Positions 1 to 35,617 of a stretch of DNA of 35,617 nt are shown here, piece after piece. The notes under the pieces were generated by a model. That model made no database searches. It saw only the letters and a program-made list of their open reading frames with translations, and was not told the DNA's origin. The translations under genes were made by a program, and so were the position numbers. The DNA lies in sequence record SRR31156797_2737. One strand, written 5' to 3'. Position 1 is the stretch's first letter. Each line of letters starts with the position of its first letter.

Positions 1-70
1 TCTCTACTCAAAACTCTCTACTCAAAACTCCCAACTCAAAACTCTCTACTCAAAACTCCTTACTCAAAAC
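1..70. repeat. Tandem 14-bp (double heptamer) repeat, consensus TCTCTACTCAAAAC, 5 copies, probably truncated by the window edge
   Basis: Units read tctctactcaaaac / tctctactcaaaac / tcccaactcaaaac / tctctactcaaaac / tccttactcaaaac, with ACTCAAAAC invariant. Confidence 0.9.
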
Positions 71-184
71 TGTTACCCTCTAGTATATACTCAGTCTAAA
101 TAATATGTTTTACAAAATAAAACCAATGTAAATAATAGTTAATCAGTGTGTTGTGGTAAATTTTATTTTAGCTTAATAAAAACA

Positions 185-219
185 ATGATATATGTCATAT
201 TTTATTGAGACAAAAATCA
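185..219. promoter_or_regulatory. Putative Crp/Fnr-type operator pair upstream of the hydrogenase operon
   Basis: Imperfect palindrome ATGAT-ATAT-GTCAT (185-198; TGA-N6-TCA) and a degenerate second site AGA-CAAAAA-TCA (208-219) 22 bp downstream. Resembles the FNR box TTGAT-N4-ATCAA. Confidence 0.35.
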
Positions 220-340
220 TGGTATGCACCTCTCATCCATTGTAATTTCGAAGCTCATGCAAATCAATGCTTTGTGAAAAGCTATTTTGCAGCATAAAAC
301 ATAATGTTATTTAGCACAAACTTAACCAAAAGAGAAAGAT

Positions 341-805
341 ATGACAGACATTCAGCAACTTGTTGGAGAGCTTGTAAAGAAACACGGAAACAAACGTGAA
401 AAGCTTTTACCTATATTACAAGGAGTAATAGAGAAAGAACGCTCACTGAGTGATTATGCGATGGTAGAAATTGCAAAACAAATGGGTATTTCAGCAGCCG
501 ATGTGTATGGTACAGCTACATTTTATTCATTTATGGATACTGAGCCACGCGGTAAGTACATCATTCGTGTGTGTAAAACGATTACTTGCTTCATGAAAGG
601 CAAAAATCAAATTTTATTGGCATTAGAAGATGCATTAAAAATCAAACTTGGTGAAACTACACCTGATAAAAAGTTTACGCTTTTAGAAACTAACTGTTTA
701 GGATGGTGTCACAAAGCGCCTGCAATGCTTATCAATGATGATATTTATATAGATCTTACCATTGAGAAAGTACATGAAATAATTAGTGAATATAAAAACA
801 AGTAG
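341..805 (+). CDS. hydC: [FeFe]-hydrogenase gamma subunit (NuoE-like, thioredoxin-fold [2Fe-2S]; HydC/HndA)
   Basis: NuoE motifs VYGTATFYSF, RVCKTITC and TNCLGWCHKAP (four Cys). First gene of an operon with NuoF-like and HydA genes. Confidence 0.92.
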   Translation: MTDIQQLVGELVKKHGNKREKLLPILQGVIEKERSLSDYAMVEIAKQMGISAADVYGTATFYSFMDTEPRGKYIIRVCKTITCFMKGKNQILLALEDALKIKLGETTPDKKFTLLETNCLGWCHKAPAMLINDDIYIDLTIEKVHEIISEYKNK

Positions 806-825
806 ATAATATAAAATCAAATATT

Positions 826-2007
826 ATGGGTAAAAATATGCTAAAGCGCATCGACCTTATATTTAAGAATGAACATGATACAAATGAAATTCTTACCAAA
901 ATATTTAAGCGTTCAAACGAAGATCTTATCAACGATTTGATTGGTTCTGGTTTGAAGGGTCGTGGTGGCGCCGGATTCCCTACAGGATTAAAATGGAAAC
1001 TAACTTCTGAAGCTAAAGGTGACGAAAAATATGTTATTTGTAATGCTGATGAGGGTGAACCAGGAACATTTAAAGATCGTGAGATATTAACTCAGGTACC
1101 TCATAAAGTATTGACTGGTATGGCGGCATGTGGTCGCATTATCGGTGCTAAAAAAGGATTTATCTATTTACGCGGTGAGTATAATTTCCTAAAACCACAA
1201 TTGAATGAGCATATCGAGAAATTTCATGAAATGCTTGATAAATTAGGTAGCGACTTCCGTATTGAGATTTTCAGCGGTAGTGGTGCTTATATTTGCGGTG
1301 AAGAGAGTTCATTGATGGAATCAATGGAAGGAAAACGTGGCGAGCCTCGTAACAAACCACCTTTCCCAACTGAACATGGTTATTTAGGAAAACCAACTGT
1401 TATTAATAACGTTGAAACACTAGCACACGCATGGACAATCTTCAAGTATGGTCCTAAAAAATTCCAGGAATTAGGAGTACAGGATAGCCGTGGATCTAAA
1501 CTGTTTTCTGTTTCAGGTGATACCCCAATTGCAGGAATTTATGAGTTGGAGCTTGGTATGTCATTGCAAGATTTCGTAGATGATTTTGGTGATGATGATT
1601 GTAAAGCGGTACAGGTTGGTGGAGCATCAGGTTTCTGTGTGCCTCGCAAAAAATTCCGCGAGACAGCTATTGGATATCAGGGTAAACTTACAGGTATCTC
1701 ATTACCTACTGGAGGTTCTATGATGCTTTTCAATAGTTCACGTTCTATGTACAACCTATTGAAAAACTATCTTGAGTTTTTCGAAGAAGAATCATGTGGA
1801 CAATGTACTCCATGTCGCGTGGGTTGTCAACAATTATTAAAAGGTATTGAAGCTGTTAAACGTGGTGAAAAACCTCAACATTATCTTGATAAATTATTGA
1901 GATTAACAGATACCATGAAATTAACAGCCAAGTGTGGACTTGGACAGTCTGTAGCAAACTCATTCTCATCAATCGTTGAGAACTTCCGCGAAGAAATGAT
2001 TTATTAA
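826..2007 (+). CDS. hydB: [FeFe]-hydrogenase beta/diaphorase subunit (NuoF-like FMN/NADH-binding, short form)
   Basis: GLKGRGGAGFPTGLKW, CNADEGEPGTFKDR, GAYICGEE, INNVETL, and [4Fe-4S] ligands ESCGQCTPCRVG...CGLG. Only 393 aa. Confidence 0.92.
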   Translation: MGKNMLKRIDLIFKNEHDTNEILTKIFKRSNEDLINDLIGSGLKGRGGAGFPTGLKWKLTSEAKGDEKYVICNADEGEPGTFKDREILTQVPHKVLTGMAACGRIIGAKKGFIYLRGEYNFLKPQLNEHIEKFHEMLDKLGSDFRIEIFSGSGAYICGEESSLMESMEGKRGEPRNKPPFPTEHGYLGKPTVINNVETLAHAWTIFKYGPKKFQELGVQDSRGSKLFSVSGDTPIAGIYELELGMSLQDFVDDFGDDDCKAVQVGGASGFCVPRKKFRETAIGYQGKLTGISLPTGGSMMLFNSSRSMYNLLKNYLEFFEEESCGQCTPCRVGCQQLLKGIEAVKRGEKPQHYLDKLLRLTDTMKLTAKCGLGQSVANSFSSIVENFREEMIY

Positions 2008-2024
2008 TCCAAAAACATTGAAAT

Positions 2025-3812
2025 ATGTCAAAGATGGTTAATTTAAAAATAAACGGTATAGATGTAAGCGTAGAAGCCGGGTCTACCATTCTTGAAGCCG
2101 CCGAAAAACTAAATATTATTATTCCGGTATTGTGTTACCATAAAGACCTTTGTATTGCAGGTAATTGCCGTGTATGTGTGGTTGAAGTTGTAGGTTCAAA
2201 CAAACTTGTTGCTGCTTGTGCTTCTCCTGTTAGTGAAGGATTGGAAATTAACACCAACAGTTTAATGGTGCGTAACGCAAGGAAAGATATCATTGAATTA
2301 TTGCTTTCTGAGCATAATGCTGATTGTACTAAGTGTTACCGAAATGGTAACTGCGAGTTGCAGGATTTAGCAGCTGAGTATAAAATTACAAATCAAGATT
2401 TTATTGATTTAGCTCACGGTACATATACAATTGATGATTTATCTCCTTCAATTATTAAGGATGATAGTCGTTGTATTCGTTGTCAGCGTTGTGTGCGTAC
2501 TTGTACAGAACTTCAGAGTGTTGGAGCATTATCAGTAGCTCACAAAGGTTCTGAAATGAAGATTTCTACATTCTTTGATCGTGATATCCGTGAAGTAGTT
2601 TGTACAAATTGCGGTCAGTGTGTAATTCACTGCCCAACTGGTGCACTTATCGAAAAAACATATATTGAAAGAGTTTGGGATGCAATTGCTGATCCAAACA
2701 AACACGTTGTAGTTCAAACTGCACCTGCAGTACGTATTGGTTTAGGCGAAGAGCTTGAGCTAAAAGCCGGTAATAGAGTTACAGGAAAAATGGTATCTGC
2801 ATTAAAACGCTTAGGCTTTGATTCAGTATTGGATACAGATTTTACTGCTGACCTTACCATTATGGAGGAGGGTACAGAGTTATTACATCGCCTAAAAGCA
2901 AATTTAGTTGAAGGCGATACTTCTGAGCCATTACCATTAACTACAAGTTGTTCTCCAGGTTGGGTGAAGTTCTTTGAGCATACATTCCCTGATATGTTAG
3001 ATCATATGTCTACTTGTAAATCTCCACAACAAATGTTTGGAGCGTTAGCTAAGACATATTATGCGAAGAAAATTGATGTTGATCCAGAGAACATGGTTTC
3101 AGTTTCAATTATGCCTTGTACAGCGAAAAAATATGAAGCTGATCGTCCTGAAATGCGCGACAGTGGCCATAAAGATGTTGATTTTGTATTGACAACCCGC
3201 GAATTAGCTGTAATGATTAAGCAAGCAGGTATTCAATTCACTGATTTACCAGAAGAAAAATATGATAGCATTATGGGTCAATCAACAGGTGCTGCTGTTA
3301 TTTTTGGTGCTACCGGTGGTGTAATGGAAGCTGCATTGCGTACTGCATATGAGATTGTTACCGGAAGAGAAGTTCCTTTTGAAAATCTAAATATTACTCC
3401 TGTTCGTGGATTAGAAGGCGTTAGAGAAGCTACTGTTAAGATTGAGAAGGTGCTTCCTGAATGGAAATTCCTTGAAGGAGCTGAGCTTAAATGCTGTGTA
3501 GCGCACGGATTGGCAAATGCTCGTAAGGTTATGGAGAAAGTTCAGAAGAAAGAAGTTGAGTATCACTTTATTGAAATCATGGCCTGTCCTGGTGGATGTT
3601 TAGGTGGTGGTGGTCAACCAATTCCAACTAATGACGAGATTCGTAAAAAACGTATGGAAGCTATATATGCAGAAGATGCTGGCATGACAATACGTAAATC
3701 TCATGAGAATCCTGAGGTAGTTCAGATTTATAAAGAATTCTTAGGAGAACCTCTTGGAAAAGAATCGCACAAATTGCTTCACACAGAGTATTTTGAGCGT
3801 CAGAGATATTAA
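2025..3812 (+). CDS. hydA: [FeFe]-hydrogenase catalytic subunit, group A3 type (HydA/HndD)
   Basis: N-terminal [2Fe-2S] (CIAGNCRVC), His-ligated cluster (HNADCTKC...C) and 2x[4Fe-4S] (CIRCQRCVRTC, CTNCGQCVIHC). H-cluster motifs TTSCSPGW, MPCTAKKYE and EIMACPGGCLGGGGQP. C-terminal SHENP...LLHT. Confidence 0.96.
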   Translation: MSKMVNLKINGIDVSVEAGSTILEAAEKLNIIIPVLCYHKDLCIAGNCRVCVVEVVGSNKLVAACASPVSEGLEINTNSLMVRNARKDIIELLLSEHNADCTKCYRNGNCELQDLAAEYKITNQDFIDLAHGTYTIDDLSPSIIKDDSRCIRCQRCVRTCTELQSVGALSVAHKGSEMKISTFFDRDIREVVCTNCGQCVIHCPTGALIEKTYIERVWDAIADPNKHVVVQTAPAVRIGLGEELELKAGNRVTGKMVSALKRLGFDSVLDTDFTADLTIMEEGTELLHRLKANLVEGDTSEPLPLTTSCSPGWVKFFEHTFPDMLDHMSTCKSPQQMFGALAKTYYAKKIDVDPENMVSVSIMPCTAKKYEADRPEMRDSGHKDVDFVLTTRELAVMIKQAGIQFTDLPEEKYDSIMGQSTGAAVIFGATGGVMEAALRTAYEIVTGREVPFENLNITPVRGLEGVREATVKIEKVLPEWKFLEGAELKCCVAHGLANARKVMEKVQKKEVEYHFIEIMACPGGCLGGGGQPIPTNDEIRKKRMEAIYAEDAGMTIRKSHENPEVVQIYKEFLGEPLGKESHKLLHTEYFERQRY

Positions 3813-3874
3813 GAAATATTCAAATTTTTGAATATGCCGAATTAAGCCATCGGTTATTATAGAATGTGAAATGC

Positions 3875-3911
3875 AAAAGCCTGTCGGAGAGATTCTGACA
3901 GGCTTTTCTTT
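3875..3911 (+). terminator. Rho-independent terminator after hydA
   Basis: AAAAGCCTGTCGGA-gagat-TCTGACAGGCTTTT stem followed by a T-rich tail. Confidence 0.85.
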
Positions 3912-4081
3912 ATTAGTATAAGCTTGCTAATAAGGTGGTTGTCGTGAGGCTTCTTAATCGCTAAACGCAAAAAATTAAGAAAGTTCATGTTTTATAACCA
4001 AAATAATGTAATAGGTTCAATTTTTGATATTGAGAAACAAAATTAAAACGATTGATGTTTTTGATATAAACCAATTACCAT

Positions 4082-5443
4082 ATGAGCAAATTAAATAAAG
4101 TAATGAGCGATTCTCCTTTTCTGAGATGGGGTGTATTGATTTTAGTTGGATTTGTCTTATCTGTGAACTATTATTTCTATGATGCCTTTTCAACACTTAA
4201 AGATCTGCTATTAAAAGAATTTAACTTTACGAATACAGACTACGGCCTGTTCGTTTCTTTTTATTCTATTCCTAACACATTCTTATTAATGGCCATTATT
4301 GGTGGTGCTATTTTAGATCGTTTTGGAATTCGTAGAACAGGTTTTCTATTTGTTTTTTTAATGGCATTAGGTGCTTTATTAACCGCTTATGGCGCATCTG
4401 ACTATTACAGTGATGGTGGCATTGGGTATGGTTTAATGTCATCTTTTTTACCCAATTATTCTCCTGAATTAAAAATGATGTTACTTGGGCGATTCTTTTT
4501 TGGCTTAGGAGCTGAAACAAGTATTGTTGTTGTGAGTAAAATTTTGGTTAAGTGGTTTAAAGGTAAAAATCTGGCCTTAGCTTTTGGTTTGAAGGTTGGA
4601 TTCGGTAGGTTAGGAACATTTGCAGCCCTTCAGTTATCTCCAGTAATTGCAGGTGTGGAGGGAACAGGACTTTCAACTGCGATTTGGTTGGCTGCTGTGC
4701 TTGTTTTAATAGGATTATTTGCATTTATGGTTTATATGCTTTTAGATGCTAAGCTTGATAAGCAAATACACTTAACAGAAGAGAAAAAAGTAGCCGATAA
4801 GTTTTCATGGGGAGATATTGGCGTAATTCTTACAAACAGAGCATTCGTCTATATTGTACTGTTGTGTGTAACTTTTTACTCGGCTGTATTCCCATTTGTA
4901 TCTTATGCCCCGGACTTTTTTGCTGATAAATTTGGCTATTCCGCTATCCAAAGTGGGCAGGTTACTTCATTATTGCCTATTGGAACAGCATTTTTTACAC
5001 CATTTTTTGGTTTTATAATTGACCGTTATGGTAGGAGTGCTTCAGCAATGATTATGGGATCATTGATCGTATTGGCAGTTCATTTAACATTTGCATTTAC
5101 AACCTTAAGTCCATATGTGCCGGTTATATTCCTCGGTATTGCATTCTCGCTTGTACCTGCCGCAATGTGGCCAACTATGGTTCGACTTGTGAAAGAAAGT
5201 CGCATTGGTACCGCATATGGTATAATGTATTCGGTGCAGAATCTGGGATTATGGGGAATTCCATTGTTAGCAGGTATTATTTTGGATAAAACTAATCCAG
5301 GAAACCCTGAAGTGGCGGATTATACTATGACTATGATAATGTTTGCCGGATTGGGATTGTTAGGACTTATATTCTCATTATTGCTTAAATTTGACGATAA
5401 ACGTAAAGGATTTGGTGTAGAATTGCCAATGAACAAAAAATAA
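4082..5443 (+). CDS. MFS transporter, MFSD1-like
   Basis: About 12 hydrophobic segments, MFS motif A variants (GAILDRFGIRR, GFIIDRYGR), and motifs YYFYD, GRFFFGLGAE...KWFKGK, MWP...GTAYG...SVQNLG resembling the MFSD1 family. Confidence 0.88.
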   Translation: MSKLNKVMSDSPFLRWGVLILVGFVLSVNYYFYDAFSTLKDLLLKEFNFTNTDYGLFVSFYSIPNTFLLMAIIGGAILDRFGIRRTGFLFVFLMALGALLTAYGASDYYSDGGIGYGLMSSFLPNYSPELKMMLLGRFFFGLGAETSIVVVSKILVKWFKGKNLALAFGLKVGFGRLGTFAALQLSPVIAGVEGTGLSTAIWLAAVLVLIGLFAFMVYMLLDAKLDKQIHLTEEKKVADKFSWGDIGVILTNRAFVYIVLLCVTFYSAVFPFVSYAPDFFADKFGYSAIQSGQVTSLLPIGTAFFTPFFGFIIDRYGRSASAMIMGSLIVLAVHLTFAFTTLSPYVPVIFLGIAFSLVPAAMWPTMVRLVKESRIGTAYGIMYSVQNLGLWGIPLLAGIILDKTNPGNPEVADYTMTMIMFAGLGLLGLIFSLLLKFDDKRKGFGVELPMNKK

Positions 5444-5449
5444 ATAAGC

Positions 5450-5737
5450 ATGAAAACAGAATACCAGCTATTTCATAATGAACTGAATCGTAAATATGAG
5501 TTTCATATTGAAAATCATCGTCCTTATATCGAGTATAAAGTTCGGGATGATGTAATGCATTTGCTTTATGCTAAAGTTCCACCAGCATTGGAAGGTATGG
5601 GTTTGGGGAGAGCATTGGTTTTTGCTGTGATGGAAGAGGTTGAGAGATTAGGATATAAGGTTATTCCGCATTGCGGGTTCATTGCCACTGTGATAAAAAG
5701 AAATGAACGTTTAAAAACATTTTTAAAAGAAGACTGA
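5450..5737 (+). CDS. Small GNAT-family N-acetyltransferase (YjdJ / Acetyltransf_CG-like)
   Basis: 95 aa with VPPALEGMGLGRALV (acetyl-CoA motif) and VIPHCGFI (PxC). Confidence 0.85.
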   Translation: MKTEYQLFHNELNRKYEFHIENHRPYIEYKVRDDVMHLLYAKVPPALEGMGLGRALVFAVMEEVERLGYKVIPHCGFIATVIKRNERLKTFLKED

Positions 5738-6342
5738 TGATAAAAACTCTAAGCGCAACCTTATTACTGTTTTTGATTTCTATGTTTTCTTTATCTGGCC
5801 AGCAAAGTATTGAGACAGATATTGCGAAAATCCGTAAACAGTACCAGTATAATATATCCAATAAATCAACATTTAGTGTAGAAGAAGAGCATTATAACTG
5901 GGAAAAAGATGATTTAATTCCTTCACTTTCAGCTGAAGAAATGGAACATGAATATAATGAGCAAGGAAATTATATTGCCAATAAAAAAACTTATCGAAAT
6001 CAAAAAGGAGAGATTCAGGTGATTGAGATCGATGATGAAACTAATTGGTATCAGGAAGGGAAAACCCGTGAAAGACATCGGGAATATCATTTTTGGGAGG
6101 GTGAAATTTTCTTTTATTTCGAACATAGCTATACAAGCCATTCGAACGATAGTTACGAAAGCAGATCATTTGAAAACAGAATATATATCGTTGATGACCA
6201 AATTATCCGCTGGCTTGGTAAAGAATCTGAAGGTAAACCCGATATGTCTGTTATTTCAAATTACAATATAGAACCTAAAACAGGTTATTTGCACGATTAT
6301 CATTTGTTAGACACATATTCTTCTTTGACGCCTGATTGGTGA
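5737..6342 (+). CDS. Hypothetical secreted protein
   Basis: Sec signal peptide ending SLSG-QQ. Start overlaps the GNAT stop (TGATG). A paralogous fragment downstream supports coding status. Confidence 0.75.
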   Translation: MIKTLSATLLLFLISMFSLSGQQSIETDIAKIRKQYQYNISNKSTFSVEEEHYNWEKDDLIPSLSAEEMEHEYNEQGNYIANKKTYRNQKGEIQVIEIDDETNWYQEGKTRERHREYHFWEGEIFFYFEHSYTSHSNDSYESRSFENRIYIVDDQIIRWLGKESEGKPDMSVISNYNIEPKTGYLHDYHLLDTYSSLTPDW

Positions 6343-6494
6343 TCAAATAGGTTTAAGGCTGTATTTTTGATGATCTTAAGCTTTATATAATGCAATTAAT
6401 TTGATGCTAGAAAATAGCAAAACAAAGTGTTTTATATTTGTTGATGCACAGACTTTTATTTAATTAATTGCGTTACTAATAGAAAAAGAAAATA

Positions 6495-6749
6495 AATTTT
6501 CAGAATAGTGAACTTTTCTTTTACTTTGAATAAACAAGTGAATGTTCTCAGGTAGAGAATTCTGAACGAACAGCCTTTGAAATAAAAATTTATATAAAAG
6601 ATGATCAGATAATCAGGTGGTTGAGAAAGGAAAGCTCAGGTAACCAATCTTTAGATAAAATTCCGAATAGTTCGATTACACCAAGCACGGGTTACTTGCT
6701 CGATTATGATCTTTTAGACAGCTACAATATTTTATCACCTGATTGGTAA
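6495..6749 (+). pseudogene. Degraded paralogue of the C-terminal part of the 5737-6342 gene
   Basis: Manual translation NFQNSELFFYFE*TSECSQVENSERTAFEIKIYIKDDQIIRWLRKESSGNQSLDKIPNSSITPSTGYLLDYDLLDSYNILSPDW* aligns without gaps to the last 84 aa of the upstream protein (43/84 identical by hand count). In-frame TAA at 6531-6533; no start codon seen. Confidence 0.88.
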
Positions 6750-6783
6750 AGAAAAGAGGTTGCGACGGCAACCTCTTTTTTTA
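6748..6783. terminator. Bidirectional intrinsic terminator between convergent units
   Basis: AAAAGAGGTTGC-gacg-GCAACCTCTTTT, flanked by A and T tracts. Confidence 0.88.
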
Positions 6784-6787
6784 GTTT

Positions 6788-9205
6788 TTATTCTGCTTTC
6801 TTCAAATATTTATCAAGCCATTGGTCTTGCTCCCAAAGCACGTGTAGTACTGATTCTCGGGCTCGGTAACCATGACTCTCTTTAGGTAACATTACTAAAC
6901 GAACATTAGCTCCAAGTCCTTTCAATGCATTGAAATAGCGTTCGCTTTGCATCGGATATGTACCGGAATTATTATCGTCTTCACCATGAATAAGTAGTAA
7001 ATTACCTTTCATTTCGTGTGCATTCATAAATGGAGACATGGTATTGTAAATCTCCGGTGCTTCCCAGTAATTACGCTCTTCACTTTGAAATCCAAATGGT
7101 GTTAGTGTTCTGTTATAAGCACCGCTTCGTGCAATACCTGCTGCAAATAAATCAGAATGGGTCAGTAGGTTAGCAGTCATAAATGCGCCATAAGAGTGTC
7201 CGCCAACAGCAACACGTTCTCTGTCAATATAGCCCATTTTGTCAACTGCATCAATGGCTGCTTTAGCGTTTCCAACCAATTGTTCAATGAATGTATCGTT
7301 AGGTTCTTCTTCACCTTCTCCAATAATTGGAAAAGCTGCGTCATCTAAGATAGCATAGCCTTTGTTTACCCAGAAAATGGGTGATCCATACCATGGGTAA
7401 GTAAATTCGTTAGGAGAGGATGTTACCTGACCTGCACTTTTTTTGTCCTTAAATTCATATGGATATGCCCACATAATCATGGGTAGTTTTTCACCACTTT
7501 CTTTGTCGTAATTAGCTGGTAAATATAGTGTTGCTGATAAATCAACGCCATCTTCGCGTTTGTATGTAATTACCTCTTTTTGAACGTTTTTCAAACTTTC
7601 GAATGGGTTTTTAAAGAAGGTAATAGGCTCTTTTTTGTCTTTTTTACGAATATCACGAATGTAGTAGTTTGGATATTCGTTTTTCGATTCTATTCGGGTT
7701 AAAATTTTACCTTTTTTGATATCAAATGCAAATGAAACACTTTCCAATTTGTCGTTTTTCTCAGCTCTCCAAAGCCTTTCTGTTTTGAGCGTTTTGATAT
7801 TAAGTTTATCTACAAATGGTAGAATCCCGTCAGCTGAATATCCATCGCCTAAAAGGTAAATATTGCCTTTGTCGACAATCATGACATCACGTCCATATTC
7901 ATTTTCTTCAGTTACAGGTGATCCCGGATCATTATATCTGTCCTGATAATTTCTGTCCTGAACTATTACCGGCTCTTGGGAAGGATTAGATGGATTAATA
8001 AAATAGGCTTTTAGGTTTCTTGTGTTCCACCAGTAATCGTAAACTAAAGCTAGTTCATCATTTGCCCATAGTACACCTGAATATCGGTTGAAAGTTTTCA
8101 CTAATTCTTTAGGTTCACTATTAAAAGGTGCATCCCAGGTATAAACCTGATCACGATACTCAACTTCTTTTTCAGCATCACCTTCGTCCAGGGCTTCTGC
8201 ATATACTAATGTGGCAGGTTTGTCATTTCTCCAACCAATACTTCTTTTCCCTTTACGAACAGACATAAAACCTTTTGGTATATCTTCAGTTAAAGGTACT
8301 TTTTCAATGTTTTTTACAAGTTTAGCATCCTTAGTGTAAATGCTGTATGTGGTTGGAAATCTGTAATATGGCACTAAATATGAGAAGGGGCGATCAATGG
8401 TTGTAATCATAATGTATTCGCCATCAGGACTAAAGCTCATTGAGCGGTACATTTTCGCTTCCATCCATGGTTTAGTATTTCCTTCCAAATCAACAGTTGC
8501 TATTTCAGCTCTTACCAATTGTTCAAAATTGTCTTCATCAATTTTATCTGCCAGAAGATCCTGGTAGGTTCTATTTTGAGCTTCCTGACCTTCATTAATA
8601 GAAATTCTTGGGCCGGTTGGAATAGCGTCAGCTTTATCTATTAGCGGTTTTCTATCTTTTGGAAGTATCTTAATAAGCAAGCTATTGTTGTCTTTAAACC
8701 AAGTAAAAGGCCGACCCATATTGGCATTGAGATTGTCATCTGTAAGTTTATTGATTTTTGCTTCTTTTACATTAAGTACCCATAACTCGACACCATTTTC
8801 TGTAGTATTTGTAAAAGCCATATGGGAATCATCCGGAGACCAGCTAAAGTTTGATAATTGCGCATTTTCAGGCAATCCGGTAACATCTTTTTCTTCTTTT
8901 TCACCGACTTTCATCACTGAAATACCTGTGTAATAATAAGTGCGGCTACCAATGTTCGTTTTAGGGTTAATTCGCAAACCTGCCAGTCTCATTTCTTGAG
9001 CTGATAGCTCTACAATAGACTTATATTGATTGCGTGACAATAGTACCATATATTCACCATTGTCATCAATGCGCATTGATGGAGCCAGATCTACATCTGC
9101 GAGTTCCATAATTTTTTCATCAGGAACCTGATATTTTAGGTCAAGTTGTGCATTCATGATATTACTTGTAAGTAGGAGTAACAATAATGGAATAAATTTC
9201 TTCAT
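6788..9205 (-). CDS. S9 family (prolyl oligopeptidase fold) peptidase, glutamyl endopeptidase/CGEP-like, exported
   Basis: Signal peptide, beta-propeller repeats (WSPDD, FSPDG), nucleophile GGHSYG, Asp region HGEDDNNSGT, His in ESHGY. Confidence 0.92.
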   Translation of the reverse strand: MKKFIPLLLLLLTSNIMNAQLDLKYQVPDEKIMELADVDLAPSMRIDDNGEYMVLLSRNQYKSIVELSAQEMRLAGLRINPKTNIGSRTYYYTGISVMKVGEKEEKDVTGLPENAQLSNFSWSPDDSHMAFTNTTENGVELWVLNVKEAKINKLTDDNLNANMGRPFTWFKDNNSLLIKILPKDRKPLIDKADAIPTGPRISINEGQEAQNRTYQDLLADKIDEDNFEQLVRAEIATVDLEGNTKPWMEAKMYRSMSFSPDGEYIMITTIDRPFSYLVPYYRFPTTYSIYTKDAKLVKNIEKVPLTEDIPKGFMSVRKGKRSIGWRNDKPATLVYAEALDEGDAEKEVEYRDQVYTWDAPFNSEPKELVKTFNRYSGVLWANDELALVYDYWWNTRNLKAYFINPSNPSQEPVIVQDRNYQDRYNDPGSPVTEENEYGRDVMIVDKGNIYLLGDGYSADGILPFVDKLNIKTLKTERLWRAEKNDKLESVSFAFDIKKGKILTRIESKNEYPNYYIRDIRKKDKKEPITFFKNPFESLKNVQKEVITYKREDGVDLSATLYLPANYDKESGEKLPMIMWAYPYEFKDKKSAGQVTSSPNEFTYPWYGSPIFWVNKGYAILDDAAFPIIGEGEEEPNDTFIEQLVGNAKAAIDAVDKMGYIDRERVAVGGHSYGAFMTANLLTHSDLFAAGIARSGAYNRTLTPFGFQSEERNYWEAPEIYNTMSPFMNAHEMKGNLLLIHGEDDNNSGTYPMQSERYFNALKGLGANVRLVMLPKESHGYRARESVLHVLWEQDQWLDKYLKKAE

Positions 9206-9302
9206 AATCTTCCGGATTTTAGAATTAATAACTATTTTGTTGAAATATTAAAAGTATAACACTTTTCTCTGAAAAACAGTTTTAAGAAAAATTTGTACAA
9301 AA

Positions 9303-9851
9303 ATGAACATCATGAAACACAGTATTTTATTATTGGTTCTTGTTTTCTTTGCCGGTTGCATATCTGTTTGTGCGCAAAACCAAAAGCAACTTAAAGGAGA
9401 TCGATTTAATTTTATTGACAAAAAAGAAAGCTTAATTGATTTACTTGAGTCATATGACGAAACTCCAGTATTGATTGATATTTTTTCAGTTTATTGCAGC
9501 CCATGCATTAAAGAGTTTAAACATGTTAAAATGGTTGATGATTTTTTGGTGGGAAATGGTATCAAAAAGTTGTATGTTGTTTATACTAAAGATTTTAATG
9601 ATGAAGTAAAGCAGACTGAGCATAAGGAAAAATGGAAAGCGCTTATTGAAAAATATGACTTGAAAGGGGACCATTATTATTTGATGAATACAGATAACCT
9701 TTTTAAGGAAATTCAAGAAAATATATTCCAAGGAAAAATTAAGTTGCCATGGTATGTGATAATCAATAAAGAAGGAGAGATCGCCAATCGAAAAGCATCG
9801 CCATGTAGCAAGTTTAATAAACTTCAGAAACAGCTAAAAGAAGTATTGTAA
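9303..9851 (+). CDS. TlpA/thioredoxin-like exported protein
   Basis: Signal peptide, VLIDIFSVYCSPCIKEF (CxxC) and cis-Pro motif LPWYVIINKEG. Start may be the ATG at 9312. Confidence 0.8.
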   Translation: MNIMKHSILLLVLVFFAGCISVCAQNQKQLKGDRFNFIDKKESLIDLLESYDETPVLIDIFSVYCSPCIKEFKHVKMVDDFLVGNGIKKLYVVYTKDFNDEVKQTEHKEKWKALIEKYDLKGDHYYLMNTDNLFKEIQENIFQGKIKLPWYVIINKEGEIANRKASPCSKFNKLQKQLKEVL

Positions 9852-9877
9852 TTTATGACCAACTAAAAATATTTATT

Positions 9878-11836
9878 ATGAAAAGAATTATACTCGTTAG
9901 TTTTTTACTGGTTTCTTATTTGTACATAAATGCACAAAACAAAGCTTTGTCATTATATGAATTTGAAGAAACAGCAGGGACTTTCACTTCAATTTCAGGT
10001 ACCGGAACATTATTAACTCCAAATGATTGGGACGATGGGGTTACCGGAGCTCAAGCAATCGGATTTGATTTTGAATATAATGGAGTTGTTTATACACAAT
10101 TTACTGTCAATACAAACGGAACAGTCAACTTGGGTGATGCAGCCATAAATGAAGAAACAAATGATTTAGAGTCAGATACTTATGTGAATTTGATTACAGC
10201 ATTATGGGATGATTTGAAGTTTTACAGTAATGGTAGCGGTGATGGTATTTTTATGCAATTGGATGGCTCATCAGGTAGTCAGGTATTGACTGTAGAGTAT
10301 TATAATGTTGGTAGATACAACAGTACAGGTTTAGTGAGTTTTCAGGTTAAGTTATATGAATCTGATAATAGTATTGAGTTTGTTTATGGTAATCTTTCTG
10401 CAGCAACGGGTTGGAGTGAAGTGTCAACTACTTCAATAGGTATGAATGCAGATGATACAGGTAGTGTAGAGTTTTTAAGTGTAACACCTGACGCAATAAA
10501 TGGAGCAACTGTATCAAGTGATACTGAAAACGATGCTATAACCAGGGAAACTTTAGCTGAAATTGCGGAAGGTACTACCTATAAATTTACACCTCCGATA
10601 ACTGCTACAGATCCTGATATTGCAGTGGATGCCATTATTTCACCAAATAGTAACTTTTTAATAGCTAACGAACAGGTGAAAATTCAGTTTTCAAACCCAG
10701 GAACAGAAGTTACCGAGGGACTTCAATTTGCAATTGAAGTTTATAATAATGTTACTGGAGTTATGCTTTCAACCATTTGGATCGACTATCCGGATTATCC
10801 TATCCCATCTTTAGAAGTTATTGAGTATACTTTTGATACGACAATTGATCTTTCTGCAAATATTGAGTATAAAATCCAAATATCTAGTCATTTAGAGGGA
10901 GATGTAGATATTTTTAATAATATTGTAAACAAAGTAGTGAAAGGTGTTGATCTGGATGAATTAATCTACAGCAATGGTCCTATCGTAACTAATGAAGGAA
11001 GCGGATATGAAGGAGCAGACATCAGTGTAGTTCAAACTGCACTTGATATGTATAATTATGGTTATAATAGCAATACAATAATTGGTTATCGTAACGCGGA
11101 TCAGTTTACCATTCCAGAAGGAGAAGAGTGGATGATAACCGGAGTAGGTTTTTATAACTGGCAGACTGAATCTGACACTGTTTCAACTATCAACCACTTG
11201 GACTTTAGAGTTTATGATGGACTACCAGGAGAAGCTTCTTCAGATACTTTAGTAGATTATTACGATATTAACAAATTGAGTGGTTCCAAATGGAGTGGTA
11301 TTTACAGGGTATATGATACTGATCAATTAAATGCAGATCGTCCTGTGATGTTATCTGTTGCTGATTTGGATGAAGAAGAGCATATAACTCTTGCTGAAGG
11401 TACGTATTGGTTAGATTTTTCATCGGGTGGTTCTGAATTAAGTGGACCCTGGGTTCCATATATTACCTATTTGGATTCTATCACAACTGGTGATGCATGG
11501 CATCTTGGATTTGATGGATGGGTACCCTGGACAGAAGATGGTACAGGAACACCTCAGGGAATGCCGTTCATGTTATATGGAACTAAGATTACAGGTATTC
11601 CTTCAGTCCAAAAAGATATGTTATCTATTTATCCTAATCCGGGAACTGGTATTTACTATTTAGGTAATTCAATTACGGGAACCCTAGAAGTGTATAATCA
11701 CTCAGGAAGGTTGATTCAACAAGAAGAATTGGTTGGTGAAAATATGTTGGATTTGAATGAATTACCTTCGGGAATGTATTTCATTAATGTAAAATCAGGC
11801 GAGAAAGTCCAAACGGTAAAAATCATTAAGAATTAA
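9878..11836 (+). CDS. T9SS type A sorting domain-containing secreted protein
   Basis: Signal peptide ending NA-Q, acidic beta-rich domains, C-terminal IYPNP...YNHSGRLI...LDLNELPSGMYFINV...KIIK. Confidence 0.9.
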   Translation: MKRIILVSFLLVSYLYINAQNKALSLYEFEETAGTFTSISGTGTLLTPNDWDDGVTGAQAIGFDFEYNGVVYTQFTVNTNGTVNLGDAAINEETNDLESDTYVNLITALWDDLKFYSNGSGDGIFMQLDGSSGSQVLTVEYYNVGRYNSTGLVSFQVKLYESDNSIEFVYGNLSAATGWSEVSTTSIGMNADDTGSVEFLSVTPDAINGATVSSDTENDAITRETLAEIAEGTTYKFTPPITATDPDIAVDAIISPNSNFLIANEQVKIQFSNPGTEVTEGLQFAIEVYNNVTGVMLSTIWIDYPDYPIPSLEVIEYTFDTTIDLSANIEYKIQISSHLEGDVDIFNNIVNKVVKGVDLDELIYSNGPIVTNEGSGYEGADISVVQTALDMYNYGYNSNTIIGYRNADQFTIPEGEEWMITGVGFYNWQTESDTVSTINHLDFRVYDGLPGEASSDTLVDYYDINKLSGSKWSGIYRVYDTDQLNADRPVMLSVADLDEEEHITLAEGTYWLDFSSGGSELSGPWVPYITYLDSITTGDAWHLGFDGWVPWTEDGTGTPQGMPFMLYGTKITGIPSVQKDMLSIYPNPGTGIYYLGNSITGTLEVYNHSGRLIQQEELVGENMLDLNELPSGMYFINVKSGEKVQTVKIIKN

Positions 11837-11859
11837 AAAATCGTATCCAACTAATAAAT

Positions 11860-11901
11860 AAAGCTGCTTTCATTCGTTAATACGAGGAAGTAGCTTTTTT
11901 T
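11860..11901 (+). terminator. Probable intrinsic terminator after the T9SS cargo gene
   Basis: AAAGCTGCTTTC...GGAAGTAGCTTT stem with G-U pairs, followed by a T run. Confidence 0.7.
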
Positions 11902-11981
11902 AATCATAAACGTTAATAACAAGTTAATAAAAATTTGCAAAGCCCTTTAAATCTGCATACATTTACTTGAAAATATGAAGT

Positions 11982-12551
11982 ATGGTTTCTAGGATAACAC
12001 TTCTCTTCATTTTAGTATTAACCTTAACTGAGTGCAATGTTACTTCTGATAAGGAGAAAGCTGGTATTGAACCAGCTGAAAATGTGTATGCCAAATATCA
12101 TGTGGAGAAAATGATGCAGTATACAAATGACCTGGCATTTATTGAACCCAATAACATTGGACGCCTTTTGCAAATTACAACTTTCAATAAAAATGGACAG
12201 GAAATTAAAATTGTTCGCTTTGATAAGAGTGGCAATATTTGCTTTTCAGAAGATATAAATCCAATATTAGAGGAGGGCAAAAATAAAATAAATGAATTAG
12301 AAATATTGGATGACTCTATAACTGTAACCACGCTTAATCCGGAAGGTAAAGCCATTGATAAAATATCTCATACTTATAACAACGAGAAACAAATAATTTC
12401 CACAATCAGAACAGATAAGGATGGCGTATTAGCTGAGAAAATGACATTTGAGTATTACCCTAATGGTTTGATTAAGAGGGATATATATTGGAATGTTGAC
12501 TTGAATAAACCTGAACAAATAATTACCTATCAGTATGAATATTTCAAGTGA
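11982..12551 (+). CDS. Hypothetical exported protein, possible lipoprotein, with YD-like beta repeats
   Basis: Hydrophobic N-terminus ending LTEC, and repeats TFNKNGQ, TYNNEKQ, EYYPNGL. The 3' end overlaps the convergent gene by 8 bp. Confidence 0.7.
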   Translation: MVSRITLLFILVLTLTECNVTSDKEKAGIEPAENVYAKYHVEKMMQYTNDLAFIEPNNIGRLLQITTFNKNGQEIKIVRFDKSGNICFSEDINPILEEGKNKINELEILDDSITVTTLNPEGKAIDKISHTYNNEKQIISTIRTDKDGVLAEKMTFEYYPNGLIKRDIYWNVDLNKPEQIITYQYEYFK

Positions 12552-13638
12552 AGTTTATTGATTTGATGACACTTAAAAATTTATTATTTGCTTCATTAGA
12601 ACCAACAGTTATTCTCATTAAATATTTATCATTAATTTTTTCAGGAAGTTTTAGTGCATAAATATTATGTTTTACCAGTTCCATGTAGCATTTGTCAATA
12701 GATTCCTTACTTCTAAAAAGCAATAACAGAAAGTTTGTTTGACTCATTTTAATCTCAAAGTTTAATCTTTGGCTATGCTGTATTAATGCAGTGTAGAGTT
12801 GATTTTTGCTTTCCGTAATTTTGGATATAATCATTTTTACATCATTGAGCCATTTTTTATTTTGTAAAAGCTCTTTTAAGGCTATAGCTCCATGCTGCCC
12901 TATGATAAAGGGTAAAAGAATCTTTCTTAAATGAAGTGCTATTTCTTTATTTGTTATAAGATACCCCAGTCTCAATCCTGCAAGTCCAAAAGCTTTTGAA
13001 AAGCTTCTTATAAGGATGATGTTATTATATTTTTCTAATAACTTTTGATAATTTGAAGGGCTAAACTCAGTATATACTTCGTCAATAATAAATAAGCTAT
13101 CTGGTTGTCTTTCAGCAAGTTCTATTAATATATTTTCTTCAAGTACGGCACCTGATGGATTATTGGGTGAATCAATTATTATAATTGATGGTTTTTGGAT
13201 TTTGGGAAACAGAGATAAATCGAATTCAAAATTTTTATTTAATGGCCATTTAGTATAATTCAAGCTGTGTGTTCTGCAGTGGTATTCAAATAATGAGAAA
13301 GAAGGGTAGGGTATTACGAATTGTTTATCTTTAAAAAAATTAAAAAGCATCGTAATAATTGAACCTGCTCCTGACGAAATTATGATTTGACTAGGATGTG
13401 CATTAATGTGATTTGATATTAGTCTCTCAATTTCGCTATTGTATGCTTTAGGATAATTGTTCCACGGCATTTGTTGAAGTTTCTGGCATATTTTCTCCTT
13501 GATATCTGCTGGGATATCGAATGGCAACTCGTTTTTATCCAGAAATATAGAACTATCAGGGTAATTGTTTTCAGCCCTTCTGAAATTTATATTTTTGATT
13601 TCATCAGGGAAGAATTCATTTTCGTTAAACTGCAACAT
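12544..13638 (-). CDS. PLP-dependent class I/II aminotransferase, HisC/CobD-like (divergent)
   Basis: FLDKNELP, DSPNNPSG, IIDEVYTEF, RSFSKAFGLAGLRLGY (PLP lysine), TNFLL and MRITVG. Confidence 0.88.
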   Translation of the reverse strand: MLQFNENEFFPDEIKNINFRRAENNYPDSSIFLDKNELPFDIPADIKEKICQKLQQMPWNNYPKAYNSEIERLISNHINAHPSQIIISSGAGSIITMLFNFFKDKQFVIPYPSFSLFEYHCRTHSLNYTKWPLNKNFEFDLSLFPKIQKPSIIIIDSPNNPSGAVLEENILIELAERQPDSLFIIDEVYTEFSPSNYQKLLEKYNNIILIRSFSKAFGLAGLRLGYLITNKEIALHLRKILLPFIIGQHGAIALKELLQNKKWLNDVKMIISKITESKNQLYTALIQHSQRLNFEIKMSQTNFLLLLFRSKESIDKCYMELVKHNIYALKLPEKINDKYLMRITVGSNEANNKFLSVIKSINFT

Positions 13639-13649
13639 GTTTTTCCTTA

Positions 13650-14759
13650 TTAGGGCATATAAGCATGAATAATGGCTAATACAGTTTCCTGATCAAATGT
13701 AAATCCCAGAAAGCCTTGATCTTTTATTGCAATATCAATCTTATGGGTGTTTTGATTTTCGGGAAGTACAAATTGATATTTTAATTTAAAACCGGCCTTT
13801 TTTAATCTGTAAATCCACATTTCAGCAGGTTCATGCCTTTCGTATCTCTCCTGAAATTGCTTTCCAATTATATCATCGATCTCTCTACCAAAGAAAAGTT
13901 TTAAAGCATTTCTTTCTTGCTTATCAATATCAAGATTGTCAATAACCTTAAATACATGATAGAAATGACGGTAGCTATTGTCAAATCTTTTATGAAAGTC
14001 AGGTTCAAAATGATCAACATTTGGCTCGGTTAGCATAAATTGATTGGGTCTGAATTTTGCTAGATCCTTGAATATTTCATTTCTTTTTTCAGCGGATTGA
14101 ACATGATGCAATGTAAGCGATTCATTGATGACCAGAAATTGGTTATCAATTGGGATATATCTTTTTAATTCATCAATATTGTATTTCTCAATCAAACCGC
14201 AGAGGGGAATAAATTCAATCCAGAAGTTTGAGTTTAATGATTGGGAAACAATCAATTCTTGTGTTTTATCTAATGCATCTTGAAATGGTTCAATACCAAT
14301 AATTGTAAGTTTTTCCAGTTTTGAGTCTTTAATGTCATTCAATTTATCGAGTAAATTTGTAATTTGAATTCCACGACCAATTCCTATATCAATTAATGTA
14401 ACACTTGAATACTTTACAATTTCTTCAATCATTGTATTGTTTACAATTTGATGGCCTAGCGTTACAAATGGGAAATGCTTAATAATTAGATCGAAGAGCT
14501 TTATTTGAGGTAAATCAAATTTCTTCAGGTAGATATGTTCGTCAGCGCCTACAGGCCCAATGTGCTTTTTTAGCGCTTTAATGAACAATGTTCCTAACAT
14601 TTTATCGGACTCATCTTCAATTCCATCTAGACAATGATCAAGTAATGTTTCTATCTCAACAGATGTTTGCGGAGTGATATTGTCAGGGTAATACTGCATT
14701 ACAATTTTTAAAGTATCTCTAATCTCAGGTATTGTAAAAGTTTGCATATGATCAGTCAT
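13650..14759 (-). CDS. Bacterial GRAS-domain protein (Rossmann-fold, putative SAM-dependent methyltransferase)
   Basis: Collinear GRAS motifs: PFVTLGHQIVNNTMIEE, VTLIDIGIGRGIQ (VHIID equivalent), LTIIGIEP, LVINESLTLHH, LTEPNVDH...FHKRF...HVFKVID (PFYRE equivalent), FGREIDDIIG...ERYERHEPAEMW..RLKKAGF (SAW region). Confidence 0.9.
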   Translation of the reverse strand: MTDHMQTFTIPEIRDTLKIVMQYYPDNITPQTSVEIETLLDHCLDGIEDESDKMLGTLFIKALKKHIGPVGADEHIYLKKFDLPQIKLFDLIIKHFPFVTLGHQIVNNTMIEEIVKYSSVTLIDIGIGRGIQITNLLDKLNDIKDSKLEKLTIIGIEPFQDALDKTQELIVSQSLNSNFWIEFIPLCGLIEKYNIDELKRYIPIDNQFLVINESLTLHHVQSAEKRNEIFKDLAKFRPNQFMLTEPNVDHFEPDFHKRFDNSYRHFYHVFKVIDNLDIDKQERNALKLFFGREIDDIIGKQFQERYERHEPAEMWIYRLKKAGFKLKYQFVLPENQNTHKIDIAIKDQGFLGFTFDQETVLAIIHAYMP

Positions 14760-14764
14760 TTAAA

Positions 14765-14789
14765 GAGACTACGCGTAATGCGTAATCTC
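14765..14789 (-). promoter_or_regulatory. Intergenic RNA hairpin directly upstream of the GRAS start codon
   Basis: The minus strand reads GAGAUUACGC-auuac-GCGUAGUCUC-UUUAA-AUG: a 10-bp stem with one U-G pair that is fully paired only on the transcribed strand. Confidence 0.6.
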
Positions 14790-14812
14790 ATTATAAGCGT
14801 TAAAACTATGTT

Positions 14813-15196
14813 TTATTGTGCATCAAGCCATTGAAGTGCTTCGATTTTACTCATGAAATACTTAGTGTTAGGATCTGCAGCGCTTTTCGAGAACTTTTGA
14901 AGTGAAAGCTTTGTGAAAGCACTTTCAGGCACAACAAAAGCCATTGCGCGCATGCCATTTAATTTTAGGGTTGGCATTGTAGATGCTGCGTACTGTGCAT
15001 CTTCTGGTTTTACTACATGTTGCTTTAGCGCATCAGATAGAATGGTTTCTACAGGATTGGATTTAGTGAATTTTACTGAGGCATCAATTCCTTCGCGAAA
15101 TGCTTCAGAAGTAGCAAACCCTGACCATGTTTGAGTGAGCTGCTTTTTACCCTTGTCATAGGTAATTACAACGTTGTTGTTTTTAAAGATTTCCAT
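14813..15196 (-). CDS. STAS/SEC14 (SpoIIAA-like) small protein
   Basis: 127 aa with the pattern TWSGFATSEAFREG...ILSD...GMRAMAFVVPESAF...KYF....EALQWL, typical of Bacteroidota SpoIIAA-like proteins. Confidence 0.75.
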   Translation of the reverse strand: MEIFKNNNVVITYDKGKKQLTQTWSGFATSEAFREGIDASVKFTKSNPVETILSDALKQHVVKPEDAQYAASTMPTLKLNGMRAMAFVVPESAFTKLSLQKFSKSAADPNTKYFMSKIEALQWLDAQ

Positions 15197-15505
15197 AACT
15201 TGATAATTTTATTATTACTCTGTCCCTTGAATTGACAATTTAATATTTTTAAAATTATTTACCAATATCAGAACATTGTTATTATTAATAATCTTTGCCG
15301 ATATATTATGTAAGCTATGTAAATATTTATAATGTAATTGTTTGTATGCTTTTTGTCAATAATGTGTAATGCTTCTCTTTAGTTTTCTTGAGAACATTAA
15401 CAAAATATAGTATTATTTCATGTAGTGTGAATATATAATGTTTATTTGGTTGTTTTGCTTGATTTGATCGTTGTTTGGATGATGTATTTTAGTTAAGGCA
15501 GATTC

Positions 15506-17185
15506 TTAGTATAATTCAAAGATATAGCCTGTTTTTTCTTTAAAATTGAATTTTAAGGTCAATGAATCTTTGTTTTTTAAGCTTTCAATTCGTTCTGTTT
15601 TTTCAAAAACCGATTTTATTGATATATCACTATTAATATTAAGGCCAATATGTTTCAATGCATGATTAGGGATATGAATTTCAATATCCTTTTGGTTTTC
15701 AATGTTAAAAACCATAACACATAATAAGACTTTATCACTACTGTGTCTAAAATAAATGTAGTAATCATTTTGCAGGTGTTGATTCACCCACATTAGGTCA
15801 TAAAAACTACCGTTTTTAATCACAGCATTTTCATTTCTAAACTTTAATAAATCAATATACCAGTGTCTAAGCTTTATTGTTTGTTGATCTAAATTTTCTT
15901 CAGTAAAACGGCCAGAATCCACCCATTTTTGATATGATTCAACTTTCCAGTAATCGAATATGCTGGTTTTACCATCTATACCACTAAACCCTTCGTTATA
16001 CATTCCTTTTTCGCCAAGTTCCTGTCCAAAATAAATCATTATTGGACCGGTATGCATTGTAGCAGTTAAAACCATGGCAGGTTTTATGTTTTCGGCATTT
16101 TGGGCGAAAAACTCTGACGCTACTCGGTGCTCATCATGGTTCTCCATAAATCTTAGTAGATGGCCATTTAAACCTTCTTGCTCTTTCCAAACTTGAGAAA
16201 TCGCTCCGGCAATATTTTTTCCTTCAACAATTGATCTTACGGTATTGTAAAATTGTACTTTGTCGTAAAGCCAATCAAATTGTGCTTTTTGAATATAGTC
16301 CTTATAGTCAATTGGTTGGTAAGCCTCTGCAGTAAAAGTTATTTCAGGATATTCAGCTTTAATTTTGGGGATTACCCATTCCCAAAATTTCATGGGTACC
16401 ATATCTGCCATATCAATTCTGAATCCATCAACCATTTTATCGGCCCAAAATTTCAGTATTTCATATACTCTTTGCCATGTAGATGGGATTGGGTCAAAAT
16501 ATGCTTTTGCTCCATCTTTGAAGTCAACACCATAATTTAGTTTTACGGTTTCATACCAGTCATTAATATCGGGTTGAGGCCTGAATACATTATTACCAGT
16601 TGCTTTAGCAGGGTATTCCAAATATTGTTCTTCTATTTCAGTCTTAATTCCATCTGGAATACTAAATACTTCATATGGTATGTAATAGAAATTATTATAT
16701 GGTGTAAACCCTTTGGTTGTATCATCATATTGGCCGAGCTCTATAATATTTTCTGGTCTTTGCTCACTTCGATATTGTCTGGCTACATGATTTGGTACAA
16801 AATCAATAATAACCTTAAGATTTTGCTTGTGAAAACGATCTACCATTTCCTCAAATTCATACATCCTGTTAGGGATATTTTCTGCTAAATCAGGGGTAAC
16901 ATCAAAATAGTCTTTAATCGCATATGGTGAGCCGGCCTTACCTTTTACAATTGGAGGAAAATCTGATTGAATATTATGATCAGTATAGGCTGTAGTAGAG
17001 GCATGCCGAATAACTCCAGTAAGCCAAACGTGAGTATATCCCATGTTTTTAATTGCTGATATGGCTTTGTCGTCAAAATGATTAAACTTTGAACAACCGT
17101 TTTGTTCAATGTCTCCGTTGATAACATTTTGACCGTTTTCATTTCGAAATAACCTCGTAAAAATCTGGTATATATTTATGTTCAT
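15506..17185 (-). CDS. GH13 alpha-amylase family glycoside hydrolase (cytoplasmic)
   Basis: IYQIFTRLF, GSPYAIKDY, IIDFVPNH, and catalytic GFRIDMAD / AEAY / ENHDE. No signal peptide. Confidence 0.92.
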   Translation of the reverse strand: MNINIYQIFTRLFRNENGQNVINGDIEQNGCSKFNHFDDKAISAIKNMGYTHVWLTGVIRHASTTAYTDHNIQSDFPPIVKGKAGSPYAIKDYFDVTPDLAENIPNRMYEFEEMVDRFHKQNLKVIIDFVPNHVARQYRSEQRPENIIELGQYDDTTKGFTPYNNFYYIPYEVFSIPDGIKTEIEEQYLEYPAKATGNNVFRPQPDINDWYETVKLNYGVDFKDGAKAYFDPIPSTWQRVYEILKFWADKMVDGFRIDMADMVPMKFWEWVIPKIKAEYPEITFTAEAYQPIDYKDYIQKAQFDWLYDKVQFYNTVRSIVEGKNIAGAISQVWKEQEGLNGHLLRFMENHDEHRVASEFFAQNAENIKPAMVLTATMHTGPIMIYFGQELGEKGMYNEGFSGIDGKTSIFDYWKVESYQKWVDSGRFTEENLDQQTIKLRHWYIDLLKFRNENAVIKNGSFYDLMWVNQHLQNDYYIYFRHSSDKVLLCVMVFNIENQKDIEIHIPNHALKHIGLNINSDISIKSVFEKTERIESLKNKDSLTLKFNFKEKTGYIFELY

Positions 17186-17217
17186 AATAATTGCTGCAAT
17201 AATTTCATTGTAAATAT

Positions 17218-17252
17218 AAAAAAAAAAGACCGCTAACGATTAGCGGTCTTTT
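17218..17252 (-). terminator. Intrinsic terminator after gcvP
   Basis: AAAAGACCGCTAA-cga-TTAGCGGTCTTTT, with a long A run on the plus strand (U tail on the minus strand). Confidence 0.9.
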
Positions 17253-17271
17253 GAGTTTTGTATGTTAAGTT

Positions 17272-20139
17272 TTATTGATATTCACTTATTGGTGCACAAG
17301 TACACATAAGATTTCTATCACCATATCCATCATCAACTCTTGCTACATGTGGCCAGAATTTATTTGCTTTAATCCACTCAAGAGGATAAGCAGCTTCTGA
17401 GCGTTTGTATGGATGTGACCAATCATCACTGCTAACTTCTTCTGCAGTATGTGGTGCATTTTTCATCACGTTATCTTCCTTATCAACTGAACCTGATTTT
17501 ATTGCTTCCATTTCGTTTTTAATGCTAATCATAGCTTCTGCAAAACGGTCAAGCTCTTGCAATGATTCACTTTCAGTTGGTTCAACCATCAATGTATCAT
17601 GCACTGGGAATGATAGTGTAGGAGCGTGGAATCCATAATCAATCAAACGCTTGGCAATATCAGTTGCATCAACGCCGTATTCACTTCTAAAGTTGCGACA
17701 TTCAAGTATCATTTCGTGTGCGCAACGTCCTGTTTCTCCTGTATAGAGGACCTCAAAATGACCCTTTAATGCAGCTGCTAAGTAATTAGCATTTAAAATG
17801 GCTATTTTTGTTGACTCTGTTAAACCTTCAGCACCTAGCATTTTAATATAAGCATGCGTAATGGTAAGTACTAAAGCACTTCCATATGGTGCTGCAGATA
17901 TGGCTTTTATTGGTTTGCTTCCTCCTGTTGAAACAACTGGATTGGATGGCAGGTAAGGCAATAATTTCTCATTTACACAAATTGGTCCTACACCAGGGCC
18001 ACCGCCACCGTGAGGAATGGCAAATGTTTTATGCAAATTCAGGTGGCAAACATCAGCATCAATGATACCGGGACTTGTAAGTCCAACCTGAGCATTCATA
18101 TTAGCGCCATCCATATATACCAATCCTCCATTGTCATGTATGATCTGGTTCATTTCACGAATACGGCTTTCAAATACACCGTGCGTTGAAGGATATGTAA
18201 TCATAAAAGCAGAAAGTGTGTCTTTATGCTCTTCAGCCTTAGCTTTCAGATCATCTACATCAACGTTTCCGTTTTCATCACATGCCACTACAACTACTTT
18301 CATACCGGCCATAACACCGCTCGCAGGGTTTGTACCGTGTGCTGAAGAAGGAATGATAACTACATTTCTGTCATTATCGCCATTTTGTTTATGATATTCA
18401 CGGATAACCATAAGACCTGAATATTCGCCGGCAGCACCAGAATTTGGTTGTAATGAGCAACCTTCAAACCCTGTAATTTCAGCTAAATCAGCTTCCATTT
18501 CGTTAATCAATAATTTATACCCTTCAGCTTGATCAAGCGGAGCGAATGGGTGCATATTGGCAAACTCAGGCATTGTTAATGCAAACATTGTATTGGCAGG
18601 ATTCAGTTTCATGGTACACGAACCCAGTGAAATCATTGAGTGGTTTAATGCAATATCTCTCCGTTCTAGTTTTTTGATATATCGCATCATCTCCGTTTCA
18701 CTGTGGTATGAGTTGAAAACTCTTTCCTGAAGATATTTAGATGATCTTAATAATGATTCATCAAAACGTTTTTTTGAAAGTGCTAAAACTTGTGGTTCAA
18801 CTTCTTTGTTTAGGGACTTTGCAAAAACATCTAGTATGTCAAGTACATCTTGAATTTCTGTGGTTTCATTTACAGTTAGACCAATATGATTGGTGTCAAT
18901 GTAATTGAAATTCATTTCTTTACTAAGCGCCAGTGATTGAATATCGCAGCTTTTAATTATTTCTGGTAATTCAATTAGCAAAGTATCAAAGAAAGTGCTA
19001 TTTAATTGCTTGTATCCTAGTTTGGTAAGTTCTTCTTCGAGTGTTACAGCCATGCTGTGTACATGCAGAGCTGTATCTTTAATTCCTTGTGGACCATGGT
19101 AAACAGCATACATACCAGCCATTGTGGCTAATAATGCCTGGGCAGTACAAATATTTGAAGTAGCTCTTTCGCGTTTAATATGCTGCTCACGTGTTTGCAG
19201 AGCCATGCGAAGTGCTATATTTTCATGACGGTCTTTAGATACACCGATGATACGTCCTGGAATAAACCTCTTTAAATTTTCTGTAGTGGCAAAATATGCT
19301 GCATGTGGTCCGCCGTAACCCATTGGAATACCAAAACGTTGTGTTGTTCCATAGGCAATGTCTGCACCCCATTCTCCAGGAGGTGTAAGAATTGCTAATG
19401 AAAGAATATCTGCTCCAATGGCAACCATTGATTCATTTTCATGCGCTTTTTCAACGAATTGTTTATAATCGTTTACTTCTCCACTTGCATTTGGAAATTG
19501 AGCGATGGCACCAAATATTTTGTCGTTAAATTCTACTTCGCTATATTTTCCGTATTGAATTTCAATTCCAAGTGGTTCCGCTTTTGTTTCAATTACTGCT
19601 TTAGTTTGAGGATAAATGTTTTCATCAATAAAAATTACATTTCCTTCAGCTTTGAATTTCCGGGAACGTTTGTTGAACATTAAAATCACAGCTTCAGATG
19701 CTGCAGTAGCCTCATCTAAAAGTGATGCGTTAGCTACAGGTAATCCTGTTAATTCACTTATTACGGTTTGGAAGTTTAACAGTGCTTCTAATCGTCCTTG
19801 AGAAATCTCGGCTTGATATGGTGTGTAAGAAGTATACCAACTTGGATTTTCAAGAATATTTCTTCTTATTACTGCTGGCAATACTGTTTCGTGATACCCC
19901 ATTCCAATGTAGGAGCGATACACTTTATTTTTGGATGCAATTTCGCTAAGGTATTGAGCATAATGCTGCTCACTCATTGGATTTGAAATGTTTAATTTTT
20001 TTCCTAAACGGATAGATTTTGGAACAGTCTGATCTATCAGTTCGTTGAGAGAATTTACGCCCACTTTTTTGAGCATCTCTCCAATTTCATGCGGTCTTGG
20101 ACCTATGTGTCTGAGTTGAAATTTATCTATTAACTTCAT
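17272..20139 (-). CDS. gcvP: Glycine dehydrogenase (decarboxylating), glycine cleavage P protein
   Basis: 955 aa. RHIGP, YTPYQAEISQGRLEAL, TREQHIKRERATSNICTAQ, LGSCTMKLN, HLNLHKTFAIPHGGGGPG and YGDRNLMCTC. Confidence 0.98.
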   Translation of the reverse strand: MKLIDKFQLRHIGPRPHEIGEMLKKVGVNSLNELIDQTVPKSIRLGKKLNISNPMSEQHYAQYLSEIASKNKVYRSYIGMGYHETVLPAVIRRNILENPSWYTSYTPYQAEISQGRLEALLNFQTVISELTGLPVANASLLDEATAASEAVILMFNKRSRKFKAEGNVIFIDENIYPQTKAVIETKAEPLGIEIQYGKYSEVEFNDKIFGAIAQFPNASGEVNDYKQFVEKAHENESMVAIGADILSLAILTPPGEWGADIAYGTTQRFGIPMGYGGPHAAYFATTENLKRFIPGRIIGVSKDRHENIALRMALQTREQHIKRERATSNICTAQALLATMAGMYAVYHGPQGIKDTALHVHSMAVTLEEELTKLGYKQLNSTFFDTLLIELPEIIKSCDIQSLALSKEMNFNYIDTNHIGLTVNETTEIQDVLDILDVFAKSLNKEVEPQVLALSKKRFDESLLRSSKYLQERVFNSYHSETEMMRYIKKLERRDIALNHSMISLGSCTMKLNPANTMFALTMPEFANMHPFAPLDQAEGYKLLINEMEADLAEITGFEGCSLQPNSGAAGEYSGLMVIREYHKQNGDNDRNVVIIPSSAHGTNPASGVMAGMKVVVVACDENGNVDVDDLKAKAEEHKDTLSAFMITYPSTHGVFESRIREMNQIIHDNGGLVYMDGANMNAQVGLTSPGIIDADVCHLNLHKTFAIPHGGGGPGVGPICVNEKLLPYLPSNPVVSTGGSKPIKAISAAPYGSALVLTITHAYIKMLGAEGLTESTKIAILNANYLAAALKGHFEVLYTGETGRCAHEMILECRNFRSEYGVDATDIAKRLIDYGFHAPTLSFPVHDTLMVEPTESESLQELDRFAEAMISIKNEMEAIKSGSVDKEDNVMKNAPHTAEEVSSDDWSHPYKRSEAAYPLEWIKANKFWPHVARVDDGYGDRNLMCTCAPISEYQ

Positions 20140-20269
20140 CGGTTGATTTTTTTATGAATTTTTATTATACTACAAAAATCATGATAAAACAGCCCAAAGT
20201 TAGAAAGAAGATTAGTGATAGAAAGGAAAATTGTATATTTTTTATTATGTTTATCAACCCATTATAAAA

Positions 20270-20887
20270 ATGAAAATTATGCTAAATTTTTATAAACTTA
20301 CGGTTACTGCGCTCTTGATTTTCAGTTTCTTGGCTGTAAATGCTCAATATAAGATCATTACACTCAAAGGTGATATTCTCAGAACAACTGAATATAAAAT
20401 TGTAGAAGAGAATGGTTTTAAAGAACTAATGTACCTAAATAAGAAAGGAAAAAAGAAATATCTTGAATATGAAAGTATATTTTCTATAAATGAAAATGAA
20501 AAAAAATCTGTTGTCTACAAACCTCAGGATAATCTAGATTTAACTGTTCCACAAATGCAATCGATGGTTGATGGTAGAATAGCTGGGAATAGTTCAGGTG
20601 GTTATTGGGCCGCATTTATTACTTCTTTTGCTTTGACTTCAGCATCGGGATTTGTTGATATCACTGATCAGGGACAAATGTTTATTACGCCATTGATCCC
20701 GTTAGGTGCCACAATTGGAATTGGCTTATATGGTTGGAAATCAAAAGTAAAGCATGATAACCAGAATGAATATTTTATTACAGGATATCAGGAACAACGA
20801 GCTTTCAGAATGATTAAAGCCTCGCTACTTGGAGGTGCTGCCGGTATGGGTGTGGCAGCAGCCGTATACTCAATCAGAAACAATTAA
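20270..20887 (+). CDS. Hypothetical protein with signal peptide and C-terminal hydrophobic/Gly-rich helices
   Basis: Signal ending VNA-Q and three hydrophobic segments. ATG at 20270 (or 20279) preferred over TTG at 20231. Confidence 0.75.
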   Translation: MKIMLNFYKLTVTALLIFSFLAVNAQYKIITLKGDILRTTEYKIVEENGFKELMYLNKKGKKKYLEYESIFSINENEKKSVVYKPQDNLDLTVPQMQSMVDGRIAGNSSGGYWAAFITSFALTSASGFVDITDQGQMFITPLIPLGATIGIGLYGWKSKVKHDNQNEYFITGYQEQRAFRMIKASLLGGAAGMGVAAAVYSIRNN

Positions 20888-20893
20888 ACTTTT

Positions 20894-21541
20894 TTAGCAC
20901 ATATGCTTTAGAAATGGATTACTACATTTTTCATGAGAAATTGTAGTTTCAGGTCCATGCCCCGGGAAAACTTTTGTTTCTTCCGGCAAAACTAATACTT
21001 TCCCAGTTATGCCTTTTATTAGGGCACTGTGGTTACCATAAATTAAATCTGTTCTTCCTATTGATTCATAAAAAAGGACATCACCACTAAATAGAATTTT
21101 CTCTTCAGCGCAGTGCAATAGAACGGAACCTGGCGTATGGCCTGGGACATGTATAATTTGTAATTTACAGTTTCCAAATTCAATTAAATCACCTTCATCA
21201 ATATAACGATCCACTTTGGGTGGCGGATTATCAAGCTTAAATCCGATTTGCTCAGCATATGTAGGTGCGTTTTCAAGTAAAAACTCATCATTTTCATGTG
21301 CCAGGATGGGTACATCGTAGGTCTTTTTTACAAAATAGTTGCCTAAAACATGATCAATGTGCAGGTGTGTATTGATAATATATTTGACGGTTAAATTATT
21401 ACTTTCAATAAAATCTGTTAATTCATCATGATCATCATCATTTATACAACCCATATCAATTAAGGCACATTCTCCGGTTTCATCGTAAATGGCATAACTA
21501 TTTTCCTGCCATGGGTTGAAAGTAAATTTCTTAATCTTCAT
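20894..21541 (-). CDS. MBL-fold metallo-hydrolase (glyoxalase II / YcbL-like)
   Basis: THLHIDH, PGHTPG, SGDVLF, GRTDL and PGHG. Confidence 0.92.
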   Translation of the reverse strand: MKIKKFTFNPWQENSYAIYDETGECALIDMGCINDDDHDELTDFIESNNLTVKYIINTHLHIDHVLGNYFVKKTYDVPILAHENDEFLLENAPTYAEQIGFKLDNPPPKVDRYIDEGDLIEFGNCKLQIIHVPGHTPGSVLLHCAEEKILFSGDVLFYESIGRTDLIYGNHSALIKGITGKVLVLPEETKVFPGHGPETTISHEKCSNPFLKHMC

Positions 21542-21801
21542 TCAAATCTTTTTTTGTTCAGTAATTAATTAGTGGTATTAATAAGCAAACATAAAATTCA
21601 GACCAAAGTTTAGGATTTCATTATAAAATTCAGATTTAGTTATTCTTCTGCAGAATAAATAATTGTTTGTTTGATATTTAGTGTCTAAACTTTTATTTGA
21701 ATTTATTAGCAACCTCCTTTCAAACGAAAAGCGTAGCTTTTTGTTCATATAACTTAGTTGCAATTCCCGAAATTTTTTGAAAAGAATTTGTTTTGAGTAA
21801 G

Positions 21802-22299
21802 CTATTCAAATATTATTGTGTCAGTCATTTCTATATTGCTCTGATTAAGAGCCCTGTCATATACATAGAATGAAATCAATAAAGTATCATAATCAAATGT
21901 AAATGTTTGAAAGAATATTTCTATTGCTACATCAGCGATTAAGATTTTATTCTGTCCGGCTGGTTCTATGAACGGAATATTAAAATAGTTGATAGCCAGA
22001 TCTTCCCATGGTACAAATTCATCACCGGAAGGTACAAAAACATCGAAATAAAAATTGTGGCTATAAATACCGGTGAAGGGCGGTAAGGTATCTTCTTCCG
22101 CTAATCCAATGTTACCATCTCCATCTTTAAGCTTGAAAAATAAGGTAATGCATTTGTTCTCATTTCCAAGCTGGTCTTCGCAATATTCTGCTACATGGTA
22201 TTGGTAATCAATAAACGGAATATCTGAGGGTTCCTCTATCTCAATGCATGAGGTTAAACCTAAAATAATAGATGATATGAATAATAAACGAATTGACAT
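21802..22299 (-). CDS. Hypothetical lipoprotein
   Basis: Lipobox LTSC and DGDGNIG motif. Start moved to ATG 22299 because a TAAATTTG promoter motif overlaps the TTG at 22317. Confidence 0.78.
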   Translation of the reverse strand: MSIRLLFISSIILGLTSCIEIEEPSDIPFIDYQYHVAEYCEDQLGNENKCITLFFKLKDGDGNIGLAEEDTLPPFTGIYSHNFYFDVFVPSGDEFVPWEDLAINYFNIPFIEPAGQNKILIADVAIEIFFQTFTFDYDTLLISFYVYDRALNQSNIEMTDTIIFE

Positions 22300-22314
22300 T
22301 AATCTGCTTTGATA

Positions 22315-22322
22315 CAAATTTA
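22315..22322 (-). promoter_or_regulatory. Bacteroidota -7 promoter element (TAnnTTTG)
   Basis: Minus strand TAAATTTG shortly upstream of ATG 22299. Confidence 0.55.
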
Positions 22323-22405
22323 ATGAAATGGTTCTTTTTTAAGTGAACTCCTGTGTTTTTTATTTGTTTCGAATATATAAGAATATCAATTATACTTTTT
22401 AAATA

Positions 22406-23671
22406 ATGGATAAATTCAATATACCATCAAATAACAAAGAACGTATCATTATAGCCGGGATGGGATTTGCAGGTTTAAAACTAACGCGAGAGTTGGTTAA
22501 ATCAAAATATCAGGTTGTGGTGCTTGATCCCCGAAATTTTCATCAGTTTCAACCGCTTTTCTATCAGGTGGCAACAGCAGGACTAGAGCCAAGTTCAATA
22601 TCTTTTCCGATTAGGAAACTTTTTCAGAAGAAAAAAAATATACATTATAGAAATACAGCTTTGGGAAAAATATATCCTGAACGTAAAACTGTATTAACAG
22701 AGTTTGGAGAGCTAAAGTATGATAAACTGGTTCTTGCCCTTGGTGCGTATACCAATTTTTTCGGAAATAAAGAATTAGAGAAGAATGGGCTATCGATGAA
22801 AACAACTGCTGAAGCTATTTTTTTAAGAAACAGAATATTGCAATCATTTGAAAAAGCAATGTTTGAAAATGATTCGGTTGTGAAGAAAAAATTGCTTTCC
22901 ATTGCCATAGTTGGTGGTGGACCTACTGGCGTTGAATTAGCAGGAGCTATTGCAGAGATGCGCAATCATATTTTGCCCAAGGATTATCCCGAAATTGATT
23001 TCAGCCTGATGAATGTAATGCTTTTTGAAGCGTCTGATCGTGTTTTAAGTAGTATGTCAAAAAAAGCCAGTAAAAAAGCTCATCGTTTTTTGACCAAGCT
23101 TGGCGTGGATATACACCTGAAAACCAGGATTAAAGGATATGATAACGAAAACGTTTTGCTTCCCGATGGATCTACTTACCAAACAGATAATTTAATATGG
23201 GCTGCAGGTGTTCAGGGTAGGGAAGTAATAGGACTAAACGAAGATGTTTTTGGAAATAATAAACGATTGATGGTTGACAGGCATAATAAGGTTAAAGGTT
23301 ATGAGGATATTTATGCCATGGGTGATTTAGCATGTATGCCTACTGAAAAGTATCCGGAAGGACATCCACAAGTGGCTCAGGTCGCTATTCAACAAGCTGT
23401 TACCTTATCGAAATTACTGAAAAAAGGGAAAGCAAAACCATTTGAATATAATGATAAAGGATCCATGGCAACCATTGGCCGAAATATGGCAGTAGTTGAT
23501 TTACCATGGTGGCATTTTAGTGGCTTTTTTGCATGGATTGTTTGGTTATTTATTCATTTAATGGCAATTGTAGGAGTCAAAAACAGGCTTTTTATATTTA
23601 TAAATTGGGCCTCGAGTTATTTTTCAAGAGACCAATCATTGCGTGTTTTAATAAAGCCATTTTCTAAATAA
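22406..23671 (+). CDS. ndh: Type II NADH:quinone oxidoreductase (NDH-2)
   Basis: GMGFAG, FQPLFYQVAT, VGGGPTGVELAG, IWAAGV, AQVAIQQ, DKGSMATIGR and C-terminal amphipathic WLFIHLM. Confidence 0.93.
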   Translation: MDKFNIPSNNKERIIIAGMGFAGLKLTRELVKSKYQVVVLDPRNFHQFQPLFYQVATAGLEPSSISFPIRKLFQKKKNIHYRNTALGKIYPERKTVLTEFGELKYDKLVLALGAYTNFFGNKELEKNGLSMKTTAEAIFLRNRILQSFEKAMFENDSVVKKKLLSIAIVGGGPTGVELAGAIAEMRNHILPKDYPEIDFSLMNVMLFEASDRVLSSMSKKASKKAHRFLTKLGVDIHLKTRIKGYDNENVLLPDGSTYQTDNLIWAAGVQGREVIGLNEDVFGNNKRLMVDRHNKVKGYEDIYAMGDLACMPTEKYPEGHPQVAQVAIQQAVTLSKLLKKGKAKPFEYNDKGSMATIGRNMAVVDLPWWHFSGFFAWIVWLFIHLMAIVGVKNRLFIFINWASSYFSRDQSLRVLIKPFSK

Positions 23672-23732
23672 TTGGAAGAAAGCACTGTAATTGCTATCTT
23701 TATACGACAAATCACAAGTTAAATGTATTAAA

Positions 23733-24227
23733 ATGAAACGTTTAGTATTAGTGCGACACGGAAAAGCAGATCAAAGTGGGAAAATCGATAACGATTTTGA
23801 ACGTACATTGACTAAAAAAGGGCAGAAGGATGCACGTTTTATTGCCGGTGTATTGAACGAATTAGGCATAAAACCCGATTTATTGGTTACTTCAGATGCC
23901 TTTAGAGCTTATGAAACAGCAGAGATATTTGCAGAAGTATTGAACTATAAGAAAAGTAATATCTTGAAGGAAGAATATCTATATGAGGGGTATACAACGG
24001 GTCAACTCATAGACTATCTATCGCAAAAAGGAGAAGGTAATGACACAATTTTTGTATTTGGTCATAATCCTTTTATATCTCAAAGTGGTATACGTTTATC
24101 TAAGAATTTTCACCAAAGCTTTCCCACTTCAGGAACTTTAGGATTAAAGTTTGATTTAGACAACTGGAATATTGATCCGGGAACCGGAGATATTGATTTC
24201 TTTGAATTTCCCAAAAAATACATGTAA
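23733..24227 (+). CDS. sixA: Histidine phosphatase, SixA-like
   Basis: LVRHGKA, DFERTLT, SDAFRAYETA and FGHNP. ATG 23733 preferred over TTG 23691. Confidence 0.85.
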   Translation: MKRLVLVRHGKADQSGKIDNDFERTLTKKGQKDARFIAGVLNELGIKPDLLVTSDAFRAYETAEIFAEVLNYKKSNILKEEYLYEGYTTGQLIDYLSQKGEGNDTIFVFGHNPFISQSGIRLSKNFHQSFPTSGTLGLKFDLDNWNIDPGTGDIDFFEFPKKYM

Positions 24228-24230
24228 GGT

Positions 24231-24722
24231 ATGGCAATAAATTATAAAGCTGAGGAGCTATTTGATCAGGCAGATAAAGATATTAGAGATGGATATTTTG
24301 CTGATGCTGCTAAAAAATTGGAATCAATCATCGCAGATGATCCAAATTTTGGAAAAGCCTATAATCACTTAGGATATTTATATGAAACCAAATTCAAGGA
24401 TTTAGTTGCTGCTGAAAAGTATTATAAAATAGCATTAGAGAAGAGCCCAGAATATCCAGCTACTTATGCGAATTATAGCATTTTACTTTCTACACTTCAG
24501 AAGTATGATGATCTAAATGAGTTATTGAAAAAAGCACTGGAAGTGCCAGGTGTAGACCGCGCCAATGTATATAATGAGTATGGAATAATGTACGAGAATC
24601 TGGGAGAGTATACCAGAGCTATAACGAATTATAAAGAATGTGCTAAGATGACTTTCAGTAAAGCTACAATGGATAAGGCTTTGGAATCTGTTGATCGATG
24701 CAATACCAAAATGAAGTTATAA
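24231..24722 (+). CDS. Tetratricopeptide repeat protein
   Basis: TPR units DPNFGKAYNHLGYLY, PEYPATYANYS and ANVYNEYGIMY. Starts 3 bp after sixA. Confidence 0.85.
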   Translation: MAINYKAEELFDQADKDIRDGYFADAAKKLESIIADDPNFGKAYNHLGYLYETKFKDLVAAEKYYKIALEKSPEYPATYANYSILLSTLQKYDDLNELLKKALEVPGVDRANVYNEYGIMYENLGEYTRAITNYKECAKMTFSKATMDKALESVDRCNTKMKL

Positions 24723-24726
24723 TATA

Positions 24727-24748
24727 AATGCCGCTGCTGAGCGGCATT
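24727..24748. terminator. Hairpin between convergent genes, probable bidirectional terminator
   Basis: AATGCCGCT-gctg-AGCGGCATT with weak T tails on both sides. Confidence 0.65.
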
Positions 24749-24754
24749 CGTATT

Positions 24755-26779
24755 TTAAATTAATCCGTCCCGTTTCAGCAGTGGTTCTATGGATGGCTCT
24801 TTTCCTCGAAAAGCTTTATAGAGTTTCATCGGATGAGCTGTGCCACCTTTTTCAAGAATGTTTTCTGAGAACTTTTTCGCAGTTTCTTTATTGAAAATTC
24901 CTGTTTCTTTAAACATCTCAAAAGCATCAGCATCTAAAACCTCAGCCCATTTATATCCGTAATATCCGGCTGCATAACCACCCGCAAAAATATGGCTGAA
25001 AGCAGTATTGAATGCACTACCTTTCACTTGTGGTAAAAGTTCAGCTTTGGACATTATTTTCCTTTCAAATTCAATGATATCTTCATCAAATGGCTTTGTG
25101 ATAGAATGCCATGCCATATCAACCAATCCGAAACTGATTTGGCGGTCTGATGCATATCCGCTATTGAAGTTCCTGGCGTCTTTTATTCGCTGAATGAGAT
25201 CGTCAGGCATTTTTTCTCCTGTTTTATAGTGTTTAGCCCAGGTATCAAGCCATTCTTTTTCCATTGCCCAGTTTTCATGCATTTGTGAAGGTAGCTCGAC
25301 AAAATCACGATAAACATTTGTACAAGAATGACTTCCGTATGTCACATTACTCAACATAGCATGCAATGCATGTCCAAATTCGTGCAAAAACGTTGTAACT
25401 TCATCGAAAGTAAGTAATGCCGGTTCTTTGGATGTGGGCTTGGTGAAATTCATTACCAATGACACAAATGGAGCTTTATATTTTCCATCCTCTTGAGACT
25501 GTTCTCTGTAAGTTGTCATCCAGGCACCCTGTCCTTTACCTTTACGAGGGTGGAAATCTAAATAAAGTATAGCTTTTGCTTCTTCTCTTTGAGGCCCATA
25601 TACTTCGAATACAGTTACATCTTCGTGATAAGTTGGTATATCATTGTTTGTTTTGAAAGATAGATCGTATAGTGATTCTGCTAAGCCAAAAACAGCATTT
25701 ATTACACTATTCAATTCAAAATAAGGTTTTGTCATTTCGTCGGTTAGATTGTACTTTTCTTTACGCAAAAGTTCCGAATAATAAGCCCAATCCCAACGTT
25801 CTAATTCACCTTTAAGACCGTGTTGCTTAGCTGTCTCTTCAATGGCTTTTTTATCTTTTATGGCATGTGGGTGTCCGGCTGTATAAATATCTTCTAGAAG
25901 CTTATTTACATTGTTTGCATTTTGGGCCATGCGATCTTCAAGTACCATATCGGAATAGTTCTTATATCCCAATAAATTTGCTTTTTCAAGTCTTAGATTG
26001 ACAATCTCTTTAATGATTGCTTTATTGTCAAACTCGTTGTCCCTATTGCCGCGTGTAGTAAATGCCCGGTACATCTTTTCCCGGAGTTGTCTGTTTTCAG
26101 CATGCTGCATAAATGGAATGTAACTAGGGTAGTGGAGTGTAAATACCCAACCTTTTTTATCTCTGCTTTGGGCTTCTTCTATTGCCGCATTTCTTGCATA
26201 ATCAGGTAAACCATTTAAGTCTTTTTTCTCAGTGATGTGTAACTCAAATGCATTGGTTTCGGCCATTACATTTTCGTTGAATTTTAATGAAAGCTCTGAT
26301 AATCTTTTGGTTATTTGACGGTATCTTTTTTTATCTTTTTCATTCAGGTCCGCTCCACCTTTGATAAAGCCCTTATAGGTGTCCCTCATCAACATTTCTT
26401 GTTCTTCGTTAAGATTAGGCTTGCTTTCATGAACAGTTTTAACTCGCTTAAACAGATATGGATTCAGGTTTACTTCATTGGCATAATCTGTCAAGATACC
26501 TGAAAGTTCCGGAGCCAAAGCCTGCATATCATCATTAGTCTCTGCTTCGTTCAAATTGAAGAAAATACTTGCAATATGCTCTATTTGCTCACCACTTTTT
26601 TCTAATGCTTCGATGGTATTTTCAAAAGTGGGACTATCAGGATTATTTATGATGTTTTGTATTTCTTTTTTTCCATTTCTGATGGCTTCTTTCAATGCCG
26701 GTTTATAATGTTTTAACTGAATTTTGTCAAATGCCGGTGTATCAAATGGTGTATTTGTTTTTACTAATAATGGATTCAT
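24755..26779 (-). CDS. dcp: M3 family metallopeptidase (peptidyl-dipeptidase Dcp-like), no signal peptide
   Basis: MNPLL start, HEFGHALH, DFVELPSQMHENW, FSHIFAGGYAAGYYGYKWAEVLDADAF. Confidence 0.9.
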   Translation of the reverse strand: MNPLLVKTNTPFDTPAFDKIQLKHYKPALKEAIRNGKKEIQNIINNPDSPTFENTIEALEKSGEQIEHIASIFFNLNEAETNDDMQALAPELSGILTDYANEVNLNPYLFKRVKTVHESKPNLNEEQEMLMRDTYKGFIKGGADLNEKDKKRYRQITKRLSELSLKFNENVMAETNAFELHITEKKDLNGLPDYARNAAIEEAQSRDKKGWVFTLHYPSYIPFMQHAENRQLREKMYRAFTTRGNRDNEFDNKAIIKEIVNLRLEKANLLGYKNYSDMVLEDRMAQNANNVNKLLEDIYTAGHPHAIKDKKAIEETAKQHGLKGELERWDWAYYSELLRKEKYNLTDEMTKPYFELNSVINAVFGLAESLYDLSFKTNNDIPTYHEDVTVFEVYGPQREEAKAILYLDFHPRKGKGQGAWMTTYREQSQEDGKYKAPFVSLVMNFTKPTSKEPALLTFDEVTTFLHEFGHALHAMLSNVTYGSHSCTNVYRDFVELPSQMHENWAMEKEWLDTWAKHYKTGEKMPDDLIQRIKDARNFNSGYASDRQISFGLVDMAWHSITKPFDEDIIEFERKIMSKAELLPQVKGSAFNTAFSHIFAGGYAAGYYGYKWAEVLDADAFEMFKETGIFNKETAKKFSENILEKGGTAHPMKLYKAFRGKEPSIEPLLKRDGLI

Positions 26780-26821
26780 TATTTGCAATTTTTATGTTTA
26801 AAAGTGGAACGTTTAATCTGA

Positions 26822-27994
26822 TTATTCGTTCAGTAAACGTGTCAGATAAGTCGTTGAATCGATGTTAATCAATTGTACATTATGGTAATAGAAGTTTATA
26901 ATTTCTTCAAAAGTTTTTCCAACTTTTGCCATTTTCATTGCGCCTTCCTGTGCAAGTCCAACACCATGTCCATAACCACGTCCCTTCAATATAATTTTGT
27001 CATTTTCAGGATACATTGAGAAAAAAGTGGAGCGCAGTCTGAAGTGATTCCGCACATTTTTTAGCGGTACATTTTGATTGTTTATTAAAATGTTGCGAAC
27101 CCTTTTATTTTGTTTGAAAGTAAAGAGTTTTTTAGGATCATAATCTGCTGGTAAATTTACTCCAATATGATCTAAAAATTTAACCCAATCCTCTAACTTT
27201 ATAGTATCTGTCCAATGTGAATTGTGTAAATCAGACCAATAAGGATCTTCTTTACCTCTTAGATAAGGCATTGCTGCTGTCCAAACATCTTCAGAATTAA
27301 TGGTGTAACCTCCACTATTTGAGTGGAAAGCAGCGGTTATGAGCTGCATGTTTTTGTCTGTAATTACAACACCTTTAGTTTCTTCAACAGCAGCCGCGAT
27401 TTTTGAGTTTTGTGTACGAATTCCTTTGTATACCTGACAATGCACATCATCGCAAAGGTTGTAATTTTCATTTTCATGCCTATCGATGTGATTTAATGCA
27501 TAAGTGCGACTGATTATCGCTTGAGATTTATAGAATTCTTTCATTGCTCGCGTTCCACTTTCGGCTTCAACTACAGCGGCCACATAGCTTTCAAAATCCA
27601 CTTCATTTATTATTGAAAGCTTGTTTTCAGCATGGATATCTAATTCTAATTTGCCCTCGTAACGCCTTTTTGGAAGGGCTGGAAATGCTGGTTCCAGGCT
27701 AAAAAGTGAGTTCTCCTTTTTTGGCGTAATTCTTAAGCTTTGGGATAACCCCATGTGTTTCTCGATTCCCCAAACACTCAATTGTTTTCCAACCAGCGTG
27801 ATATAAATTACATCGTGACCTTTAATTTTTTCTTTGAAGCCCTGATCATTTTCAAGATAAAATGTTCCTTTTATGGGTTTGAAAACCAGTGTTTTAATTT
27901 CAAAGTTGTGGAATAGTCCGATTCTAATATTCTGTGCAAATACAAATTGCGTGATAATCAACAATATAATTAATGGAAGTATCTTTTTTATCAT
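26822..27994 (-). CDS. SpoIID/LytB domain protein (peptidoglycan lytic transglycosylase-like)
   Basis: Signal peptide, ESYVAAVVEAE, KSQAIISRTYA, LCDDVHCQVY, FHSNSGG and GRGYGHGVGLAQEGA. Start overlaps the lpxB stop. Confidence 0.92.
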   Translation of the reverse strand: MIKKILPLIILLIITQFVFAQNIRIGLFHNFEIKTLVFKPIKGTFYLENDQGFKEKIKGHDVIYITLVGKQLSVWGIEKHMGLSQSLRITPKKENSLFSLEPAFPALPKRRYEGKLELDIHAENKLSIINEVDFESYVAAVVEAESGTRAMKEFYKSQAIISRTYALNHIDRHENENYNLCDDVHCQVYKGIRTQNSKIAAAVEETKGVVITDKNMQLITAAFHSNSGGYTINSEDVWTAAMPYLRGKEDPYWSDLHNSHWTDTIKLEDWVKFLDHIGVNLPADYDPKKLFTFKQNKRVRNILINNQNVPLKNVRNHFRLRSTFFSMYPENDKIILKGRGYGHGVGLAQEGAMKMAKVGKTFEEIINFYYHNVQLINIDSTTYLTRLLNE

Positions 27995-29127
27995 TACATT
28001 GTTGCTTTTAAACGTTCAACCATTGATTCTGCTGCTCTTACTGAGGCGCCCGTATTTCCCATTCTTTTGTTAAGTTCCCTGTAATTATTTAATAGTAGTT
28101 CTCTTTTCTTGCCACCTGGTAATATGGCAGCTAATTCATTTTTTAGCTTTTTAAAAGTAAAATCTTTTTGCAATAACTCCTTGACAATTTCTTTTTGCAT
28201 GATTAAATTAACCAGCGTTGCCCATTTTACTTTAATTACAATTCTACCAACAATTTGGGACAACATTCCGCCAGTAACCTTGTAAACTGCAACTTGTGGT
28301 ATCCCAATTAATGCAGTTTCAAGAACAGCTGTTCCACTGGCCACAATGGCTCCATCAGCGTGTTTAAGCAGTTGATAAGTATCGTTTTTGATTAATTTAT
28401 AATTGCCTTCGGATATGAATTGTTCATAGAAGTCATCTTTGATTCCCGGCGCAGCGGAAACTAAAAACTGGTATTGTGGAAACTTTTTTTCCATGCGCAA
28501 CATCATAGGCAATAGGAACTTAATTTCTTGTCGTCGACTTCCTGGTAGCAATGCGATAACTGGTTTATGCTCAATTTGATGCCTTTTAGCAAAATCATCA
28601 AAAATTTCTTTTTTGTTCAATTTAGATTCAATGGCATCCAGCAATGGGTTCCCTACATATTCGATATCGTAGTCATATGATTTATAAAAATCAACCTCAA
28701 AAGGTAAAATAGAGTAGAGGCGATCAATGTATTTTTTAATGGATTTGATACGGAACGTTTTCCAGGCCCAAATTTTAGGAGCGATATAATAAAAAGTTTT
28801 AAACCCGTTTTCTTTGGCAAACTTTGCAATACGGAGGTTAAATCCCGGATAGTCAATGAAAATAACTACATCAGGATTGTTATCGAGGATGTCTTTTTTG
28901 CAGTAATCAAGGTTACCTTTTATTTTCTTAAGGCTCTTTATCACGCTCCAATAGCCCATAACTGCAGTTTCTTTGTAATGCTTAACAATATCGGCACCAC
29001 TTTCTTGCATGAGGTCGCCACCCCAGGCTCTGATTTCAGCCTGTGGATCTGATCTTCTAATTCCTTTAATTAAATTGGATCCGTGCAAATCTCCTGATGC
29101 TTCTCCTGCAATTATATAGTACTTCAT
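27994..29127 (-). CDS. lpxB: Lipid-A-disaccharide synthase
   Basis: IAGEASGDLHG, IDYPGFN, PKIWAW, ILPFE, VGNPL, LLPGSRRQE and SGTAVLE. Confidence 0.97.
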   Translation of the reverse strand: MKYYIIAGEASGDLHGSNLIKGIRRSDPQAEIRAWGGDLMQESGADIVKHYKETAVMGYWSVIKSLKKIKGNLDYCKKDILDNNPDVVIFIDYPGFNLRIAKFAKENGFKTFYYIAPKIWAWKTFRIKSIKKYIDRLYSILPFEVDFYKSYDYDIEYVGNPLLDAIESKLNKKEIFDDFAKRHQIEHKPVIALLPGSRRQEIKFLLPMMLRMEKKFPQYQFLVSAAPGIKDDFYEQFISEGNYKLIKNDTYQLLKHADGAIVASGTAVLETALIGIPQVAVYKVTGGMLSQIVGRIVIKVKWATLVNLIMQKEIVKELLQKDFTFKKLKNELAAILPGGKKRELLLNNYRELNKRMGNTGASVRAAESMVERLKATM

Positions 29128-29138
29128 TTTATAATTTC

Positions 29139-29432
29139 TTAACTCAATCTTAAAATAGCTACTATCATTGTAAATACAACAACGGCGGTTAAAACACCCC
29201 GTGCAGATCTGTTTCTGTTTGTCCAGATAAAGATAAAAAACAACAATAAATTTGGAAGTGCACTCAATGCCATTATTGATGAAAACATTCCCGTAAAACT
29301 GATGTAGCTCAAAAAAGTTTGAAAGGTGGGGAATTTATCCTGTCCGGCAAAATAGAATGCAAAAAAGGCAATGGTTGTCAATAGAATAGACAGTAAAAAA
29401 CCCAATCCAATATTATCGTATTTCTTTTTCAT
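29139..29432 (-). CDS. Small membrane protein (3 TM), in the surE-lpxB operon
   Basis: Three hydrophobic segments with LPNLLLFF...ARGV. Start overlaps the surE stop (ATGA). Confidence 0.8.
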   Translation of the reverse strand: MKKKYDNIGLGFLLSILLTTIAFFAFYFAGQDKFPTFQTFLSYISFTGMFSSIMALSALPNLLLFFIFIWTNRNRSARGVLTAVVVFTMIVAILRLS

Positions 29433-30223
29433 GATTCCTTATCTGTATTTAATCCTGAGATGTGTTCCAATGCATGGTATGCTGTAAAGTCAGCTTTGAT
29501 AGGGACAACGGACACATAATTGTTGGCCAGTGCCCACTCGTCTGTATCTTTAGCATTAGGTTCATAATTATTGAATGAACCGGTCAGCCAATAATAATCA
29601 TGCTTGTGTGGATCTATTCTTTTTTCAAACTCTTCCTTCCACACACCATGTGTTTGTCGACAAACCATCATGCCCTTAATTTCTTTAAGTGGTATTTTCG
29701 GAACATTTACATTCAAAGTGGTGTATTCCGGCAGACCGTTATCCAATACAAATTTGAATATCATTTCGGCATAAATTGAAGCTGCAGAAAAGTCTGCATT
29801 TGGCGAATGATCAAGTAGAGAAAACCCAATGGATGTAACCCCGTTCAGACAGGCTTCAATGGCTGCACCCATTGTTCCTGAGTAAATTACGGAGATAGAT
29901 GCATTGGAGCCATGATTAATACCACTTACCATAATATCGGGTTTGCGCGGTACAAATTTGTTCAGGCCCAGTTTAACACAGTCTACGGGTGTACCATTGC
30001 ATTTATATACTTTTATACCAGGTTCGTCACGAAGTTTTTTAACACGCAGGGGTTCTTTTATCGTAATGGCATGTGACATGCCTGATCGGGCACTTTCAGG
30101 TGCAACTGCTACTACATCTCCAAATTTTGAAACAACATTAATAAGTGTTTCAAGTCCATTCGCATAATATCCATCATCGTTTGATACAAATATAAGTGGT
30201 CGTTTATTGTTTTTCAAAGCCAA
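29429..30223 (-). CDS. surE: 5'/3'-nucleotidase SurE
   Basis: VSNDDG, SGMSHAIT, GTPVDCV and SGINHGSN...YSGTMGAA. TTG start. Confidence 0.97.
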   Translation of the reverse strand: MALKNNKRPLIFVSNDDGYYANGLETLINVVSKFGDVVAVAPESARSGMSHAITIKEPLRVKKLRDEPGIKVYKCNGTPVDCVKLGLNKFVPRKPDIMVSGINHGSNASISVIYSGTMGAAIEACLNGVTSIGFSLLDHSPNADFSAASIYAEMIFKFVLDNGLPEYTTLNVNVPKIPLKEIKGMMVCRQTHGVWKEEFEKRIDPHKHDYYWLTGSFNNYEPNAKDTDEWALANNYVSVVPIKADFTAYHALEHISGLNTDKES

Positions 30224-30243
30224 TATTTTTTTCGTTTAATTGG

Positions 30244-30251
30244 CAAATATA
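30244..30251 (-). promoter_or_regulatory. Bacteroidota -7 promoter element for the surE operon
   Basis: Minus strand TATATTTG, 20 bp upstream of the start codon. Confidence 0.6.
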
Positions 30252-30368
30252 AAGAAACTTTCGCGTTTGAACAGATGGAATTACATGGTTCTTTAAACAG
30301 TTTTGAATAATTATAGTTTAATTGATAGTATTGGTTAATTTTATACTATTATTTGTAGTTGAGTTTTT

Positions 30369-30533
30369 ATGAACGATAAGAGAAGAAAAAATAAAAAAGC
30401 CATCCTTATCATAATTGCCCTTGTTATTATGGCTGGAGGGATGGCTATCCGAGTTTTACCTGTGGCAGCTCTTGGTGCTTTATTTTTACTTGGTATCTTG
30501 GTGAATGATATAATTGTGAAAATGAAAAGCTAG
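30369..30533 (+). CDS. Small 54-aa membrane protein (absent from the ORF track)
   Basis: MNDKRRKNKKAILIIIALVIMAGGMAIRVLPVAALGALFLLGILVNDIIVKMKS*: basic N-terminus plus two hydrophobic helices. Fills the intergenic gap, and its stop overlaps the M28 gene stop. Confidence 0.65.
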   Translation: MNDKRRKNKKAILIIIALVIMAGGMAIRVLPVAALGALFLLGILVNDIIVKMKS

Positions 30534-31954
30534 GGAAGATACATTGGAATCCAATTTATTAAAGACATGTATTTTGCCGGAGTGAAATTTAGATCCTGGT
30601 AATCATCAAGCGCATTAATAATTTTGTAAGTATAATCCACAGTGTATTTTAACCCTTCAAAATTCAGATATTTAGTATCGTCATTGTGCGTGTGGTAGTC
30701 GCGATGTAATCCGGTTGTAAAATATAATATGGGTATGTTTTTCTTATAAAACGGGGTGTGGTCTGATCCAGTACTGGTTTTCTTTATATTTTTCAGTTTC
30801 CCTTCTTTGTATTTGTTTGATTTTATCAATTTTGGGAGTTCCTTAGCAGTGCTAGATCCTATTAGGAAAAGCTTATCGCGCATTTTACGCATGCGTCCAA
30901 TCATGTCGTAATTAAAATATATGAGTATCTCATTTTTGTCGAATAATTTACTGTTTACAAAAGCTCTGGAGCCTTTTAATCCTCTTTCTTCAGCTCCCAA
31001 TGCTATAAATAAATAATTGTGTTGGCTACTTTTTTTTGCTTTAAGCATTGCGGCCAATTCTAAAATACCGGCAACGCCACTGGCATTATCATCAGCTCCG
31101 TTGTACACACTGTCTTTGTATTCTTCATTTCTGCCAAAATAACCTATCCCCAGATGATCGTAGTGTGCCCCTATGACAATTGTTTTTGGTGCATTATTAT
31201 CAATGAACCCCAGTATGTTTTCACCCAATTGCTTTTCGGGTAATTCAGCACCCATATTAACTTTTTTTCCATCAAATGCCATCACAAGGTCATGATGATT
31301 AGGAAAAGTGTAGAAAACTGGAATGTTCGTTTTAATGTGAGCAAACTTGCCAACAAGATCACTGTACCAAACTTTTTGTCCCATAAGAATAATGCCAGCA
31401 ACATTTTGATCTATTAAATACTTGATATGTAACTTATAGTTGTAAACACTATCATGATAAGGAGTATTTTTCTTGGGCTTAGCTGTGATATTTATTAGTG
31501 CGATTTTACCTTGAATTTGCAACTCATTTTTTTCAAGTAATGCTTCGTATAATTTTTGATCTGGAATGAATTGAATTGTTGCTTGAATGCTTGTGTCAGC
31601 TGTGTAGCGTGTAGTGTAAAAATGACGTCGATGTTCAAGTTCCATGTTATCTGATTTAACCCACGCATTTTTGGCTAAAATATCTGTAAAAAAATGAAAA
31701 GACTGTCTGTAGCTGTTAAGTTTTGGATATGTTGTAAGTCCGATTTCTTTGTATCTGTTCTCAATGTATTTGATGCTTTTTTCAACAGAAGGTAATCCAC
31801 TTTGTCTGCCTTGTAATGAATCATTAGCTAATACGTAAACATCTCTTATTATGCTTTGTAATGCCTTGTCTTGTTGTTTTTGTGCGTATAGGGAATGTAA
31901 TCCCGGAATAAAAAAAATGAGAATAAGAATTCTTGAGAAGTAATAGATTTTCAT
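30530..31954 (-). CDS. M28 family peptidase with PA-like insertion, exported
   Basis: Signal peptide, LANDSLQGR, IGAHYDH, NGADDNASG, AEERGL, DMIGR, SDH and DYH. Confidence 0.92.
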   Translation of the reverse strand: MKIYYFSRILILIFFIPGLHSLYAQKQQDKALQSIIRDVYVLANDSLQGRQSGLPSVEKSIKYIENRYKEIGLTTYPKLNSYRQSFHFFTDILAKNAWVKSDNMELEHRRHFYTTRYTADTSIQATIQFIPDQKLYEALLEKNELQIQGKIALINITAKPKKNTPYHDSVYNYKLHIKYLIDQNVAGIILMGQKVWYSDLVGKFAHIKTNIPVFYTFPNHHDLVMAFDGKKVNMGAELPEKQLGENILGFIDNNAPKTIVIGAHYDHLGIGYFGRNEEYKDSVYNGADDNASGVAGILELAAMLKAKKSSQHNYLFIALGAEERGLKGSRAFVNSKLFDKNEILIYFNYDMIGRMRKMRDKLFLIGSSTAKELPKLIKSNKYKEGKLKNIKKTSTGSDHTPFYKKNIPILYFTTGLHRDYHTHNDDTKYLNFEGLKYTVDYTYKIINALDDYQDLNFTPAKYMSLINWIPMYLP

Positions 31955-32014
31955 CGTTTCGAAGTTTTTAATTTTGGTTTCCGGGTTATGACGAAGAAAT
32001 ATAATGATTGTTGC

Positions 32015-32049
32015 AAAAAAAAGGTTGCTGGAATTTCAGCAACCTTTTT
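32015..32049 (-). terminator. Intrinsic terminator after the lipoprotein M3 peptidase
   Basis: AAAAAGGTTGCTG-gaattt-CAGCAACCTTTTT, with an A8 run on the plus strand. Confidence 0.88.
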
Positions 32050-32060
32050 CAATATAACAA

Positions 32061-34178
32061 TTAGTTTAAGCCCCGTCTGGCAAGCAATGCATCAATTGTA
32101 GGTTCCTGTCCACGGAATTTAACATAATTCTCCATGGCTTCATGACTACCACCTGCACTTAAAACATATTGACGGAATTTGTCGGCAGTTTCTTTGTCGA
32201 ATATACCATTGTCTTTGAATGCCTGGAATGCGTCAGCATCTAAAATCTCGGCCCATGCATATCCGTAATATCCAACAGCATAACCACCTGCAAAGATGTG
32301 ACCAAAATATGTTGAACGATAACGGAAAGCAATTTCAGGAATTAAACCTATTTTTGCTCTTACATTATCTTCAAACTCCTGAACAGAAGTAATTTGACTT
32401 GGATCAGTAAGCATATGCCAACTCATATCTAATAATCCGGCTCCGATGAATTCTGTTAATCCAAATCCTTGATTGTGAAGGCTTGCAGCTTTCATCTTTT
32501 CGATTAGTTCATCTGGAATAGTTTCACCACTTTCATAATGCTTACCCATCATTTTGATTACTTCAGGTTGGGCAGCCCAGTTTTCCATAATTTGTGATGG
32601 AAGCTCTACATAATCTCGCGGTACAGAAGTTCCAGATTGTGTGTAATATGTGGTATTTGAAAGTAATCCGTGTAGTGCGTGTCCAAATTCGTGGAATAAT
32701 GTTGAAACTTCGTCGAATGTTAGCAACGAAGGTTTATCTTTTGTAGGAGCTGTGAAGTTGCATACAACAGAAATAACCGGAGCAACACGTTTTTCGTTTT
32801 CAGTATATTGTTTTCTGAAAGAAGTCATCCATGCACCAGGTCCTTTACTTGCACGTGGGTGGAAATCCATATACAAGATACCTAAATGGTCTCCATTGGC
32901 TTCTTTTACTTCAAAAACAACATTAGCTTCATTGTATTTGGGTATGTCTTTAATTTCTTCGAATGTCAGACCCCAAAGTTTTGTAGCAACATCAAACATG
33001 GCAGTACGAACATTTTCAAGTTTGAAATAAGGACGTGTTTCTTCTTCGTTGAAGTTATATTTTTGAATACGCAACTTCTCTGCATAATACCACCAGTCCC
33101 AGGGAGCTAATTTGAAATCATGACCTTCAGCTTTTATCATAGTTTGCATTTCGTCGCGCTCTTTTTGAGCAACTTTGTTTCCTTCAGCCATAAGTTTATT
33201 CAATAATTCAAATACGCGCTCGGGTGTTTTAGCCATGCGGTCGTCCAATACGTAATTTGCATAAGTATCATAACCCATCAATTGGCCTTTATCAATACGA
33301 AGCTTAACCATCTCTTTTAAAATTTCTTTGTTGTCAAGCTCATCATCATGGTTACATTGAGTAGTATATGCTTTCCACATTTTTTCACGCAATTCTCTTT
33401 TTTCTGAGAATGATAGAAATGGTAGTAAGCTTGGTTTTTGAATGGTAAATAACCATTGTCCGTTTTTTCCTGCTTTTTCGGCAGCCATTGCTGCAGCTGC
33501 GCGCGTTGATTCAGTTAAACCTGCAAGGTCTTCCTCGTTTTCAATAAACATTTGGAATTTGTTGTTCTCTTTCAGGTGATTATCATCAAACTTCAAAGAA
33601 AGTTCAGCAAGTTTTTCATTGATTTGGCGCAAACGAGCTTGCTTATCCTCTGGTAAGTTTGCTCCACTGCGATCAAATTTTTTGTAAGTATCTTTTAAAA
33701 GTTTTGATTGCTCTTCATTTAGATTTAGTTCATCTTTCTTTTCATAAACAGCTTTAACTTTTTTGAAAAGTTCAGGATTAAGGCTGATGTCATCATAATG
33801 TTTTGATTTTAAGGGCGATACTTCTTTAGCGATTTTTTGAAGTTCATCATTTGTATCAGTACCTCTCACATTGCTGAAAATAGCGCTTACTGTGCGTAAT
33901 GTCATCCCTGCATTATCGAGTGCTGCAATTGTATTTTCAAAGTTTGGCTCATCCTGATTATTGATGATGGCATCAATTTCACTTTTATGTTCTTCCATTG
34001 CTTTTTTGAAAGCAGGCATATAGTGCTCAGCTTTAATTTGATCGAAAGGTGGTACCTGGAAAGGCGTTTCGAATTTAGAAAGTAATGGATTGTCTCCTGC
34101 GGCTTTGCCATTGGTTTTGTCTCCACAAGCACCAAATAACAGTCCTGCAGCTAAAATTACAAACATTATTTTTTTCAC
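32061..34178 (-). CDS. dcp: M3 family metallopeptidase (Dcp-like), lipoprotein
   Basis: GTG start, lipobox LFGAC, NPLL, HEFGHALH, DYVELPSQIMENW and HIFAGGYAVGYY. Confidence 0.9.
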   Translation of the reverse strand: MKKIMFVILAAGLLFGACGDKTNGKAAGDNPLLSKFETPFQVPPFDQIKAEHYMPAFKKAMEEHKSEIDAIINNQDEPNFENTIAALDNAGMTLRTVSAIFSNVRGTDTNDELQKIAKEVSPLKSKHYDDISLNPELFKKVKAVYEKKDELNLNEEQSKLLKDTYKKFDRSGANLPEDKQARLRQINEKLAELSLKFDDNHLKENNKFQMFIENEEDLAGLTESTRAAAAMAAEKAGKNGQWLFTIQKPSLLPFLSFSEKRELREKMWKAYTTQCNHDDELDNKEILKEMVKLRIDKGQLMGYDTYANYVLDDRMAKTPERVFELLNKLMAEGNKVAQKERDEMQTMIKAEGHDFKLAPWDWWYYAEKLRIQKYNFNEEETRPYFKLENVRTAMFDVATKLWGLTFEEIKDIPKYNEANVVFEVKEANGDHLGILYMDFHPRASKGPGAWMTSFRKQYTENEKRVAPVISVVCNFTAPTKDKPSLLTFDEVSTLFHEFGHALHGLLSNTTYYTQSGTSVPRDYVELPSQIMENWAAQPEVIKMMGKHYESGETIPDELIEKMKAASLHNQGFGLTEFIGAGLLDMSWHMLTDPSQITSVQEFEDNVRAKIGLIPEIAFRYRSTYFGHIFAGGYAVGYYGYAWAEILDADAFQAFKDNGIFDKETADKFRQYVLSAGGSHEAMENYVKFRGQEPTIDALLARRGLN

Positions 34179-34212
34179 GGTTGGATAAATTTATGATTTA
34201 ACTAATTGCTAA

Positions 34213-34220
34213 CAAAAATA
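34213..34220 (-). promoter_or_regulatory. Bacteroidota -7 promoter element for the lipoprotein M3 peptidase
   Basis: Minus strand TATTTTTG about 35 bp upstream of the GTG start. Confidence 0.45.
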
Positions 34221-34289
34221 ATTAAAGCGTGGATTTTCTGCTAATTATGTTAACGAAATTTTAAAGAATGTACGTAAATGAACAAGTTT

Positions 34290-34356
34290 GTTTCAGGTTT
34301 CAGGTCAAAAAGTTTCAAGTTATGAACATGGCACCTGAAACCTGGAACTTGAAACT
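34290..34356. repeat. Inverted heptamer repeat array (GTTTCAG/GTTTCAA units)
   Basis: GTTTCAG-GTTTCAG-GT...AGTTTCAAGTT followed by ACCTGAAACCTGGAACTTGAAACT, immediately downstream of the apbE stop. Confidence 0.75.
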
Positions 34357-35353
34357 ATTTAAAATATTTCTCCATCCCTTGTGTATACTCAACTTTATAA
34401 GGGTTTTCATCATCACCACTTAAAATGAAATAAGCTTCCAATTCGGGGTTTTGTTCTACAATATCATTTGAAGCATGATAGCCCAAAACCATGAATGCAG
34501 TAGCGTAGGCATCCGCAGTCATACAATCTGGAGCTATAACTGATGCACTTAATAAGCTGTGTTGAACAGGGTAGCCTGTTTTTGGATTAATGGTATGGGC
34601 ATATTTTTTCCCATTTTTAATGTAGAACTGACGATAATTGCCCGATGTTGCCATTGCTGCATTCGATATATGGATAATTTTTTGAAGTTTTCTTTCAGAG
34701 GGTGATTGATCATCAGTTGGCTCATCAATGCCAATTCGCCATGGATTTCCTTGTTCGTTAACTCCTTTAACACGAATTTCGCCTCCTATTTCAACCATGT
34801 AGTTAATAACACCTTGCTTTTCCAATACGAGTGCTGCCATGTCAACAGAATATCCTTTGGCAATGGCACTGGCATCTAATTGTATTACTGCTGTATCTTT
34901 ATGTAGTTTTTTATCAATAATTTGAACTTTCTCATACCCAACATATGATAGTATTTTTTCGATTGATCTGTTATCAGTTCGCTGAGGCTCGGTGAATCCA
35001 AATCCCCAGGCATTGACTAATGGAGCAACAGTCATGTCGAAAGCGCCATGTGTTTCTTTAGCTATTTCATACGCCTTATTGTATACATTCATAAAATGAT
35101 CATCCAATACTACAGAGCTGTCATTTTGATTTATTCGACTTATAACAGAAATGGGATCATAGGTTGAAAGTGATTTGTCTATACGCGCCATTGATTGTTT
35201 GAGCAAATCATGAAGATTTTTATTATTTGGCGATTGGTACGTTATATGGTAGAAAGTGCCGTGTGCCTGACCTTGATTTTTGATGAAAGGTTTCTTTGCT
35301 GGCTGGCATGAAATAAAGGTAGCAATGATGAATAGAATCGATAAGTATTTCAT
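34355..35353 (-). CDS. apbE: FAD:protein FMN transferase (ApbE), lipoprotein
   Basis: Lipobox FISC, GAFDMTVAPL..AWGF, IAKGYSVD, VEIGGE, ATSGNY, HTINPKTG and ADAYATA. Confidence 0.95.
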   Translation of the reverse strand: MKYLSILFIIATFISCQPAKKPFIKNQGQAHGTFYHITYQSPNNKNLHDLLKQSMARIDKSLSTYDPISVISRINQNDSSVVLDDHFMNVYNKAYEIAKETHGAFDMTVAPLVNAWGFGFTEPQRTDNRSIEKILSYVGYEKVQIIDKKLHKDTAVIQLDASAIAKGYSVDMAALVLEKQGVINYMVEIGGEIRVKGVNEQGNPWRIGIDEPTDDQSPSERKLQKIIHISNAAMATSGNYRQFYIKNGKKYAHTINPKTGYPVQHSLLSASVIAPDCMTADAYATAFMVLGYHASNDIVEQNPELEAYFILSGDDENPYKVEYTQGMEKYFK

Positions 35354-35375
35354 TTTTGAACGATTTTAGTTGATG

Positions 35376-35383
35376 CAAAATTA
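35376..35383 (-). promoter_or_regulatory. Bacteroidota -7 promoter element for apbE
   Basis: Minus strand TAATTTTG, 22 bp upstream of the ATG. Confidence 0.55.
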
Positions 35384-35568
35384 GGAACTAATTTGAATAA
35401 TTTGCAAATGAATTTTAATACAAAAATTCTTGATCACATTGATCGTTCGTTTCGATTCTCTCAATCTATCCAACTAGTTATGCAACGAATAGTGTTTCGA
35501 TTCCCACAATTCCTTAGTGAGTTGTTTGCTCAGTGTTGAAGTGCTCAACTAAATTCTGAATTGTCTTA

Positions 35569-35617
35569 ATAATCCTGAAGGGATTATAGCAATAGCCCCG
35601 GGTTTTAACCCGGGGTA
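35569..35617. repeat. REP-like double-hairpin element, truncated by the window end
   Basis: ATAATCCT-gaa-GGGATTAT hairpin, then ATAG followed by CCCCGGGTT-tt-AACCCGGGG. GC-rich palindromes in an AT-rich intergenic region. Confidence 0.6.

Follow-up and report, generated by a model that had tools for sequence, protein, structure and literature searches.

A GRAS-family gene linked to a HisC-derived aminotransferase paralogue and a STAS-fold protein: a candidate small-molecule pathway

Introduction

What could unite a GRAS-family protein, a relative of the histidine enzyme HisC and a small STAS-fold protein in three successive genes? The question is raised by a stretch of DNA of 35,617 nucleotides (sequence record SRR31156797_2737; the window), for which an original prediction, made from the sequence alone, proposed a module of a STAS/SEC14-like protein (S), a GRAS protein (G) and a divergent HisC-like PLP enzyme (H). 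In that proposal, which was inferential, H would convert an amine or keto acid, G would methylate it, and S would bind the ligand or an enzyme. Bacterial GRAS-domain proteins were reportedly studied by Zhang, Iyer and Aravind in 2012 (Bioinformatics 28:2407), and G belongs to this family. The accessible part of PMC4279901 cites the 2012 study for the Rossmann-type SAM motifs of the family, which G also carries. Within the literature that was accessible, the text of the 2012 study left aside, the HisC-derived partner, the STAS-fold partner, the fusions of G with H and of H with S, and the nearby two-component systems are apparently new. The unit offers a practical way to learn the original function of GRAS proteins.

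Genetic organisation of the locus

The three genes are encoded on the minus strand in the order S (14813..15196; ORF call, 127 amino acids), G (13650..14759; ORF and Pfam, 369 amino acids) and H (12544..13638; ORF, Pfam and NCBIfam, 364 amino acids). The intergenic gaps are 53 bp between S and G and 11 bp between G and H, exactly as had been predicted. The very AT-rich region of about 300 bp that was expected upstream is also there: the 309 bp that lie 5' of S (15197..15505), the presumed promoter region on the minus strand, have a G+C content of 23.3% versus 35.0% window-wide. On the minus strand this region has sigma-70-like matches and no exact copy of TAnnTTTG, the Bacteroidota-type promoter motif; it has no Rfam match and is poorly conserved relative to two other GRAS loci (L001 and L002). 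The bounding genes are unrelated to the cassette, again as described: a GH13 alpha-amylase-family gene identified with Pfam (15506..17185) on one side and, on the other, a convergent ORF of 189 amino acids without a Pfam match (11982..12551), whose 3' end overlaps that of H by 8 bp. None of the three proteins matched a PADLOC anti-phage model (E 0.01 or better). We propose that S, G and H would constitute one functional unit, probably an operon.

G is a GRAS protein and a probable methyltransferase

The assignment of G to the GRAS family was confirmed by an HMM search, in which residues 53-325 match Pfam GRAS (PF03514) with 104.7 bits (cut-off 27, E 6.6e-30); the only other Pfam match is a weak one, to Methyltransf_28. 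PF03514 is also present in all eight close relatives of G and in each of the 120 homologues listed. Members of the G family carry the NCBI label 'GRAS family protein' in many Bacteroidota, and one of them is named 'SAM-dependent methyltransferase' in a single database source. When the profile of G was searched against the PDB, plant GRAS chains were the sole matches (E 0.01 or better). These homologues (DELLA, SCL3, SCR, SHR and NSP1/2; 9x5i, 6kpd, 5b3h, 5hyz and 9x2r) align over about 300 residues, with E values from 4.7e-31 for the best match to 4.6e-10, and have in common with G the blocks E-x-N-H...RF...FD and R-x-E-x-H-E...W. Unlike the plant proteins, G lacks the N-terminal regulatory region, and its gene stands in an operon arrangement with enzyme genes.

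In an alignment of 25 sequences of the G family, five residues do not vary (D124, G126, G128, G130 and Q132) and two hardly vary (G155 and E157). Both motif I (D-x-G-x-G-x-G) and the acidic residue after strand 2 are intact in G, and we take them to be SAM-binding, as such motifs are in class I methyltransferases. Plant DELLA is degenerate in both motifs: the glycine loop reads DIGIGRGIQ in G versus DFGLKQGMQ in DELLA, and the second motif reads IGIEP versus TGIGP, so that the acid of G-I-E-P, like the loop, is retained in G. Judged by these motifs, G would use SAM, and it is probably an active methyltransferase. The invariance of the SAM-type loop argues against a different reading of the locus, a signalling module in which G would sense or bind a small molecule, as plant GRAS proteins are thought to do, S would act by partner switching and the output would pass through nearby two-component systems; the evidence from S and from the neighbouring genes is given below.

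H is a divergent paralogue of HisC

H matches Pfam Aminotran_1_2 (PF00155) with 148.6 bits (cut-off 19.7). Its closest curated and solved relatives are HisC proteins (TIGR01141; 1h1c, 1fg3 and 8bj1, with 93.9 bits for 1h1c), and yet the 222.4 bits that it obtains with the NCBIfam hisC equivalog TIGR01141 fall under the cut-off of 276.55. The runner-up among NCBIfam models is the threonine-phosphate decarboxylase CobD (146.9 bits, cut-off 290.55). The H proteins of L017, L025 and P0151 also miss the hisC cut-off, these relatives scoring 231.1, 247.1 and 245.5 bits. A profile of the H subfamily separates the GRAS-linked copies (558-616 bits) from canonical HisC (193 bits or less), and the description of H as a divergent HisC-like PLP enzyme is upheld by both kinds of score.

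The catalytic core is common to H and canonical HisC: the PLP lysine K215 (in S-x-S-K), N159/N160, D186, Y189 and R223. The substrate pocket differs. Every H protein compared (17/17) carries a leucine at position 329; the six reliably called canonical HisC proteins (6/6) and T. maritima HisC carry an arginine there, which belongs to the motif (I/V)R(D/N)RS of canonical HisC. We take this Arg to be Arg322 of E. coli HisC, presumably one of two arginines (R322 and R335) that bind the substrate phosphate; of this pair H would lack one, with Leu at 329. Three further pocket positions are Y119, W131 and F244 in H versus V, V and Y in canonical HisC, and besides Leu329 there are 14 subfamily-specific positions. 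R342 is kept; it stands at the position of the class's conserved Arg.

The genomic context also separates H from histidine biosynthesis. Two genomes (G002 and G028) carry a canonical hisD-hisC-hisB cluster at a site apart from H. In two others (G505 and G001), neither hisD nor hisB was detected, though both retain H. The prediction that the enzyme is not the ordinary HisC of its genome is thus borne out in these relatives, from which we infer a separate hisC in the window's own organism too. Could H nevertheless be a second histidinol-phosphate aminotransferase, working with G to modify a histidine intermediate, e.g., into a methylated imidazole compound? Among NCBIfam models, the one for HisC gives H its highest score, at 222-247 bits not far under the cut-off, and H retains R342 and the PLP core. 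In a distant lineage (L027, 69% G+C), a second HisC-type gene lies about 15 bp from the GRAS gene, and this copy passes the hisC cut-off with 290 bits. The altered pocket residues, the retention of H in two genomes in which hisD and hisB went undetected, and the fact that H is in no his cluster among the loci seen all oppose this idea, and we regard it as highly improbable. H is very probably other than the housekeeping HisC; by its sequence features it would be a PLP aminotransferase that descended from HisC and no longer works in the histidine pathway.

S has the predicted fold of STAS proteins

The AlphaFold2 model of S is of good quality (mean pLDDT 91.1, pTM 0.84), and its top Foldseek match is a DUF3478 protein (2q3l_A, E 3.8e-4), with probabilities of 1.00 for the matches to RsbS, SpoIIAA and 2q3l. 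Structural alignment with VIA-align gave Z scores of 12.4 for RsbS (6jhk; rmsd 2.8, 113/116 residues aligned), 11.5-12.2 for SpoIIAA and 11.1 for 2q3l_B. More generally, the fold is common to S and to SpoIIAA, RsbS, RsbV and SiaC (with SiaD, 7e6g) over nearly the whole length (Z 11-12.4). The model confirms a STAS/SpoIIAA fold for S, most of which can be superposed on STAS domains of known structure, and the earlier description of S as STAS/SEC14-like holds, with a more distant, putative kinship to the SEC14/CRAL-TRIO fold. CRALBP (3hx3, E 0.025, TMq 0.59), Sfh5 and the Sec14 domain of kalirin are low in the Foldseek list and absent from the best 50 VIA-align matches, and neither S nor its family has a Pfam CRAL_TRIO match. 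According to the accessible part of PMC2954212, the two folds are grouped in one SCOP fold.

At the sequence level the relationship is fainter. S itself has a sub-threshold match to DUF7793 (15.6 bits, cut-off 26). Among the 83 members of its family, 23 match SpoIIAA-like (PF11964) and 21 match DUF7793 (PF25056; E 0.01 or better in both cases), and two proteins pass the gathering threshold in this test (P0050 with 48.5 bits and P0021 with 31.8 bits). In hhalign, the S family aligned with one PF11964 protein over the C-terminal motif alone (probability 6.8%), and with seven canonical STAS proteins the probability was 0.9%. Copies of S scoring 188-207 bits occur only beside GRAS genes, in 6 of 301 genomes. 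S is a probable member of the SpoIIAA-like/DUF7793 superfamily, and its subfamily is found only beside GRAS genes.

The closest structural comparison is with the Shewanella DUF3478 proteins 2Q3L and 2OOK (Z 11.1 and 9.5, 106-113 residues), with just 14-15% sequence identity; no direct sequence match between S and these two proteins was found, and they are not known to be tied to GRAS genes as S is. The residues given as conserved in DUF3478 (Phe114, Ala120 and Trp123) in the accessible parts of PMC2954212 and PMC2954197 correspond to F114, A120 and W123 of S, which hardly vary within its family. The former also describes, in the part available, a deep nonpolar cavity in DUF3478 SpoIIAA-like proteins, for which carriage of a nonpolar ligand was proposed, and an Asp or Glu in place of the phospho-serine of SpoIIAA. 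S resembles them in this last trait: helix 2 of the model begins at acidic residues 64-65, in P-E-D-A, where canonical STAS proteins have DSSG or DSTG.

The fold is compatible with the signalling module, as it is that of SpoIIAA and RsbS. Partner-switching and regulatory STAS proteins are small, have a single domain and work by binding a partner protein. In contrast to these, S lacks the DSSG phospho-site and any profile similarity to the antagonists that bear it, and the acidic start of its helix 2 is rather that of the DUF3478 proteins (PMC2954212, accessible part).

Linkage across loci and gene fusions

We compared 31 GRAS-family loci, picked by the GRAS gene alone: the window, nine genome loci and 21 metagenome loci. 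They are not all independent because three sets are close pairs (L001/L002, L019/L020 and L047/L051). The downstream side could be judged in 27 loci, and in 21 of these H is the direct neighbour of G with the same orientation, mostly at a spacing of -4 to 56 bp. Of the 31 loci, 12 have S next to G; the gene order varies among them, and S sometimes occurs twice. It is not beside G in the other 19, which include most of the G-H loci, and three whole genomes that carry GRAS have no S-family gene. Five loci have G and S without H (L018, L019, L020, L047 and L051), one has G with neither (L026), and the distant GRAS genes on Skermanella plasmids have no aminotransferase nearby. The expected co-occurrence in other genomes is thus observed, together with fusions. 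As for the module of three genes, the G-H part is widely conserved and stands, whereas S is only an accessory: the conserved core is the G-H pair, and S accompanies it in some lineages. Because most G-H loci and three GRAS genomes lack S, it cannot be essential to the chemistry.

The fusions concern both pairs. A full GRAS domain is followed by H in P0151 (735 amino acids, 3 contigs) and P0152 (737 amino acids, 12 contigs), the H part being 35% identical to the H of the window, and P0007 is a fusion of H and S. The trees of G and H have their main groups in common, and their pairwise distances are correlated (Spearman 0.60, a value reached in 0 of 2000 permutations). The rest of the flanking genes vary from one lineage to another. 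In the distant L027 lineage, too, the GRAS gene has a HisC-type neighbour, the second such gene there, about 15 bp away. This gene arrangement is far beyond chance because many unrelated genomic surroundings contain it and its parts occur fused; that S, G and H are functionally linked is very probable.

The strict co-occurrence of S and G within the subfamily, together with the invariant polar residues of the S family (Q22, R34, S54, D55 and Q59), would also suit a protein methyltransferase G with S as its substrate. The many G loci and the three genomes without S oppose this; it also leaves no role for H, the partner that is found more often and is fused to G, and we consider it extremely improbable.

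Sensor genes recur near G. A Reg_prop/Y_Y_Y/LytS-type kinase and a LytTR regulator lie beside it in five loci (L025, L032, L040, L046 and L049), a partial Reg_prop ORF does so in L041, other kinases are near G in L021, L018 and L043, and the Skermanella GRAS gene adjoins a PAS sensor and a response regulator. These neighbours also fit a signalling role. However, no two-component system was found near the cassette in the window, neither a SpoIIAB/RsbW-type kinase nor a PP2C phosphatase adjoins the genes in those loci that have annotated neighbours, and G is fused to an enzyme in P0151 and P0152. We judge the signalling module improbable.

A proposed pathway

The reading that we favour, with moderate confidence, is that the S-G-H unit specifies a two-enzyme small-molecule pathway, combining a transamination and a methylation, with a STAS accessory. 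The sequence features of the two enzymes suggest the chemistry. H would convert an amino compound to the corresponding oxo (carbonyl) compound and back, and G, as a Rossmann-fold methyltransferase with a retained SAM site, would methylate this intermediate or the product. S would be a non-catalytic subunit attached to the enzymes, and we think it rather likely that it acts bound to G or H. There it could hold a ligand of low solubility, a role that has been proposed for the related DUF3478 proteins, or regulate the enzymes, as other STAS proteins do their partners. The nature of the substrate, the position that is methylated, the use of SAM and this role of S are all proposals.

The closest known working model is the logic by which an aminotransferase and a 2-oxo-acid C-methyltransferase make beta-methyl amino acids. 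In the accessible part of PMC4742848, the cassette of three genes, StnQ1/StnK3/StnR, encodes a C-methyltransferase, an accessory protein of 129 amino acids and a PLP aminotransferase; like MarI/MarH/MarG, it serves beta-methyltryptophan, and the oxo acid comes from the aminotransferase, which also puts the amino group back on the methylated product. The S-G-H unit likewise pairs a SAM methyltransferase and a PLP aminotransferase with a small protein (about 129 amino acids in the Stn/Mar cassettes), but the analogy is one of logic only, as the small Stn/Mar protein is a cupin epimerase (same source) and S has a STAS fold. Other 2-oxo-acid C-methyltransferases are SgvM, MppJ, MrsA and GlmT, of which SgvM binds its substrate via a zinc held by two histidines (PMC10502145, accessible part). 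The profile-versus-PDB and Pfam searches revealed no relation of the Stn/Mar and SgvM-type enzymes to G. By this analogy, C-methylation of a 2-oxo acid is a possible chemistry for the unit, which we put forward tentatively.

The same linkage and fusions of G and H would apply if these enzymes had another chemistry, and no beta-methyl amino acid were made: H might aminate an aldehyde or ketone, or decarboxylate like CobD, and G might N-methylate an amine or O-methylate a carboxylate. We see this as unlikely, and a little less so than the histidine and signalling readings. Nothing specific opposes it, although the retained R342 fits an acid or phosphate on the substrate and the CobD score of H is well under its cut-off. 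The HisC family includes decarboxylases and enzymes for ketones without a carboxylate, CobD is the second-best match of H, and the searches with G showed no sequence relation to the known 2-oxo-acid C-methyltransferases. In L049, aldehyde dehydrogenase genes lie directly 3' of H on the same strand.

A three-gene locus on an ordinary Bacteroidales-type chromosome

The window encodes, on its minus strand, a 127-aa STAS-fold protein (S, 14813-15196), a 369-aa GRAS-family protein (G, 13650-14759) and a 364-aa HisC-like PLP enzyme (H, 12544-13638). These ORFs match exactly the gene positions of the original prediction, and the gaps between them are 53 and 11 bp. The 309 bp located 5' of S have a G+C content of 23.3%, against 35.0% across the window. 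The three genes are flanked by a gene of the GH13 alpha-amylase family and by a convergent 189-aa ORF (11982-12551) without Pfam or NCBIfam match. The stop-codon end of this ORF overlaps the end of H by 8 bp (12544-12551), and the two genes are also neighbours in loci L001 and L002. The remaining window is an ordinary Bacteroidales-type chromosome (with genes for [FeFe] hydrogenase, GcvP, LpxB, SurE and peptidases), whose nearest relatives are two Salinivirgaceae MAGs. Three genes at 341-3812, encoding a thioredoxin-like 2Fe-2S protein, a Nuo51-like flavoprotein and the large subunit of an Fe-only hydrogenase, resemble an electron-bifurcating [FeFe] hydrogenase of the HydABC type.

In 13 loci totalling 146 kb, no Rfam family matched at the gathering score, and in window 12400-15700 none matched at E <=1; known riboswitches thus give no clue to the ligand. 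The motif TAnnTTTG, which we take to be the -7 promoter motif of Bacteroidota, has 39 matches in the window for 54.6 expected, none of them useful 5' of S. A scan for sigma-70 promoters and terminators was uninformative, except that the minus strand has no terminator-like site within 12300-15700. Conservation is low when the region upstream of S in the window is aligned with those of L001 and L002. The three genes match none of the PADLOC defence models, and no match to phages was found.

The GRAS and HisC-like genes form the core of a conserved module

We analysed the gene neighbourhoods of 31 loci of the GRAS family of G, picked solely by their GRAS gene (the window, nine genome loci and 21 loci on metagenome contigs), and classed the neighbours by BLAST and with HMMs from purpose-built alignments. 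Four loci (L032, L034, L046 and L050) have a downstream side that is cut off or unclear, so the neighbour count for H is based on the other 27: in 21 of them, H is the immediate neighbour of G and shares its strand. In five loci (L018, L019, L020, L047 and L051), H is absent and S is found in its place; only L026 has neither beside G. The gene for S adjoins G in 12 of the 31 loci: upstream in the window, L001, L002, L017, L021, L033 and L043, on both sides in L018, and downstream in L019, L020, L047 and L051 (since L001/L002, L019/L020 and L047/L051 are closely related, the counts somewhat overstate independence). The complete S-G-H order is present in seven loci, which the GRAS tree places in no fewer than four distinct lineages. 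The spacing of G and H is mostly between -4 and 56 bp (211 bp in one locus), with a 4-bp overlap of the ATGA type in three loci, and that of S and G is looser (20-254 bp). The Salinivirgaceae loci are syntenic with the window throughout; in the other loci the flanking genes vary by lineage. The trees of G and H have their main groups in common, and their distances correlate (Spearman 0.60, reached by none of 2000 permutations), which fits inheritance as a unit, although genes sharing genomes correlate anyway to some degree.

Fusion proteins provide a second line of evidence. A search for longer GRAS proteins identified P0151 (735 aa, three contigs; its cluster also contains variants of 755 aa) and P0152 (737 aa, 12 contigs), in which a complete GRAS domain is followed by an H-type aminotransferase with 35% identity to the H of the window over 355 residues. 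A deep profile search with S revealed P0007 (525 aa, one contig), where an H-type aminotransferase precedes an S domain (residues 395-519); this aminotransferase is 37% identical to the H of the window, against 27% for the comparison with canonical HisC. Each link of the cassette is thus also realised within one polypeptide. A separate search for longer proteins with the S domain (E <=1e-8) found none, which is weak evidence; P0007 emerged from the other search. The neighbour counts and the fusions together rule out that S, G and H are adjacent by chance.

The original prediction is supported in its essentials, and S-G-H is a real, conserved and uncharacterised module. One correction is needed: G-H is the core of the unit and S an accessory component. 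S is not essential, as G-H stands without it in 12 GRAS sequences that form a well-supported clade, and three genomes with GRAS (G505, G666 and G522) have no S-family match at all.

The GRAS protein has the motifs of a methyltransferase and a sporadic distribution

The protein G matches the Pfam GRAS model with 104.7 bits (cut-off 27). Across 25 aligned sequences, D124, G126, G128, G130 and Q132 never vary, and G155 and E157 hardly ever do. They make up two motifs of class I SAM methyltransferases, the D-x-G-x-G-x-G loop and the acidic residue after strand 2. The PDB matches of the G profile are exclusively plant GRAS proteins (DELLA, SCL3, RGA, SCL7, NSP2, SHR, SCR and NSP1; E from 4.7e-31 to 4.6e-10). 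Where DELLA has DFGLKQGMQ and TGIGP, the bacterial proteins have DIGIGxGxQ and GIEP. This pattern agrees with the point for which PMC4279901 cites Zhang, Iyer & Aravind 2012, namely that the GRAS proteins of bacteria resemble functional methylases. On the function or neighbourhood of bacterial GRAS, full-text searches found no paper beyond citations of that study, which may itself mention neighbourhoods.

Six of 301 sampled genomes of the order have a GRAS gene above the cut-off; for the phylum the figure is four of 401, and the 14 control genomes have none. GRAS is thus a sporadic accessory trait. The protein collection contains at least 284 GRAS clusters at E <=1e-20. Many carry the NCBI label 'GRAS family protein', including some from cultured Natronoflexus pectinivorans, Geofilum rubicundum and a Flammeovirgaceae isolate, so material for experimental work should exist. 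Two Skermanella megaplasmids also encode a 'GRAS family protein', with 25% identity. On one of them, the 308-kb plasmid pSM-3 of Skermanella mucosa (L071, 6722-11423), the distant GRAS gene has as neighbours a PAS sensor gene in convergent orientation and a response-regulator gene, and no aminotransferase gene is found near it. The pairing of G and H hence belongs to the Bacteroidota family and to one locus of a distant lineage (L027), not to all bacterial GRAS. The loci with G and without H show that G can use a substrate that does not derive from H.

This distant locus (L027, 2408-4734) lies in a genome of 69% G+C (G522), and its GRAS gene scores 237 bits on the plant-derived Pfam model, compared with around 100 bits for those of Bacteroidales. 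Roughly 15 bp upstream of GRAS lies a second gene of the HisC type, whose 290 bits exceed the hisC cut-off; the genome carries another hisC elsewhere. A rhamnosidase gene is found on the other side of GRAS.

The HisC-like enzyme is distinct from the histidine-pathway enzyme

The original prediction described H as a divergent HisC-like PLP enzyme, and the scores agree: H matches Aminotran_1_2 (148.6 bits), and its top NCBIfam model is hisC (222.4 bits), under the curated cut-off of 276.55. It has in common with canonical HisC the PLP lysine K215 as well as N159/N160, D186, Y189, R223 and R342. With a profile of the H subfamily, the GRAS-linked copies in the same 301 genomes score 616 and 558 bits (191 bits in genome G172, from the C-terminal half only), and canonical HisC at most 193 bits. 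The genomes of relatives separate the two genes. In G002, a canonical hisC (337 bits) lies between hisD and hisB, on a different contig from H; G028 has hisD-hisC-hisB at one site and H beside GRAS at another; and G288 has the canonical hisC and lacks H. Conversely, G505 and G001 have no detected hisD or hisB and nevertheless keep H. Judged from these genomes, H is a paralogue separate from canonical HisC, and not an enzyme of the histidine pathway.

The two groups differ at 15 H-specific positions, of which position 329 is the clearest: it is Leu in all 17 H proteins and Arg, within (I/V)R(D/N)RS, in the six reliably called canonical HisC and in that of T. maritima (the canonical HisC of L054 was left out, because the longest-ORF rule miscalled this high-G+C locus). 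This position sits 13 residues N-terminal of the conserved R342; in E. coli HisC, the two arginines that bind phosphate, R322 and R335, are spaced likewise. The pocket of H is also more aromatic, with Y119, W131 and F244 in place of V, V and Y. These substitutions suggest that H probably no longer takes histidinol phosphate and favours a less polar substrate. The HisC-type protein beside GRAS in L027 is likewise without the Arg, and its residue 244 is Phe. An N-terminal stretch of H was considered as a diagnostic feature and dropped, as it is also present in T. maritima HisC.

In G172, the gene for H is split near residue 150 over two contig ends (L021:303-800 and L028:7081-7716). The N-terminal piece ends beside an ORF fragment that, by eye, belongs to an IS66-type transposase; after the C-terminal piece come another copy of S and then mraZ and rsmH (also read by eye). 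The arrangement in this genome is thus likely to be S-G-H(interrupted)-S.

The STAS-fold protein is most like a proposed ligand-carrier branch

At the level of sequence, S has only a sub-threshold match to DUF7793. We modelled it with AlphaFold2 from an alignment of 83 sequences (mean pLDDT 91.1, pTM 0.84). Foldseek placed first the Shewanella DUF3478 protein 2Q3L (E 3.8e-4, TM 0.63), next SpoIIAA, RsfB, RsbS and SLC26 STAS domains, and at lower ranks the CRAL-TRIO/Sec14 proteins CRALBP, Sfh5 and kalirin. VIA-align gave Z scores of 12.4 for RsbS (rmsd 2.8, 113 residues), 11.5-12.2 for SpoIIAA, 11.1 for 2Q3L and 9.5 for a second DUF3478 structure from Shewanella, 2OOK. S thus has the STAS-type fold guessed in the original prediction. 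Within the S family, 23 of the 83 members match Pfam SpoIIAA-like and 21 match DUF7793 (any other family, at most one), and the ESM Atlas neighbours of S are likewise SpoIIAA-like and DUF7793. Sequence routes from S to solved structures (two profiles and a query with protein P0050) all failed, the second profile reaching only the STAS domain of prestin at E 1.7. Comparison by hhalign with canonical STAS antagonists was negative (probability 0.9%), and gave 6.8% with one single PF11964 protein.

For 2OOK and 2Q3L, PMC2954212 describes a deep nonpolar cavity, proposes a role as carriers of nonpolar ligands or as interfacially activated enzymes, and reports Asp or Glu in DUF3478 proteins in place of the phospho-serine. 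The Phe114, Ala120 and Trp123 given there as conserved match, in identity and number, three positions that hardly vary in the S family (F114, A120 and W123), and helix 2 of the model begins at a conserved acidic P-E-D-A. Given the likeness to 2Q3L, the shared residues and this acidic helix start, the modelled S is most like the ligand-carrier branch of the fold, and is unlikely to act as a phospho-switch.

An S profile matches 62 of the same 301 genomes, often in several copies. Seven copies score 188-207 bits, and these are precisely the GRAS-adjacent ones of the six GRAS genomes; a further copy, the one after the split H gene of G172, scores 155 bits, and all remaining ones at most 112 bits. 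With the scores of the H profile, this shows that both partners of G are specialised subfamilies, confined to GRAS genomes in the 301-genome sample. The S tree does not separate upstream from downstream copies. Two S-family members away from GRAS, each beside a DsbH-type thioredoxin-like protein (L029:6274-7386 and L030:4898-5950), have contexts that give no functional hint. Tandem arrays of at least four S-family paralogues are also found away from GRAS (G098:C91:13755-15984 and G226:C46:32437-34659).

A possible route to a methylated small molecule

The module joins two known kinds of systems, small-molecule pathways that combine a SAM methyltransferase with a PLP aminotransferase, and the bacterial GRAS methylases. 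We propose that H would interconvert an amino compound and its oxo form, that G would use SAM to methylate that intermediate or the product, and that S may attach to the enzymes and perhaps also to the ligand. Of the systems built on this logic, the beta-methyl amino acid cassettes are the best documented. In one of them (PMC4742848), the C-methyltransferase StnQ1 works with StnK3, an accessory epimerase of 129 aa, and with the PLP aminotransferase StnR, which supplies indolepyruvate and also re-aminates the methylated product. Related 2-oxo-acid C-methyltransferases hold their substrate via zinc (PMC10502145). As far as tested (PDB profile and Pfam), these methyltransferases have no homology to G, so that the likeness is proposed at the level of how the systems work, and methylation of N or O by G is a serious alternative to C-methylation.

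The GRAS proteins DELLA, SCARECROW and SHORT-ROOT are central regulators of plant growth. Those of bacteria are predicted small-molecule methylases. The module makes the question of the domain's original ligand or substrate experimentally tractable: a dedicated aminotransferase (sometimes fused) and a STAS-fold partner narrow the candidate substrates of G to amino/oxo compounds. The product of G-H, once identified, would show which chemistry the GRAS fold performed ancestrally, and it could be a new methylated metabolite or signal. A role for S would be the first function within the SpoIIAA-like/DUF7793 family, which comprises 2181 representative clusters.

Regulators and other genes near GRAS

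A histidine kinase of the Reg_prop/Y_Y_Y/LytS type and a LytTR response regulator adjoin G in L025, L032, L040, L046 and L049, a partial Reg_prop ORF is found near G in L041, and other sensor kinases flank L018, L021 and L043. The window has no sensor kinase near S-G-H. We regard as improbable, if worth stating, a broader scheme in which G-H, with S as carrier where present, makes a methylated, rather nonpolar signal derived from an amino acid, which the adjacent Reg_prop/LytS-LytTR systems of several lineages would sense. Bacteroidota would then have a hormone-like or quorum-type signalling system, built on a ligand-binding GRAS scaffold from which the GRAS hormone-response regulators of plants would descend.

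The kinase and LytTR genes are upstream and co-directional in four loci, and downstream on the opposite strand in L040. In L025, the gene at 4354-5436 encodes a protein of 360 aa that carries a type IX secretion sorting tail; it shares 4 bp with the end of H and has the same orientation, as would a gene of a common operon. In L049 (7368-9987), H is followed, 124 bp further on and in the same orientation, by two aldehyde dehydrogenase ORFs, one of which may be a fragment. Upstream of G in L040, a metagenome contig, an ORF (231-2279) has a Pfam Thiol-activated cytolysin domain (113 bits).
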